A stretch of 64,000 nt of DNA from Alphaproteobacteria bacterium (GCA_965261735.1 OZ253470.1:1472001-1536000); one strand, 5' to 3'; shown: positions 1 through 64,000, counted from the first letter of the stretch. Numbers and translations are program-made. Notes: a model not told the origin generated them from the letters alone.

Positions 1-835
1 CGCGCTCAAGCCCGATCTCGGCGCCGCCTATCCGTTCCTGGCCCACGCCCTCATGTATCAGTGCAGCTGGTCCAACCTCGAGGCCGTCATCGCCAAGGTC
101 ATCGGCGACGTCGAGGACAAGATCGCCGCCGGCAAACCGATGTCGGTACCGCCTTTCGGCCTCGCCGCCACGCCCGCTTCGCCGGCACTAAGGCTCGCCG
201 TGGCGCGCGAGGTGTCGGCGCGCACGGCGGCCGTAGTGCGCTCGATCAGGACGGTGGCGCCGGCGGCGCGCGAGCACGAGCGCGGCCCCCTACGCGTCGG
301 ATACGTCTCGCCGGACTTCCGCGAGCACAGCGTTGCCGCCGTCTTCCGCAGCCTGCTCGAGGTGCACGGCCGCGAGGGCTTCACCTGGTACGGCTATTCG
401 ATCAGTCCGCGCCAGAATCTCTCCTTCGAGGGCTTTGAGCGCACCTTCGACGTCTTCGCCGATCTCGGCCACGCGTCGCTGCGCGATGCGCTCGAGCGCA
501 TCGCCGGCGACGGCATCGACATCCTCATCGATCTTGCCGGCCACACGCGCGACACCCGCCTCGAGCTCTTCGCCCTGCGGCCGGCACCGGTGCAGGCCCA
601 CTATCTCGGCTACGGCGCCACCATCGGCGCCGACTACATCCCCTACCTCATCACCGACCCGGTGCACACGCCACCCGAGCTGGCGCCGTTCTGTAGCGAG
701 TCGCTCGTCTACCTGCCCGACAGCTTCATGGTCGGCGCACCGGCCGAAGTGGCGGCGGCACCTGTATCGCGCGCCAAATGCGGCCTGCCCGAGGACGGCT
801 TCGTGCTCGCGAGCTTCAATGCCCACTATAAGTTT
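1..835 (+). pseudogene. 5' part of a TPR-containing O-GlcNAc transferase (SPINDLY/GT41-like) gene; starts before the window and is interrupted by the IS at 836
   Basis: Frame open from base 2 (ALKPDLGAAYPFLAHALM...). Motifs LRVGYVSPDFREHSV, DILIDLAGHT, PAPVQAHYLGY, SFNAHYKF. The tail of ORF 53..970 after HYKF is IS-derived. Confidence 0.9.
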
Positions 836-970
836 GGGAATTATATCGCAAAGTGCCGAAGGGTGCGCGCCACGGCTGGGACTATATCTCGACAGAGACC
901 AGATGTTGTGACATTGTCTGTCAACCCCTATATGCTGAACAATGGGATTGACATACGGGAGGAAATCTGA

Positions 971-1120
971 ATGGAGCGAGACTCCAAGGTCGCCCCGGCC
1001 GCCCACCAGCCCAGCAAAGCCGAGCTTGAAGAGGACGTGATCATCGACGCCGCGCCCGAGGCTCTGGCGTGGGCCGTGACGCGTGGCGGTGCGGAGCGGC
1101 GAGAGGACGATGGTCCGTAG
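971..1120 (+). CDS. 49-aa micro-ORF inside the IS (MERDSKVAPAAHQPSKAELEEDVIIDAAPEALAWAVTRGGAERREDDGP)
   Basis: Manual translation. GGAGG RBS shortly upstream of ATG 971; TAG at 1118-1120. Below the ORF-track size cut-off. Confidence 0.6.
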   Translation: MERDSKVAPAAHQPSKAELEEDVIIDAAPEALAWAVTRGGAERREDDGP

Positions 1121-1182
1121 ATTGCCACTTGTGCTAGATCGCTCATTTGCATAAAGTCGGCATCTTAGGAAAGGGAAAGGAA

Positions 1183-1404
1183 ATGGAACCGCAAGGTGCG
1201 CGAGACCAGCTTGCCTCTCGATTCCAAAAGATGAAGGAAGAGGGAGGGCTTCTGGATATGAAGTTTTTCTTCGGGCAAGTTTCTGAAACAACGGTTGACG
1301 GCTTCTGTGAGGAAGTTAACCGGCTCCACAAACTTGTCGAAGAAGGAAGGTTCACAGAAATCAAACGCTGGGGCGATGCTAAGGGGTTGCCCAGCCGCGA
1401 ATAG
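1183..1404 (+). CDS. Small hypothetical passenger protein (73 aa)
   Basis: ATG 1183 follows purine-rich GGAAAGGGAAAGGAA; protein-like composition; followed by a hairpin. Confidence 0.7.
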   Translation: MEPQGARDQLASRFQKMKEEGGLLDMKFFFGQVSETTVDGFCEEVNRLHKLVEEGRFTEIKRWGDAKGLPSRE

Positions 1405-1429
1405 ACCGCCTCAACAATGCGACAACCTG

Positions 1430-1450
1430 AGCCCCGGCTGGGCCGGGGCT
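1430..1450 (+). terminator. GC-rich hairpin between the two larger passenger genes
   Basis: AGCCCCGGC-TGG-GCCGGGGCT, perfect 9-bp stem; weak U-tract, so terminator function is uncertain. Confidence 0.5.
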
Positions 1451-1476
1451 TAGAGTCTGTAGTGATTCCATGAAGC

Positions 1477-2079
1477 TTGATAGAAGGTTATTCCCACCTC
1501 TTTTTCAAGAGGTGGCGAGAGTGCAGGCCACCTTGCAGCTGTACTAGCATTCCCGGAGATGCCATTCCACTTCCCCATGATAACCTACAATATGCCATTG
1601 AGCAGACATACGGCGTGGAGATTACTACATACATTGTTCCTCTTAACTCTATGTTGTTGCGGGGCTCGATTGAGATTTATCCTGAGAAGTCGGTTATTTA
1701 CATCGATGCCGAACTGAATTCGGCATGGACTCGTTACGTTTTTGCGAAAGAAGCGTGTCACCATCTTCTCAACGGTGAAGGTTATCACACCAATGATCCG
1801 ATCGCGGTTATTGAGGATATTATCCTAGACGAATCGGAGATCGATGGAGACCACGGCGCCGCATTGGATGTTCAAGCGGAAACGCTGACCAAATTTGCCG
1901 CGATAGAGTTGCTTTTCCCCCGGGAGTTTCGGGGTACTTGCAAAGAAGAAGTCGAGGCAGGAGACAAATCAACGTATGAGATATCAACGCATTTTGATAT
2001 TCCAGAGCATTTAGTACAGTTTGCCTTGGCGAACAATTACATGAACTTTTCTAGAAGGATTTGGGAGATGCTTCCCTAA
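1477..2079 (+). CDS. ImmA/IrrE (peptidase M78)-like protein with a degenerate zinc motif
   Basis: IYIDAELNSAWTRYVFAKEACHH resembles R-F-x-x-A-H-E-x-x-H with K in place of the first H. Downstream AETLTKFAAIELLFP and a C-terminal HTH-like EISTHFDIP. Start uncertain. Confidence 0.7.
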   Translation: MIEGYSHLFFKRWRECRPPCSCTSIPGDAIPLPHDNLQYAIEQTYGVEITTYIVPLNSMLLRGSIEIYPEKSVIYIDAELNSAWTRYVFAKEACHHLLNGEGYHTNDPIAVIEDIILDESEIDGDHGAALDVQAETLTKFAAIELLFPREFRGTCKEEVEAGDKSTYEISTHFDIPEHLVQFALANNYMNFSRRIWEMLP

Positions 2080-2092
2080 CGAGCGGCGACCG

Positions 2093-3034
2093 CTACGCGA
2101 TCAAGTCCCGATACCGTAGGCGCTTCCCATCAAAGCCCTTCACCATCCCGCCCATCATGTCGATGGTGTCAGCTTCGCGGTCGTTGTGCCGGCCGGCAAA
2201 CTCGGTGACGTAGCGGTCTAAGTGTTTTTCGCTGAAGTGGTGGAAAGTGCCTTGGTAGCCGCGTTTGAGTAGCGCCCAGAACGACTCGATCCCGTTAGTG
2301 TGCGCCATGCCGTTCACGTACTCGCTGATGCTGTGCTTCACGGTTTCGTGCTCGAACGGCATACCCTGATATCCGCCATGGTCGTCCGTATAGACGGCCG
2401 CTCCCTTGGCTGCGCGCTCGCCGACGAAACCCTGTAGCGTCTTGGCGTCTGTGTTGCTAACCACAGTGGCACTCACGCGGTTCGTCTCGCGATCCTTGGC
2501 ACCAATAACGATTGCCTTCCCAACAGCGCCACGGCCTGCGCGCAGCTTCTTGTTGGCGTGCTTGTTCTTTTCCTTCCCGCCGATGAAGGTCTCGTCCACC
2601 TCAACGGGACCAGCAAACTGCGCGCCGTGATCCTTCCATGCTTCGCGGAGACGGTGAGCCAGAAACCAAGCCGACCGTTGCGTGATCCCTAAGTCGCGGT
2701 GGAGCTTCATGCTCGACACGCCCTTGAGATTGGTCGTCACTTGATAGAGCGCAATGGCCCAAACCTGAAAGCCGAGCTTCGATGATTCCATGGGAGTCTT
2801 TGTGCGGACACTAAACCGCTTGGCACACTCTTTTTCGCGGCAGCGATAAGGCATCGTCTTGTGCTTTGCGCCGGACTGCGCATTGGTCGAGCCACAATAG
2901 GGGCAATGTAGCCCTTCCGGCCAACGCTGTTCGGCAAACCAGTGCTCCGCCGTCGCATCGTCGGGGAACATGCTGGAAAGCTCTACCAGAGTGAGCCCTT
3001 TGCGGTGGAATTTTCCAGGTGCTTTGTGTGTCAT
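2093..3034 (-). CDS. IS1595-family DDE transposase
   Basis: Zn ribbon CPYCG...CREKEC, VEVDETFIGG, YTDD, HTNGIESFWA; intact 313 aa. Confidence 0.97.
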   Translation of the reverse strand: MTHKAPGKFHRKGLTLVELSSMFPDDATAEHWFAEQRWPEGLHCPYCGSTNAQSGAKHKTMPYRCREKECAKRFSVRTKTPMESSKLGFQVWAIALYQVTTNLKGVSSMKLHRDLGITQRSAWFLAHRLREAWKDHGAQFAGPVEVDETFIGGKEKNKHANKKLRAGRGAVGKAIVIGAKDRETNRVSATVVSNTDAKTLQGFVGERAAKGAAVYTDDHGGYQGMPFEHETVKHSISEYVNGMAHTNGIESFWALLKRGYQGTFHHFSEKHLDRYVTEFAGRHNDREADTIDMMGGMVKGFDGKRLRYRDLIA

Positions 3035-3054
3035 GTCCGCCTCCTTGTTCTTAC

Positions 3055-3083
3055 AATATAGTGCCGACGGCGGATCAGTTCAA
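3055..3083 (-). promoter_or_regulatory. sigma70-type promoter of the transposase
   Basis: Minus strand TTGAAC-17 bp-TATATT, then AAGGAGG RBS and ATG 3034. Confidence 0.7.
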
Positions 3084-3113
3084 GGGATTTCGGCACTTTG
3101 CGATATAATTCCC

Positions 3114-3694
3114 ATAAGTTTCACCCGCGCCAGTTCGCGGTGTGGATGCGGCTGTTGAAGCGGCTCGACGGTGCGGTGCTGTGGCTGCGCGAAGGGACGC
3201 CAGCGGCGCAAGATAATCTGCGCCGCGAGGCCGAGGTTCGCGGCGTCGCGCCCGAGCGCCTGGTGTTCGCGCCGCGCACGCCACGGCCCGAGCACCTCGC
3301 GCGCCATCGCCTTGCGGATCTGGCGCTCGATACGATGTATCACGCCGGCGGCGTCACCACGATCGATGCGCTGTGGGTCGGCGTGCCCGTGATCACGCTC
3401 GCCGGCGAGGCGCACTCGGCCCGGACCGGGGCCTCGATCCTCGCGGCCATCGGCCTCGACGACGCCGTCACCGACAGCCTCGATTCTTACGAACAACTCG
3501 CCTTCGAGCTGGCCACCGACACCGCCGCGCTCGCCGCCCTCAAGGCCAAGCTCGCGCGCAACCGCGTCAGCGCCCCGCTGTTCGATCCTTCCCGCCTCGC
3601 GCGCTACCTCGAGATCGCCTACCGCATGATGTGGGAGCGCCACGCGAGCGGCCAGCCGCCGGCCACGATCCACGTTCCCCGGCTGCCGGCCTAG
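3114..3694 (+). pseudogene. 3' part of the interrupted O-GlcNAc transferase-like gene
   Basis: Removing the IS plus one target copy restores HYK-FHPRQFAVWMRLL in frame. Motifs ADLALDTMYHAGGVTTIDALWVGVPVITL and PLFDPSR. Confidence 0.9.
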
Positions 3695-3706
3695 CAGCCC
3701 GCACCC

Positions 3707-4402
3707 TCACCCAGGGGCCTGCGCTCTGAGGAAGGCGGCCATGTGGAAGGCGCCTTGGGCGGGCGCGTAGGCGTAGTCGCGCCCGACCGGGCAGGCGCGA
3801 CGCGCCAAGCAGCCGCTGCCGCAGTCGGTTCCGCCCTCGGACGTCACGTGGTCGACGCAGGCGGCGACATCATAGGCGCCGGGAGTGAACGCCGAGACCG
3901 GGCAGGTGCCGAGGCAGGGCTTGTCGGCGCACGTCTCGCACGGGCTTGCGCGCCGCGCCCGCCGCGGCAGGGCGATGCGCTCGGCAAGCACGAGGGCGCC
4001 GCGATAGGCGTGCCACAGGCCGTAGTCGGGGTGGATGAGAATGCCGATCGGCGAGACGCTCACCGGCTCCGCCCGCAGCGCCCAGCGCTGGAAGGGCAGG
4101 TAGGGCGGCCCGTCGAAGGGGAACAGCGCCGCCGCACCGAGATCGCCGGCGAGATCGGCGAGAGCAAGACGCACCCAGTCGTCGAGCGGATCGCGCGACG
4201 GAGCCGCGGCCGGCCTCCGCGCGAACGCCGCCCATAGCGCCGGGCCCGCGTTGCCGGCAAGGACCAGCGTGCGTGCGCGCATGCCGTCGGCGAGCGGCGG
4301 CACCGCGTCCGCGGCACGCGGATGGAACCCGCCGCGCACCTGCAGCCCCGCCGCCGCCAGCGCCGCCGTGATCGTCTCATACGTAACATTCCGTGCAGCC
4401 AT
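3707..4402 (-). CDS. 4Fe-4S ferredoxin-like protein (QueG-like Cys pattern)
   Basis: CETCADKPCLGTCPV...C...CGSGCLARRACPV; SPIGILIHPDYGLWHAYRGAL. Confidence 0.75.
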   Translation of the reverse strand: MAARNVTYETITAALAAAGLQVRGGFHPRAADAVPPLADGMRARTLVLAGNAGPALWAAFARRPAAAPSRDPLDDWVRLALADLAGDLGAAALFPFDGPPYLPFQRWALRAEPVSVSPIGILIHPDYGLWHAYRGALVLAERIALPRRARRASPCETCADKPCLGTCPVSAFTPGAYDVAACVDHVTSEGGTDCGSGCLARRACPVGRDYAYAPAQGAFHMAAFLRAQAPG

Positions 4403-4553
4403 CTCGCGCGATCCTCATCCTCATACTAGTGGCTCGCGCCAAATCGTGCGCGAGGTCGTGTTCTCCGAGCGGTCGACCGGGCCGGCAAAATCGACGATGA
4501 TGCGCAGAACACCAGGGCGCCGGCGTCAGGCCCGGCGAAGTCGAGGGAGAAGA

Positions 4554-5924
4554 ATGCCCGAGAGCGTCGTGCGCATGATGGCCGCAAGCGGCATGCTCGG
4601 CTACGGCTTCACCGAGGAGGGGTTTCGCGCAGGCCTGGCGCGCGAGCCCGACTTCATCGCCAGCGACGCGGGCTCGATGGACCCGGGGCCCTACTACCTC
4701 GGCGCCGGCACGGCGTTCGTCTCGCGCCCCGCCGTCAAGCGCGATATCGGGCTGATGCTCGAGGGCGCGCTCGCGGCGGGCATTCCGGTCCTCGTCGGCT
4801 CCGCCGGCGGCGGCGGCGGCGCGCCTCAGCTCGCCTGGCTGCGCGACATCGTGCGCGAGGTCGCCGAGGAGCGGGGCCTCCACTTCCGCCTCGCCCTAAT
4901 CCACAGCGAACAGACCAAGGACTATCTCGGCGGCAAGCTGGCCGCGGGCATGATTCGCCCGCTCGGCCCGATCGATGACCTCGACGAGGGTGAGATTGCG
5001 GCAAGCACGCGCGTCGTCGCGATGATGGGCTGCGAGCCCTACCAGCGCGCGCTCGCCGACGGCGCCGAGGTCGTGATCGCCGGGCGCTCGAGCGATGCGG
5101 CCCTGTTCGCGGCAATCCCACTGATGCACGGGGCGGACCCGGGGCTCGCCTGGCATCTCGCCAAGATCATCGAGTGCGGCGGCCAGGTGGTCGAGCCGCG
5201 CACGGGCCAGGACTGCGTACTCGGCACGATCTACGACGACCATTTCCTGGTCGAGCCCGCCCACCCCGACAAGCGCTGCACACGCCTCAAGATCGCGGCC
5301 CATACCCTGTACGAGAACCCCGACCCCTACCGCCTGATCGAGCCCGAGGGGACGCTCGACACCAGCGCCGCACACTACGAACAGTTCGATTCGCGCACGG
5401 TCAAGGTCGCGGGCAGCCGCTTCGAGCCGGCCAACGCGTATACGGTCAAGCTCGAGGGCGTGCGCGAAGCCGGCTATCGCACCGTGTTCATCGCCGGCGT
5501 GCGCGATCCGGTTCTCGTGCGCACGATCGATGATTTCATCGCCGCCTGTCGCGAGCGCGTAGCGGGCGAGGCGGCGAGCCTCGGGATCGCGGCTGGCAGC
5601 TACCGGCTCGGCATTCGCGTCTACGGCCGCAATGCGACGATGGGCGCGCGCGAGCCGGTGCGCGAAAGCCAGGCGCACGAACTCGGCCTGCTCGTCGACG
5701 TCACCGCGGACGATGAGGAGGTGAGCCGCGCGATCACCGCCAAGGCGCGCTACGCGCTGCTCCACACCGACTTCCCCGGGCGCAAATGCATCTCGGGCAA
5801 CCTCGCGATCCCGTTCTCGCCATCGGACATGCCCGTCGGCATGACCTACCGCTTCAACGTCTGGCACGTCATGGAGATCGACGACCCGCTCGAGCCGTTT
5901 CCGATCGAAATGATTGAGGTGTAG
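4554..5924 (+). CDS. AtuA/DUF1446-family protein
   Basis: SGMLGYGF, DAGSMDPGPYYLG, AGRSSD, WHLAKIIECG, AHTLYENPDP; start set at ATG 4554 after GAGGGAGA. Confidence 0.8.
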   Translation: MPESVVRMMAASGMLGYGFTEEGFRAGLAREPDFIASDAGSMDPGPYYLGAGTAFVSRPAVKRDIGLMLEGALAAGIPVLVGSAGGGGGAPQLAWLRDIVREVAEERGLHFRLALIHSEQTKDYLGGKLAAGMIRPLGPIDDLDEGEIAASTRVVAMMGCEPYQRALADGAEVVIAGRSSDAALFAAIPLMHGADPGLAWHLAKIIECGGQVVEPRTGQDCVLGTIYDDHFLVEPAHPDKRCTRLKIAAHTLYENPDPYRLIEPEGTLDTSAAHYEQFDSRTVKVAGSRFEPANAYTVKLEGVREAGYRTVFIAGVRDPVLVRTIDDFIAACRERVAGEAASLGIAAGSYRLGIRVYGRNATMGAREPVRESQAHELGLLVDVTADDEEVSRAITAKARYALLHTDFPGRKCISGNLAIPFSPSDMPVGMTYRFNVWHVMEIDDPLEPFPIEMIEV

Positions 5925-5931
5925 GCGCTCG

Positions 5932-6243
5932 GTGGCCCGGCTTTCCGATCTCGCGCGGGTGGTGCGCTCGAAGAACGCAGGCGCATTGCTGGTCACGCTC
6001 GACGTCATGTTCGACGACGAGGCGACCTACCGGCGCGTGCGCGACAGCGGCGCGATCACGCCCCGCCTCCTCGCCCGCCTATATGGCGTGTCGGACAACG
6101 AGGTGAGCGTCATCCCCTACGACGTCGCCTGGGCGATCAAGGTGACGCTCCCGCGCCTCGTGCGCTCGGGCGACCCCGACGATACCGATATCTACGGCGC
6201 ACAGCAGCACGCGCCCCTGCTCGACATCGACGTCCACGATTGA
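5932..6243 (+). CDS. DUF4387-family small protein
   Basis: LARVVRSKNAGALLVTLDVMF...DTDIYGAQQHAPLL; the usual partner of DUF1446. Confidence 0.8.
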   Translation: MARLSDLARVVRSKNAGALLVTLDVMFDDEATYRRVRDSGAITPRLLARLYGVSDNEVSVIPYDVAWAIKVTLPRLVRSGDPDDTDIYGAQQHAPLLDIDVHD

Positions 6244-6284
6244 GGCCGCGTGCGGCCGCGATCCATCCCTAACGGAGGATACCC

Positions 6285-6506
6285 ATGAACATTCCGACCG
6301 CCATCGCCGGCGCCGCCGCCCTTATCGCCATCGCCATCGTCTGGTCGAGCCAGCCGGCGCACACGCAGGCCGCGGCCGGCCCCTATATGGTCGTGGCGGA
6401 CACCGAGCCCGGGTTCGTGTGGCGTTTGTCGACGGTGACCGGAGCCCTGGAGCGCTGCGATTCGTCGGCGCTGGGCAGCGGCTGCAGACCGGTTGCCGAG
6501 CGTTGA
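6285..6506 (+). CDS. Small secreted hypothetical protein
   Basis: GGAGG RBS, hydrophobic N-terminus, VWRLSTVTGALERC. Confidence 0.7.
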   Translation: MNIPTAIAGAAALIAIAIVWSSQPAHTQAAAGPYMVVADTEPGFVWRLSTVTGALERCDSSALGSGCRPVAER

Positions 6507-6515
6507 CGGCGGGGG

Positions 6516-7382
6516 CTAGCCGGTTGCCCGCACCCGGTGATTGGTCTCGAGCGCCTCGACGTCGATGCGCATGCCCTCGCGGGCGACGAAGGCGCCGGGC
6601 CAGACGCGGCGCGCCTTGACGGAAACCTGCTTCATGTAGGTGTCGTCATGGTCCGGGTCGTGGTGGAAGATGGCGAGGTTTCCCACCTCCGCCGCCTGGG
6701 CCAGGCGGATGCCCTCCTGCCAGGTGGAGTGGCCCCATCCGACCTTGGCATCGAACTCCTCGTCCGAATACGTCGAGTCGTAGATGAGCAGATCGGCGCC
6801 TTCGATTAGGCCCATGACGTTGCGATCTAGCGCGCCGGGTTTGTGCTCGGTATCGGTGACGTAGCACAGCGCGCGGCCGTCATACTCGAAGCGGTAGCCG
6901 GTGGCGCCATTGGGGTGATTGAGCGGCGCGGTCCGCACCGTAACCTTGCCGCCGGGGCCGAACTTCAGCGTGTCGCCGGCCTTGAAGTCCTCGAAGGTAA
7001 GCGCCGACTGCATCGCCTCGACCGGCACCGGAAAGTAGGGGTTCTGCATCTGTCCGGCTAGCACGTTGGCGATACCGCCGAGCGCGGCGACGTGTCCGGC
7101 CATGACGTGAAAGGAGCACTCCTTACGAAAGGCGGGCGAGAAGAAGGGCAGCCCGTTGATATGGTCCCAATGGGTATGCGACATGAGAATAGTGGCGCGC
7201 CGTACGTCCTTGCGCAGCAGCCAGTGACCGAGATTGCGGATGCCGGTGCCGCCGTCGAGAACGAAGTGCTCGCCGCCGGCCGAGACCTCGAGGCACGAGG
7301 TGTTGCCGCCGAAGTATGCATGCTGGCGGCCGGGAACAGCGATGGAGCCGCGAACGCCCCAGAACTTAAGCTTGAAACTCAT
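6516..7382 (-). CDS. MBL-fold metallo-hydrolase (phosphodiesterase-like)
   Basis: FWGVRGS, GGNTSC, SHTHWDHING, HPNG, TDTEH, WGHSTW, FHHDP. Confidence 0.9.
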   Translation of the reverse strand: MSFKLKFWGVRGSIAVPGRQHAYFGGNTSCLEVSAGGEHFVLDGGTGIRNLGHWLLRKDVRRATILMSHTHWDHINGLPFFSPAFRKECSFHVMAGHVAALGGIANVLAGQMQNPYFPVPVEAMQSALTFEDFKAGDTLKFGPGGKVTVRTAPLNHPNGATGYRFEYDGRALCYVTDTEHKPGALDRNVMGLIEGADLLIYDSTYSDEEFDAKVGWGHSTWQEGIRLAQAAEVGNLAIFHHDPDHDDTYMKQVSVKARRVWPGAFVAREGMRIDVEALETNHRVRATG

Positions 7383-7495
7383 GCGTTGCTCTCCTTGCCA
7401 CCGGCGCGCGAACGCCCTCAAGCCCGTCTCCCCGGCGGCCGCATGGTTTGCTTATACCTTAAACGATACCGCCGCAATAACACGGCGACACGGCG

Positions 7496-10183
<2,688 letters not shown>

Positions 10184-10259
10184 TTCGGTAGCCCCTCCGG
10201 TCCGCCCTTGTAGCAGAGGTCGGAAGCGCAAGAAACCCGCGCTGCCGGCGGTGCCGCGG

Positions 10260-10971
10260 CTAGCGCACCGCGGGCGCTGCCCGACGAGCGCGCGCGTGGC
10301 CGGAGAGACGGAACTCGAGACGGCGGAAGAGAAACACGAGGAGGTAGGTGAGCGCGAGATAGATCAGCGCCGCGGCAATATAGACCTTGTAGGGCTCGAA
10401 GCTGCGGGCGACGATCACGCGTGCGATGCCGGTGAGATCCATGAGCGTGATGATCGATACCAGCGACGTCGCCTGTAGCAGCAGCACGACCTCGTTGGCG
10501 TAGGCCGGTAGCGCGAGCCGAAACGCCTTGGGCACGATTATGCGGCGGTACAGCAGCGCCCCCGACATGCCAAAGGCGCGCGCGGCCTCAACCTCGCCGT
10601 GGGGCACGGCGCGATATCGATCCGCGCAGGATCTCGGCCGTGTAGGCGGCAGTGTTGAGCGTTAGTGCGAGCACCGCGCAGAAGTAGGCCTCGCGAAAGA
10701 AGATCCACAGACCGGCGGCGTCGAGCAGGTCGTGGAACTGACCGCTGCCGTAATAGATGAGGAAGATCTGCACCAGCAGCGGGGTGCCGCGGAAGTAGAA
10801 GATGTAGCCGTAGACGGGAAGCCGCAGCAGCGGGCTCGCGGCGACGCGCATGAGCGCGAGCGGCACCGCAAGGCACAGCCCGAGCGCGACGCTCAGCGCC
10901 GTGATCTCGATCGTGAGCCAGGCGCCGGCAAGGAGGCTCGGCAGGCTTGTCCACACGACCTCGAGCGACAT
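10260..10971 (-). pseudogene. Polar amino-acid ABC permease (HisM-like) with a +1 frameshift near 10611-10617
   Basis: The N-part (MSLEVVW...AYTAEILRGSI) and C-part (AVPHGEVEAARAFGMS...) lie in different frames with one extra base. Could be a sequencing error. Confidence 0.8.
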
Positions 10972-10976
10972 TCGCC

Positions 10977-11666
10977 TCAGGCCCTCCGAATGCCCCGGTT
11001 CGCCCACCCCTCGGCGCGCTGCTGCGCCGCCATCGAGACGACGGTAATGGCGAGGTAGATAAGCGAGGCGAAGAAGAAGAAGGTGAACGGCAAACGGGTC
11101 GCGCGCGCGGCGATGTCGGACTGCCGCATGAGCTCGTCGAGCTGGATCACCGAGACGAGCGCGGTGTCCTTGATCAGGATGAGCCACACATTGCCGAGGC
11201 CGGGCAACGCGAAGCGCCACATCTGCGGCATGAGCACGCGCAAGAAAACGAGCCGCCGGCTCATCCCGAGAGCGTGCGCGGCGTCGATCTGGCCGCGCGG
11301 CACGGCGAGGAAGGCGCCGCGGAACACCTCGGTCGTGAACGCCCCATAGATGAAGCCGATGGTGAGGGAGCCGGCCACGAAGGGATCGAGGTCGACGCGT
11401 ACGTCGGCGCCGAGCCCGGCCAGCGACTCCTGGATCAGCGTCGGCACGCCGTAGTAGACGAGTAGGATGAGAATGAGCGGCGGGACGCCGCGGATCACGG
11501 TGGTGTAGGTGTCGGCGAGGGTGCGCACGAGCGGCGAGCCCGACAGCTTGCCGCGCGCGCCGGCGAGCCCGAGGAGCAACGCCACCACCATCGCGCACGC
11601 ACCGACGAGCAGGGTGACGGGCACGCCCTGCCACACCAGCCAGCCATAGCCGTGGAGGTCGATCAC
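10977..11666 (-). CDS. Polar amino-acid ABC permease (HisQ-like)
   Basis: IRGVPPL, EVFRGAFLAVPRGQIDAAHALGMS, IKDTALVSVI. Confidence 0.92.
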   Translation of the reverse strand: MIDLHGYGWLVWQGVPVTLLVGACAMVVALLLGLAGARGKLSGSPLVRTLADTYTTVIRGVPPLILILLVYYGVPTLIQESLAGLGADVRVDLDPFVAGSLTIGFIYGAFTTEVFRGAFLAVPRGQIDAAHALGMSRRLVFLRVLMPQMWRFALPGLGNVWLILIKDTALVSVIQLDELMRQSDIAARATRLPFTFFFFASLIYLAITVVSMAAQQRAEGWANRGIRRA

Positions 11667-11720
11667 GGCCGCATCGCCGCTTGAAGTGCGCCCAGCGGCG
11701 GGCGGCCGTGGCTGCGCGCG

Positions 11721-12497
11721 TTAGCCTCCGTACACGTCGAAGTCGAAATACTTGGCGTTGATCTTCTTGTAGGTGCCGTCGTTGCGGATCTGCGCGATCG
11801 CCCGGGTGAGCATGTTGCGCAGTTCCGTCTCGCCCTTGCGCACGGCGATGCCGATGCCCTCGCCGAACCATTTGGCATCGGCGAAATCCGGGCCGACAAA
11901 CTCCGCATCCTTGCCCATGTCGGTATTGATCAGGCCCTCGAGAAGGACGACCGAATCGGCGAGCACCAAATCGACCCTGCCGGAGGCGAAGTCGAGATTG
12001 GCCTCCTCCTGCTTGGCGTAGGACTTGATCGTCACGACATCGCCGAAATTATCGCGCAGGAAATTATCGCTCACCGTCGCGCGCTGTACGCCGACCACCT
12101 TACCCTTGAGGCTCGTCTTGTTGATCTCGATGCCCGAGCCCTTCTTGCGCACGAACTTCGCGGGCGTCTGGTAGTAGCGGTTGGTGAAGTCGACTTTTTG
12201 CTTGCGCTCCTCGGTGATCGACATCGAGGCGACGATGGTGTCGTACTTCTTGGCGATCAGTCCTGGGATGATGCCGTCCCAGTCCTGCGCCGCCCACACG
12301 CATTCGACCTTCATGGCCGCGCAGAGCGCGTTGCCGATGTCGACGTCGAAGCCCTGAAGCTTGCCGTCCTTGTCGACGAAGTTGAACGGCGGATAGGCAC
12401 CCTCGGTACCCATGCGCACCGTCTTGATCTGAGCCGAAGCCGCGCCGGCAGCAACGCACAGGGCCGCCGCCATTACCCAAGTCCACAGCGTTCTCAT
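11721..12497 (-). CDS. Polar amino-acid/opine ABC substrate-binding protein (ArgT/HisJ-like)
   Basis: Signal peptide, GTEGAYPPFN, GFDVDI, DWDGIIPGL, SMSITEER. Confidence 0.93.
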   Translation of the reverse strand: MRTLWTWVMAAALCVAAGAASAQIKTVRMGTEGAYPPFNFVDKDGKLQGFDVDIGNALCAAMKVECVWAAQDWDGIIPGLIAKKYDTIVASMSITEERKQKVDFTNRYYQTPAKFVRKKGSGIEINKTSLKGKVVGVQRATVSDNFLRDNFGDVVTIKSYAKQEEANLDFASGRVDLVLADSVVLLEGLINTDMGKDAEFVGPDFADAKWFGEGIGIAVRKGETELRNMLTRAIAQIRNDGTYKKINAKYFDFDVYGG

Positions 12498-12551
12498 GGC
12501 CTTCCTCCCCTTCGTGGAACCGCGATTGTCTTACTTCCGGGCGCCTGCTGG

Positions 12552-13322
12552 CTAGAGGCTTTTCGCGAGGAACCGCCGCAGGCGCTCCGAGGGCGGGCGA
12601 TCGAATATCTCGGCGGGCTGCCCTTGCGCCTCAATTCGGCCGGCGTCGAGAAACACGACCTCGGAGGAGACTTCGCGCGCGAACCCCATCTCATGGGTGA
12701 CGACCAGCATGGTGCGGCCGTCGGCCGCGAGGTCGCGCATGACCTTGAGCACCTCGCTCACCAGCTCGGGATCCAGCGCCGAGGTCGGCTCGTCGAAGAG
12801 GAGTACGTCGGGATTCATGGCGAGCGCCCGGGCGATTGCCGCGCGCTGCTGCTGGCCGCCCGACAGGTGAGCGGGATAGTGGTCGAGCTTGTCAGCGAGG
12901 CCGACCTGGTCGAGGAGGGACTTGGCCTGTGCCACAGCCTGGTGCTTGGGCAGTTTGAGCACGTGCACCGGCGCCTCGATCACGTTTTGTAGCACCGTGA
13001 GGTGGGACCACAGGTTGAATTGCTGGAACACCATGCCGAGGCGGCTGCGCAGCCGGTCCACCTGGTGCCGATCCTCGGGCTCGACGCCGTGGCGCCCGCT
13101 CTTCATGCGGATCAGTTCCCCACCCACGTAAACGCGTCCCGAATCGGGGATATCCAGGAGATTGATACAGCGCAGCAGCGTGCTTTTGCCCGAGCCGCTG
13201 GCGCCGAGGATCGCGATCACGTCGTGCTCGCGGGCGCTGAGCGAGACACCCTTGAGGACATCGAGGCCGGCGAAGCTCTTGTGCAGGTCCTCGACCACGA
13301 GCGCGGGCGCCGCGGCCGTCAT
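12552..13322 (-). CDS. Polar amino-acid ABC ATP-binding protein (HisP-like)
   Basis: [33 protein letters not shown]. Confidence 0.95.
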
Positions 13323-13334
13323 CGCCGAGGCTCG

Positions 13335-14357
13335 CTAGCCGGAGCGCACCGCATTGATGAATTCGTAGGGATAACCGAGCTCGAAGGCGCTCGCCTCGTC
13401 GAGCCGGCGCAGGGCGTCATCGGACAACTCGAGCACAGCGGCGCCGAGGTTGTCGTCGAGTTGGTCGACGGAGCGGGCGCCGAAGATGACCGAGACGACG
13501 GCCGGCTTGGCGAGGAGCCAGGCCAGCGCCACCTGCGCCGGCGTGGCGCCGACCTCCTGCGCGACCTCGGTGACGGCCGCAATCGTTTGCCAGCTACGCT
13601 CGTTGTCGAAGCGGCTGAAGCGCTCGCGCCACTTGGTCATCCGCGCTCCATCGGGGCCCGGCTCGCCGCGCCGGAACTTGCCGCTGAGGAAGCCCCCGGC
13701 CAAGGGCGACCAGGGGAGAATGCCGATGCCGCGCTCGTTGCACAGGGGCACGTGCTCGCGCTCGAGGTCGCGCACGATCAGGCTGTACTGGGCCTGCAGG
13801 GTGACGTAGGACTCCCACCCCTGGACCTCGCTCGTCCACAGGGCATCGGTAAGGCGGGTGGCGGCATAGTTGCTGGCTCCGATGTAGAGCACCTTGCCGT
13901 GACGCACCAGGTCGTCGAGCGCGCGCAGCGTCTCCTCCTCGGGCGTCTCGTCATCCTGCATGTGGATCTGGTAGAGGTCGATGCGGCCGGTACCGAGGCG
14001 GCGCAGGCTGTCTTCGGCGCAGCGCATGATGCGCCGGCGCGAGGCACCGCTACCGAGCGGCCCCGGCCCCGTGCGGAAGCGGAACTTGGTCGCCAGCACG
14101 ACCTCGTCACGGCGACCATCGCGAGCGAACCACTTGCCGATGACGCGCTCCGACATGCCGTCGGGGCCGTAGACGTCGGCGGTGTCGATGAAGTTGATCT
14201 CCGAATCGAGGGCCTTGTTCATGATCGCGAACGAGGTCGCCTCGTCGCAATCGACCTCGTACATGAACGACTTCTCATCGACCGTGCCGAAGGTCATGGC
14301 GCCCACGCACAACGTCGATACCTTCACGCCGCTCGGGCCTAAGGATCTGTACTCCAC
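13335..14357 (-). CDS. Aldo/keto reductase
   Basis: GAMTFG, FIDTADVYG, LATKF, DLYQIH, YIGASN, PWSPLAGG. Confidence 0.93.
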   Translation of the reverse strand: MEYRSLGPSGVKVSTLCVGAMTFGTVDEKSFMYEVDCDEATSFAIMNKALDSEINFIDTADVYGPDGMSERVIGKWFARDGRRDEVVLATKFRFRTGPGPLGSGASRRRIMRCAEDSLRRLGTGRIDLYQIHMQDDETPEEETLRALDDLVRHGKVLYIGASNYAATRLTDALWTSEVQGWESYVTLQAQYSLIVRDLEREHVPLCNERGIGILPWSPLAGGFLSGKFRRGEPGPDGARMTKWRERFSRFDNERSWQTIAAVTEVAQEVGATPAQVALAWLLAKPAVVSVIFGARSVDQLDDNLGAAVLELSDDALRRLDEASAFELGYPYEFINAVRSG

Positions 14358-14464
14358 GGTTGCCTCCTCTAGCGCGATACCGCCATGATAATGGCCGAGG
14401 CCGCCACTGTATCAAAGCCGCAGCGTGAATGCGGCATCGGCGCCCTCGGCAAGGGGGGACGGAC

Positions 14465-15220
14465 ATGGCGGATCGGGCGACGAAGAAGGTGGCGGTGGTC
14501 ACCGGGGCGAGCGGCGGCGTGGGCCGCAGCGTCGTCGACCGGCTGTCACGCGAGGGCTACACGGTCGCGGCCATCGGCCGGCGGCCGGCGCGGGGCGGGC
14601 GCCACGCGCGGGCCGCCGCTGGCGCGACCCACGCCTATACCTGCGACGTCGCGGACCGGGCCCAGGTCAAGGCCACGGTGCGCGCGATCCTGAAGGATCT
14701 CGGGCGTATCGACGCCGTGGTCAACACGGCCGCGATCGTGCGCCGCGAGACCATGGCCAAGATCACGCCGGAAGCGATCGCCGATACCCTCGGCGTCAAC
14801 CTGCTCGGCACCATGAATGTGGCGCTCGCCTGCGTTCCGGCGCTCAAGAGGTCGCGCGGCACGATCGTCAATCTGAGCTCGGCGCTCACCCACCACCCGA
14901 TCCCGGGGCTTGCGGTCTATACGACCTCGAAGGGCGCCGTCGAATCCTTCACCAAGGCGCTCGCCGTCGAGCTCGCGCCGGCGCACGTGCGCGCCAACGC
15001 CCTCAGCCTGGCGGCCCTGCGCAGCGGCATTTTCCGAGCCGAGGGCACGTCGGACGCCGACTACAGGAAAACCCTCGCCCGTGCGTCCAACTATTACCCG
15101 CTGAAGCGCATCGGCGAGCCGGGCGAGGTCGCGGCCATGATCGCATTCCTGGTCGGCCCGGAGTCGTCGTGGATCACCGGCACCATCATTCCGGTCGACG
15201 GCGGCAAGAGCATCGCGTGA
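14465..15220 (+). CDS. SDR-family oxidoreductase
   Basis: TGASGGVG, YTTSK, WITGTIIPVDGG. Confidence 0.92.
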   Translation: MADRATKKVAVVTGASGGVGRSVVDRLSREGYTVAAIGRRPARGGRHARAAAGATHAYTCDVADRAQVKATVRAILKDLGRIDAVVNTAAIVRRETMAKITPEAIADTLGVNLLGTMNVALACVPALKRSRGTIVNLSSALTHHPIPGLAVYTTSKGAVESFTKALAVELAPAHVRANALSLAALRSGIFRAEGTSDADYRKTLARASNYYPLKRIGEPGEVAAMIAFLVGPESSWITGTIIPVDGGKSIA

Positions 15221-15230
15221 GGGGGCGGTC

Positions 15231-15977
15231 ATGGCGAGAAAAACGGTCCAGAAGGTAGCGCTCGTCACCGGTGGCGGCACCGGGCTCGGGCGCGACGGCG
15301 CCAACCGGCTGGCGCGCGACGGCTTCACGGTCGCGGTCCTGGGTCGCCGCGCAGCGCGGCTCAAGCCGCGGCGTGGCGAGCGGCTCCACCCCTACGCCTG
15401 CGACGTCGCCGACGCGGGCGTAGTGAAGAGCACGGTGCGCGCCGTCCTGCGCGACCTCGGCCGCCTCGACGTTCTGGTCAACTCGGCCGGCATCATAAGG
15501 CGCGAGCCGGTGGGCAAGATCAGCCCGAAGGCGATCGACGACACCATCGGCATCAACCTCGTCGGCACCATGAACGTGAGCCTCGCCTGTTTGCCGGCAC
15601 TCAAGAGGACGCGCGGCACGATCATCAACCTGAGCTCCGGCCTCGCCCGGAGGCCTTCGGCCGGATCGGTCGTCTACGCGGCGTCCAAGGGCGGCGTCGA
15701 GGCCTTCACGAAGGCGCTTGCCGCAGAGCTCGCACCCTTCGGCGTGCGCGCGAACGCCATCAGCCCGGCCGCCGTGCACAGCGAGATCTACTATGCCGAT
15801 GGCATGTCGAAGGCGGATTACACGGCGTTGATGCGCCGCGTCGGCAAGGGCTATCCGCTCGGCCGTGCCGGCGAGCCGGCCGACGTGTCGGCGTGGATCT
15901 CCTTCCTCGCCGGCCCGGACGCGACCTGGATGACGGGGGCGGTCATCCAGGTCGACGGCGGGAAGAGCGTCGGCTGA
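15231..15977 (+). CDS. SDR-family oxidoreductase, tandem paralog of the upstream gene
   Basis: TGGGTGLG, VNSAG, YAASK, VDGG. Confidence 0.92.
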   Translation: MARKTVQKVALVTGGGTGLGRDGANRLARDGFTVAVLGRRAARLKPRRGERLHPYACDVADAGVVKSTVRAVLRDLGRLDVLVNSAGIIRREPVGKISPKAIDDTIGINLVGTMNVSLACLPALKRTRGTIINLSSGLARRPSAGSVVYAASKGGVEAFTKALAAELAPFGVRANAISPAAVHSEIYYADGMSKADYTALMRRVGKGYPLGRAGEPADVSAWISFLAGPDATWMTGAVIQVDGGKSVG

Positions 15978-15987
15978 GCCGCGCACG

Positions 15988-16914
15988 ATGAGTCTCTTCC
16001 CGCCCCCCGCCGACATCGACACCGAGGTCTTCGCGCGCCTGCCCGACGCGCTGCGCCGGAAGGGCGAGACGCCGGACTGGGGCGCCGCCAACCACCCCGG
16101 CAAGGAGCTGCACTCCTTCCTCGAGGGCCCCTCGTTCGACCGCGCCGGTAATCTCTACGTGGTCGATATCCCCTACGGCCGCATATTCCGCATCTCGCCG
16201 AGCGGCGACTTTACTACGGTCGCGGAGTACGACGGCTGGCCCAACGGCCTCAAGATCCACAAGGACGGCCGCCTCTTCATCGCCGACCACAAGCACGGCA
16301 TCCTCGCCATCGACCCTGAAAGCGGCGCCGTGAGCGACATCGTCACGCACCGCCTGAGCGAGAGCTTCAAGGGCGTCAACGACCTCGTGTTCGACGATGC
16401 CGGCAACCTCTATTTCACCGACCAGGGTCAGACCGGCCTGCACGACCCCACGGGCCGCGTCTACCGCTACAACCTCGACAGCGGCACCCTGACTTGCCTC
16501 GTCGACACGGTGCCGAGCCCCAACGGCCTCGTGCTCAACCCCGAGGAGACCATACTCTACGTCGCCGTCACCCGCGGCAACGCGGTGTGGCGGATGCCGT
16601 TGCGCACGGGCGGCGTGTCCAAGGTCGGGGTGTTCGTGCAGCTCTCGGGCGGCCTCGGCGGCCCCGACGGTCTCGCCGTCGACAGCGCCGGCAATCTCTG
16701 CGTCACCCACGCCGGCATGGGGTCGGTGTGGGTGTTCTCGCGCCTCGGCGAGCCGCTCTACCGGGTGCGCTCCTGCGACGGCATCTACACCACGAACATC
16801 GCCTTCGGCGGGCCCGACAATACGAGCCTCTTCATCACCGAGTCCGATACCGGATCGATCCTGAGGGCCGACATGCCAGTGCCGGGAAGGCCGATGTACG
16901 CGCATCAGGCCTGA
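15988..16914 (+). CDS. SMP-30/gluconolactonase family protein
   Basis: EGPSFD, PNGL, NDLVFD, PDGLAVD, TNIAFGG. Confidence 0.92.
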   Translation: MSLFPPPADIDTEVFARLPDALRRKGETPDWGAANHPGKELHSFLEGPSFDRAGNLYVVDIPYGRIFRISPSGDFTTVAEYDGWPNGLKIHKDGRLFIADHKHGILAIDPESGAVSDIVTHRLSESFKGVNDLVFDDAGNLYFTDQGQTGLHDPTGRVYRYNLDSGTLTCLVDTVPSPNGLVLNPEETILYVAVTRGNAVWRMPLRTGGVSKVGVFVQLSGGLGGPDGLAVDSAGNLCVTHAGMGSVWVFSRLGEPLYRVRSCDGIYTTNIAFGGPDNTSLFITESDTGSILRADMPVPGRPMYAHQA

Positions 16915-16941
16915 GCGTCGCCGGCTGGATGCTTGCGCGCC

Positions 16942-17904
16942 ATGCCTGACGGGGTATCGGAGGCGTTGCCGGGGCGCAGTTTCGTCGAGCGTCATGCATG
17001 GGCGCCCTACCTCGTGTTGGCCCTGGCGATGCTGTTCATGGGCAGCAACGTCGTCGTCGGACGCGCCATCCGCGAGACCATACCGCCGATGGGACTCACC
17101 TTCTGGCGCTGCCTGGTCGCCGTCGTCCTGCTGGCGCCGCTCGTCGCGCCCCAGCTCCGCACCCAGGGGCGCGTGGTCGTGCGCCATTGGCGGCTCATGC
17201 TGGTTCTCGGCTTCACCTGGGCCATCAGCGGGCACGCCCTCGTGCTCCTCGGCCTGCACACCACGACGGCTGTGAACGCCGGCGTGATCACGGCGACGCA
17301 GCCCGCGCTCACCATGGTGGTGGCCTGGCTGCTGCTGCGCCATGCCGTAGCCTCGCGGCAGATTCTCGGGGTCGTGGTAGCGCTCGTCGGCGTCGTCGCG
17401 ATCATCGCCCGCGGCGACATCGGCACCCTGCTCGGCCTCGACGTCGTCATCGGCGACCTGTGGGTGCAGCTCAGCATGGTGAGCTTCGCTTTCTACAACA
17501 CGGCGGTGCGGCGGGCGCCCCAAGGCCTCAACGCCTTTGTCCTGTTCCTCGCAACCTCGGTGTCGGCGACACTCATCCTCCTGCCCTTCTACGTCGCCGA
17601 GATGGTGCTCTTCGGCGCCTATGTCGCCTTCGATGCGACCACGGCGGCGACCGTGCTCTACATGGCGGTGTTCGCTTCGATCCTGGGCTCGGCCCTGATG
17701 ACGATGGGCATCAAACAGATCGGGCCCGGCAAGTCCGCGTCCTTCACCAGCCTCATTCCGGTATTCACGGCGATCCTCGCCGTGACCTTCCTAGGCGAGA
17801 CGCTGCGGCTCTATCATTTCATCGGCATCACGCTCGTCCTCGGCGGCGTTTATATGATCAGCCGCGGGCCGACGCCCGGCGCCGTCGACGGAGGCAGGAC
17901 ATGA
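16942..17904 (+). CDS. DMT/EamA family transporter
   Basis: About 10 hydrophobic segments in two EamA repeats; LGETL near the C-terminus. Confidence 0.9.
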   Translation: MPDGVSEALPGRSFVERHAWAPYLVLALAMLFMGSNVVVGRAIRETIPPMGLTFWRCLVAVVLLAPLVAPQLRTQGRVVVRHWRLMLVLGFTWAISGHALVLLGLHTTTAVNAGVITATQPALTMVVAWLLLRHAVASRQILGVVVALVGVVAIIARGDIGTLLGLDVVIGDLWVQLSMVSFAFYNTAVRRAPQGLNAFVLFLATSVSATLILLPFYVAEMVLFGAYVAFDATTAATVLYMAVFASILGSALMTMGIKQIGPGKSASFTSLIPVFTAILAVTFLGETLRLYHFIGITLVLGGVYMISRGPTPGAVDGGRT

Positions 17905-18710
17905 AGCGGCCGGCCATCGTCCTCATCGGTTTCGGCGCCATCGCCCGAATCGTGGTGGACGGCTTGGCGGCGAATACGGAGGGCGCGCGCATCGCTGCCG
18001 TTCTGGTGCGCAAGCAGCGCGCGGAGTCGGTGCGGGCCGAGCTTGGCGCCGAGATCGAGATCATCACCGAGGTGAGGGACATCGACGCGATCGCCCCCGA
18101 CCTCGTCGTCGAATGCGCCGGCCAAGGCGCGATCGCGGACTATGGTGAGGCGGTGCTCGCCGGCGGCCACGACCTGTTGGTGATCGCCACGGGCGCCCTC
18201 GCGGATGCCGGCTTGCGAGCCCGCCTCGAGGCCGCGGCGGCGCGGAGCGGCGCGCGGATGCTGCTGCCCGCCGGCGCCATCGCCGGGATCGACGGCCTCG
18301 GCGCGCTGCGTGTCGGCGGCCTGAGCGCGGTGCGTTACACCTCGATCAAGCCGCCGCAGGCATGGAAGGGCACGCCGGCCGAAGAGACGGTGGACCTCGA
18401 GGGCTTGCGCGGGCCCACCGTCTTCTTCACGGGGCCCGCGGCCGAAGCCGCCCGGCTCTACCCCAAGAACGCGAACCTCGCGGCGACGGTCGCGCTCGCC
18501 GGGATCGGCCTCGATGAGACCGAGATCCAACTCGTCGCCGATCCGACGATCACCGACAACATCGGCCGCATCGAGGCCACCGGAACGTTCGGTCGGCTGT
18601 CGGTGGAGCTCGCCGGCCCACCCGCACCCGACAACCCCAAGACCTCGGCCATCACCGCCCACAGCATCTTGCACGCGATCGCCAACCGGCACGCGACGCT
18701 GGTGATCTGA
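17901..18710 (+). CDS. nadX: L-aspartate dehydrogenase
   Basis: IGFGAIA, VECAG, GAIAGIDGL, YPKNANLAA, NPKTSAIT; ATGA overlap with the upstream gene. Confidence 0.85.
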   Translation: MKRPAIVLIGFGAIARIVVDGLAANTEGARIAAVLVRKQRAESVRAELGAEIEIITEVRDIDAIAPDLVVECAGQGAIADYGEAVLAGGHDLLVIATGALADAGLRARLEAAAARSGARMLLPAGAIAGIDGLGALRVGGLSAVRYTSIKPPQAWKGTPAEETVDLEGLRGPTVFFTGPAAEAARLYPKNANLAATVALAGIGLDETEIQLVADPTITDNIGRIEATGTFGRLSVELAGPPAPDNPKTSAITAHSILHAIANRHATLVI

Positions 18711-18744
18711 GCGGCGATCGGGGACGCGCCGCAAGGAGAGATCA

Positions 18745-19260
18745 ATGCGCGCTATCGCAACGAGCTTGACCGTTTTGGCCCTCCTCGCTCCGGTGGCAGG
18801 ACCCTCGGCCTTCGCCGCCGAGGTGCTGCGCGGGCCGGTTCGCGTCATCGATGGCAACACGCTGGAAATCGCGGGGCGCGAGCTCGCGCTCTATGGCATC
18901 GATGCCCCGGAGCTCGGACAAACCTGCCGTTGGCCCGGCGACAGCGGACCGCGCCTCATCGAATGTGGCGCGATCGCGCGCACCGCCATGATGGACCTCG
19001 TTGCCGGCGCCGAGGTGGCGTGCGAGCCGAGGGCCGAAAGCGACGCCATCGCAGTCTGCCGCGCAGATGGTTTCGATATCGGCGCGAATATGGTGCACAC
19101 GGGCTGGGCCCTCGCGGCGCGCTCGGTCACGGACACCTCCGTCGCCATCGAACGGGATGCCGGCGCGGCGCGGCGCGGGCTATGGCGCGGCGAGTTCGTG
19201 CCGCCCTGGGAGTGGCGCCAGGGGCGGCGCTTGCCGGCCGGCGATGACGCCAAGCCCTGA
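18745..19260 (+). CDS. Thermonuclease (SNase)-like secreted protein
   Basis: VIDGNTL, LYGIDAPE, MVHTGWALA, RGLWRGEFVPPWEWR. Confidence 0.85.
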   Translation: MRAIATSLTVLALLAPVAGPSAFAAEVLRGPVRVIDGNTLEIAGRELALYGIDAPELGQTCRWPGDSGPRLIECGAIARTAMMDLVAGAEVACEPRAESDAIAVCRADGFDIGANMVHTGWALAARSVTDTSVAIERDAGAARRGLWRGEFVPPWEWRQGRRLPAGDDAKP

Positions 19261-19867
19261 CCCGCTCGGCCTCGCGGACTGGCGCCGCCGCACCGCAGAG
19301 CTCTACGCGGCGGTGCGCGCGCAAGCTGACGCGCGGGCTGCCTGGAACCTGTGGCGGCGCGAGCGCAAGCGCCTGTTTCGCGAGCACCCGCACTCGCCGC
19401 TCGAGCCGGCACGGCGGCGCGACTATTCCGGCCCCCGCTATTTCGACTACGCGCCGGGCTTACGCTTCGGCGTCGACGTCGAGGCGCCGAGCGATGTCTC
19501 CGCCCAAAGCTGCGACCTCGGCGAGGATGGCGTGATCAGGCTGCATCCGGCCGGGTGCACGCGCGGGCTAGCCGATACGCTCGGCGCCGAGCTCGTGCTC
19601 TTTTGGATCGGCGGCTATGGCGGCGGGCTGTTCCTGCCGTTCGCCGACGCGAGCGCCGGAAGCGAGACCTACGGCGGCGGGCGTTATCTGCTCGACACCA
19701 TCAAGGGTGCCGACCTCGGAACGGCCGAGGGACGCTTGGTGCTCGATTTCAACTTCGCCTACAACCCGTCCTGCGCTTACGCGCCGCGCTGGACGTGCCC
19801 GCTGGCACCGCCGGAAAACGAGCTGCCCGTGGTCGTGCGCGCCGGCGAAAGGGTGCCCGGCGCGTGA
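19244..19867 (+). CDS. DUF1684-family protein
   Basis: FLPFADASAGSETYGGGRYL, LDFNFAYNPSCAY, CPLAPPEN. Confidence 0.88.
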   Translation: MTPSPDPLGLADWRRRTAELYAAVRAQADARAAWNLWRRERKRLFREHPHSPLEPARRRDYSGPRYFDYAPGLRFGVDVEAPSDVSAQSCDLGEDGVIRLHPAGCTRGLADTLGAELVLFWIGGYGGGLFLPFADASAGSETYGGGRYLLDTIKGADLGTAEGRLVLDFNFAYNPSCAYAPRWTCPLAPPENELPVVVRAGERVPGA

Positions 19868-19873
19868 TGCCGA

Positions 19874-20776
19874 TCAGGCGTCGCCGTCGATCGCCAGCGA
19901 CACCAGTCGGTAGGTGCCGCCGCGATTGATCCAGGCGAAACCGTCGAAATCGTCGCGGAAGAAAGCATCGGCGGCCGTCGTCTGCTCGGCCCCGTCGATG
20001 CGCACCACCATCGCGCCGTCGCGCGTGCGCGTCCATTCGAGGACGTGGCTCGCGCGATCGTTCAACGCGACGCTGCCGCGCACCCGCTCGACGACGAAGG
20101 TGCCGCGCGGCGAGAAGCGCACCAGCGTTATCGACTGCGCCGGCGATACCACGAGCCGGTAGCCGGCGTCGCGTCGGGTGCCCTGAAAGATCACGAACTC
20201 GAGGTCGCCGGAAGGGTCGGGCGCGCTCACTTCGGCGGTGAGCGCAAAGGCGTTGGTCACCCGCTCGGGGAGAAAGATTTCCGCGGCCGCAGCGGGTGGG
20301 GCGGGGCGCGCCGGTTGGTCCGCTTCTTGATCGCTGCTGTCACCGAGTTGGCCCGCCAGAATGCCGGCAAGAATGCCGACCGCGAGTTCCTGTGCCGTCG
20401 GCTGGCGATCGCCCTCGCCGGCACCACCGGTCGCGGTGGCGCCGGCGCGGCTCTCGAGCCCGCGGTAGGGCTGCACCGAGAACGCGCCCGAGGCCACGAC
20501 CCAGGCCGGGTTTCGCGCGTGGTCGCCGTCGCCGAAATCGTCGAACACGAGGCGCTGCGGCCACGGCTTGTCGTAGCGGCTGGCGAGCGCACGAAGATCA
20601 CGCAGGAACAGGGGATCGGCGGCGCGGGCGCGGCTCGCCTCCTCGATCAGCGCGCGCAGCTCGCCCACCAGGGCCTGGGCCGGCTCGCCCTGGCCCCTCA
20701 CCACGCCGTAGCGCGACTGCGCGGCCGCGAGCGAGGGCAGCAGGCCGGCGAGAAGCACCAGGACCATGAAACGCAT
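19874..20776 (-). CDS. Secreted hypothetical protein with a beta-rich C-terminal domain
   Basis: Signal peptide MRFMVLVLLAGLLPSLAAA; long ORF with host-like codon use. Confidence 0.75.
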   Translation of the reverse strand: MRFMVLVLLAGLLPSLAAAQSRYGVVRGQGEPAQALVGELRALIEEASRARAADPLFLRDLRALASRYDKPWPQRLVFDDFGDGDHARNPAWVVASGAFSVQPYRGLESRAGATATGGAGEGDRQPTAQELAVGILAGILAGQLGDSSDQEADQPARPAPPAAAAEIFLPERVTNAFALTAEVSAPDPSGDLEFVIFQGTRRDAGYRLVVSPAQSITLVRFSPRGTFVVERVRGSVALNDRASHVLEWTRTRDGAMVVRIDGAEQTTAADAFFRDDFDGFAWINRGGTYRLVSLAIDGDA

Positions 20777-20796
20777 GGCGGAGCCCCGTTTCACCG

Positions 20797-21276
20797 CTAG
20801 CTCCCCGTCACCGCGATGCGCATAACGGCATCGGTCATCCAGCAGACACCGCACTCGTCGTCCTGCTGGCGCGAGAGTCTGAAGTGGTAGCCGAGATACT
20901 CATTGTCCTTGGACAGCAGGAAGACTTCGATCGTCGCCCGATTTCCATCGATGTGGAGGTTGTCGTACTCGGCGCCCCTGTGGTTGACCATGGGCTCGTA
21001 GCTCGGGTTGTGGACCATCACCTTGAAGCGCTCGAGCGGCCCGGTAAAGCGCTTGTTGTTGGGCGACGCAAAGCGCCAGGTAATCTCGATGCCGCGGTCG
21101 CGATGGGGCACGTCGTTGCGCGCCAGCGCCTCGACCTGGGCGCGCACCACCTGCTCGGGCGAGAGTGCCGCGTGCGGCACCGACTCTCCGGCCGCGGCAG
21201 GGCGCACCAGCACCAACATGGCCGCAACGAGGATCGATGCCGACATGCCCGAGCCGCTGGAGGATTTGATCCGCAT
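20797..21276 (-). CDS. DUF4864-like secreted protein
   Basis: LSPEQVVRAQVEAL...FASPNNK...FKVMVHNPSYEPM...CWMTDAV. Confidence 0.75.
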   Translation of the reverse strand: MRIKSSSGSGMSASILVAAMLVLVRPAAAGESVPHAALSPEQVVRAQVEALARNDVPHRDRGIEITWRFASPNNKRFTGPLERFKVMVHNPSYEPMVNHRGAEYDNLHIDGNRATIEVFLLSKDNEYLGYHFRLSRQQDDECGVCWMTDAVMRIAVTGS

Positions 21277-21428
21277 GATCTCAGCCGTGCCCTTCCCGCG
21301 TCATATGGCGGCTCATGCTCCGCGGGCGCCGAGTGGGTAGCGCAATCGTGTGCCACAAGCATAGCACAGGCCGAGCAGATGCCCGCGCCGGATCGAAGAA
21401 CACGCTCGCGGCCGACGCGGGCCGGCAC

Positions 21429-21627
21429 TGTAAAGTTTCCCGACAGTCCTTGCGGCCGCCGCTTTCGCGTCAAAGGTCCAAACAAAGTCAAAGGGTTACG
21501 CCCGAATTTCGCCGGCCCGGCGCGGGCCGGACCGTCAGGATTCTTTACATTCGCCTCTGCGCCGCGCACCGCATGGATCATCAACCTGTTGAAATATTTC
21601 ATAATTTCCCGGCGGACCCAAATTTGC
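21429..21627 (+). promoter_or_regulatory. sigma54 promoter region: two inverted enhancer boxes, an IHF-like site and a -24/-12 element
   Basis: TGTAAAGTTTCCCGACA (21429-45) and its inverted copy CGTCAGGATTCTTTACA (21533-49, 13/17 match). ATCAAcctgTTG (21580-91). GG-N10-GC with TTGC at 21614-21627. Confidence 0.65.
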
Positions 21628-21677
21628 GTAACAAGTGGCGACATCAACCCCGGGGATGCGTCGCGACATGAAGAAAC

Positions 21678-22747
21678 CTTGCCTATCCGGTTAACGCCCA
21701 TGACCGCTACATGTAGGGTGCCGCCACTCTCCCGAGTAAAGCTCGGCATAGGTTGGAGCAGAGGTGTCGCCCGCGATGCCGAGCAATGAGCGGAAGGCGT
21801 TGAACGGGTAGAACCGCCTGTTGAAGCGGAAGGTGAACTCGTTGAGGTAGGCTTGTAGGTGCTGGTGGCTAACGCCGTGGTGGATATCGATCAGCCACGT
21901 CTTCAGGTTGGCGAAAACCAGATGGATGATCGGCAGGTATTGCTCGGCAACCTCTGGATCACCACACTCGGCAACAGCGAAGTGCTCATAGCCGCGCTTA
22001 CCGAGGCCAGCATAGCCGCTCCAATCGTCAGTAACGATCAGCGATCGCGGCGCGACGGTGCTCTCGACGAACCCACAGAGCGACTCGGCGCTACGGTCGA
22101 GCACGACGGCGAGCCGAACGCGTCCGGCATAGCGTCCGTCTTTCCGGTTGTCGAGCTTGGTGCCCGGCTTTCGATGACGCACCTCGATGGCACAGGAGAC
22201 GGGAACCTTGTGGTGAACACCACGGCCTTCCCCACGCGTTCGCCCGCCAACCCAGGTTTCGTCCACCTCAACATGGTTCTTGGGCTGTCCACCGATCCTG
22301 TCTTGGTTGGGCCGCACCATGCCCGAGCGGAGCTTGTGGAGAATTTGAAAGGCCGTCTCGTAGCGCGAAAGACCAAGTTGCCGCTGAAACTGCACGGCGG
22401 ACATGCCGGGCGTCTGACTGGCGACCAGATAAGCGGCCCAGAACCAGACGTTCAGCGGAGTGTGGCTACGCTCCATCACTGTTCCCACCGTCAGCCCGGT
22501 GTTCTGGCGGCACTTGCGGCAGCGCAGGACGCCAGGGCGGTTTTCAAAGTGGAACGGCTCTCCCGCCGTGCCGCAGTGCGGGCAGGCAAAGCCGTCTCCC
22601 CAGCGGGCTTTCTCCAGGTAGGCGGCGCAGGCCGCATCATCGGGGAAAAGTCGCTGGAACTCGGGTAGCGAATGCGGGAATGGGAGATCGGCGCGGTCGA
22701 GAACATCCATGGCGCGCTCCCCTATATCCGGGTTGCGCACATTCTAG
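21678..22747 (-). mobile_element. IS1595-family element (ISSod11-like ends), copy 1, missing its left inverted repeat
   Basis: Right IR CTTGCCTATCCGGTTAACGCCCA at 21678. Identity to copy 2 stops at CTAG 22744-47. Confidence 0.9.
21691..22710 (-). CDS. IS1595-family transposase
   Basis: CPHCG...CRKC, VEVDETWVGG, TDDWSGY, LQAYLNEFTFRFNRR. Confidence 0.95.
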   Translation of the reverse strand: MDVLDRADLPFPHSLPEFQRLFPDDAACAAYLEKARWGDGFACPHCGTAGEPFHFENRPGVLRCRKCRQNTGLTVGTVMERSHTPLNVWFWAAYLVASQTPGMSAVQFQRQLGLSRYETAFQILHKLRSGMVRPNQDRIGGQPKNHVEVDETWVGGRTRGEGRGVHHKVPVSCAIEVRHRKPGTKLDNRKDGRYAGRVRLAVVLDRSAESLCGFVESTVAPRSLIVTDDWSGYAGLGKRGYEHFAVAECGDPEVAEQYLPIIHLVFANLKTWLIDIHHGVSHQHLQAYLNEFTFRFNRRFYPFNAFRSLLGIAGDTSAPTYAELYSGEWRHPTCSGHGR

Positions 22748-22765
22748 GTCTTGCTCGGCCTGGGA

Positions 22766-23848
22766 CTAGTGGATTGATTCCAACGTTTGGAACCCTCTGT
22801 TTCGTGCGGCGATGATATGATCGGGGTCGGCTTTCCAGATGAAGGGTTTTGGGTTTGCGTCATTGTATTCGCGGACAAATCGGTTGATGGCGGCCTGAAG
22901 GTCGACGACGGATTGGAAGACGCCGTATTTGAGCCTGCGCCGCGTTAGTTTGGCGAAGAAGCCCTCGACGGCATTGAGCCACGAGCACGAGGTTGGCGTG
23001 AAGTGGAAGGTCCAGCGTGGATGGCGGGCGAGCCAGGCGCGGACCTTGTCCTTCTTGTGCGCGGCGTAGTTGTCGAGGATGACGTGGACGGCCTTGTCCG
23101 TCGGCACCTCGCGCTCGATGCGGTTGAGGAAGCGGATGAACTCCTGATGGCGGTGGCGCTGCATGTTCTGTGCGATGACCGTACCGTCCAGCACGTTGAG
23201 CGCGGCGAACAGCGTCGTCGTGCCATGCCGTTTGTAATCATAGGTCATCGTACCGGCGCGGCCCTTCTTCATCGGCAAGCCGGGTTGGGTGCGGTCGAGC
23301 GCCTGGATCTGTGATTTCTCATCAACCGACAGCACCACGGCATGGGCCGGCGGATCGACATACAAGCCGACGATATCTGTGAGCTTCTCGGCGAAGGCGG
23401 GATCATTGGAGAGCTTGAAGTGCCGCCAGCGGTGCGGGCTGAGGCCATGGGCCTTCCAGATCGCTTGGACCGTCGACGCCGCGACGCCAGCAACCTTCGC
23501 CATCGCGCGCAGCGTCCAGTGGGTCGCCTCGTGCGGCGGCGCTTGCTGGGTCAGGCGGACGATCTCGGCGACGCGCTCCGGCGGGATCGGCGCTTTGCTA
23601 GGCGGACGGGACCTGTCGCGAAGCAAGCCGTTGACACCCTCGTGCATGAACCGCTCCTGCCAGCGCCAGACACAGGTCTTGGACTTGCCGGTCTCGGCCA
23701 TGATCGACGAGTTCCCGAGCCCCTCGTCGCTCTTCAGGATGATCCGCGCCCGCCAGACATGTTTCTGCGAGCTCTTCGGGTCCGCGACGATAGCTTGCAA
23801 TCGCTGACGGTCGCCAGACGTGACAGTAAAATGGATGCCGGTGCGCAT
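22766..23848 (-). CDS. IS630-family transposase
   Basis: SVDEKSQIQAL, YKRHGTTTL, ILDNYAAH, SWLNAVE; the stop codon uses the target TA. Confidence 0.95.
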   Translation of the reverse strand: MRTGIHFTVTSGDRQRLQAIVADPKSSQKHVWRARIILKSDEGLGNSSIMAETGKSKTCVWRWQERFMHEGVNGLLRDRSRPPSKAPIPPERVAEIVRLTQQAPPHEATHWTLRAMAKVAGVAASTVQAIWKAHGLSPHRWRHFKLSNDPAFAEKLTDIVGLYVDPPAHAVVLSVDEKSQIQALDRTQPGLPMKKGRAGTMTYDYKRHGTTTLFAALNVLDGTVIAQNMQRHRHQEFIRFLNRIEREVPTDKAVHVILDNYAAHKKDKVRAWLARHPRWTFHFTPTSCSWLNAVEGFFAKLTRRRLKYGVFQSVVDLQAAINRFVREYNDANPKPFIWKADPDHIIAARNRGFQTLESIH

Positions 23849-23920
23849 AGCACAGACTCGCATGACACCGCACAATACGGAATCTCAAATCGGACTCTTT
23901 CGTTCCGATCAATCCACTAG
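22766..23920 (-). mobile_element. IS630-family element, copy 1 (coordinates include the CTAG target context)
   Basis: Ends CTAGTGGATTGAT / ATCAATCCACTAG; TA duplication within CTAG; near-identical to 43351-44505. Confidence 0.95.
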
Positions 23921-24972
23921 CCAGCATCGGGTATCTTGCCCCTATGGCTCACGCGCTGCCGCTTATTGTGCAGACGCAGCAAAGGTACGTCGTCGCTGAT
24001 GACCCGGCTGTACACGAGGTGCCGCGCGGCAGCGCCTTTGATGCGGTCGGCGATCTGATCATTTCCCAGCCCAACGGGCGGTTCCGCTGCAGCAGCTCGT
24101 TGCTGGCGGGCGGTACCCACGCCCTGACCGCGGCGCACTGCGTCACCGGCCAGTCGCGCAAGGTCAACCGCAAAACCAGCGCATCGCTCACATTCGCACT
24201 GCCGGGCGGCGACCTATCGGTCGGCGTCAGCTCGATCAAGGTTCACTCCGGCTGGACCGGCGACATCCTCAACGGCAACGACCTCGCCGTCCTCAAGCTG
24301 GATTCACCGGTGAGCGCGGTCGCCGGCTACGACATCTTCCGCGGCACCGACGAGCTGGGCGGCGTGTCGGAAAAAGTGGGCTACGGGCGCAGCGGCAGCG
24401 GGCTCACCGGCGACGTGTTAGCGTCGGGCACCAAGCGCACCGGCTTCAACACCTACGACGCCACGGGCACGATCTGGGGATTTTCCGATTCCCAGCTACA
24501 CTACGATTTCGATGACGGCACCGCCGGCCATGACGGGTTCGGCTTCTACTTCGACCTCGCCCACCTCGGCCTCGGCGACGACGAAGTAATGTCGGCGCCG
24601 GGCGACTCCGGCGGCCCGACCTTCATCGACGGTCTGATCGCCGGCATCACCTCCTACGGCTACCGCCTCGCCGGCACCGATATCGACGGCGTGCTCAACA
24701 GTACCTTCGGCGAATTCGGCGCCGACACCCGCGTCTCCTCCTTCGCCTCGTGGATCGATGGCATTGTCAGCGAGACCGGTAAGCCGCCCAAAGGCGGCGG
24801 AAAGCCCCCAAAGGGCAAAGGGCCAAAGTCGACAGCCTTGGCCCAGATTGCCTTTGACGACCCAGTCCAGGCCCCCGAGCCCGCCACACTTGTCCTGTTT
24901 GGCGTCGGCCTCGGCGGACTCGGCCTGCTCCTGCGTCGCCGCCGGCTCGGCTGAGCCGACCCGCGCGGGTTC

Positions 24973-25479
24973 TCAAGGCCGCGCGGGCGCCCCATTCCCC
25001 GTCGCGGCAAAATACTCGCCGGCCAGCATCGACATGACGGCGGCCGAGCGAAACGCGCCGCCGCGAATCGCCACGTCGCGCAAAATCCCCTCCTCGGTAA
25101 AGCCGAGCCCTCGGTACACGTGGCGGGCGCGCGCGTTGTCGGCGAACACCGTGAGCCAGAAGCGGTGCGCGCCCTCGTCCTCGAACACCGCCCTTAACAG
25201 CCCGCGCATGGCGCGCTTGCCGTGGCCGCGGCCGGGCTCCGCCATCACGATGCGCTTGAGCTCGACGCCCCTGTGGGGCGAGGATAATCCGCGCAGCATG
25301 GCGTAGCCTCGGCGCGCCCCGCCGTCGTCCTCGAAGATGAGATAGCGGTAGTCGGGGTCGGCCAGATAGCGCGCGTGCTCGTCGCGGGTCGAGGGGACGA
25401 TGAAGTCCTGGAACTCCTCGCGCGCCTCCTGGTCGAGAATGAAATCGACATCACGGGTCGCGCCCGGGCGAAGTGTCAT
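24973..25479 (-). CDS. GNAT N-acetyltransferase
   Basis: PGRGHGK, NARARHVYRGLGFTEEG. Confidence 0.88.
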   Translation of the reverse strand: MTLRPGATRDVDFILDQEAREEFQDFIVPSTRDEHARYLADPDYRYLIFEDDGGARRGYAMLRGLSSPHRGVELKRIVMAEPGRGHGKRAMRGLLRAVFEDEGAHRFWLTVFADNARARHVYRGLGFTEEGILRDVAIRGGAFRSAAVMSMLAGEYFAATGNGAPARP

Positions 25480-25531
25480 GCGGCACCGAGGCGCTACGGC
25501 CGAGCGTGCAGCGCGAGACAAGGGCGCCGCA

Positions 25532-26257
25532 TCAGTAGTAGATGTACGTCATCCACTGGCGATAGAGCAGCTCGCTGGTGTGAGCGACGGCGAAGCGAAC
25601 GCCGTTTTGCTCCTCGACCGTGGTCGCGTATCGCGCGAAAGCAGTCGGTCCCATCGAGCCGTGCTCCTCCTCCACGTCCGAGGCGTGGACCGCGATGGAC
25701 AGGACCTCCGCCTCGCTCAACCCGTACTTCTGGCGCAGCGACTTTTCGATGCGCGAAAAGCACCTCGGGTTGATGCGCTCGGCGGAAAACGAGGTCGCGG
25801 CGACTGCCTCGACGAAGGGGCGCTGCGTCATCACGAGCTCGAACCAATGGGCGAGCGCCCAGGTTTCTTGCTTGACCTCCTCGGTGGCGCGGCGCTCGGG
25901 GGTCCAGCCGAGCGCGCTGAACGTGGACTCGAAAAGCCCGATGTGACCCTGCGTACCGGAGTACGTGCCGTGCTCCTCTTCCAGCATGTTGTCGAGCACC
26001 ATGCGGCGCAGGTCCTCGTCGGCGGCGCGCGCGTACATGGCGCCGAACAGATAGTTGGTCGGATTGGCCCACGAGGTGATCTGAAAAATCCAGCCGGCAA
26101 TCTGCTCGCGCGTGAGCTCGCCCTTCTCGATCCCGACAATCAGCGGATGCTCGAGCCGATTGCGGCCCGGCGATCCGAGAATGACTTCAAGCTCGGCGAT
26201 CAGGTCGGGCGTGCTCAGGGGGGCCTCGCCTTCCGCCGCCAGCACCGGTGCCGCCAT
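25532..26257 (-). CDS. Heme-oxygenase-like iron redox enzyme (TenA/PqqC/CADD-like)
   Basis: HPL, NMLEEEHG...H, E, HASDVEEEHG di-iron-type ligand pattern; GGAGGAG RBS. Confidence 0.8.
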   Translation of the reverse strand: MAAPVLAAEGEAPLSTPDLIAELEVILGSPGRNRLEHPLIVGIEKGELTREQIAGWIFQITSWANPTNYLFGAMYARAADEDLRRMVLDNMLEEEHGTYSGTQGHIGLFESTFSALGWTPERRATEEVKQETWALAHWFELVMTQRPFVEAVAATSFSAERINPRCFSRIEKSLRQKYGLSEAEVLSIAVHASDVEEEHGSMGPTAFARYATTVEEQNGVRFAVAHTSELLYRQWMTYIYY

Positions 26258-26433
26258 GGCCGTCTCCTCCGCCAAGGGATCGTGCCGCCGCCCCGCGCGG
26301 CGGTGCCCAACGCTCGTGCGATTGTCTCGCGCCCGCCAGAACCCGTCAACGCCGCGCTCTCGCGGGCGCCGTAGGCGGGCGGTCGATGGCTGCGCTAAGA
26401 TGAGCGGGCCGTTGGAGATACGGGGGATAGAGG

Positions 26434-27425
26434 ATGCGGACACTCCTGGTCGTCGTTGCCGCCGTGGTCGCCGCGCTGATCGTTGCCGCTGGCGGCTTTG
26501 CGCTCGTCGTCACATTCGCCTTCCCACGCGTCGCGCCGGCCTCCGACGTCGCCATCGAGCGCACGCCGGAGCGCCTCGCGCGCGGACGCTACCTGGCCGA
26601 GAACGTCATGGGCTGCATCGGCTGCCATTCACCGCGAATGGAGGACCGCTATTCCTTCCCGCGCGGGAGGGCACCGAGGGCGCCGGCGGCTTTGTTTTTA
26701 GCCGCAGCATGGGCCTGCCCGGAAACATCGTGACCAAGAACATCACACCCCATGCCCTCGGTGATTGGAGCGACGGGGAAGTCGTGCAGGCCATAGCCGT
26801 CGGGGTATCGAGGGACGGCGAGCCGCTGTTCCCGATCATGCCCTACCCGGGCTATAGAACGCTCGACCAGCGGGACGTCTATGCCGTCGTCGCCTACCTC
26901 AGGACGCTGGCGCCGGTTGCCAACGACGTGGCGCCCCGGGATCTCGACTTCCCGGTCGGCCTGATGATCCGCTTTGTGCCCGCGGACGCCGCGTTCTCGA
27001 CCCGGCCAGAGCCGTCCGATGGCGTGGCCTACGGCCGCTACATGGCGACGGCAGGCGGCTGCCGCGAGTGCCACACCCGCATCGATTCGCGGGGCAAGGA
27101 GATCGGCGAGCCGTTCGCCGGCGGCAGCGAGTTTCCCGACCCGCGCGGGGGAGGAGTTGCCCGGTCGGCCAACATCACGCCGGACGAGGGTACCGGCATC
27201 GGCGGCTGGAGCCGCGATGAATTCATCGAACGCTTCAAGGCCAACACCAAGGCCGACTACCGGCAGATGATGGTGGCGCGGGGCGAGCCCAACACGCCGA
27301 TGCCGTGGTGGGAGTACGCGGGCATGACCCGCGAGGACTTGGGCGCGATCTACGATTATCTGCGGACGGTAGCGCCGGTGCGCGGCGAAGTCGTTACCTT
27401 CGAGGCCAAGCCGGCGGCGAATTGA
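26434..27425 (+). pseudogene. Membrane-anchored diheme cytochrome c with a -1 frameshift at the C-run 26658-26660
   Basis: RGRYLA..CIGCH in one frame; NITP, MPY, CRECH, MPW in the next frame. One extra C restores YSFPAREGTEGAGG. May be a sequencing error. Confidence 0.82.
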
Positions 27426-27465
27426 CGCAAACCGTGCGGCGAGTTGCTGGGGGACCCGGCGCCAT

Positions 27466-29538
27466 ATGACCCATCGCATCGGCATCGACGTCGGCGGCAC
27501 CTTCACCGATTTCCTCGTCATCGATGACGACGGCAGCAATTGGATTGGCAAATCGCCGACCACGCCGGCGAGCCCTTCCGAGGGTGTCTTTGCGGGCCTC
27601 GAGACGCTGGCGGGCGAGCGCGGCCGTACGCTGGCCCAGTTCCTCGCCGACACCCGGACCATCGTCCACGGCACCACCATCGCCACCAATGCCGTGCTAA
27701 CCGGCCGCGGCGCCAGAGTCGGGTTCGTCACCACCGAGGGCTTCCGCGACCTTCTCAATATGCGCCGTGGCCTCAGCGAGAGCCGCTACGACTGGAAGCG
27801 CAGCCCGCCACCGCCGCTGGTGCGGCGCCACCTCATCGCCCCGGTGCGCGAGCGCATCGACGTGGGCGGCGAGGTCGTCGTGGGCCTGAACGAGGACGAC
27901 GTGCGCGCGGCGGCGCGGCTGTTCCGCGACGAGGGAATCGAATCGGTCGCGGTTTCCTTCCTCTGGTCCTTCCTCAACCCGAGCCACGAGCAGCGTGCCG
28001 CCGAGATCCTGAGGGTCGAGCTCGGGGAGGTGTACCTATCGCTGTCGAGCGAAGTGCTGCCGCAGATCCGCGCCTACGAGCGCCACAGCACAACAGCGCT
28101 GAACGCACTGGTCGGCCCCACGCTGGCGCGCTATCTCGAGGCGTTACAGGGCGGCCTCACCGAGCGCGGCTTCGCCGGCACGCTGTTCATCATGCAGTCG
28201 AACGGCGGTGTCATGGCGCCCGAGGTGGCCACTCGCTTCGCCGTGAACACGCTGCTGTCGGGCCCCGCCGCGGGTCCGGTCGCAGGCATTCACTACGCCG
28301 GCGCGCACGGCTTCGACGACATCATCACGATCGACATGGGCGGAACAAGCTTCGATGTCGCGCTGGTGCGCGGCCGGGCGCCGAACACGACCACGGAGGC
28401 ACAGCTCGGCGGATACCACGTCGGCGTCCCCATGCTCGACATCCATACGGTGGGGGCCGGCGGCGGGTCCGTGGCCCGAGTTGACGCGGGCGGTATCCTG
28501 CATGTCGGGCCCGACAGCGCCGGCGCCGACCCCGGCCCGGCGTGCTACGGCCGGGGCGGCACGCAACCGACGGTGACCGACGCCGACCTCGTGCTCGGCT
28601 ATCTCGGACCGGACACCTTCGCCGGCGGCCAGCTCACTCTTGACGTCACCGCGGCCGAGCGCGCCATCCGTGAAGCGGTCGCCAACCCCCTCGGTATCGA
28701 CTTGATCGACGCGGCGCACGGCGTCTACCGTATCGCCAATACGGTGATGGCCGAGGCGGTGAAGGTGATGTCGGTGCAGCGCGGCGACGATCCGCGGAAC
28801 TTCGCCCTCATCGTGGCGGGCGGTGCGGGCCCGATTCACGCGGGCCCGATCGCCGGCGAGCTCGGTATCGAAACCCTCCTCATCCCGCGCGAGTCCTCCG
28901 TCTTCTGCGCCGCCGGCATGCTGTTATCCGATCTCAAGCATGCGTTCGTGCGCACCCATGCCGTCGAGCTGAGCGAGATCGACGCCGCGCGAGCGGGACA
29001 AATCCTCGATGAGATGCGGGCCGAGGCGCACGCGACCTTCGAGCGCGAGGGCGTCGCGCCCCATTCGGTGGCGCTGCGCTTCTCGGCCGAGCTGCGCTAT
29101 GTCGGGCAGTTCAACGAGGTCGAGGTCGAGGCCTTCGACGGCGGGATCGTCAACGCGGCGGCCATCGCCGATATGACCGCTGCGTTTCACCTGCGACATG
29201 ACACGCTTTTTGGCTACGCCATGGCGGACGCCGACGTCGAGCTCATCAACATCAGGCTCACCGCCTCGAGCGAAACGGCCAAGCCGTCCCTGCGCGCGCT
29301 GGCCGCGTCCGACGAAGATCCCGCGCACGCGTGCCGCACCCGCCGCGCCGCCTACTTCGAGGGCGGCTTCCGTGAGGTCGACGTCTTCGATGGATTGAAG
29401 CTCGCCGCCGGCAATCGCGTGCCGGGCCCGGCGATCGTCGAGCAGCCGACCACGACGATCGTCATCCCGCCCGCCTATGACATGATCTGCAACCGCTTCG
29501 GCAACTACATGATGAACGCCACGAGGCCCACGCCATGA
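27466..29538 (+). CDS. Hydantoinase/oxoprolinase subunit A
   Basis: IDVGGTFTD, HGTTIATNA, SGPAAG, DMGGTSFD, GAGGGS, SAGADPGPACY. Confidence 0.93.
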   Translation: MTHRIGIDVGGTFTDFLVIDDDGSNWIGKSPTTPASPSEGVFAGLETLAGERGRTLAQFLADTRTIVHGTTIATNAVLTGRGARVGFVTTEGFRDLLNMRRGLSESRYDWKRSPPPPLVRRHLIAPVRERIDVGGEVVVGLNEDDVRAAARLFRDEGIESVAVSFLWSFLNPSHEQRAAEILRVELGEVYLSLSSEVLPQIRAYERHSTTALNALVGPTLARYLEALQGGLTERGFAGTLFIMQSNGGVMAPEVATRFAVNTLLSGPAAGPVAGIHYAGAHGFDDIITIDMGGTSFDVALVRGRAPNTTTEAQLGGYHVGVPMLDIHTVGAGGGSVARVDAGGILHVGPDSAGADPGPACYGRGGTQPTVTDADLVLGYLGPDTFAGGQLTLDVTAAERAIREAVANPLGIDLIDAAHGVYRIANTVMAEAVKVMSVQRGDDPRNFALIVAGGAGPIHAGPIAGELGIETLLIPRESSVFCAAGMLLSDLKHAFVRTHAVELSEIDAARAGQILDEMRAEAHATFEREGVAPHSVALRFSAELRYVGQFNEVEVEAFDGGIVNAAAIADMTAAFHLRHDTLFGYAMADADVELINIRLTASSETAKPSLRALAASDEDPAHACRTRRAAYFEGGFREVDVFDGLKLAAGNRVPGPAIVEQPTTTIVIPPAYDMICNRFGNYMMNATRPTP

Positions 29539-31316
29539 TGCGCGACGACCCGCTCGCCAACACCAACGACGAGAGAATCAATCCGGTACTGGTCGCCGTT
29601 ATCGGCAACCGGTTCGATGCCGTCACGCGCGAGATGGGCGAGACCATGCTGCGCACGTCGCGCTCGCCGGTGTTCGCCGAGGCGCGCGATTTCGTCACCT
29701 CGTTGTTCGACGGCGACTGCGGCCTAATCGCCCAGACGCTCTACAACCCGGCTCTCTACGGCTCGACCCCGTTCGGGCAGCGGGCGATCGCCGACGCGTT
29801 CGTGGGCGACATCAACGAGGGCGACGTATTCATCCTCAACGATCCCTTTCGCGGCAACAACCACCCGCCCGACGTGAACATCTGCAAGCCCGTGTTCTGG
29901 AACGGCGGGCTCAAGTTCTGGGTCATGGCCAAGGGCCATCAGGCCGACATCGGCGGCGGCGGGGTCACGGGCTACAACCCGCTCGCCCGCGACGTGTGGG
30001 AGGAGGGCCTGCGCATCCCGCCGGCCAAGCTCGTCGACCGCGGCCGGCTGCGCCACGATTTGTGGGAGATGATCCTCATGAACGTGCGCCTCCGCTTCCT
30101 CGTCGAGGGCGACCTCTCCTGCCAGATGGGGGCGGCGACGCTCGGCGAGCGCGGCGTGCTCGCGCTCCTCGAGGAGTTCGGCGCGCCCGTGCTGGATGCC
30201 GCCGTCGCGGCGCTCAATACCGCGAGCGAACGGCAGATGCGGGCCGACATCGCAAACATTCCCGATGGCATCTACGAGGCCGAGCGCGAGATCGACCACA
30301 ACGGCTTCGCCCGCAACCGCATGCTGAAGGTCAAGGTCGCTATCACCGTCACGGGGGAGGACATCGCCTTCGACCTCGCCGGCAGCGACGACCAGGCGCT
30401 CGGCTTCATGAATAGCTCCTACGCCAACACCGTCGCCTCGGTCCACCAGGCCCTGTGCACCGCCATCAACTCGGGCGTGCGCTACAACGACGGCGCGGTG
30501 CGACCGATCGCGGTGAGCGCCCCCGCCGGCAGCATCGTCAACGCCAAAGAGCCCGCGGCGACCACGGGATGCACCGTGCCGACGCTGGAAGCGATCCAGG
30601 ATGCCGTGTGGCTCGCGCTGGCGGACGCGATCCCCGATCTCGTGCCGGCCGGCTGGGCGCGCTGGTACGCGCCGGCGACCGGTGGGCTCAACCCGCGCAC
30701 CGGGCGCCATTTCGCCGAGATCCACTTCATGGCCAAGGGCGGCGGCGGCGCCACGCGCGGCTATGACGGCTGGGACCATATCGCCCCGCCCGTCGCGCTC
30801 GGCGGCCTGCGTGCGCCCGATCCCGAGCTCCACGAGCTCGTCGATCCCTATCTCGTGCTCGAATGCCAGTACCTGCCGGACAGCGCCGGCGCCGGTGAAT
30901 GGCGCGGCGGTCTCGGCGTGCGCTATCGCTGGCGGGTGCTGGCCGACGACATCCGCCTCGCGAGCTTCGGCAGCGGCCTGCGCGATTCCACGGCGCCCTT
31001 CGGGCTCGCCGGCGGCCTGGGCGCGGCCCCCAACAGCGCCATCATCCATCGCGCCGACGGCACCAGCGAGGTGCTCGACACCAACGCCATGGGCACGCTC
31101 GGCGCCGGCGACGAGGTCGAGATCATCGCCACCGGCGGCGGCGGCTTCGGCGATCCGCGCCGCAGGCCGGTGGACAAGGTGCTGGCCGACGTGCGCGACG
31201 GCGTCGTGTCGGAGAAGCGTGCGCGCGAGGACTACGGCGTCATCATCGATCCCGAGAGCGGCGAGGTCGACGAGGCCGCCACGCGGGCGTCGCGGGCGTC
31301 GCGGGCGTCGACGTAG
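29535..31316 (+). CDS. Hydantoinase B/oxoprolinase subunit
   Basis: NDPFRGNNHPPD, HQADIGG, EGLRIPP, SAGAGEWRGG, GGGGFGDP. Confidence 0.93.
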   Translation: MMRDDPLANTNDERINPVLVAVIGNRFDAVTREMGETMLRTSRSPVFAEARDFVTSLFDGDCGLIAQTLYNPALYGSTPFGQRAIADAFVGDINEGDVFILNDPFRGNNHPPDVNICKPVFWNGGLKFWVMAKGHQADIGGGGVTGYNPLARDVWEEGLRIPPAKLVDRGRLRHDLWEMILMNVRLRFLVEGDLSCQMGAATLGERGVLALLEEFGAPVLDAAVAALNTASERQMRADIANIPDGIYEAEREIDHNGFARNRMLKVKVAITVTGEDIAFDLAGSDDQALGFMNSSYANTVASVHQALCTAINSGVRYNDGAVRPIAVSAPAGSIVNAKEPAATTGCTVPTLEAIQDAVWLALADAIPDLVPAGWARWYAPATGGLNPRTGRHFAEIHFMAKGGGGATRGYDGWDHIAPPVALGGLRAPDPELHELVDPYLVLECQYLPDSAGAGEWRGGLGVRYRWRVLADDIRLASFGSGLRDSTAPFGLAGGLGAAPNSAIIHRADGTSEVLDTNAMGTLGAGDEVEIIATGGGGFGDPRRRPVDKVLADVRDGVVSEKRAREDYGVIIDPESGEVDEAATRASRASRAST

Positions 31317-31335
31317 CGTTCCATGGGGCCGTCCG

Positions 31336-31872
31336 ATGCTCGATGATCTTGCTCCGGGCGAGGTGCGCGAGGTGGAGCTTCTCGTCGCCTTCTTCGATAT
31401 CGCCGGGTTCGCGCGGCACGCGCGCAGCCATAGCGCTCGCACGATCTTCGATATTTGCGCCCGGTATTTCGAGCGCGCGGGCGACATCATCGAGGAAGGC
31501 GGCGGCCGGCTCATCAAGACGATCGGCGACGCGGGCCTCGTCCTCTTCGACGATGCCGAGCCCGGGATCGCCGCATTGCGCACCCTGCAGACAGAAGCCG
31601 AAGCCTGGCTCGTCGAGCAGGGCTGGCAGGTGCGGATCCTCGTCAAAGCGCACTACGGGCCGGTGGCGTGCGGGTTCATGGGCCCGCACGGCGACAAGCG
31701 CCTCGACGTCTACGGTGAGACCGTGAACATGGCCGCCCTGGTGGCGCCGCGCGACCACGGCTTCGCGATGACGCCCGAGGTCTTTCGCCGGCTGAGCCCC
31801 GCGACGCAGAGGCTCTACACGGAACGCACCCCACCCATCGTCTACGTGCCCCTCGAGGCGGGCGAAGCCTGA
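31336..31872 (+). CDS. Stand-alone class III adenylate/guanylate cyclase domain protein
   Basis: FFDIAGF, IKTIGDA, DVYGETVNMAA. Confidence 0.85.
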   Translation: MLDDLAPGEVREVELLVAFFDIAGFARHARSHSARTIFDICARYFERAGDIIEEGGGRLIKTIGDAGLVLFDDAEPGIAALRTLQTEAEAWLVEQGWQVRILVKAHYGPVACGFMGPHGDKRLDVYGETVNMAALVAPRDHGFAMTPEVFRRLSPATQRLYTERTPPIVYVPLEAGEA

Positions 31873-31893
31873 GCCAGCTCGCTTAGATCGAGA

Positions 31894-34155
31894 TCACGCC
31901 GCGGGCCGGAGGGCAACCTCGGCCTCGGCGCCGGTGCGCTCCGTGACACGGCCGATGATGTCGGCCCGCGCGCATCCGGCGGCCCGCAGGGCGGCCACAC
32001 AGGCGGCGGCGCGATTGCTAGGCACGCTCGCGAGCAGGCCGCCGGCCGTCTGCGGATCGAAGAGCAGGGGGTAGGACGGGTGGGTTTCGGCGCCCCTCAC
32101 ATCGAGCCGCAGCGAGGCCGCGAACGCCTCGTTCACCGGCTGTAGTGAGCTTGCGATCCCCGCCGCCATGAGTTCGCGCGCGCCATCGAGGACCGGCAAG
32201 CGGTCGAGATCGAGGGCGGCGTCGGCAGCGGAGGCGCGGAGCACCTCCAGCAGATGGCCGAGAAGGCCGAAACCGGTGACGTCGGTGCACGCCGTGGCGC
32301 CGTGGGCGACAACACACTCGGCGGCCGCCTTGTTGGAGGAGAGCATCGAGGCGAGCGCGCCTTCGACCGACCGGCTTGACGCCTCGGCCCGCATGTCGGC
32401 AGCGAAGATGGTGCCGGTGCCGAGCGCCTTGGTTAGGATCAGAGCGTCGCCCGGGCGCGCGCCTCGTTTACGCAGCAGCCGGGCCTCGTCGGCGAAGCCG
32501 TTAATCGAGAGCCCGAACGAGAGCTCCACGCTCTCGCTGGTGTGACCGCCGATCAGCGCCGCGCCGGCCTCGTTCAGCGTCTCGACCGCGCCGCTGAGCA
32601 CCTGATGCAGGTCGTGCTCGATCTTCGCCTCGGGCGCGAAGGGGAGCGAGATGAAGGCGAGCGCCGAGTGAGGCTCGGCGCCCATCGCGTAGATGTCGCC
32701 CAGGCAATGGTTCGCCGTCACCTGGCCGAACAGGAACGGATCGTCGATGAAGGCGCGGAAATGGTCAACCGTTTGCACCAGCACCTTGCCCGGCGGCGCG
32801 GCGACGATGGCGGCATCGTCGGCCGCTTCGATGCCCGCCAGCACACCATCGCGGGCGATCGGATCGAGGCGCTGCAGCGTACGCCGCAGGACCGCGCTCG
32901 CGACCTTCGCCCCGCAGCCGCCGCAGCGCATCGAGGCGTCCTCGAGCGCGCCGTTGCCGGCCGCCTGCTCGCCCATCTTGGGCAGCTTCTGGTAGCGGCC
33001 CATCCAGCGCCGGTCGATCCAGTTCTTGGCCTCCCACACCCAGCGCCCGCCGAACGCGATGGGGCCATAGGAGGCGACGGCGTAAGGGTAGCCGCTCGAG
33101 ATCAGCGCCAGCGTTCGCCGCTGTGGCTTGAAGCGCACCGGCGGCCTGTTCTCGAGCGTGCGGCGCAGCGAGCGCGCCAGCACCGGGCCCTGGCGTACGG
33201 CGTAAACACCGGACTTCGCGAGCGCCCGATCGGCGATCGAAGCGACGTTGCCGGCCGCGAACACCCGCGGATGCGAGGTCGATTCGAGCGTATCGCGCAC
33301 CCGAATAAACCCTGCGTCGTCGAGGTCGAGGCCCGTCGCCCGTAGCCACGGCGGTGCCGCGGCATGGGTGACCAGCGCCGCCGCATCGAAGGGCATATCG
33401 GCGGCGGAGTCGCACACCAACCGGCCCTCCTCGACGGCGACCACGTTATGCGCAAGATGAAGGTCGATCCCGCGCGCCTCGACCAATCCCTGCACCCTGC
33501 GGCGGGCGGCGGCACCGTGGCTGTCGAGGAACTGAGGCGAGCGCGAGACGATCGCGACCGACAGGCGGTCAGGGTCGCGGCCCTGGTCGCGGAGTAGCTC
33601 GTGCAACCGGTATTGCAGCGAAAACGCGACCTCCGCTCCACCTGCACCGCCCCCGATGACGACGACGCGGAACACACCTTCTCCCGCGAGCAGCGCCTCC
33701 TCGACGCCGCGCCAGCGGGCCAGGAACGTCTCCACGGGGCGCACCGGAATGGCGCGCTCGGCGCCCGCGATACCGGCACTGCTCGGTACCGACCCGATGT
33801 CGATGGAGAGGACGTCGAAGGGCACCGGCGGGCGCCCGTCGCAATGGACGAGGCGGCCTTCGAGATCGAGGCCGGTCGCGCCCGCATGGTACAGCCGGGC
33901 TTGTGCGAAGCGGCACAACTTGCGCAGATCGATGTGGCTGGCGGCGTGATCGTAGCGCCCCGCAAGCACGCCGGGCAGCATGCCGGTGTAGGGCGTATCG
34001 GCATCGCGCGAGACGAGCGTGAGCCGGGTCCCTGCTTGCGGCCGCATCCCGAATCGCCTGAGCACGGCGACGTGGCTGTGGCCGCCGCCGAGGAGGACGA
34101 GGTCGCGGGCGACCGGCGTGGCGCGGGCCGCCGCCCCGTTGTTGCGTGCGAACAT
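31894..34155 (-). CDS. selD: Selenide,water dikinase fused to an N-terminal FAD/NAD(P)H oxidoreductase domain
   Basis: N-part LLGGGHSH, GGGAGG, KSGVYAVRQG. C-part MRCGGCGAKV, DDAA, QTVDHF, DIYAMG, GGHT, TDVTGFGLLGH, DPQTAGGLL. Start set at 34155 because the longer ORF runs through the tRNA. Confidence 0.95.
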   Translation of the reverse strand: MFARNNGAAARATPVARDLVLLGGGHSHVAVLRRFGMRPQAGTRLTLVSRDADTPYTGMLPGVLAGRYDHAASHIDLRKLCRFAQARLYHAGATGLDLEGRLVHCDGRPPVPFDVLSIDIGSVPSSAGIAGAERAIPVRPVETFLARWRGVEEALLAGEGVFRVVVIGGGAGGAEVAFSLQYRLHELLRDQGRDPDRLSVAIVSRSPQFLDSHGAAARRRVQGLVEARGIDLHLAHNVVAVEEGRLVCDSAADMPFDAAALVTHAAAPPWLRATGLDLDDAGFIRVRDTLESTSHPRVFAAGNVASIADRALAKSGVYAVRQGPVLARSLRRTLENRPPVRFKPQRRTLALISSGYPYAVASYGPIAFGGRWVWEAKNWIDRRWMGRYQKLPKMGEQAAGNGALEDASMRCGGCGAKVASAVLRRTLQRLDPIARDGVLAGIEAADDAAIVAAPPGKVLVQTVDHFRAFIDDPFLFGQVTANHCLGDIYAMGAEPHSALAFISLPFAPEAKIEHDLHQVLSGAVETLNEAGAALIGGHTSESVELSFGLSINGFADEARLLRKRGARPGDALILTKALGTGTIFAADMRAEASSRSVEGALASMLSSNKAAAECVVAHGATACTDVTGFGLLGHLLEVLRASAADAALDLDRLPVLDGARELMAAGIASSLQPVNEAFAASLRLDVRGAETHPSYPLLFDPQTAGGLLASVPSNRAAACVAALRAAGCARADIIGRVTERTGAEAEVALRPAA

Positions 34156-34219
34156 GGAGCGAAGAATAGGACAGGCCCGCGGGCCCGTGCACGCCTTTAG
34201 GCGGGCTTCGAGGCAATCG

Positions 34220-34315
34220 TGGCGGAAGAGGGTGGGAGTCGAACCCACCAGGGACGCCTGGCGCCCCTCACCGGATTTGAAGTCCGAGCGCCCCACCGGG
34301 GTGCGATCCTCCTCC
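34220..34315 (-). tRNA. selC: tRNA-Sec (anticodon UCA)
   Basis: 96 nt; 8-bp acceptor stem GGAGGAGG/CCUCUUCC, GACUUCAAAUC anticodon arm, long variable arm, GUUCGACUC, GCCA end. Confidence 0.97.
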
Positions 34316-34325
34316 ACGCACGCGA

Positions 34326-34354
34326 ACCGTAGGACGACGCGAAGCGGCCTTCAA
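34326..34354 (-). promoter_or_regulatory. Putative sigma70 promoter for selC-selD
   Basis: Minus strand TTGAAG-17 bp-TACGGT about 10 nt before the tRNA 5' end. Confidence 0.55.
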
Positions 34355-34409
34355 GCGGATGGCGCTGGATACAATAGGCCGCCTCGTGGGCGGCGCTAAC
34401 GAGGTTGGC

Positions 34410-35201
34410 TTAGGAAACGACCGCTTCGGTGGCCTGGGTCTCGTCGTCCCACACCTTTTCCGGCATCGGCAGGCCGGCGAAGGCGGCGTCGGTGAGGGGC
34501 TCGATGGGCTCGATACCGAGTTTGCCGAGGATCATCATGAGCTGGCGCACATGCTGGCCGGAATGCCAGGTGCAGCGCTCCAGGAACTCGTGCTGCGTCT
34601 GTGCCCCGTAATAGGTGGCGATGCTGGCCTCGCCGGAACGGTCGCGGCAGTTGGCCCACCACGATTTAAGCCGTTGGCGCACCTCGTCGGCATAGAGCGC
34701 GATCTGCTCGCTCGTCTGGCGCGATTCGGGTGGCGGACTGATCAGCGTGTCGTAGGTGACCTCGGCGCCGTCGGCCGCCGCTTCCACGAAGACCTCGTGG
34801 ATCCTCGCAATATGGTGCACGAGGTCGCGATAGGAGCGCTCGCGGTCGGGCAACAGCGTGCCGAGCTGATCGTCGGGAAGCTGTCGAGTAAAGCGCGCCA
34901 GGGCGGCGAGAATGATGTCGACCCGCTCCACCAGCTCGCCGGGAGACAGCTCGGGCTTGCCCGAGTACTCAATGCCGACGAAGTCGGCGATTTCGCGCAG
35001 GACCAAGCCCTGCACGTACTGTTCGCCGCGCGAGACGACCGGAACCGTCTTGATCCCGAGGCGCAACAGTTCCGCCACCCCTTCGGGATTATTGACGACG
35101 TTTATGGATTCGTACTCAACCCCACGGGCTGACAGGAACTCTTTGGCCCTGAGACAGCTCGTTCACCCGGGTTGCCAGAAGACCTTGATCGCTTCCGCCA
35201 T
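34410..35201 (-). CDS. Predicted selenoprotein: glutaredoxin-like domain (U-T-S-C) fused to a DinB-superfamily domain, 263 aa
   Basis: ATG 35201 gives MAEAIKVFWQPG-[TGA 35163-65]-TSCLRAKEFLSARGVEYESINV, in frame with ORF 34410..35078. TVPVV cis-Pro motif; DinB histidines LVHHIA and WHSGQH. Adjacent to selC/selD. Confidence 0.9.
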
Positions 35202-35279
35202 CACGCTCGCTCCGGCTCAATTTCTGCCGATCATTATGGGACAAAGCGGCACCCCGCACAACTGGGCATCAGGCCCGAG

Positions 35280-36164
35280 CTATTGCGGCACTCGCGCGCG
35301 CGGCACCAGCTGGTGGCCGATGGCCCGCGCCTCCTTGTCGGCGCTGGCCAGAAAGGCCGCGCGCAGAGCGATCAGCACCCGCGCGGCGATCGTCTCTTCC
35401 CAGAACCAGTCCGCGAGCTGCCGGCTCGAGGGATACGGGGTGTTTGAACCCGCGGCTTCGGTATAGAAGGCGCGGAGGTCATCGGCGGCGAACCGTAGCA
35501 CCTGACCGGCCGATAGGCCGGGCTGGGGGCTCGCCGGGGCCCGCCCGGCCATGAAGGCGCCGAGGTAGGTGACGATCTCGCTGATCGCGAGCCCGCCCGG
35601 GCCCATCGTCGTACGCCCACTTGCCGCGACGGCGCGCCGATGCCAGGGCCCGATGTTCCGCACCTCGCTTTCGAGCGCCGCGTGCAAGCCCTCGGCGTCC
35701 GTCGGTGGCTCGTCGGTGGGGTCGAGCGCGATCGGGCTTACCCAGCCCTCGATACCCGCATCACCCGGCGCGTTCATGTCGAAATCGACATGCACGACCG
35801 GACCTCGCGGCGCCTCCAATAGGCCAAGCGCCTCGCGAAGCACGCGCATCTGGAAAGCGGCGTCACCGGGCGCACCGAAGGGACGGCCCAGCTCGAACGG
35901 AACCCACAACGCCCTCGGTGGTTTCATCGTGACCGAGTGGGGCCGCACCAGGCTGATCAGCGTCGTCGCCAGCCCTTCCTCTTCGAAATAATGGGCGAGC
36001 CCGCACACGGCGCGCGTGCAGTCCGGTCAGACGGGGACCAGCAGGACCGCATCGACGCCCTCGCGCTTCATGTCGCCCGCGAGCTCGCGCGCATCGGCTT
36101 CTATGTACCGAGGGTCGGTCGCACCCATATAGGAATAGTGGGTCGCCGCAAGCCCGCCGATCAC
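35280..36164 (-). CDS. Predicted GrdB/PrdB-like selenoprotein (U-P-D-C) with a C-terminal extension; 5' end missing
   Basis: VIGGLAATHYSYMGATDP...EGVDAVLLVPV-[TGA 36027-29]-PDCTRAVCGLAHYFEEEGLATT...PPRALWVPFELGRPFGAPGD in one continuous frame. Confidence 0.85.
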
Positions 36165-37328
36165 CTCGCCACCGATGCGGAGGCGGCGGTGCAAGCGGCG
36201 GCCGAGGCGCTGGCCGCTGCCGAGGCGGCGGCGCAACTCACGGCCGAAGCCGAAGCCGCGGCCCTCGCGGCGGCCGAGGCGGCGGCAGCCTTGACCGCGC
36301 AGGCGGAGGCCGCCACGACCGAGGCGGAAGCGGCGGCCGAAGTGGCGGCGATCCTGACGGCCGAAGCCGAAGCGGCCGCGGTCGAGGCGGCAGCGGCCAC
36401 GTTGGTTGCCGCCGAGGCGCAGGAGGAAGCCAACGACGCGGCGCTCGCGGGGGCTGCCGCGGAAGCGACGGCAGAAGCGGCGGCGGCCTTGACCGCCGAG
36501 GCCGAAGCCGCCGCGGCGATCGCGGAAGGGGCCGAGCAAGACGCCGCCGATGCGCTAACCAACGCCGAAGCGGCAGCGACCGCCGACCCCACCGACGCCG
36601 CGTTGGCTGAGATCGCGGCAGCGACGGCGGCCGAAGCGGAAGCGACCGCACTCGCGGCGGCGGAGACGCAGGCCGCGGCGGAAGCGGCGGCCCTCGCCGC
36701 GACCGAGGCTGAGAACACGGCTCTGGCCTCGGCGGAAGCGCAGGCCACCGCCGAGGCGGCGGCTCAAGCGGCGGCCGTGGCCCAGGCCGCAGCCGCGGCC
36801 GATCCTGAGGACGACGTCCTCGCCGAGTCGGCGACACTCGCAGCGACCGAGGCGGAGGCGGCCGCATTGGCGGCGGCCGAGACGCTGGCCGCGGCCGCGG
36901 CCGAGTCGGCGGCGCTCACGGCGGCGGAGACGCAAACTGCGGCCGACGCGGCAGCCCAGGCGGCGGCCGAGGCGCAAGCCGCGGCGGCAGCCGATCCCGA
37001 GGACAGCGTGCTGGGCGAGGCGGCCGTGCTGGCAGCCGCCGAGGCGAAGGCCGCGGCTCTGGCGGCCGCCGAAGCCCAAGCGGCGGCCGAGTCGGCGGCG
37101 CGGGCGGCAGCCGAGGCGGAAGCCGCGGTCGCGGATTCCGAAACCGCCCTTACCGAGGTAGCGACGGTTGTCACCGAATCCACAACGGCCGCGGCAACGG
37201 CGATCACGAGCGCGGCCACCGGCGAGCTCACCGCAGAGGTCATCGCCGAGGTCAACAGCCTGCTCGGGCTCGAAGACGTCGACGCGGGCGTGATTGACGC
37301 GATCCTGCTCCGCGACAGTCCGGACTAG
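36165..37328 (+). CDS. Ala/Glu-rich repetitive coiled-coil-like protein; 5' end missing
   Basis: About 385 codons of AEA-type repeats with three ADP(T/E)D-xxLxE units (near 36582, 36798, 36991); C-terminal ELTAEVIAEVNSLLGL. No credible start after the junction. Confidence 0.7.
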   Translation, partial: LATDAEAAVQAAAEALAAAEAAAQLTAEAEAAALAAAEAAAALTAQAEAATTEAEAAAEVAAILTAEAEAAAVEAAAATLVAAEAQEEANDAALAGAAAEATAEAAAALTAEAEAAAAIAEGAEQDAADALTNAEAAATADPTDAALAEIAAATAAEAEATALAAAETQAAAEAAALAATEAENTALASAEAQATAEAAAQAAAVAQAAAAADPEDDVLAESATLAATEAEAAALAAAETLAAAAAESAALTAAETQTAADAAAQAAAEAQAAAAADPEDSVLGEAAVLAAAEAKAAALAAAEAQAAAESAARAAAEAEAAVADSETALTEVATVVTESTTAAATAITSAATGELTAEVIAEVNSLLGLEDVDAGVIDAILLRDSPD

Positions 37329-37390
37329 CGCCGCGCCCCCGCCGACAGGCCGGGGCGCTTCCACGGCCAGGTTCGGACCGGAGAACGGGC

Positions 37391-37909
37391 ATGGTGGCAA
37401 CCGATCCCACCTCGCAGCGGCTCGTCTACCGCAAGCTGTCGCCCGCCGACTTGGACGCGTTTCATGCCCTGGTGACGGACGGCCACGTCCGGCGCTACCT
37501 CCTGGACGGCGAGACGATGCCGCGCGCCTGGTCGGCGAGCGTTATCCGCGCGAGTCAAAAGATGTTTCGCGAGAGGGGAGTCGGACTTTGGCTCGTCTCG
37601 CCGTCCGAGAGTGCAGCGCCGCCCGCCGGCTTCTGTGGCTTCCTCGTGTTCGAGGAGCTCGGCGAGGAGCCGCAACTGTCCTACGCGTTCCTGCAGAGCC
37701 ACACCGCGAAGGGGTACGCGACCGAGGCGGCGCGCGCGCTGGTGAGCTACGCCCGTGACGAGGCGCGCATGGATGAGATCGTCTCCGCCGTCGATGAGCC
37801 CAACATCGCCTCGATGCGAGTCCTGGAGAAGGTCGGGTTCCGACGCTACGGCAGCGTCCCTGGGGCCTTCGGCCAGATCGTGCTCTTCGAGCTCGCGGCC
37901 GAGGCCTGA
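37391..37909 (+). CDS. GNAT N-acetyltransferase (RimJ/RimL-like)
   Basis: KGYATEAA, NIASMRVLEKVGF. Confidence 0.9.
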   Translation: MVATDPTSQRLVYRKLSPADLDAFHALVTDGHVRRYLLDGETMPRAWSASVIRASQKMFRERGVGLWLVSPSESAAPPAGFCGFLVFEELGEEPQLSYAFLQSHTAKGYATEAARALVSYARDEARMDEIVSAVDEPNIASMRVLEKVGFRRYGSVPGAFGQIVLFELAAEA

Positions 37910-37920
37910 GCCCTCGCCCG

Positions 37921-38832
37921 TTAGGGCGGTGGCGCGCGGTGGCGTTCGAACAGGCGCTTGCCCCAGGCCGGAAAGGCGAGCGCCGGCAGGGCGACGCCGA
38001 ATACCACGAGGCTGATGGCGAAGATGTCGCGCCCGCTGATGCTCTCGCCGAGAACGAGAGCTGCGAGCGGTACGCCGAGCGGCGCGATGAGCACGAAATA
38101 GAGGGTGATGCGGCCCACCGGCATATGGCGCACCGCGTAGTTGAACAGGAAGAAGGTCGCCCCGCTGACGCCCGCGGCGAGGTAGAGAATCGCGAGCCAC
38201 GCCTCGAGCCCGGCACCCAACGCGCGGGCCGCGAACGCGTCTGCTCCCTGGTCGAGGAGGCCGGCGCCGGCGCCAACGAGCGCGGCACCGAACAGCAGAT
38301 AGGCCGTGACGACGAGCGGCTCGCCGTGCACCTGGGCGACGCGGCGCAGGATGAGGAGCTGCAGGCAGACGAGGAACAGCGCCGACGCGATCATGACATC
38401 GCCGATGACCGACGCTTCCGTTTCGCCGCCGCCGACGACGAGCACCAGCGTGCCGGCGAAGGCGATAATCGATCCGGCCAGCACGCGCGCCGTGATCGGC
38501 TCCTTGAGCAGGGCGCGCCCGAGCAGCGTCGTCATCAGCGGCATCAGGGAGACGAGGACGGTGGCATGAATGGCGGTGGTGAGCGACAGGCCCCAGTAGA
38601 TCCCGAGCGCGGCCACGCCCTCGAGAAGGCCGGCGGCGAACACCGTGGCCGCGAAGCCGCGAAACCAGATGGCGCGCCGGGTCATGAGGACGATCGCCCA
38701 CATGATCAAGGCCGCCATGCCATAGCGCAGCGCCACGACCCCGAACGGCGGCAGCGCGGCGAGCGCGATCTTTCCGGCGATAAACGAGGAGGCCGTCAGT
38801 AGGACGGCGAGGCTCATCGCGAGATGGGGCAC
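37921..38832 (-). CDS. DMT/EamA family transporter
   Basis: Two EamA repeats (LLKEPI, LGESI), about 10 TM segments. Confidence 0.88.
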   Translation of the reverse strand: MPHLAMSLAVLLTASSFIAGKIALAALPPFGVVALRYGMAALIMWAIVLMTRRAIWFRGFAATVFAAGLLEGVAALGIYWGLSLTTAIHATVLVSLMPLMTTLLGRALLKEPITARVLAGSIIAFAGTLVLVVGGGETEASVIGDVMIASALFLVCLQLLILRRVAQVHGEPLVVTAYLLFGAALVGAGAGLLDQGADAFAARALGAGLEAWLAILYLAAGVSGATFFLFNYAVRHMPVGRITLYFVLIAPLGVPLAALVLGESISGRDIFAISLVVFGVALPALAFPAWGKRLFERHRAPPP

Positions 38833-38910
38833 GGGCTGGAGCCTAGCGCAGCAGGGCCGCGAAAGCGCAGATCAGACCGCGTGCGACCATCCGGCACCGG
38901 CTCGAGGAGT

Positions 38911-38987
38911 TGGCGCGCCCGGAGGGATTCGAACCCCCGACCCCCAGATTCGTAGTCTGGTGCTCTATCCAGCTGAGCTACGGGCGC
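38911..38987 (-). tRNA. tRNA-Arg (anticodon ACG)
   Basis: GCGCCCGTAGCTCAGCTGGATAGAGCACCAGACTACGAATCTGGGGGTCGGGGGTTCGAATCCCTCCGGGCGCGCCA, 77 nt. Confidence 0.97.
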
Positions 38988-39218
38988 CCGCGTTGCCGCG
39001 TCGCGGCGATTACGGCCTTGCGGAGAGGCCGGAGGCTACCCAAAAGCAGCCGACCTGGCAAGCCGGCGGCCGGCGCTCGCCCGTGGGCCGGCGCAAATCT
39101 CCCTTGTCCCAGGCTGACCCATTGACTAACATCGCCCAGCTAACTCCTGAGGGGCACTGGATTTCTTGAGCTTAAACGCGGCGCGCGCGCGCGACGCCCT
39201 CCGCGACGACAACAAGGG

Positions 39219-40400
39219 GTGGGATCAGGCGTGGCACTTCGGACATCGGCGGCGGCGCTTTTAGGCGCGGTCGTACTACTCGGCGGCTGCTCATTCGCGA
39301 CCGATTCGCTGTGGCCGTCGCTCACCGGCGCGGAGCCGTCGCGGCCCGCGGCCGAGAAGATCGAGATCGCCGCATCCGAAACCGAGCAGGCGGCGCCGAC
39401 GCTCACGCCGACGCCGCCACCGCCGGTCCTCGGTACGACCAGCTTCGAGCCGCCGGCGGCCACCCAGTTCGCGGCGACCGGAACGTTCGTCGGGCAAAAG
39501 GTCGGGGTGCATGCCGGAGAGCTCGACACGCTGAGGCGGCAGATCAGCGTGCGCAACGGCCAGCTTCAACAGATCCGTGACGCCACCACCGAGAACTCGC
39601 GCCGCTATCACGGCACCGTCGCGGCGATCAACGCGCGCCTGCAGCTCGGCACGACGCCCGGTAACCCGGTGCTCATCACGCAATGGAACGACGCCCAGGG
39701 CGAGCTCGACCGACTCGGTACCGACATCGCCTCGATGAATAGCCTCGCCAACCAGGTGGCGAGCGATTCGTCCTTGGCCGCGTTCATCCTCGAATCGGTG
39801 CGCGCCACCTATGGGCTCGCCGGCGCCATCGACGAGGACCATCGCCAGCTCGCGATCCTCGAGGACGAAACCAACCGCACCGCGGTCCTCATCGACCGCT
39901 TGCTCAACGAGCTCAGCGAGGACGTGAGCCGCCAGACGGCCTACGTCGGCAACGAGCGGCGCAATCTCACGACCCTGTCGCTGGCGATCAAGAACGGTGA
40001 ACTCTTCGGGACCAGCCTGGCCAACCGCGCCTACGCCTTGGCGGCCCCGCTGGCGAGCGTGGCGCCGTCGACGACGACGCGCAGCTTCGCCGCCGCCAAC
40101 CGCCGGCCGCTCGTGGTGATCCGCTTCGACCGCGCCGACGTGCCCTACGAGCAGGCGCTCTATTCGGCGGTCGCGCGCGCACTCGAGGCGCGCCCCCAGG
40201 CGGGCTTCGACCTGGTTGCGGTCGCCGCCAGTCAGGGCACCGCGGCCGATGCGGCGCTCAATGCTTCGAAGGTGCGCAAGAATGCGGAGGCCGTGATGCG
40301 CTCGCTGATCGAGATGGGCCTGCCGGCCAACCGCGTGATCCTGAGCTCGACGACGAGCCCCGCCGCGGCGACGAACGAAGTCCACGTCTACGTACGCTAG
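39219..40400 (+). CDS. Hypothetical lipoprotein with a coiled-coil region
   Basis: Lipobox LLGGC; LQLGTTPGNP; PLVVIRFDR; NEVHVYVR. Confidence 0.8.
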   Translation: MGSGVALRTSAAALLGAVVLLGGCSFATDSLWPSLTGAEPSRPAAEKIEIAASETEQAAPTLTPTPPPPVLGTTSFEPPAATQFAATGTFVGQKVGVHAGELDTLRRQISVRNGQLQQIRDATTENSRRYHGTVAAINARLQLGTTPGNPVLITQWNDAQGELDRLGTDIASMNSLANQVASDSSLAAFILESVRATYGLAGAIDEDHRQLAILEDETNRTAVLIDRLLNELSEDVSRQTAYVGNERRNLTTLSLAIKNGELFGTSLANRAYALAAPLASVAPSTTTRSFAAANRRPLVVIRFDRADVPYEQALYSAVARALEARPQAGFDLVAVAASQGTAADAALNASKVRKNAEAVMRSLIEMGLPANRVILSSTTSPAAATNEVHVYVR

Positions 40401-40459
40401 GCCTGCCCCGGCAACACCGGGGCGGCGGCCCGCGGCGCCCGGTTGAGCGCCGCCGCCAC

Positions 40460-40804
40460 CTACACCCCGAGGCCGGCAACGCGGCTCACGTCGGTCCAGT
40501 TCTCACCGGCGGCGACGACACGGCTGAGTCCGTCCGGCGTCGTCACGACGATCGTCCAGTGCGCACCGTCCGTGGTGGCGAACACCTCGATCACGGCGCC
40601 GCTCTCGGCGAGCCCCATGGCGACGGGGGTTTCCTTGTACTGTGCGCCGAGAATCTGCATGACCTCGGCGCGCGGCGCCGGGACCTGCTGTGCCGACGCC
40701 TGGCGCGACGTGGCGGCAATACCTGAGAGCACCACTACCGCCGAAGCGATGGCGGCAAAGACGCGGACACCGGCTTTGATCGCCCGTCGGGTCGTATAAT
40801 CCAT
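40460..40804 (-). CDS. Small secreted hypothetical protein
   Basis: AAGGAGG RBS; signal peptide; YKETPVAMGL...WTIVVTTPDG...AAGENW. Confidence 0.8.
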   Translation of the reverse strand: MDYTTRRAIKAGVRVFAAIASAVVVLSGIAATSRQASAQQVPAPRAEVMQILGAQYKETPVAMGLAESGAVIEVFATTDGAHWTIVVTTPDGLSRVVAAGENWTDVSRVAGLGV

Positions 40805-40916
40805 GTCGTCCTCCTTGGGTCCTAGTGGTTGCGCCTGGTTATGAAACGACTGTTACAAAACGAGGCCGAAAAAATGCCGTTTTCTCAAGAACGGCCGAAC
40901 TATTGGTCAGATGGGG

Positions 40917-40937
40917 ATTATGGAACGCTCGTTCAAG
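40917..40937. promoter_or_regulatory. Putative TetR operator, copy 1
   Basis: ATTATGGAACGCTCGTTCAAG, imperfect palindrome, 18/21 identical to 41588-41608. Confidence 0.7.
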
Positions 40938-40979
40938 TATCGACTCGTCACGTTCGCGTGAGGGTGCGGGAAGGCGGCC

Positions 40980-41555
40980 TCAGTCGAGGACCGACAAGGT
41001 GATCTTGACGATGTCGTGCAAGGCCGCCGGCGAATGACCCGCCTTGATCATGACCCTGAGCCCCATGTAGCTCGAGGTCAGGAATCGTGCCACGGCGCGG
41101 TGATCGGCGTCGACGTGCCGCGAGCCCGAGTCGCGCGCCAGCAGACCGATAAACGCGGCCTTGATACGGTCCGTGCCGGCCATCACCAGCGCCTCGACCT
41201 CGGCATCGTGTGGCGCCTCATCGACGGCCGCGTTGCACAGCAGGCAGCCGCGGCGGTCGTGGCGTTCACGCACGGCGGTAATCAGCGACTCAAACAGGGT
41301 GGCGGCGACCGATCTGGCCGAGCCGGGCCGCCCCAGCAGCGCCACCACGGGATCGACCTCGTTGGTGCGGTAGCGATCGAGTGCGGCGAGGTAGAGGGTG
41401 TGCTTGTCGCCGAAGGTCGCGTACAGGCTGCTGCGATTGACGCCGAGCGCCTCGACCAGGTTCTGGACCGAGGTCGCATCATATCCCTTGGACCAAAATA
41501 CATCGACCGCGCGGTTAAGCGCCTGGTCCGGGTCGAACTCCTTGGGGCGCGCCAT
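40980..41555 (-). CDS. TetR/AcrR family regulator (NemR/ComR-like)
   Basis: MARPKEFD, FWSKGYDATS, GVNRSSLYATFGDK, RGCLLCN. Confidence 0.93.
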   Translation of the reverse strand: MARPKEFDPDQALNRAVDVFWSKGYDATSVQNLVEALGVNRSSLYATFGDKHTLYLAALDRYRTNEVDPVVALLGRPGSARSVAATLFESLITAVRERHDRRGCLLCNAAVDEAPHDAEVEALVMAGTDRIKAAFIGLLARDSGSRHVDADHRAVARFLTSSYMGLRVMIKAGHSPAALHDIVKITLSVLD

Positions 41556-41587
41556 AGGTCTGTCCTCCGCGTCCCGTAGACATGGTC

Positions 41588-41608
41588 ATTCTGGAACGAT
41601 TGTTCAAG
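41588..41608. promoter_or_regulatory. Putative TetR operator, copy 2 (autoregulatory position)
   Basis: ATTCTGGAACGATTGTTCAAG directly upstream of the tetR start; overlaps a -10-like hexamer on the minus strand. Confidence 0.7.
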
Positions 41609-41716
41609 AACCGGCGAACCCTGGGCGTACGAGCGTACGCTCGCCGCCTAGTGGGTGAACTCACGAACCGAGCGTCTGCTTGCGCTCGCAAGCAGACGCC
41701 GTCTACCTCTGCTCTT

Positions 41717-42532
41717 CTACTGGAACAGCTGGAGAATACTCTGCGGTCCTGTATTGGCGATCGACAGCGACTGCACACCGAGCTGCTGCTTGATCTGGAA
41801 CGCCTGCAGGTTGGCGCTTTCCTCGGCGAGGTTGGCATCAACCAGGTTTCCGACGCCCTCCTTCAAGATGTCGATGAGCTGTTGCGTGAACGTCGATTGG
41901 ATCTCGATCCTCTTGGACGAGGAGCCCAGCGCCGCCAGCTTTTCGGACACCAACGTAACGGCGCTGTCGATGGCCGTTAGCGCCGCCACCGCGCCGGAGC
42001 TGGTGCTGATGACGTTGGTGTTGATCGCCAGTGCCGTCGTGTTCATCGACTGAGCGCTCACCGTGATGACGCTGCCGTCGACCGTACTCAGCACCGTGAA
42101 GGTCGTCGCGCCAGAGGTGATTAGATTCTTGCCGTTGAACTCGGCGGTGGCGACAATGGTCGTCAACTGATCCCGCAACGACACGAAATCGTTGTGCAGC
42201 GCGGTCCGCGAGGCCGAATCGAGCCCCGACTGGTTGGCCTGGACGATCTTGGCCTTCATTTCGATGAGCATGTCGGAGATTGCCTTGCCCGCCGTGACGG
42301 CGGTATTGACGGTGGACTCGCCGGTTGCCAGGGCGATCTTTACCGACTGCATGCCGGCGATGTCACCACGCCTGTTCTGGGCGATAGCGAAGGTCGCCGG
42401 ATCGTCCTTCGGGCCGTTGACCATGAGGCCCGTCGTGATGCGCAATTGGGTGGTGTCGAGCCGCTTGGTAGTCTTGGTGAGCTCCTGCAGAGCGACCATC
42501 GCGCCGACGTTGGTGTTGATGGACATGACCAT
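41717..42532 (-). CDS. Flagellin, short alphaproteobacterial type (271 aa)
   Basis: SINTNVGAMVALQ, RITTGL, AEFNGKNL, GNLVDANLAEESANLQAFQIKQQLG, PQSILQLF; GAGGAG RBS. Confidence 0.95.
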   Translation of the reverse strand: MVMSINTNVGAMVALQELTKTTKRLDTTQLRITTGLMVNGPKDDPATFAIAQNRRGDIAGMQSVKIALATGESTVNTAVTAGKAISDMLIEMKAKIVQANQSGLDSASRTALHNDFVSLRDQLTTIVATAEFNGKNLITSGATTFTVLSTVDGSVITVSAQSMNTTALAINTNVISTSSGAVAALTAIDSAVTLVSEKLAALGSSSKRIEIQSTFTQQLIDILKEGVGNLVDANLAEESANLQAFQIKQQLGVQSLSIANTGPQSILQLFQ

Positions 42533-42607
42533 CTGTCCGTCTCCTCGTTCTAAGTCGGTAAGCAGACTTTTTGCCTGCAGGAGCCGTTGGCTCCGACCCA
42601 TGACGCC

Positions 42608-42741
42608 AGCAACTGCCGTGCCAAGACCGGCATCCGCACGCTAATTCTTAACGTATTGTTAATAGTAAGTTTTTCGTAAACAACTTGGCGGCCGGCGGGC
42701 ATAAGTTGCCGGCAGATTCTGCCTACCAGGCAAAACCTGCC
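42608..42741 (-). promoter_or_regulatory. Flagellin sigma54 promoter with an AT-rich (IHF-like) tract and three ftr-like enhancer boxes
   Basis: TTGGCACGGCAGTTGCT (42608-24, minus strand); AT-rich tract 42641-42685; GGCA-N5-TGCC at 42698, 42711 and 42729. Confidence 0.8.
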
Positions 42742-42815
42742 GGCCACGGCGCACGAATCTGCCGTGCGGCTATGCCATCATTCCAGGTCGGCTCGCTTGC
42801 CGGAGGGGGCGGCCT

Positions 42816-43286
42816 TTAGGCGTTCGCAGCCGCAGTCCTGTTCGACCGAACCTTGTCAGCGAGCCCCTTCAGCACGCCGTCGAAGATCTTGCCCATCATC
42901 ATCTTCATCATGGTCTGGCCCATCACCCACCCAAAGGGACCGAACTTCACCCGATAATCCATGGCCATCTTCGTCCTAGACCGCCCGCCTTCCAGCGGCT
43001 CGACGGATAGCTCCCCAAATGCTTCATGGAGAGGCATCGCTGTAAGCTCGGACATGCGTACGCGATACCGGCGATTGTCCCCCCAATCAGTCACCTCCTC
43101 GACCACCGAGGTGCCGTCGCTGAAATGGCAGCGCCGCTTCGACCCTACCCCGCCGTCGACGTCGGTGAGTGCGTCGACCGAGTCTATGCGCGAGGAGAAC
43201 TCATGAATGTGCATGAAGCGGCCGAGAACCGCCCACACAGCATCAGGTGTGGCGTCGATATCTAGGGTTCGCTCGTTGTGAATCAT
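42816..43286 (-). CDS. SRPBCC/START (polyketide cyclase-like) protein
   Basis: IDATPDAVWAVL, GVGSKRRCHF, EEVTDW. Confidence 0.85.
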   Translation of the reverse strand: MIHNERTLDIDATPDAVWAVLGRFMHIHEFSSRIDSVDALTDVDGGVGSKRRCHFSDGTSVVEEVTDWGDNRRYRVRMSELTAMPLHEAFGELSVEPLEGGRSRTKMAMDYRVKFGPFGWVMGQTMMKMMMGKIFDGVLKGLADKVRSNRTAAANA

Positions 43287-43350
43287 TCTTGACCCCACTC
43301 ATTGCGGCAATAACACCCTGTTGACATATAGGTATCGCTACTCCCCCCAC

Positions 43351-44505
43351 CTAGTGGATTGATCGGAACGAAAGAGTCCGATTTGAGATTCCGTATTGTG
43401 CGGTGTCATGCGAGTCTGTGCTATGCGCACCGGCATCCATTTTACTGTCACGTCTGGCGACCGTCAGCGATTGCAAGCTATCGTCGCGGACCCGAAGAGC
43501 TCGCAGAAACATGTCTGGCGGGCGCGGATCATCCTGAAGAGCGACGAGGGGCTCGGGAACTCGTCGATCATGGCCGAGACCGGCAAGTCCAAGACCTGTG
43601 TCTGGCGCTGGCAGGAGCGGTTCATGCACGAGGGTGTCAACGGCTTGCTTCGCGACAGGTCCCGTCCGCCTGGCAAAGCGCCGATCCCGCCGGAGCGCGT
43701 CGCCGAGATCGTCCGCCTGACCCAGCAAGCGCCGCCGCACGAGGCGACCCACTGGACGCTGCGCGCGATGGCGAAGGTTGCTGGCGTCGCGGCGTCGACG
43801 GTCCAAGCGATCTGGAAGGCCCATGGCCTCAGCCCGCACCGCTGGCGGCACTTCAAGCTCTCCAATGATCCCGCCTTCGCCGAGAAGCTCACAGATATCG
43901 TCGGCTTGTATGTCGATCCGCCGGCCCATGCCGTGGTGCTGTCGGTTGATGAGAAATCACAGATCCAGGCGCTCGACCGCACCCAACCCGGCTTGCCGAT
44001 GAAGAAGGGCCGCGCCGGTACGATGACCTATGATTACAAACGGCATGGCACGACGACGCTGTTCGCCGCGCTCAACGTGCTGGACGGTACGGTCATCGCA
44101 CAGAACATGCAGCGCCACCGCCATCAGGAGTTCATCCGCTTCCTCAACCGCATCGAGCGCGAGGTGCCGACGGACAAGGCCGTCCACGTCATCCTCGACA
44201 ACTACGCCGCGCACAAGAAGGACAAGGTCCGCGCCTGGCTCGCCCGCCATCCACGCTGGACCTTCCACTTCACGCCAACCTCGTGCTCGTGGCTCAATGC
44301 CGTCGAGGGCTTCTTCGCCAAACTAACGCGGCGCAGGCTCAAATACGGCGTCTTCCAATCCGTCGTCGACCTTCAGGACGCCATCAACCGATTTGTCCGC
44401 GAATACAATGACGCAAACCCAAAACCCTTCATCTGGAAAGCCGACCCCGATCATATCATCGCCGCACGAAACAGAGGGTTCCAAACGTTGGAATCAATCC
44501 ACTAG
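43351..44505 (+). mobile_element. IS630-family element, copy 2 (inverted relative to copy 1)
   Basis: Same ends and CTAG context as copy 1; the proteins differ at two positions (PSK/PGK, QAA/QDA). Confidence 0.95.
43423..44505 (+). CDS. IS630-family transposase
   Basis: DEK, DNY and NAVE DDE motifs. Confidence 0.95.
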   Translation: MRTGIHFTVTSGDRQRLQAIVADPKSSQKHVWRARIILKSDEGLGNSSIMAETGKSKTCVWRWQERFMHEGVNGLLRDRSRPPGKAPIPPERVAEIVRLTQQAPPHEATHWTLRAMAKVAGVAASTVQAIWKAHGLSPHRWRHFKLSNDPAFAEKLTDIVGLYVDPPAHAVVLSVDEKSQIQALDRTQPGLPMKKGRAGTMTYDYKRHGTTTLFAALNVLDGTVIAQNMQRHRHQEFIRFLNRIEREVPTDKAVHVILDNYAAHKKDKVRAWLARHPRWTFHFTPTSCSWLNAVEGFFAKLTRRRLKYGVFQSVVDLQDAINRFVREYNDANPKPFIWKADPDHIIAARNRGFQTLESIH

Positions 44506-44511
44506 GTATCG

Positions 44512-45996
44512 CTACTCCTCCCACCACATGGCGGCGACGTCGTTGACGAAGATCGGGGAGTTACGCCACACGCCCCTGAGCTCGCGCCGGAAAACCTGAG
44601 TCTTGGCGAGCTGAAACAGGAAGCCGTTGACCGCATCCTCGGTGAGCCGGCGCTGCGCTTGCTCGAGGTAGCGGTTGCGCTCGGCCACATCGGCGGTCGA
44701 ATCGGCGCGTGCGATGAGGTTGCGGAACTCGGAACCGTCGTACTGGAAGTAGTAGTCGGGGTCGGCATAGATGCCGATGTCGAGCGGCTCGACGTGGCTC
44801 ACGATGCTCAGGTCGTAGTTCTTCTGCTTGAAGACGACGTCGAGCCATTGCGCCCACTCCAGGGGCTCGATGCTCGCCCGGATGCCGACCTTGGCGAGCT
44901 GGCTCGCGATGATCTCGCCACCGCGCCGGGCGTAGGTCGGCGGCGGCAGCTTGAGCGACACGGTCAGGCCGCCGGCGTACCCGGCCTCGGCGAGCAGCGT
45001 GCGCGCCCGCTCCGGATCGTGGGGGTAGCGGGCGGTGAGATCGACGTAGGCCGGGTGGTGCGGCGCGAAATGCGTACCGATCGGCGTGCCGTGGCCGAAC
45101 ATGGCGCCGTCGATGATCGGCTGGCGGTCGATGGCGTGGGCGATCGCCCGGCGCACACGGATGTCGTCGAGCGGCTTGCGCCGGTTGTTGATGGCAAGGA
45201 TCGTCTCCCCTTCGGTCGTGCCTTCGAGGACCACGAAACGCGGATCGTCCTTGAAGCGCGCCAAGCTCTCGGGCGCACCGAGAAAGGGAAACAAATCGAC
45301 ATCGCCGGCGAGCAGCGCCGCTACCTGCGCCGAGGGATCGGCCACGAACTTGAACACCACCCGCGCGATTCGCACCGACCCGGCATCGCGGTAGAGCGCG
45401 TTCTTGATGAGCGCCACCGAATCGCCCTTGACCCAGCGCTCGAACCGGTAGGGGCCGGTGCCCACGGGATGCGTCACGTTGCGCGCGGCGCTCTCGGGCG
45501 CAACGATCACCGACGTGCTCTCGCCCATGTTGAACAGGAATACCGGGCTCGGCCTCTCGAGCTCGATCACGACCTCGAAGGGATCGCTCGCGTCGATGCG
45601 CTTGATGTTGGTGAAGTAGCGCTTGCGCTTGTTGGTGCTGCCGGGCAGTGCGTTGCGCTCGAAGGTGAACTTGACGTCGGCGGCGTCGAAATCGGTGCCA
45701 TCGGCGAACTTAACGCCGCGCCGCAGGGTGAACGCGAACGTCTTGAGATCGTCCGAGACGCGCCAGCTCGTGGCCAGGCCGGGCTCGACCTCGCCGCTTT
45801 CGGTGATCCGGGTCAGCCCCTCGAAGATGTTGTAGAGCGTGATCTGCGAGATCGCCGCCGCGGCCCCGGTGGTCGGATCGAGGCCGGGCGCGGGCTCGAG
45901 CCGCATACCGACCACGAGCGTGTCCTTCGCGGCCTCGGCGCCGTTCGTCGCGGCGGTGGTCATCAGGGCAGCGAGAAAGAAGGTGAGCACTCTCAT
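44512..45996 (-). CDS. Peptide/nickel ABC substrate-binding protein (family 5)
   Basis: Signal peptide, LDP, EGLT, PGLATSW, PVGTGPY, VRRAIAHAIDR. Confidence 0.92.
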   Translation of the reverse strand: MRVLTFFLAALMTTAATNGAEAAKDTLVVGMRLEPAPGLDPTTGAAAAISQITLYNIFEGLTRITESGEVEPGLATSWRVSDDLKTFAFTLRRGVKFADGTDFDAADVKFTFERNALPGSTNKRKRYFTNIKRIDASDPFEVVIELERPSPVFLFNMGESTSVIVAPESAARNVTHPVGTGPYRFERWVKGDSVALIKNALYRDAGSVRIARVVFKFVADPSAQVAALLAGDVDLFPFLGAPESLARFKDDPRFVVLEGTTEGETILAINNRRKPLDDIRVRRAIAHAIDRQPIIDGAMFGHGTPIGTHFAPHHPAYVDLTARYPHDPERARTLLAEAGYAGGLTVSLKLPPPTYARRGGEIIASQLAKVGIRASIEPLEWAQWLDVVFKQKNYDLSIVSHVEPLDIGIYADPDYYFQYDGSEFRNLIARADSTADVAERNRYLEQAQRRLTEDAVNGFLFQLAKTQVFRRELRGVWRNSPIFVNDVAAMWWEE

Positions 45997-46006
45997 TAGG
46001 GGCACC

Positions 46007-47017
46007 TCAAGCGGCCGACAGGGAATCGCCGTAGAGAGATCGGTAGCTCGGCATGTCGCCGAGGCTCTCCGCGGCAAGGACGGCGCGGCCGATGGAGCGG
46101 GCCACGCAATCGGCGGCCATCATGCCGAGCCGGCCGAGCAGCGAGAAATCGCCCGCCGGCGGCACCAGCCGGCCGGTCGAGACGACGAACAGGGTGTCGC
46201 CGTCGAAGGGTGTGTGAACGGGCCGCACCGCGCGCCCGATGCCGTCATGGGCCATGATCGCGACGCGCCCGGCTTGCGCCTTGTCGAGCGCGACGTTGGT
46301 CGCGACCACGCCGATCGTGGTGTGGCCGCCGAGCGGGGAGGCGAAGGCGTAGTCACGATCGCCCGCGGCGATGGGGCCGGGCGTCGGCTGGCCCCCGAGC
46401 TCGCCGTCCTGTTCGAAGGCCCAGGCCCACAGGGTCGGCGAACCTGGCATGGTGACCGAGCCGAAGGGATTGGCGGCGACCAGAGCGCCCGCCTGCACGC
46501 CGTCCTCGCTTACGGCCGAGGCGCTGCCGAGCCCACCCTTCAGCGCGCCCGCACGAGCGCCGAGGCCGGCACCGGCGTTGCCGAGGGCGAAATCGGTACT
46601 GACGGACTCGCACGCCTGCGCCGCGAGACCACGGTAGGGCGGCTCTCGCCACTCCTTGGCACCGCCGTTCAACAGATCGAACAGGATCGCCGCCGGGACG
46701 ATGGGCACCCGCACCGGGCCGACCGCGAATCCCCGCCCGCGCTCGGCGAGCCAGGCACACGCGCCGGCGGCGGCGTCGAGCCCGAACGCGGAGCCGCCGC
46801 TCAGCACCACAGCATCGACCCGGTCAACATGGCAGGTAGGATCGAGGGCGTCGGTCTCGCGCGTACCCGGCGCGCCGCCCCTGACGTCGACGCCCGCGGT
46901 TACCGGTGCGTCCGGGAGCACTACGGTGACGCCGGTGCGCGCGGCGGTATCCTCGGCGTTGCCGACCCGTATCCCTTCGACGTCGGTGATGAGGTTGCGT
47001 GGGCCCGAGCGGATCAC
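46007..47017 (-). CDS. P1/S58 (DmpA-like) aminopeptidase
   Basis: ITDVEGIRVG, DVRGGAPGTRETD, GGSAFGL, TTIGVVATN, HTPFDGD. Confidence 0.92.
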   Translation of the reverse strand: MIRSGPRNLITDVEGIRVGNAEDTAARTGVTVVLPDAPVTAGVDVRGGAPGTRETDALDPTCHVDRVDAVVLSGGSAFGLDAAAGACAWLAERGRGFAVGPVRVPIVPAAILFDLLNGGAKEWREPPYRGLAAQACESVSTDFALGNAGAGLGARAGALKGGLGSASAVSEDGVQAGALVAANPFGSVTMPGSPTLWAWAFEQDGELGGQPTPGPIAAGDRDYAFASPLGGHTTIGVVATNVALDKAQAGRVAIMAHDGIGRAVRPVHTPFDGDTLFVVSTGRLVPPAGDFSLLGRLGMMAADCVARSIGRAVLAAESLGDMPSYRSLYGDSLSAA

Positions 47018-47171
47018 GGCACGGTTTGCCTCGCAGGCGTCGCCATGGCGCCCAGAAGCTAGCCCGCGCCGCGGCACCGGTCAACGCCGGCCCGGGGCTC
47101 TGCCGCGGCGTTTGCCACAAAACGGCGCACCTGGAACAATGAGGTGCCGAGCGTCACGGGGAGCACGCGCC

Positions 47172-48869
47172 ATGTACATCATAGGCCTTCGGGAGCGCGC
47201 CGCGGTGTGCGTGCGTACTATCCTGGCAGCGCTGCTTCTGGCGCTCGTGCCCCTGGCGTCCCACGCCGCGGAACCGGCCCGGGCGGCGCGGGCCGGCCTC
47301 GACATCCTGCGCGCGGGCGGCAGCGCCGCCGACGCTGCGATCGCCGTACAGATGGTGCTCAACGTCGTCGAGCCGCAATCGTCGGGCATCGGCGGCGGCG
47401 CCTTCCTGCTCTACTACGACGCCGCGCGGCGCGAGGTCCGTGCCTATGACGGCCGCGAGACCGCGCCGGCGGCGGCGACCGAGGCCCTGTTCCTCGATGC
47501 GAGCGGCAAGCCGCTGCATTTCTGGGACGCGGTCGTCGGCGGCCGCTCGGTCGGGGTTCCCGGCGTGGTCGCGATGCTCGAGCTCGCCCACAAGGCGCAC
47601 GGCAGGCTCGCCTGGCGCGAGCTGTTCGCGCCCGCCATCGCCATCGCCGATGACGGCTTCGCCATCTCGCCGCGCCTGCACGCGCTGGTCGGCCGGGACA
47701 AGTTCCTGCGTACCTTCGTGCTCGCGCGCGAGATGTTCCATCGCGCCAACGGCACGCCCAAGCCGGTCGGCACTTGGCTCACCAACCCGAGGCTCGCCGA
47801 CAGCTTGCGCGCGATCGCGGCGGACGGTGGCCGCGCCTCCTACGAGGGCGACATCGCGCGCGATATCGTCGGCGCGGTGCGCGGCGCGGCCCGCAACCCG
47901 GGAAGCCTAAGCGCCGCCGACCTCGCCGCCTACCGCGCCAAAGAACGCGCGCCGGTGTGCCTCGCCTATCGCGAGTGGCGGGTGTGCGGCATGCCGCCGC
48001 CGACCTCGGGCGGCATCACGGTACTGCAAATCCTCGACATCCTGAGCCACTTCGAGTCGGCCGCGCTGGCGCCTGGGTCGGCGCGAGCGGTGCATCTCAT
48101 CTCCGAAGCGAGCCGCCTCGCCTTCGCCGACCGCGGCCGCTACCTCGCCGACGCCGATTTCGTCGAGGTGCCGGTCTCCGGCCTGCTCGATGCTACGTAC
48201 CTGCGGACGCGCGCACGGCTCATCGATCCGGCACGCAGCATGGGGCTCGCCGCACCTGGTACCCCGGGGGTCAAGAAGGGCCGGCTCGCGGCCCCCGACC
48301 AGTCGGCGGAGCAGCCCTCGACGACCCACTTCAGCGTGGTCGACGGCGACGGCAACGCCGTCGTGATGACGTCGAGCATCGAGAGCGCCTTCGGCTCGCG
48401 GCTCATGACCGAGGGCGGCTTCCTGCTCAACAACCAGCTCACCGACTTCTCGTTCGTCGCCGAGCGCGACGGTGCGCCCGTCGCCAACCGTGTCGCCGCC
48501 GGTAAACGGCCGCGCAGCTCGATGGCGCCGACGCTCGTGTTCGACGCCGCGGGCAACCTGGTCATGGCGATCGGCTCGCCCGGCGGCAGCCGCATCATCC
48601 CTTACGTCGTCAAGACCATCGTCGCGGTGCTCGACGGCGGGCTCGACATCCAGGCCGCCATCGACCTGCCCCACCACAGCCACCGCAACGGGACCACCGA
48701 CCTCGAGGGGGGAACCGCGGTGGCGGTGCACAAGGGCGCGCTCGAGGATCTCGGGCACAAGGTCGCGGTGCGCGGCCTCAACAGCGGCCTGCACGGCATC
48801 GTGGTCTCGCCCGAGGGGCTCCGCGCCGGAGCCGACCCGCGCCGCGAGGGCGTCGCCCTCGGTGACTGA
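47172..48869 (+). CDS. ggt: Gamma-glutamyltransferase
   Basis: EPQSSGIGGG, DGRETAP, STTHFSVVD nucleophile, NNQLTDF, RPRSSMAP, GSPGG. Confidence 0.93.
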   Translation: MYIIGLRERAAVCVRTILAALLLALVPLASHAAEPARAARAGLDILRAGGSAADAAIAVQMVLNVVEPQSSGIGGGAFLLYYDAARREVRAYDGRETAPAAATEALFLDASGKPLHFWDAVVGGRSVGVPGVVAMLELAHKAHGRLAWRELFAPAIAIADDGFAISPRLHALVGRDKFLRTFVLAREMFHRANGTPKPVGTWLTNPRLADSLRAIAADGGRASYEGDIARDIVGAVRGAARNPGSLSAADLAAYRAKERAPVCLAYREWRVCGMPPPTSGGITVLQILDILSHFESAALAPGSARAVHLISEASRLAFADRGRYLADADFVEVPVSGLLDATYLRTRARLIDPARSMGLAAPGTPGVKKGRLAAPDQSAEQPSTTHFSVVDGDGNAVVMTSSIESAFGSRLMTEGGFLLNNQLTDFSFVAERDGAPVANRVAAGKRPRSSMAPTLVFDAAGNLVMAIGSPGGSRIIPYVVKTIVAVLDGGLDIQAAIDLPHHSHRNGTTDLEGGTAVAVHKGALEDLGHKVAVRGLNSGLHGIVVSPEGLRAGADPRREGVALGD

Positions 48870-48878
48870 GGACGCGCC

Positions 48879-49466
48879 TCAGGCTTGTCCCAGCAGCGCC
48901 TCGCGGAAGCGCGCTTTGAGGTAAGCGCCGTCGCGCGGGGGGAGCACGAGCGGCGGCGATTCCTCGCGCACTTTGACGAGGAGGAAGGCGGGGCCGGCCG
49001 CGGTAAACAGGGTCGCGGCGGCGCCGGCCAGCCCGCCCTCGTCCGTGATTATGTCTGTGAGCGCAAAGCCGCACGCGCCCGCCACGCCGGCAAGGTCGAT
49101 GCCGGCGGCGGTATGGGTCGGCTGCATGCCGGTCTCGCCGTAGCGCTCGTTGTCGAGCACGACGAGCCCGAGATTGGCCGGCGCCGCGGCACCGATGGTG
49201 GCGAGGCTCGACAGCCCCATCAGCATCTCGCCGTCGCCGGTGATCACGGCGACGCGGCGCGCAGGCTGCGCCAGCGCCAGCCCGAGCCCGACCATGGCGG
49301 CGCTGCCCATGGCGCCCCATAGATAGAAGTTGAGCGCTTCGTCCCCGGCCGCCGCGCAATCCCACGCCGGCGCACCGAGGCCGGCAACGACGAGGGCGGC
49401 GCCGCGCGCGGCCAGGAGGGCCGCGACGACCTCACGGCGGGCAAGCAGAGGAGGCCCCGCGGGCAC
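48879..49466 (-). CDS. ThDP-dependent decarboxylase beta subunit (sulfopyruvate/phosphonopyruvate decarboxylase-like)
   Basis: GAMG, GDGEMLMG...LDNERYGETG ThDP-binding motif. Confidence 0.85.
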   Translation of the reverse strand: MPAGPPLLARREVVAALLAARGAALVVAGLGAPAWDCAAAGDEALNFYLWGAMGSAAMVGLGLALAQPARRVAVITGDGEMLMGLSSLATIGAAAPANLGLVVLDNERYGETGMQPTHTAAGIDLAGVAGACGFALTDIITDEGGLAGAAATLFTAAGPAFLLVKVREESPPLVLPPRDGAYLKARFREALLGQA

Positions 49467-49467
49467 G

Positions 49468-50001
49468 CTAGTCCTCGAACGTCTTGGCGCCGAGGACGCG
49501 TTGCGCGACCAGCACCGCGACCGCCCGCGACGAGGCGAAGGCGAGCTCGGCCGCCGCCGCCACGGTCTCGGCCACGTCTTGCGCCCGCTCCACGCGGTGG
49601 ACGATGACGCCGGCTACCGTCAGGTGGTTCGCCGCGCCTTGGCCCATCGGCACCTGCCAGGGGTTCGCCTCCCCCCACTCGCCGCGCATCGTGACCAGGG
49701 CGAGTAGCGGAAAGCCGCACACCTGGATCATCGACAACGCGTTGATGCAATTGCCGACGCCGCTGCTCTGCATCATCAGGACAGCACGCGCTCCACCCAG
49801 CCAGGCGCCGGCGGCGAGGCCGATGCCCTCCTGCTCGGAAGCCAGAACGACGTCACGGATTTCGGGATCGTCGCGGCATAGCTCGATAAGCCGGATGAGG
49901 CCGGCGTCGGGAACGTAGCCGACCGTGCGAATGCCGGCCGCGGCAAGGGTCGCGTGAACCTGTGCGGCCCAATCGCCGCCGCGCGTCGACTCCGGGCTCA
50001 A
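49468..50001 (-). CDS. ThDP-dependent decarboxylase alpha subunit (ComD-like)
   Basis: YVPDAG, EQEGIGLAAGAWLGG, MQSSGVGNCIN, MRGEWGEANPWQ; start approximate (TTG). Confidence 0.85.
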   Translation of the reverse strand: MSPESTRGGDWAAQVHATLAAAGIRTVGYVPDAGLIRLIELCRDDPEIRDVVLASEQEGIGLAAGAWLGGARAVLMMQSSGVGNCINALSMIQVCGFPLLALVTMRGEWGEANPWQVPMGQGAANHLTVAGVIVHRVERAQDVAETVAAAAELAFASSRAVAVLVAQRVLGAKTFED

Positions 50002-50005
50002 CGGT

Positions 50006-50296
50006 TCAGCCGCCGAGGGGCTGCGGTGCCGCGCTGTGACCCATCCGCTCGCGCCCGTAGGGGTCGGCCGTCGCGTAGCAATCGACCCCGCCCAGGGTGC
50101 GGTAGCAGTACACGTCGGGCGGGACCGGTGGCGTGAACGCGTCACGGCAAATGCTCGTCTCCTTGAAGGCGCGCGCCAGCATGCATTCCTGGCCCATGGC
50201 ATTGGAAAGCGCATTGTCGACAATGGCCACGGCCGCCAGCGTACAGCCGCCGAGCCCGATGACCGCGGCAACGAGCATGAGCCTGAAGGCGTTCAT
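50006..50296 (-). CDS. Small Cys-rich lipoprotein
   Basis: Lipobox LGGC; YCYRTLGGVDCY. Confidence 0.75.
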   Translation of the reverse strand: MNAFRLMLVAAVIGLGGCTLAAVAIVDNALSNAMGQECMLARAFKETSICRDAFTPPVPPDVYCYRTLGGVDCYATADPYGRERMGHSAAPQPLGG

Positions 50297-50355
50297 GGCG
50301 CGCAATTTTTCACAACCGGCGCCCGAAGTCGAGCCGCCGACGCGCGAGGCCGCGG

Positions 50356-51759
50356 TCACGACGCCGGCAGCTCGAGCCGAAACGTGGTCCGCGAGGGTTC
50401 CGTCTCGAGCAGACGAATGTCGCCGTCGTGGGCCTTCATGAGGTCGCGCGCGATGGCCAGACCGAGACCCGTGCCGCCCGCGCGCGAAGAGCCGCTAAAG
50501 GCGACGAACAGCTTGTCGCGGACCTCTGGCGTCAGGCCGGGGCCGGTGTCGCTGAAGTCGATCTGCGCCACCGAATCGACGTGTATCGCGCGGACGCAGA
50601 TTTCGCCGCGGTTGAGGTGCGCCATGGCCTCGATCGCGTTGCGCCCGAGATTGAGCAGGACGCGATAGATCTGATCGCGGTCGGCGTTGACCTCGAAGTC
50701 GGCGCCGACCTCGTTGTGCCAAACGATGCTGGCCGGCATGCCGTGGCTCAGCGCCCCGGCGACGTCGTCGACCAGCTCGCGCAGGCCGAATCGCGCACGC
50801 ACCGGGTCGGGCTCCTCGGCGCGTCCGTAACGCAGCGTGTTGGTGCACAGATCGACCGCGCGGTCGATAGCCCGCACCAGGGTCGGCGTCACCCGCCGCA
50901 CATTGGGGTCGTCGCTGTTGGCGAGACGGTCGGACACGAGGCGCGCCGTTGCCAGGATGTTGCGCAGGTCGTGATTGATCTTGCTGACCGCGATGCCGAG
51001 GGCGGCGAGGCGCGCGTTCTGCTTGAGCGAGGCCCGCACCTGAGCCTGCAACTCGGCGAGCTCGCGCTGAGTCGTTCCGATCTCGTCACCGCGCGACGAC
51101 GGCTGCACGCTGCCGGTCTCATCCTCCGGCGCCGCGCGAAAGTCGACCATGTTCTGGGTGATGCGCCGCATCGGCCGCACCATCAGCCCTTGCAGAGCCA
51201 GATACACCAACCAAGCCGTAATCAGCGAGATGACGATGGAGAGCTGGAGGATGCGCCCCGCATAGTCGTACATGCCGGCGCGCAGCGGGTCCTCGTCGAG
51301 GATCACGTCGACGACCACACCGGGCTCGTTGGGCGCCGGGGCGGCGACGTGGATCACGCGGTTGGAGGCCTGCCGCAGCGTATCGAAGGCGTCGCGAATG
51401 AGCGAGGCCGGCGTCGCCTCCCTGAGATCGAAGGCCGCCGCGACCTTGGGCGGCATGTCGTAGCCGAGCGCGAGCGTGCGCGATTCGGGCCGCATCAAGA
51501 CCACGGCGCGCACACCCGCGTGGCGCAGCAGCTCGCGCTCGAGCCCGGGCGCAATCATGTAATCGGGGCTCGCCTCGAGCGCCAGGGTAGCGAGGTGCGA
51601 GGCGGCGATCCTCTCCTCGAGATAGACGAGCCGGTAGCGCGCGATCGAGGGGACGAAGATCAGCACCTCGCTGAGCATGACGAAGGCGATCGTCAGCACC
51701 AGGAGCCGTGCCGAAAGGCCCATCCGCAGCGGCAACAGCGTGCCCTTGGTCCGCGCCAT
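50356..51759 (-). CDS. HAMP-domain sensor histidine kinase
   Basis: Two TM segments, DEIG, INHDLRN, NLGRNA, DTGPG, GTGLGL. Confidence 0.93.
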   Translation of the reverse strand: MARTKGTLLPLRMGLSARLLVLTIAFVMLSEVLIFVPSIARYRLVYLEERIAASHLATLALEASPDYMIAPGLERELLRHAGVRAVVLMRPESRTLALGYDMPPKVAAAFDLREATPASLIRDAFDTLRQASNRVIHVAAPAPNEPGVVVDVILDEDPLRAGMYDYAGRILQLSIVISLITAWLVYLALQGLMVRPMRRITQNMVDFRAAPEDETGSVQPSSRGDEIGTTQRELAELQAQVRASLKQNARLAALGIAVSKINHDLRNILATARLVSDRLANSDDPNVRRVTPTLVRAIDRAVDLCTNTLRYGRAEEPDPVRARFGLRELVDDVAGALSHGMPASIVWHNEVGADFEVNADRDQIYRVLLNLGRNAIEAMAHLNRGEICVRAIHVDSVAQIDFSDTGPGLTPEVRDKLFVAFSGSSRAGGTGLGLAIARDLMKAHDGDIRLLETEPSRTTFRLELPAS

Positions 51760-51849
51760 GGCCAATAATTAGTTCAATTTCACGCCCGCACCAAACTCGC
51801 AAGAGACATGGTGCGCGCGTGGCGCGGGACAATAGGGCGCGGGCACGTC

Positions 51850-53241
51850 TCAGCCCAGGTGCCGCAGCGCGCGCACGACGCGGCGGGTCCGCTCGCTGAA
51901 CAGGGCGGGCGCGAAAAAGCTCGCGGCGACACGCTTGGTTGCCTCGCTGTAGGTCGGGTAGGGGACCGTGACCGCGGCCAGGGCGCCGACGCGCAGCTTT
52001 CGGTCGACGGCCAGCACCCAGGGCAGGATCAGCTCGCCCGCGTGGGGGCCGACGATCGAGGCGCCGAGGATGCGGCCGCGCGCTGTGGTGATCGCCTTGA
52101 CCAGGCCCGTGGCATCGCGCTCGCAGACCGCGCGGTCATTGTCGGCAAAGGGCCACCGCAGCACCCGGATGCGACCGTGCCGGGCCCGCGCCTCGGCCTC
52201 GAAGAGCCCGACATGGGCGAGCTCGGGATCGGTATAGGTGACCCACGGCATCGCCCGCCCGGTGGCCTTCGCCGGTAGATGGAAGAGCGCGTTGCGGATG
52301 ACGATCGCGGCGTGGTGCGCGGCCCGATGGGTGAGCTGGGGGCCGCCGACGGCGTCGCCGATCGCATAGACGCGCCGGTTCGTGGTGCGCAGGCCGGCAT
52401 CGACGGTGATCCCGCCCGGGCCATGGGCGACGCCAGCGCGCGCGAGGTCGAGGGCCGCGATGCTGGGCTGGCGGCCGGCGGCGACGAGGAGATGGCTCGC
52501 GTCGAGGCGCGTCGTCCCTTGCGGGCCCTCGACGGTCACGGCGATGGTGCCGTCGCTGCCCTCGACGCTGGCCACCCTCGTGCCCTCGAGAATGTCGACT
52601 CCGTCGCGGCGCAGCCGGGTGGCGAGGATGTCGACGAGCTCGGGGTCATCCCGGCTCAGCACGCTCGCTTGCTCGACCACGCTGACCCGAGCCCCGAGGT
52701 GGCGGAAGGCCTGCCCCAGTTCCATGCCGATGGGGCCGCCGCCGATGATGACCAGGTGATCGGGCAGCGCGCCGACGTCGAAGATGGTCTCGTTGGTGAG
52801 GTAGGGAACGGTATCGAGGCCCGGGATCGGCGGTATGGCCGGCACCGATCCGGTCGCGATCACGAACCGCCGGGCGCTGATCGCGACGTCGCCGGCGGCG
52901 ATCTCGGCGGGGCCGGTGAAGCGGGCCGTGTCGTTGATGACGCGCACGCCGAGAGCCTCGAAGCGGGCAACGGAATCGTGCGGTGCGATGGCGGCGATGG
53001 CCGCGTGGACACGATCGCGCACGCCTTCGAAGGCCGCGGCGCGGTCGCCGGCGCGCGACGCACGCCCCGCCGCCAGCAACGACTTCGACGGCACGCAGCC
53101 ATAGTTGAGGCAATCGCCGCCCATGCGCCCGTTCTCGATAAGCGCCGTGGACGCGCCGAGCTGGCTCGCGCCGGCGGCCACGCTCAGGCCGGCCGCGCCG
53201 GCTCCTATGACGCACATATCGACGGTAATCTTCTCGACCAT
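51850..53241 (-). CDS. Pyridine nucleotide-disulfide oxidoreductase (dihydrolipoamide dehydrogenase/MerA-like)
   Basis: GAGAAG, GGDCLNYGCVPSK, GGGPIG, YAIGD, TDPELA; no MerA C-terminal Cys pair. Confidence 0.9.
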   Translation of the reverse strand: MVEKITVDMCVIGAGAAGLSVAAGASQLGASTALIENGRMGGDCLNYGCVPSKSLLAAGRASRAGDRAAAFEGVRDRVHAAIAAIAPHDSVARFEALGVRVINDTARFTGPAEIAAGDVAISARRFVIATGSVPAIPPIPGLDTVPYLTNETIFDVGALPDHLVIIGGGPIGMELGQAFRHLGARVSVVEQASVLSRDDPELVDILATRLRRDGVDILEGTRVASVEGSDGTIAVTVEGPQGTTRLDASHLLVAAGRQPSIAALDLARAGVAHGPGGITVDAGLRTTNRRVYAIGDAVGGPQLTHRAAHHAAIVIRNALFHLPAKATGRAMPWVTYTDPELAHVGLFEAEARARHGRIRVLRWPFADNDRAVCERDATGLVKAITTARGRILGASIVGPHAGELILPWVLAVDRKLRVGALAAVTVPYPTYSEATKRVAASFFAPALFSERTRRVVRALRHLG

Positions 53242-53317
53242 GTTGCCCGCTCCCGCGACCGACCCCGCTACCGCATATTCTACCGGCGTCACGCCCGCAC
53301 GCCGACCGTGTCTTGAT

Positions 53318-53346
53318 TTGACTTCACTCGCGCCTGTCCTTATACA
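53318..53346 (+). promoter_or_regulatory. sigma70 promoter of the rpmH operon
   Basis: TTGACT-17 bp-TATACA. Confidence 0.7.
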
Positions 53347-53420
53347 GCGCTTCGTCCAACGCACTTCTTCCACAGCGCCTCGCTCGCCGTGTCCGGCGAT
53401 GCGGCGGCGGAACTTGAGCC

Positions 53421-53555
53421 GTGAAACGCACCTTTCAGCCCAGCGTCATCGTCCGCAAGCGGCGACACGGATTTCGCGCCCGCATGGCTACGGCCGCCGG
53501 GCGCAGGGTCTTGGCCCGGCGCCGCGCCAAGGGACGCAAGCGCCTCACGGCCTAG
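53421..53555 (+). CDS. rpmH: 50S ribosomal protein L34
   Basis: Manual translation [44 protein letters not shown] (44 aa, GTG start). Confidence 0.97.
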
Positions 53556-53562
53556 GGCCTCG

Positions 53563-53961
53563 ATGTCCGCGAGGGTCGGGCGTCTCAAGCGTCGGGCGGA
53601 CTTCGTGCGGGTCGCCAGGGCGCGCCGGCGATGGGCGCGCCCGGGTCTTGTCCTGCAGGCGGCGCCGGGGGATACTGAGGGCACCGCCGGGGTGCGCTCG
53701 CAGGGCCTGCGGGTTGGTTTTACCGCCACCAAGAAGATCGGCAATGCGGTCCGGCGCAACCGCGCCAAACGTCGCCTCCGCGCCGCCGCCCAGAAAGTCA
53801 TGCCCGAACGCGCCATGCCCGGTTTTGACTACGTCCTGATCGCCCGTGCGGCAACGCCCGAACGCGCCTTCGCCAGCCTGGTGAGCGACCTCGAGGCGGC
53901 GCTGAGGGGGCTTGGCGTCCACCGCGCGGGCACCGCGCCAGCGCGAGCGGCGAAGCCGTGA
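53563..53961 (+). CDS. rnpA: Ribonuclease P protein component
   Basis: [24 protein letters not shown]. Confidence 0.96.
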
Positions 53962-54224
53962 CGGGCGGTTCGATCGGCCCCGGGGCGGTCGTACTGCGCC
54001 TACTGGTGCGGGGCTACCAGCTCTTCGTCTCGCCCGTTCTCGGGCCGCGCTGCCGCTATCATCCGACCTGCTCGGCGTACGCGATGGAGGCATTGGCCGT
54101 GCACGGCGCGGCACGCGGCGGGTGGCTCGCCATCCGACGCATCCTGCGCTGCCACCCGTGGGGCGGCTTCGGCCACGATCCGGTACCGGAGCGCGGGCGC
54201 GGCCGCGGCCGCGCGGCTCACTGA
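53958..54224 (+). CDS. yidD: Membrane protein insertion efficiency factor
   Basis: [28 protein letters not shown]. Confidence 0.95.
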
Positions 54225-54238
54225 CGGGCGCACACGTC

Positions 54239-56056
54239 ATGTCGGGCCAGGGCAACCTCATCATCGCGGTGATCGTCTCGCTGTCCATCCTGATCGGCTT
54301 CCAGTACTTCTATGAGATCCCGCGGATGCGCGAGGCGCGGGAGCGCCAAGCGGCGATCGAGCAGTCGCAATCGGTGGGGCCGTCGCTCGAGCCGGCCGGG
54401 CGCGCGCCGCTCGCGGGTGCCCCGAGTGTGCCGGGTGCGGTAGCTACGCCGCCGGCCCCGAGCACCGCGCCGACGGCGAGCGGGGCCGCGGTACCCGCAC
54501 CGGCGCCGACGCCGGAGGCGCGTGGGCGCCAGCTCGCCGAGGCGCCGCGGGTGCGCATCGTCACGCCGCGCCTGCACGGATCGATCTCGCTCAAGGGCGC
54601 GCGCCTCGACGACCTTACGCTGGCCACCTATTACGAGACGATCGAGCCGGGCAGCCCCGAAATCGTGCTGCTCTCGCCGGTCGGTGCCCCGGGCGCCTAC
54701 TACGCCGAGTTCGGCTGGCAGGCGGACGAGGCCGCCGGCATCAAGCGCCCCGGCCCCGACACCGTGTGGCAGACCGATGGCAACGAACTTACGGCGGCCC
54801 GACCCCTGAGGCTGCGCTGGGACAATGGCGACGGGCTTCGATTCATCCGCACGATCTCGGTCGACGAAAATTACATGTTCTCGATCCGCCAGAGGGTCGA
54901 GAACTACGGTAACCGGCAGGTCGAGCTCTATCCCTACGGGCTCGTCTCGCGCTCGGGAACCCCCAGGGTGAGCCGCTTCTTCATCCTCCATGAGGGGCCG
55001 ATCGGCGTGTTCAACGAAACCCTGAACGAAGTCGGCTACGACGACGTGCGGGACGAGCAACGGATCGGGTACGAAACCGTGGGCGGCTGGATCGGCATCA
55101 CCGACAAGTTCTGGCTGACCGCGCTGGTGCCGGATCAGAGCCAACGCGTACGGGCGAGCTTTAGCCACCGCCTGGGCGCCGGTGCGATTGACCGCTACCA
55201 GTTCGACTACATCCGCGATGTCGAGGTAGTACCCGCGGGGGCCGCCGTCGAGGTCGTCGATTACCTGTTCGCCGGCGCCAAGGAGGTCAAGCTGCTCGAT
55301 GGCTACAAGGACTCGCTGGGCGTCGCCAGCTTCGACAAGGCGATCGACTTCGGTTGGTTCTACTTCCTGACCAAACCGCTGTTCTACCTCATCGCCTACT
55401 TTAACAAGGTGCTTGGTAATTTCGGGCTCGCGATCCTGCTGCTCACCGTCATCGTCAAGATCATCTTCTTCCCCCTCGCCAACAAGTCGTACCGCGCGAT
55501 GAGCGCGATGAAAAAGCTGCAGCCGGAGATGACCAAGCTGCGCGAGCGCTTTGGCGAGGACCGTGCGCGCCTCAACAAGGAGGTCATGGAGCTCTACAAG
55601 CGCGAGAAGGCCAATCCGGTGTCGGGCTGCCTGCCGATCGCCATTCAGATCCCGGTGTTCTTCGCGTTGTACAAGGTGATGTTCGTGACCATCGAGATGC
55701 GGCATGCGCCCTTCTTCGGCTGGATTCACGACCTCTCGGCGCCCGATCCTCTCGGTATCATGACCGTCTTCGGGCTGTTCCCGTGGGACCCCCCGGGAAT
55801 GCTGGCGTACGGCAACATCGGCATCTGGCCGATCATCATGGGGGCCAGCATGTGGCTGCAGATGCGCCTCAATCCGCGCCCGCCCGACCCGGTTCAGGCC
55901 AAGATGTTCATGGTCCTGCCGTTCGTGTTCACCTTCATGCTCGGCACCTTCCCGGCCGGCCTCGTGATCTACTGGACCTGGAACAACATGCTGTCGATCG
56001 CCCAGCAGTGGGTCATTATGAAGCGGGCGGGAATCGTCAATCCGGCCGGAAGCTAG
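54239..56056 (+). CDS. yidC: Membrane protein insertase YidC
   Basis: IDFGWF, GCLPIAIQIPVFFALY, WIHDLSAPD, PAGLVIYW. Confidence 0.96.
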   Translation: MSGQGNLIIAVIVSLSILIGFQYFYEIPRMREARERQAAIEQSQSVGPSLEPAGRAPLAGAPSVPGAVATPPAPSTAPTASGAAVPAPAPTPEARGRQLAEAPRVRIVTPRLHGSISLKGARLDDLTLATYYETIEPGSPEIVLLSPVGAPGAYYAEFGWQADEAAGIKRPGPDTVWQTDGNELTAARPLRLRWDNGDGLRFIRTISVDENYMFSIRQRVENYGNRQVELYPYGLVSRSGTPRVSRFFILHEGPIGVFNETLNEVGYDDVRDEQRIGYETVGGWIGITDKFWLTALVPDQSQRVRASFSHRLGAGAIDRYQFDYIRDVEVVPAGAAVEVVDYLFAGAKEVKLLDGYKDSLGVASFDKAIDFGWFYFLTKPLFYLIAYFNKVLGNFGLAILLLTVIVKIIFFPLANKSYRAMSAMKKLQPEMTKLRERFGEDRARLNKEVMELYKREKANPVSGCLPIAIQIPVFFALYKVMFVTIEMRHAPFFGWIHDLSAPDPLGIMTVFGLFPWDPPGMLAYGNIGIWPIIMGASMWLQMRLNPRPPDPVQAKMFMVLPFVFTFMLGTFPAGLVIYWTWNNMLSIAQQWVIMKRAGIVNPAGS

Positions 56057-56066
56057 GCGGGCCGCC

Positions 56067-56708
56067 GTGGCCGAGGCCGCGCCCGAGGGCGCGCTGGCCG
56101 AGGGACGCAGGCTGTTCGCGATGCCGTGCACCTTCGCCGCCGCGGCCGCCCGCGCCACCGGGCTGCCGCCCGCGCGCCTCCCCGAGGTCGCCTTCGCCGG
56201 CCGCTCCAACGTCGGCAAGTCCTCGCTGCTTAACGCGCTCACGAACCGCACGAACCTGGCCCGCACCTCGAAGACGCCGGGCCGCACGCGCGAGGTCAAT
56301 TTCTTCGTCATCGCCGAGCGCCTGTGCCTGGTCGATCTCCCGGGCTACGGGTTCGCGCGGGCGCCCAAGGGCGACATCGAGCGCTGGCGCCGCCTGGTCG
56401 TCGCCTACCTCAAGGGACGCGCGAGCCTGCGCAGGACGTGCCTGCTGATCGACGCGCGCCGCGGCTCCGGTGACGGCGACCGCGAGGTCATGGCCATGCT
56501 GGACGGCGCCGCGGCTGCCTATCAGGTAGTGCTGACCAAGGCCGACAAGGTCAAGCCAGGCGAACTCGCGGCTCGTATCGACGCGCTCGCGGGCGAGCTT
56601 GCCGGGCACCCCGCCGCACACCCCGACATCCTCACCACCAGCGCCGCCACCGGCGCCGGCCTCGATACCCTGCGGGCTGAGTTCGCGCGATTGGCCGCGG
56701 CCGGGTGA
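56067..56708 (+). CDS. yihA: Ribosome biogenesis GTPase YihA/EngB
   Basis: GRSNVGKSS, KTPGRT, DLPGYG, TKAD. Confidence 0.95.
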   Translation: MAEAAPEGALAEGRRLFAMPCTFAAAAARATGLPPARLPEVAFAGRSNVGKSSLLNALTNRTNLARTSKTPGRTREVNFFVIAERLCLVDLPGYGFARAPKGDIERWRRLVVAYLKGRASLRRTCLLIDARRGSGDGDREVMAMLDGAAAAYQVVLTKADKVKPGELAARIDALAGELAGHPAAHPDILTTSAATGAGLDTLRAEFARLAAAG

Positions 56709-56726
56709 AGGGTCTATAACGCGCCG

Positions 56727-57644
56727 ATGCGCCCGCCCCGCCCCTCGCCGGCCCTGGCCGCTGACCGGCTCCATACCGCGCGCACGCTCGCCGAGGCGCT
56801 GCCCTACATGCGTCGCTTCGCCGGCCAGACCTTCGTCGTCAAGATCGGCGGCTATGCCATGGGCGATGCGTCGCTGCGCGATCTCTTCGCCCAGGACGTG
56901 GTGCTGTTGAAGCAGGTCGGCATCCATCCCATCGTCGTGCACGGCGGCGGGCCCCAGATCAGCGCCATGCTCGATCGACTCAAGATCAAGAGCTCCTTCA
57001 TCTCGGGCCTCAGGGTGAGCGATCGGGAGACGGTCGAAATCGTCGAAATGGTGTTGTCGGGGTCGATCAACAAGCAGGTCGTCACCGCCATCAACCGCGC
57101 GGGCGGCGTCGCCGTGGGACTGTCGGGCAAGGACGGCAACCTCATCGAGGCGCGCAAGCTGCGGCGCACCGCGCGCGATCCCAACTCCAACATCGAACGC
57201 GTTCTCGACCTCGGCTTCGTCGGCGAGCCGGTGCGCTTCAACCGGCAGCTCCTCGATTCGCTCGCGACCTCCGAGATCATTCCGGTAATCGCCCCCATCG
57301 GCATCAGCGCGGACGGCGATACCTACAACATCAACGCCGATACGGTGGCCGGGTGCGCCGCGGCCGCCCTTCGCGCCAGCAAGCTGGTGATGCTGACCGA
57401 CGTGGCCGGCGTGCTCGACAAGAAGGGGAAGCTGATAGCGACGCTGACGCCGGCCTCGGTGGGTGCGCGGCTCAAGGGCCGCACGATCACGGGCGGCATG
57501 ATCCCCAAGCTCGAGACCTGTCTCGCGGCGCTCAAGGGCGGCACCGCGGCCGCCCATATCCTCGACGGCCGGCTCCCCCACGCGCTGCTGCTCGAAGTCT
57601 TCACCGAGGGCGGCGTCGGCACCATGATCGCGGCGCGCGCCTAG
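56727..57644 (+). CDS. argB: Acetylglutamate kinase
   Basis: [37 protein letters not shown]. Confidence 0.95.
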
Positions 57645-58008
57645 GCCATGTAGTCATGACCCTGCGCCCGTTTGGCATTAACGCGAGAATGTCCGGGTTC
57701 CCTTCTAGATCGGACGTTCTGGCGGACCTCCATCTACGTCGCAGATTGGCCAAAAAGGGGACGTTCCCGTGCCACGTTGGCGACACTACCGGATGCAGCT
57801 CGGTCTCAATGGTTCGCAATGGCATCGTGGAGCGCATATCGATTCCAGGCAACGCATTCGGAAGGAGTGCCCGCCCCGCCCCAATCCGCCAGCTCTTTCT
57901 CGGCGGCGGTGGACCTATTCCATATAGAGGCGGAAGCTATCGCCGCCGTCGCCGGCTTCCATCTCCAGCTCGCCGAGGCTGTGGATCAGAGTTTCGATCT
58001 GGTCGGCC

Positions 58009-59114
58009 CTTGCCTATCCGGTTTACACCCACACCCACTAGGGCTAGAATGGGCGCAACCCGGATATAGGGGAGCGCGCCATGGATGTTCTCGACCGCGC
58101 CGATCTCCCATTCCCGCATTCGCTACCCGAGTTCCAGCGACTTTTCCCCGATGATGCGGCCTGCGCCGCCTACCTGGAGAAAGCCCGCTGGGGAGACGGC
58201 TTTGCCTGCCCGCACTGCGGCACGGCGGGAGAGCCGTTCCACTTTGAAAACCGCCCTGGCGTCCTGCGCTACCGCAAGTGCCGCCAGAACATCGGGCTGA
58301 CGGTGGGAACAGTGATGGAGCGTAGCCACACTCCGCTGAACGTCTGGTTCTGGGCCGCTTATCTGGTCGCCAGTCAGACGCCCGACATGTCCGCCGTGCA
58401 GTTTCAGCGGCAACTTGGTCTTTCGCGCTACGAGACGGCCTTTCAAATTCTCCACAAGCTCCGCTCGGGCATGGTGCGGCCCAACCAAGACAGGATCGGT
58501 GGACAGCCCAAGAACCATGTTGAGGTGGACGAAACCTGGGTTGGCGGGCGAACGCGTGGGGAAGGCCGTGGTGTTCACCACAAGGTTCCCGTCTCCTGTG
58601 CCATCGAGGTGCGTCATCGAAAGCCGGGCACCAAGCTCGACAACCGGAAAGACGGACGCTATGCCGGACGCGTTCGGCTCGCCGTCGTGCTCGACCGTAG
58701 CGCCGAGTCGCTCTGTGGGTTCGTCGAGAGCACCGTCGCGCCGCGATCGCTGATCGTTACTGACGATTGGAGCGGCTATGCTGGCCTCGGGAAGCGCGGC
58801 TATGAGCACTTCGCTGTTGCCGAGTGTGGTGATCCAGAGGTTGCCGAGCAATACCTGCCGATCATCCATCTGGTTTTCGCCAACCTGAAGACGTGGCTGA
58901 TCGGTATCTCACCACGGCGTTAGCCACCAGCACCTACAAGCCTACCTCAACGAGTTCACCTTCCGCTTCAACAGGCGGTTCTACCCGTTCAACGCCTTCC
59001 GCTCATTGCTCGGCATCGCGGGCGACACCTCTGCTCCAACCTATGCCGAGCTTTACTCGGGAGAGTGGCGGCACCCTACATGTAGCGGTCATGGGCGTTA
59101 ACCGGATAGGCAAG
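58009..59114 (+). mobile_element. IS1595-family element (ISSod11-like), copy 2; both IRs present, no target duplication
   Basis: CTTGCCTATCCGGTTTACACCCA at 58009 and TGGGCGTTAACCGGATAGGCAAG ending at 59114 (2 mismatches). The flanks GGTCGGCC and GATTATTC differ. Confidence 0.92.
58081..59101 (+). pseudogene. Frameshifted IS1595 transposase
   Basis: Extra T at about 58909 relative to copy 1; also Zn-ribbon C-to-Y change (LRYRKC vs LRCRKC). Confidence 0.88.
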
Positions 59115-59202
59115 GATTATTCAAAACCCAAAGCTTCCGGCCACGCAATGGTTTGTCGATGCGATCGTAGGCGAGCAAGTAGGAAGGGGCGGACGTCACA
59201 AC

Positions 59203-59524
59203 ATGAACGCAGACAGCGTTCGAAGCGTCATCATCAAATCAGCCAGACACGGGCGGACCATTACTTACAAGCAAATCGCCGACGAGCTGGGTGTTCCGTA
59301 GGAGCAAGCTCATTGGCGCCTCCCGACATTGCTGGGTGATGCGTGCGAGATTGAGCATTCCGCCGGCCGTCCCCTGCTGTCCGCCATCGTGGTTTCCCAG
59401 GAAGGCAAGGTAGGCGATGGGTTTTTCGGCATGGCCGAGTCTTTTGGGGAAAGTGTTTTTGGAAAAAGAAGCGTTTCACCGGGAGGAACAAGGACGGGTC
59501 TTCGACTATTGGAGAGGCAAATAG
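59203..59524 (+). pseudogene. Small winged-helix-like protein, disrupted by an internal TAG and a frameshift
   Basis: MNADSVRSVIIKSARHGRTITYKQIADELGVP*EQAHWRL...GRPLLSAIVV...GDGFF...[shift near 59455-68]...FHREEQGRVFDYWRGK*. Confidence 0.65.
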
Positions 59525-59666
59525 GCGCTCGGATTTCCGCACCGCGCGGTCACCCCACCTATCCCTCCCCTCGGGCGGCAGGGAGTGGGTCACCAGAGTT
59601 CTGCATTGATTCCCACCCGCTTTGCCGGGAGCTCGAGGGTGAGGGCAAAGCGCTTACTCCGGAGCC

Positions 59667-60518
59667 CTAATCCGCCTCGCCCGCGCCGCCGATGAGGAGG
59701 ACCGGCGCGTCGATGTCGTCAACCACCTTCTCGGCCGACTCCTCGCCCCAGCAGGCGCACTCGCGGGACAGGACGCAGACGCGGGGGAACTCCTCGTTGA
59801 CCGCGGCGGCGAGGCCGTGGGCCGGTGCGACACGGCGCACCCGAGCCGCGACCCCGTGGCGCTTGAGCCATGCCTCGACCTCGGGGACAAGGTCGCGCTT
59901 GCCGTTGGCCGCTACGTCGGGCACCAGCACCACCATCCCTTCGCCGCCGGTAAGGCGGGCGGCGGTCGCCAGCGCGCGGGATGCCATTGGGGACTCGTCG
60001 TAGACCGCGAGGGTCGGCCCGTCGGAGACGATGCGGCCGGGCACCAGCACCGCGCGCGGCGCGCCGGCGGCAACCGCGAGCGCATTCGCGCCCATGCGGG
60101 CATGGCTGTGCAGCGGGCCGCCGGTGCGGCCGACGATCATGAGGTCGACCTCGGGCGCGACGGCGAGGATCTCGACCGCAACGTTGCCGCGGGCGACGCG
60201 GAACGACCAGCGCAACCCGCGCCGCGCGGCCGCCGCTTCCAGTGCGCGCCGGGCGGTCGCCGCTTGCACCTTGAGGCCGCGCCGGATAGCCCCCATGCTG
60301 GGCGGCGCGCCGAGCGTCCGGGCGAAACGTACCTCGCGCGCCGATGACAGCCGCGCCAGGCGCAGCAGGTTCACGTCCTCGACGAAGAGACCCAATAACT
60401 CCGCTTCCATGCGGGCTGCGAGATCGACCGCTGCCTCGAGCGCTGCACGATTCTCGCTGCTGGCGTCGAGCGCCACCAGGATGCGGCGAAACGTGATCTC
60501 GCCCGGCCGCTCGTTCAT
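59667..60518 (-). CDS. Universal stress protein (tandem USP domains)
   Basis: RRILVALDAS, DLMIVGR, APVLLI. Confidence 0.85.
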   Translation of the reverse strand: MNERPGEITFRRILVALDASSENRAALEAAVDLAARMEAELLGLFVEDVNLLRLARLSSAREVRFARTLGAPPSMGAIRRGLKVQAATARRALEAAAARRGLRWSFRVARGNVAVEILAVAPEVDLMIVGRTGGPLHSHARMGANALAVAAGAPRAVLVPGRIVSDGPTLAVYDESPMASRALATAARLTGGEGMVVLVPDVAANGKRDLVPEVEAWLKRHGVAARVRRVAPAHGLAAAVNEEFPRVCVLSRECACWGEESAEKVVDDIDAPVLLIGGAGEAD

Positions 60519-62947
60519 TGTCTATCACCCTCGGCGGCACCGGCGCCGAACGAGCGCCGCGCCTCGGCGAGCTCGATCAACCGCCTGTCGACCGCCTCGT
60601 TCAGCGAGCCGGGAGGGAAGGCACCTGACTCGTCGCGTTCGCCGGCCGGCACACCGGTCAGGATCTCGATCCCCTCGGCGATTGTTTTCACCGAATAGAT
60701 CGCGAAGCGGCCCTCGGCGACAGCCTCGACAACATCGTCGCGCAGCATCAGGTGTTTGACATTGGAATCCGGGACCAGCACGCCGTGCTCGCCGGTTAGG
60801 CCGCGTGCCGAGCACACGTCGAAAAAGCCCTCGATCTTCTCGTTGACGCCGCCGATCGCCTGAACTTCGCCATATTGGTTCACGGAGCCGGTGACGGCGA
60901 GCGACTGCTTGATCGGCATCTCAGCCAGTGCCGAGAGCAGCGCATAGAGCTCCGCCGACGAGGCGCTGTCGCCGTCGACCCCGCCGTAGGACTGCTCGAA
61001 CACCAGGCTGGCTCCCAGCGAAAGCGGCCGATCGAGCGCATACTGGGCACCAATATAGGCCGACAGGATGAGCACGCCCTTGGAGTGGAGGGGACCCCCG
61101 AGCTCGACCTCGCGCTCGATGTCGACGACCTCGCCGCGGCCCATGCGTACGCGCGCGGTGATCCGGCTCGGCTGGCCGAAGCTGGACCCGCCCAGCGCCA
61201 GCACCGACAACCCGTTGACTTGGCCCGCCTTGGCGCCGGACGTGTCGATCAGGATCGTGTTGCGGCGAATCGCCTCCTGAACCCGCTGGCGCACTCGGTC
61301 GGAGCGAAAGATCTGCGCGTCGATGGCGCGCTTGACGTCGCCGCGGCCGATCACTTGGCGCTCGGCCTGCCCGGCCCAATAGTCGGCCTCGCGCAGCAGG
61401 TCGCAGACCTGGCCGACGCGCGCCGAAAGCTTCTCGGCGTCGCCGCTCAGGCGGGACGAATGCTCGATGATGCTGGCGACGGCGCCGCGATCCAGCGAGC
61501 GCAGCTTTTCGCGCCGCGCCAGGGTGGCGATCAGGCCGGCGTACTGACGGCTCGACTCGATGCTGCGATCCATGTCCTCGTCGAAATCGACCTCGACCTT
61601 GAACAGGTCGTCGAAGTCGGGATCGTGGGTGCTGAGCAGGTAGTACAGGCGGCGCTCGCCGACCAGCACGACCTTGACGTCGAGTGGAATGGGCTCTGGG
61701 TCGAGCGTAATGGTGCTGATCATCCCCGCCGCCTGACCGAGCGACTCGATGCGGATCTCGCGCGATTTCAGGGCCCGCTTCAGCGCCTCCCAGGCATAGG
61801 GCTGGGTCAGAACCTTGTAGGCATCGAGGATCAGATAACCGCCGTTGGCGCGGTGGATCGCGCCCTGCTTGATGAGGCTGAAGTCGGTGACCAGCGCGCC
61901 GAGCTCGGCCAAGTGCTCGACACGGCCGACGAGATTGGGCTGGGTGGGATTGTCCTCGTAGATGACCGGTGCGCCGTGCTGATCGCCGTTGCTGACGATG
62001 ACGTTGACCTGATAGCGGCGGAAGTCGGGCGGTGCGTGCGGCAGCCTGATCATCGGGCTGGCGGGCCCCGCGGGCCCTGCGACCTGCCCCTCCTCCTCCC
62101 TGGAGCGGAAGTCGGCCGCGTTCTCGATAACCTCGGTGCGCACCGCGTCGAGATAGGTGACGACCTGTGGATAGGGCTTGTACTCGGCCTGTAGCGCATC
62201 GATCAGGTGGCGTACCGCCGACATGGTGATGTCGCGGTCGAGATCGCGCACCTGGTCGCGCCGTGCCTTCTCCCATTGCGGCATCTCGTTCATGGCACTT
62301 TGCAGCTGATGCTGCAGGCCCTCGATGTCTTTCTCGACCTGTACGCGTTCCTCCTCGGGCAGCTGGCGAAACTCATCCGGCGTGACTACCTCGCCGTCCT
62401 TCATCGGCGCCAGCGCCAGCCCCATGGGCGTGCGCACGAGTGCGACCTTGCGCTCGCGCGCGCGCTCCTGGAGCTGGCCGAGGGTCGCCTCCTGGCGCTC
62501 CTTGAACTCCTCGTCGATGGCCTGGTGGCGGGTCCGGTACTCGTCGCTCTCGAAGACCGCCGGAATGGTCGCCTGCAGCTCCTCGACGAGGCGCTCCATG
62601 TCACGCTTCAGCTTGTTGGCCATGCCCGGCGGCAACTTGATCGAGTGCGGCCTGTGGCGGTCCTGGAAGTTGTTGACGTAACACCAGTCGTCGGGAACCG
62701 GCTCCCCGGCCGCGCGGTCGTCGACGAAGCGACGCACCGTCGTGTACTTGCCGATCGAATTGGGACCGATGGCGAACAGGTTGTAGCCTTCGCGGCGGAT
62801 ACCGATGCCGAACTTGACCGCCTCGACCGCGCGCGTCTGGCCGATCACGTCGCCCAGGTCCTCGAGATCGGCCGTCGTCTCGAATCCCAGCTGATCGGGA
62901 TCGCAGCGCTGCTTGAGCGCCGGGGGGGAGAGCGGCGTTACGGGCAT
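60515..62947 (-). CDS. Lon-like (LonB/LonC-type) AAA protease
   Basis: IGQTRA, HRANGGYL, GQVNGL, GVDGDSASSAE catalytic Ser, IGGVNEKIEGFF catalytic Lys. Confidence 0.92.
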   Translation of the reverse strand: MPVTPLSPPALKQRCDPDQLGFETTADLEDLGDVIGQTRAVEAVKFGIGIRREGYNLFAIGPNSIGKYTTVRRFVDDRAAGEPVPDDWCYVNNFQDRHRPHSIKLPPGMANKLKRDMERLVEELQATIPAVFESDEYRTRHQAIDEEFKERQEATLGQLQERARERKVALVRTPMGLALAPMKDGEVVTPDEFRQLPEEERVQVEKDIEGLQHQLQSAMNEMPQWEKARRDQVRDLDRDITMSAVRHLIDALQAEYKPYPQVVTYLDAVRTEVIENAADFRSREEEGQVAGPAGPASPMIRLPHAPPDFRRYQVNVIVSNGDQHGAPVIYEDNPTQPNLVGRVEHLAELGALVTDFSLIKQGAIHRANGGYLILDAYKVLTQPYAWEALKRALKSREIRIESLGQAAGMISTITLDPEPIPLDVKVVLVGERRLYYLLSTHDPDFDDLFKVEVDFDEDMDRSIESSRQYAGLIATLARREKLRSLDRGAVASIIEHSSRLSGDAEKLSARVGQVCDLLREADYWAGQAERQVIGRGDVKRAIDAQIFRSDRVRQRVQEAIRRNTILIDTSGAKAGQVNGLSVLALGGSSFGQPSRITARVRMGRGEVVDIEREVELGGPLHSKGVLILSAYIGAQYALDRPLSLGASLVFEQSYGGVDGDSASSAELYALLSALAEMPIKQSLAVTGSVNQYGEVQAIGGVNEKIEGFFDVCSARGLTGEHGVLVPDSNVKHLMLRDDVVEAVAEGRFAIYSVKTIAEGIEILTGVPAGERDESGAFPPGSLNEAVDRRLIELAEARRSFGAGAAEGDRQ

Positions 62948-62969
62948 TTCGTCCTTTCTTGCTGGCCCA

Positions 62970-63383
62970 TCAGGCCGTGCGTTCCTGCGTGTCCGCCTCG
63001 ATGGCATCCATGTCGTCGTCGCTAAAACCGAAGTGATGTCCGATCTCGTGGATCAGCACGTGGCGCACGAGGTGGTCGAGACTCTCGCCGCTCTCGCACC
63101 AATAGTCGAGCAGCGGGCGGCGATAGAGGAGCACCATATCGACATCGTCGGGCGCATCCGCCCCGCTCTTGTGATCGAGGCTGACGCCGCGATAGAGGCC
63201 GAGGATGTCGAACGGCGACTCGAGCGCCATCTCCTGCATCGTGTCCTCGTCGGGAAACTCCTCGACCCGAATCACGACCCCAGCCGCGGCGCGGCGAAAG
63301 CGCTCGGGCACCTCGCGCAGGGCCGCGTCGGCTAGGACCTCGATGTCGCCCGCCGAGGGCGCCAGCGCTCCACGCATGCTCAT
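62970..63383 (-). CDS. Minimal zincin metallopeptidase family protein
   Basis: LGLYRG, LYRRPLL, HEIGHHFG. Confidence 0.88.
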   Translation of the reverse strand: MSMRGALAPSAGDIEVLADAALREVPERFRRAAAGVVIRVEEFPDEDTMQEMALESPFDILGLYRGVSLDHKSGADAPDDVDMVLLYRRPLLDYWCESGESLDHLVRHVLIHEIGHHFGFSDDDMDAIEADTQERTA

Positions 63384-63465
63384 GGCGCAACGATATCGCG
63401 GCTTGCCGCACGGGCCAAGCTGAGCCAATGTGGAGGCCGGTCACGCCCACCGGGAGCGAGACGCC

Positions 63466-63756
63466 ATGGCCGAAAAGCTGACGGGAGCGGAGCGCGCCCG
63501 CGCGCTCGAGACGCTGGTCGACTGGGAGGAGGTCGCCGGGCGCGATGCCATCCACAAGACATACCGCTTCGAGAGCTTCATCGACGCCTTCGGCTTCATG
63601 AGCCGCTGCGCCTTCGTCGCCGAGAAGATGAACCATCACCCCGAGTGGTTCAACGTCTACGACCGCGTCGAGGTGACGCTGTCGAGCCACGATGCGGGCG
63701 GCTTGACCGAGCGCGACATCAATCTCGCCCACGCCATGGACCGCATGGCGCACTGA
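63466..63756 (+). CDS. phhB: Pterin-4-alpha-carbinolamine dehydratase
   Basis: [29 protein letters not shown]. Confidence 0.93.
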
Positions 63757-63790
63757 GGTGCCGCGATCGGCGGTGTAGAGCGCTGCGGCT

Positions 63791-64000
63791 CTAGCGCGGC
63801 GCCATGCGCAGTGCGCCGTCGAGGCGGATGACCTCGCCGTTGAGCATACGGTTGGCGAGGATGTGGAGCACGAGCTCGGCGTACTCCTCGGGCGCCCCGA
63901 GCCGCACCGGAAAGGGGACGCTGGCGGCGAGCGAGGCTTGCGCCTTCTCGGGCAGGCCCGCCAGCATCGGCGTCGCGAACAGGCCCGGTGCGATGGTCAC
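63791..64000 (-). CDS. 3' end of an SDR (3-hydroxyacyl-CoA dehydrogenase type II-like); truncated by the window edge
   Basis: [39 protein letters not shown]. Confidence 0.85.

Follow-up and report, generated by a model that had tools for sequence, protein, structure and literature searches.

A selenocysteine locus in an alphaproteobacterium, comprising tRNA-Sec, an Ndh-SelD fusion, a glutaredoxin-DinB gene and a probable PrdB-like remnant

The window analysed here, a 64,000-nt stretch of an alphaproteobacterial genome, contains a compact group of four genes on the minus strand, namely a SelD fusion, a tRNA-Sec gene, a glutaredoxin-DinB (Grx-DinB) gene and a PrdB/GrdB-like gene. Gene calls, ARAGORN and profile matches bear out the order and shared strand given in a preliminary description of this DNA, together with its placing of a UGA as the opening codon of a UxxC motif in both protein genes, where the translation table 11 ORFs are broken at TGA; its assignment of the host to the alphaproteobacteria also holds, genome G010, itself alphaproteobacterial, being of the same class. 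The features, in window coordinates, are these:

22766-23920, minus strand: IS630-like element, copy 1 (DDE_3 transposase)
31894-34155, minus strand: Ndh-SelD fusion (FAD/NAD(P)H-oxidoreductase-SelD), 753 aa, matched by TIGR03169, TIGR00476, PF07992, PF00586 and PF02769
34220-34315, minus strand: selC, tRNA-Sec with anticodon UCA (ARAGORN; Rfam RF01852)
34410-35201, minus strand: Grx-DinB, predicted selenoprotein gene, 263 codons (PF00462, PF12867, AF2 model, Foldseek)
35116-35132, minus strand: SECIS-like hairpin of Grx-DinB, UCAGCCC-GUG-GGGUUGA (alignment A4)
35163-35165, minus strand: in-frame UGA (Sec13) of Grx-DinB, UTSC motif (TGA/TGC/TGT alternation among orthologous loci)
35280 to about 36170, minus strand: PrdB/GrdB-like predicted selenoprotein gene, 5'-truncated, equivalent to residues ~107-400 of full-length relatives
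35999-36015, minus strand: SECIS-like hairpin after the PrdB-like UGA, with GCGCGCC-GUG-GGCGCGC as the family consensus (alignment A3)
36027-36029, minus strand: in-frame UGA in the PrdB-like gene, motif VPV-U-PDC (ortholog comparison)
36168-37147, no strand assigned: Ala/Glu-rich imperfect repeat array inside a plus-strand ORF (35937-37328)
43351-44505, plus strand: IS630-like element, copy 2, 100% identical to copy 1

The two inverted IS630-like copies bracket 19,430 nt, the locus included.

The SelD fusion consists of a pyridine-nucleotide-disulfide-oxidoreductase-like domain (residues ~18-388) followed by selenide, water dikinase SelD (~409-748). It scores above the cut-off for both TIGR03169 (414 bits; cut-off 310) and the selD model TIGR00476 (295 bits; cut-off 125), whereas its score of 478 for TIGR04369, 'fusion_not_SelD', lies under the 700 required there, and its active site, read from the translation, is CGGCGAK, a Cys-type CxxC. 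Ndh-SelD fusions were already described by Zhang and Gladyshev in 2008 (PMC2398784); from the part of that paper considered here, they share with the window protein an N-terminal NADH-dehydrogenase-like FAD domain and a Cys-type CxxC SelD and differ from it in nothing of note, so that the window protein is an ordinary member of the group, the role of whose fused domain is called not fully clear by those authors. It is the sole selD above cut-off in the host genome. The tRNA-Sec is equally clear, with 75.7 bits for RF01852 against a gathering score of 47 and the anticodon read as tca by ARAGORN. As had been stated in the preliminary description, neither selA nor selB lies inside the window; a search for them elsewhere, which it had suggested, located both, the sole above-cut-off matches being at G000:C1:4566981-4570256 (~4.57 Mb; the window occupies 1472001-1536000), and the host genome holds all of selA, selB, selC and selD.

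The Grx-DinB gene is intact. Its N-terminal glutaredoxin/NrdH-like domain carries U13-T-S-C16 and is matched by TIGR02194 and, at 45.4 bits (cut-off 22.9), by PF00462 Glutaredoxin over residues 5-61, spanning the UGA; membership of the glutaredoxin family is supported by this score, the CxxC-type motif and the cis-Pro, P54, which is invariant in the alignment. The DinB/YfiT-like four-helix domain is likewise identified by its score for PF12867 DinB_2 (33.1 bits; cut-off 24.8), by a His triad (H130, H213, H217) invariant in 34 sequences and by its fold, the AF2 model (pLDDT 91.6) being matched by Foldseek to DR0053 (TMt 0.83-0.84), YfiT (0.62-0.65) and BC3987 (0.90). DinB proteins act as metal-dependent thiol S-transferases. 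The DinB/YfiT-fold thiol transferases YfiT (1rxq), DR0053 (6iz2) and YizA (2qe9) have the four-helix fold (TMt 0.62-0.84), PF12867 and the His triad in common with Grx-DinB, which carries a Sec/Cys glutaredoxin domain at the N-terminus in addition. Grx-DinB is most likely a thiol-dependent metalloenzyme, in which the Sec/Cys glutaredoxin domain would serve the His-triad active site of the DinB domain and which would probably use glutathione. Grx/NrdH-like selenoproteins including the UXX-star families, as they appear in part of PMC13188914, share with it the Trx fold, a UxxC near the N-terminus and PF00462/TIGR02194, whereas Grx-DinB is joined to a DinB domain and the Uxx-star model (NF041212) gives it 40.5 bits against a cut-off of 66. 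The word 'DinB' does not occur in that paper, part 1 of its family table has no Grx-DinB entry, and no published Grx-DinB selenoprotein was found by name in the literature searched. RNA-library contigs cover the gene, possibly through DNA carry-over.

In the alphaproteobacterial Grx-DinB loci fetched, the Sec codon column reads TGA in 16 of 20 and TGC or TGT in the remaining 4, within the context FWQPx[U/C]TSCLR, and an in-frame TGA is present in 17 of 23 genomes. The PrdB-like column is TGA throughout the best 80 genome loci (80/80), and Cys stands in place of Sec in P0017, with the motif CPHC, and in 5 of the 30 carriers found in a 401-genome sample of the class, the other 25 being Sec-type. 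Sec-type copies reside mostly in genomes with selA (22/25) and Cys-type copies in genomes without it (4/5). For both genes, then, the alternation of U and C at the UGA and the conservation on either side, which the preliminary description had proposed as a check, are found, and to these are added covarying hairpins downstream, both short and G+C-rich with a C-GUG-G top. That of Grx-DinB lies 31 nt past the UGA and forms 7/7 pairs in the window; across its 17 Sec forms (alignment A4) 95.8% of cells are paired, compensatory changes affect 3/7 pairs and the covariation score is reached by 0/500 shuffles, while its sequence is not kept in the 4 Cys forms. The PrdB-like hairpin, 12 nt past the UGA, forms 5/7 pairs in the window; among 83 distinct sequences (alignment A3) 91.4% of cells are paired, against 31-61% in slid controls, again with compensatory changes in 3/7 pairs and a covariation score reached by 0/500 shuffles. 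The single-sequence folding energy of the hairpins is no better than that of shuffles. On this comparative sequence evidence, and with selA, selB, selC and selD in the genome, both UGAs look like Sec codons; SelB-GTP-Sec-tRNA(Sec) would bind both hairpins and so insert Sec.

The PrdB-like family is widespread and almost always Sec-containing. Its full-length members are of ~400 aa and are modelled as a PrdB-like alpha/beta domain plus a ~160-aa helical C-terminal domain; gene callers begin the homologs 3' of the UGA in 119 of 120 cases among the matches listed, P0017 being the one full-length homolog there. Homology to clostridial PrdB and GrdB/GrdF/GrdH surrounds the Sec site, with U-x-x-C at the same place and TIGR04483 positions 25-232 corresponding to residues 32-238 of full-length relatives, whereas the equivalog scores fall far under cut-off, both for TIGR04483 (D-proline reductase PrdB; cut-off 300), at 110-128 bits for full-length relatives and 43.7 for the window copy, and for TIGR01918 (glycine/betaine/sarcosine/D-proline reductase selenoprotein B subfamily; cut-off 65.45), at 42-47 and 21.2. 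The window family further differs in its alphaproteobacterial hosts and in the predicted helical C-terminal domain; the clostridial proteins belong to anaerobic fermenters, whereas hosts of the PrdB-like family are mostly aerobic. Pfam GRDB (PF07355; cut-off 22) matches full-length relatives at 34-40 bits, through residues mostly missing from the window copy, on which no Pfam family, PF07355 included, is found. No match was obtained to PF09338 (PrdA/GrdE) in the host genome or five carrier genomes, or to PF04723 (GrdA) in the host genome, the control genomes being likewise silent. The label 'non-Stickland' given to the locus in the preliminary description is reasonable, since no Stickland partner genes appeared in this search, which had no positive control, and no conserved neighbour gene of the PrdB-like family was found.

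A marine 'proline reductase PrdB' selenoprotein (pfam07355, UxxC) is in print, with 42 genes in the Sargasso Sea and, in GOS, 235 forms with Sec and 110 with Cys (PMC1088965, PMC2398784). Going by its description in parts of those papers, rather than by sequence comparison, it appears to be the window family: both have UxxC and, in full-length relatives, the GRDB match, and both contain Sec in most members and are common among aquatic bacteria that live aerobically, the window copy differing in its truncation and its want of a Pfam hit. The missing partner is not discussed there, as 'PrdA' occurs in neither paper.

The gene in the window had been taken for a GrdB-like selenoprotein, a claim that is only partly confirmed, because the UPDC gene with its UGA is present but is not whole, a point previously overlooked: it aligns only from residue ~107 of its relatives, and the first ~106 codons are missing. 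Matches start at residue 107 in the host genome alone and at residues 1-15 in all other orthologs, and homology ends at ~36170, exactly where the repeat array begins, an array matched by no Pfam family and overlain by a plus-strand ORF that may start at GTG 36138. A tblastn search of the host genome gave no match to the missing N-terminal part (best E 0.05), and the N-terminal motifs RRVA(L/I)xSTAGL, DYRxIP and HxSxNxDRxGF (alignments A5 and A7) are absent from the window copy and the host genome alike. The lost segment holds four strands of the alpha/beta domain (38-43, 47-49, 62-66 and 74-76 in the model of a full-length relative, pLDDT 89.6) and the invariant or nearly invariant residues F55, R63, H78, S80, N82, D84, G87 and R100. 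The junction between repeats and gene is spanned by contigs of two independent data sets (runs X3 and X6, from other studies), so the truncation did not arise in assembly. A contig of run X10 diverges from the window sequence exactly at 36164, which may point to a second natural allele. As the sole truncated copy among 30 carrier genomes, the window copy is probably a remnant, most likely a non-functional one; a rearrangement would have removed the first ~106 codons, leaving the Ala-rich array in place.

We read the locus, with a probability of roughly two in three, as a piece of the host's Sec trait, made up of selC, the sole selD and two client genes, of which Grx-DinB is intact and the PrdB-like gene a remnant, their clustering reflecting co-inheritance or co-movement with the Sec machinery. 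The clients would be inherited or moved together with that machinery, as is known for fdhA, and a single pathway is not implied. In the part of PMC5029168 considered, fdhA shares an operon with sel genes; here the clients are PrdB-like and Grx-DinB, not FdhA, and the machinery is split, with selC-selD at the locus and selA-selB 3 Mb off. The cluster is real but of a mostly familiar kind, its parts being largely known. PrdB-like genes stand beside sel genes in 10 of 30 carrier genomes, at 131-217 nt from selA in four (G385, G266, G201, G158) and at 2-7 kb in five (G194, G065, G039, G139, G010), and a SelD fusion lies within 10 kb of a PrdB-like gene in L030, L059 and L086.

The preliminary description saw in the same genes a Se-dependent, non-Stickland module for reduction or detoxification, with Grx-DinB as a possible electron relay and the flavin domain of the SelD fusion perhaps feeding reduced selenium. 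Spelled out further, PrdB-like and Grx-DinB would make up a system of two selenoproteins, Grx-DinB re-reducing the Se-S centre of the PrdB-like protein or supplying substrate to it, Ndh-SelD and selC would be co-regulated, and the whole would now be decaying in this host. We consider this unlikely, although the survey of neighbourhoods that the description called for gave results on both sides and so lends the idea partial support. All three kinds of gene cluster in two cases: L073 has the order PrdB-like(U), Grx-DinB(U), selA, selB, selC, although its Grx-DinB shares only 43% identity with the window protein, and G065 holds them all within 10 kb. Both Sec forms also occur together in 11 of 55 selA-positive genomes against 6.0 expected (Fisher p = 0.004, a test that ignores kinship), and such excess, with the adjacency in so distant a genome as L073, is better fitted by shared function than by mere co-inheritance. 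Most Grx-DinB loci are nevertheless isolated, 18 of the 20 fetched having no sel or PrdB-like gene within ~10 kb, one more having selA alone, 8 kb off, and just one having a PrdB-like gene within that distance; conversely, Grx-DinB lies within 10 kb in just one of the best 80 PrdB-like loci. The two genes are far apart or on separate contigs in G001, G010 and G015, Sec-type Grx-DinB is missing from 13 of 25 genomes with a Sec-type PrdB-like gene, and the host genome cannot run the module as drawn, because its PrdB-like copy is 5'-truncated.

It is improbable that the shortened PrdB-like gene still functions, yielding a selenoprotein of ~290 aa from GTG 36164 or ATG 36128 with the UxxC centre and helical C-terminal domain kept. 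An open frame of 294 codons, the UGA and 5/7 hairpin pairs are retained, the same arrangement recurs in contigs of other studies, and there is a 99%-identical cluster of 6 members (P0004); yet open frames persist by chance in a high-GC genome, ATG 36128 corresponds to an internal Met conserved across the family, core strands and near-invariant residues are gone, and no second such copy exists among the 30 carriers. Equally doubtful is a role for the PrdB-like protein, with Grx-DinB as occasional partner, in selenium handling, as a Se-S/Se-C reductase freeing or delivering reduced selenium to the Ndh-SelD fusion, which, if true, would explain why a gene without other conserved neighbour adjoins selA/selB/selC/selD in a third of its carriers. 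Scarcely credible is the reading of the UGAs as ordinary stops, with the ORFs annotated 3' of them (222 aa and 242 aa) as the real genes, which follows the gene callers but conflicts with amino-acid conservation that in every ortholog extends 5' of both UGAs, with Cys standing for U in the Cys forms, with the Glutaredoxin match across the UGA, with the covarying hairpins and with a genome holding the full Sec machinery.

Elsewhere in the host genome, FdhA-like sequences were matched at 3.07 and 1.32 Mb, none with an internal stop, and two further selenoprotein candidates were noted, one Prx-like and one with UGSC.

The selenium locus lies on a single-contig genome of 5.03 Mb and comprises four genes on one strand, which run 5' to 3' in the order PrdB-like, Grx-DinB, tRNA-Sec and SelD fusion. 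Translations, profile matches and a tRNA search agree with the coordinates and gene order of the preliminary description, and under table 11 ORF calling both client genes, here meaning the two with an in-frame UGA, are split at their TGA.

35280-36164, minus strand: PrdB/GrdB-like frame, with TGA at 36027-36029 within VPV-U-PDC
34410-35201, minus strand: Grx-DinB fusion (PF00462, PF12867), with TGA at 35163-35165 within FWQPG-U-TSC
34220-34315, minus strand: tRNA-Sec (ARAGORN; Rfam RF01852, 75.7 bits against 47)
31894-34155, minus strand: oxidoreductase-SelD fusion of 753 aa (TIGR03169, TIGR00476)

The observation of a selenium locus is real and both UGAs very probably encode Sec, while the PrdB/GrdB-like member of what had been described as two hidden UxxC selenoproteins is a truncated copy, its 5' truncation having been overlooked. 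For this gene, a protein-database search returned 2303 matches at E <= 0.001, and among the best 120 of these, 119 are proteins of 232-267 aa that start just past the UGA, the one full-length homolog (P0017, 418 aa) carrying Cys at the UGA column, as CPHC. At the nucleotide level, all 80 of the best loci among 341 relatives in genome contigs have TGA at the Sec codon, within a conserved PV-U-PxCTRA. In an evenly sampled set of 401 genomes of the class, orthologs (threshold >420 bits) occur in 30, with one in-frame TGA in 25 and Cys in five, so that U and C alternate at this column; selA, present in 55 of the 401, accompanies 22 of the 25 Sec forms vs one of the five Cys forms. The Grx-DinB gene shows the same alternation, together with conservation on either side: among the 401 genomes it occurs in 23, of which 17 have a TGA in frame and six do not, and 20 fetched loci, 16 with TGA and four with TGC/TGT, share the flanks (I/V)(K/R)VFWQPx before the codon and TSCLRxKE(F/Y)L after it. 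Since its PF00462 match (45.4 bits) covers residues 5-61, the glutaredoxin domain spans the UGA; PF12867 scores 33.1 bits.

Each UGA is followed by a potential hairpin, whose signal is informative by comparative analysis alone and not by single-sequence folding, the energies past each UGA being no better than those of shuffles (z -0.76 to +0.55). In the PrdB-like gene it occupies positions 15-31 after the UGA (GCGCGCC-GUG-GGCGCGC), and across 83 distinct sequences 91.4% of cells are paired, with compensatory double changes in three of the seven pairs, a covariation score reached by none of 500 shuffles and pairing of 31-61% when the partner is slid. The Grx-DinB hairpin lies at positions 34-50 (UCGGUCC-GUG-GGAUCGA); in an alignment of 17 Sec forms, which leaves out the FWHPG-U Sec form at locus L133, 95.8% of cells are paired and three of seven pairs show compensation, in two cases by changes in the window's own sequence, and again none of 500 shuffles reached the score. 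Four Cys-form genes have unrelated sequence at this position. As the sequences behind these counts are related and constrained by coding, they amount to strong hints rather than proof of a SECIS-like role, and a search of the region against Rfam gave no SECIS family match at E <= 1. We consider Sec decoding of both client frames very likely.

The remaining machinery is present in the genome. Outside the window, selA and selB are found side by side at 4,566,981-4,570,256; the SelD fusion is the sole selD over the cut-off, and selU was not found in this genome. The fusion scores 414 bits vs 310 for TIGR03169 and 295 vs 125 for TIGR00476, with a pyridine-nucleotide-disulfide-oxidoreductase-like N-terminal domain and the SelD active site CGGCGAK. 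It is of a known kind, the CxxC-bearing Ndh-SelD fusions described in PMC2398784, where they make up ~40% of Cys-type SelDs in GOS and where the passages dealing with them call their function 'not fully clear'. A read-through scan of the genome, covering UxxC/CxxU motifs under composition filters rather than the full selenoproteome, gave 28 further candidates, 26 of which have no Pfam match or one confined to the part beyond the UGA. The other two have a match that spans it, and the Sec machinery is thus not retained for the window locus alone:

926368-927048 of the source contig, plus strand: candidate Prx-like selenoprotein; AhpC/TSA PF00578, 63.8 bits, residues 76-197, spanning the TGA in GHW-U-PYC
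3574224-3575891 of the source contig, plus strand: candidate UGSC-family selenoprotein; PF24696, 160 bits, residues 7-172, spanning the TGA in AD-U-GSC

The PrdB-like copy itself is most likely a remnant. Full-length members have ~400 aa, and the window copy aligns from residue ~107 on (43% identity to P0017 over residues 109-396); on the family profile its match covers positions 107-400, where every other ortholog begins at position 1-15. Homology stops at ~36161-36170, and from 36168 on there is a degenerate array of Ala/Glu-rich repeats. A search of the whole source genome with the N-termini of four relatives (105-109 residues) gave no match (best E 0.05). A shorter product may be made from the GTG at 36164, but it would lack four strands of the alpha/beta domain: the AlphaFold model built for one full-length relative (pLDDT 89.6, pTM 0.87, 44-row alignment) has an alpha/beta domain at ~30-235 and a helical domain at 263-398, and the part absent from the window copy includes strands 38-43, 47-49, 62-66 and 74-76 and the invariant or near-invariant F55, R63, H78, S80, N82, D84, G87 and R100. 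The junction does not stem from misassembly, as contigs from two sequencing runs of other studies (X3, X6) cross it, from 34282 across 36194 into a repeat that is 72 nt shorter. A 2593-nt contig from a further run (X10) is near-identical to window 34287-36164 (five differences in 1878 nt), its match ending exactly at the truncation point, 36164, with a further 715 nt not placed on the window. Among metagenome contigs, no relative of the window copy exceeds 52% identity, and no RNA-library contig lies on 35241-36157, which is not evidence of silence. Two other copies look likewise damaged, that of a family-level relative (G001) being split into two frames and that of G039 having an extra TAG. 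This genome probably illustrates, on a small scale, how selenoproteomes turn over in nature: one client gene decays, and the Sec trait persists for Grx-DinB and for the Prx-like and UGSC clients. Across the truncation point runs a putative reading frame with no Pfam family:

35937-37328, plus strand: Ala/Glu/Thr-rich, acidic, low-complexity putative ORF; degenerate repeats at 36168-37147, periods 12-54 nt

Its repeat length is polymorphic between samples, contigs of other runs showing 72-nt and 192-nt skips and a 30-nt insertion; GC3 frame analysis did not resolve the strand of this region.

In our reading the locus is a Sec-trait island carrying client genes. The preliminary description had instead proposed a Se-dependent reductive or detoxifying module, and a functional unit of PrdB-like, Grx-DinB and sel genes does draw support from linkage, since the PrdB-like gene lies near sel genes in 10 of 30 carrier genomes, counting the source genome, where it adjoins selC and selD: it is 131-217 nt from selA in four (G385, G266, G201, G158) and 2-7 kb away in five (G194, G065, G039, G139, G010). 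Within 10 kb of 80 PrdB-like loci, the SelD fusion occurs in three and plain SelD and/or tRNA-Sec in three more. The neighbourhood survey also recovered two fuller clusters, a Hyphomicrobiaceae MAG (L073) with PrdB-like(U), Grx-DinB(U), selA, selB and tRNA-Sec on one strand, and G065, where Grx-DinB, PrdB-like, tRNA-Sec, selB and selA all fall inside 10 kb. In the 55 selA-positive genomes, 22 have the Sec form of PrdB-like, 15 that of Grx-DinB and 11 both, where 6.0 would be expected (Fisher p = 0.004, without correction for phylogeny). The same survey, however, found neither a sel gene nor PrdB-like near Grx-DinB in 18 of 20 fetched loci; in G001, G010 and G015 the two client genes are widely separated or sit on different contigs, many genomes have one without the other, and sel genes clustered with a client gene are a known pattern, described for fdhA in PMC5029168. 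A functional module is therefore improbable, and a Sec-trait island is the reading we keep. The PrdB-like family is unusually often linked to sel genes, a recurrence that is modestly new; both the family itself and the SelD fusion belong to types already described, and present understanding is left intact.

Profile scores place the PrdB-like family as a distant branch of the GRDB superfamily: PrdB (TIGR04483) gives 110-128 bits (cut-off 300), TIGR01918 42-47 (65.45) and Pfam GRDB 34-40 (22). On these sequence scores, NCBI's own thresholds exclude it from the D-proline and glycine reductase subunits, and a search without a positive control found no PrdA/GrdE or GrdA in the source genome and five carrier genomes. 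Among the genes beside the 80 loci, no cluster occurs in more than 16, all of one clade, and a conserved neighbour gene was rejected. PDB sequence search found no solved structure (best E 0.67), Foldseek with the model nothing at E <= 0.001, and VIA-align generic Rossmann/PBP/SDR-like matches alone, over residues 32-241 (Z 7-9). The 'proline reductase PrdB' reported among the most abundant selenoprotein families of the Sargasso Sea and GOS (PMC1088965, PMC2398784) is, we infer from description rather than sequence comparison, this same family, which would then differ from the Stickland enzymes in its ~400 aa, extra helical domain and the finding of no PrdA. Linkage to sel genes would give a concrete handle on a 20-year-old orphan selenoprotein family abundant in ocean metagenomes. 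The family's carriers include a cultured one, Reyranella (L051). Some genomes (loci L031, L033, L035, L045, L082) have two paralogs in tandem, both of which possess a TGA and a hairpin, the Sec sites ~1.2 kb apart. The class sample also holds a second, more distant tier (~107-150 bits, profile positions ~20-260), mostly TGA-containing and present in many alphaproteobacterial genomes with up to 3-4 copies each (G015, G325, G317).

The Grx-DinB protein is modelled with confidence (pLDDT 91.6); its N-terminal domain matches the thioredoxin-like protein 3zit (TMt 0.90) and its C-terminal domain DinB/YfiT structures (6iz2, TMt 0.83-0.84; 1rxq, 0.62-0.65). H130, H213, H217, H204, E208 and R209 do not vary among 34 sequences, and we take the first three to be the His-triad pattern of DinB proteins. 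We found no relevant paper on DinB with selenoprotein or selenocysteine and glutaredoxin, and 'DinB' has no occurrence in the text of a 2026 selenoprotein review (PMC13188914), making this a modestly new architecture, not found named in the literature searched. Databases hold it mostly as truncated calls or Cys forms, and since the Sec form predominates (17 of 23 alphaproteobacterial genomes), annotation pipelines miss it. Metatranscriptome contigs covering the gene including its UGA (34897-35198) hint at expression. The most frequent neighbours over 22 loci are SDR (5), SerA-like (4) and GST (3), too weak for use as a conserved partner with the top candidate in at most 5.

Around the locus, Pfam identifies hydantoinase/oxoprolinase A and B, a cyclase-domain ORF, GNAT, an EamA transporter and, alongside, a tRNA-Arg, none of the flanking genes relating to Stickland chemistry. 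A promoter/terminator scan gave no signal exceeding shuffle expectation, and tblastx of the family-level relative against the window revealed no synteny, the two client genes themselves being the sole matches. The region is bracketed by two insertion elements:

22766-23920 and 43351-44505, inverted: IS630-like elements, two copies of 1155 nt each, DDE_3 transposase of 369 aa

Between the two copies, which are 100% identical, lie 19,430 nt with the selenium locus, the hydantoinase genes, the tRNA-Arg and a gene for flagellin. This layout resembles a composite transposon or is prone to inversion, and the inverted identical pair fits a recent rearrangement of the region. Immediately downstream of selD, and encoded on the other strand, is the hydantoinase/oxoprolinase A and B pair (27466-31313); the genome has a second HyuB paralog at 3656736-3658826 of the source contig, and a gamma-glutamyltranspeptidase at window 46656-48866.
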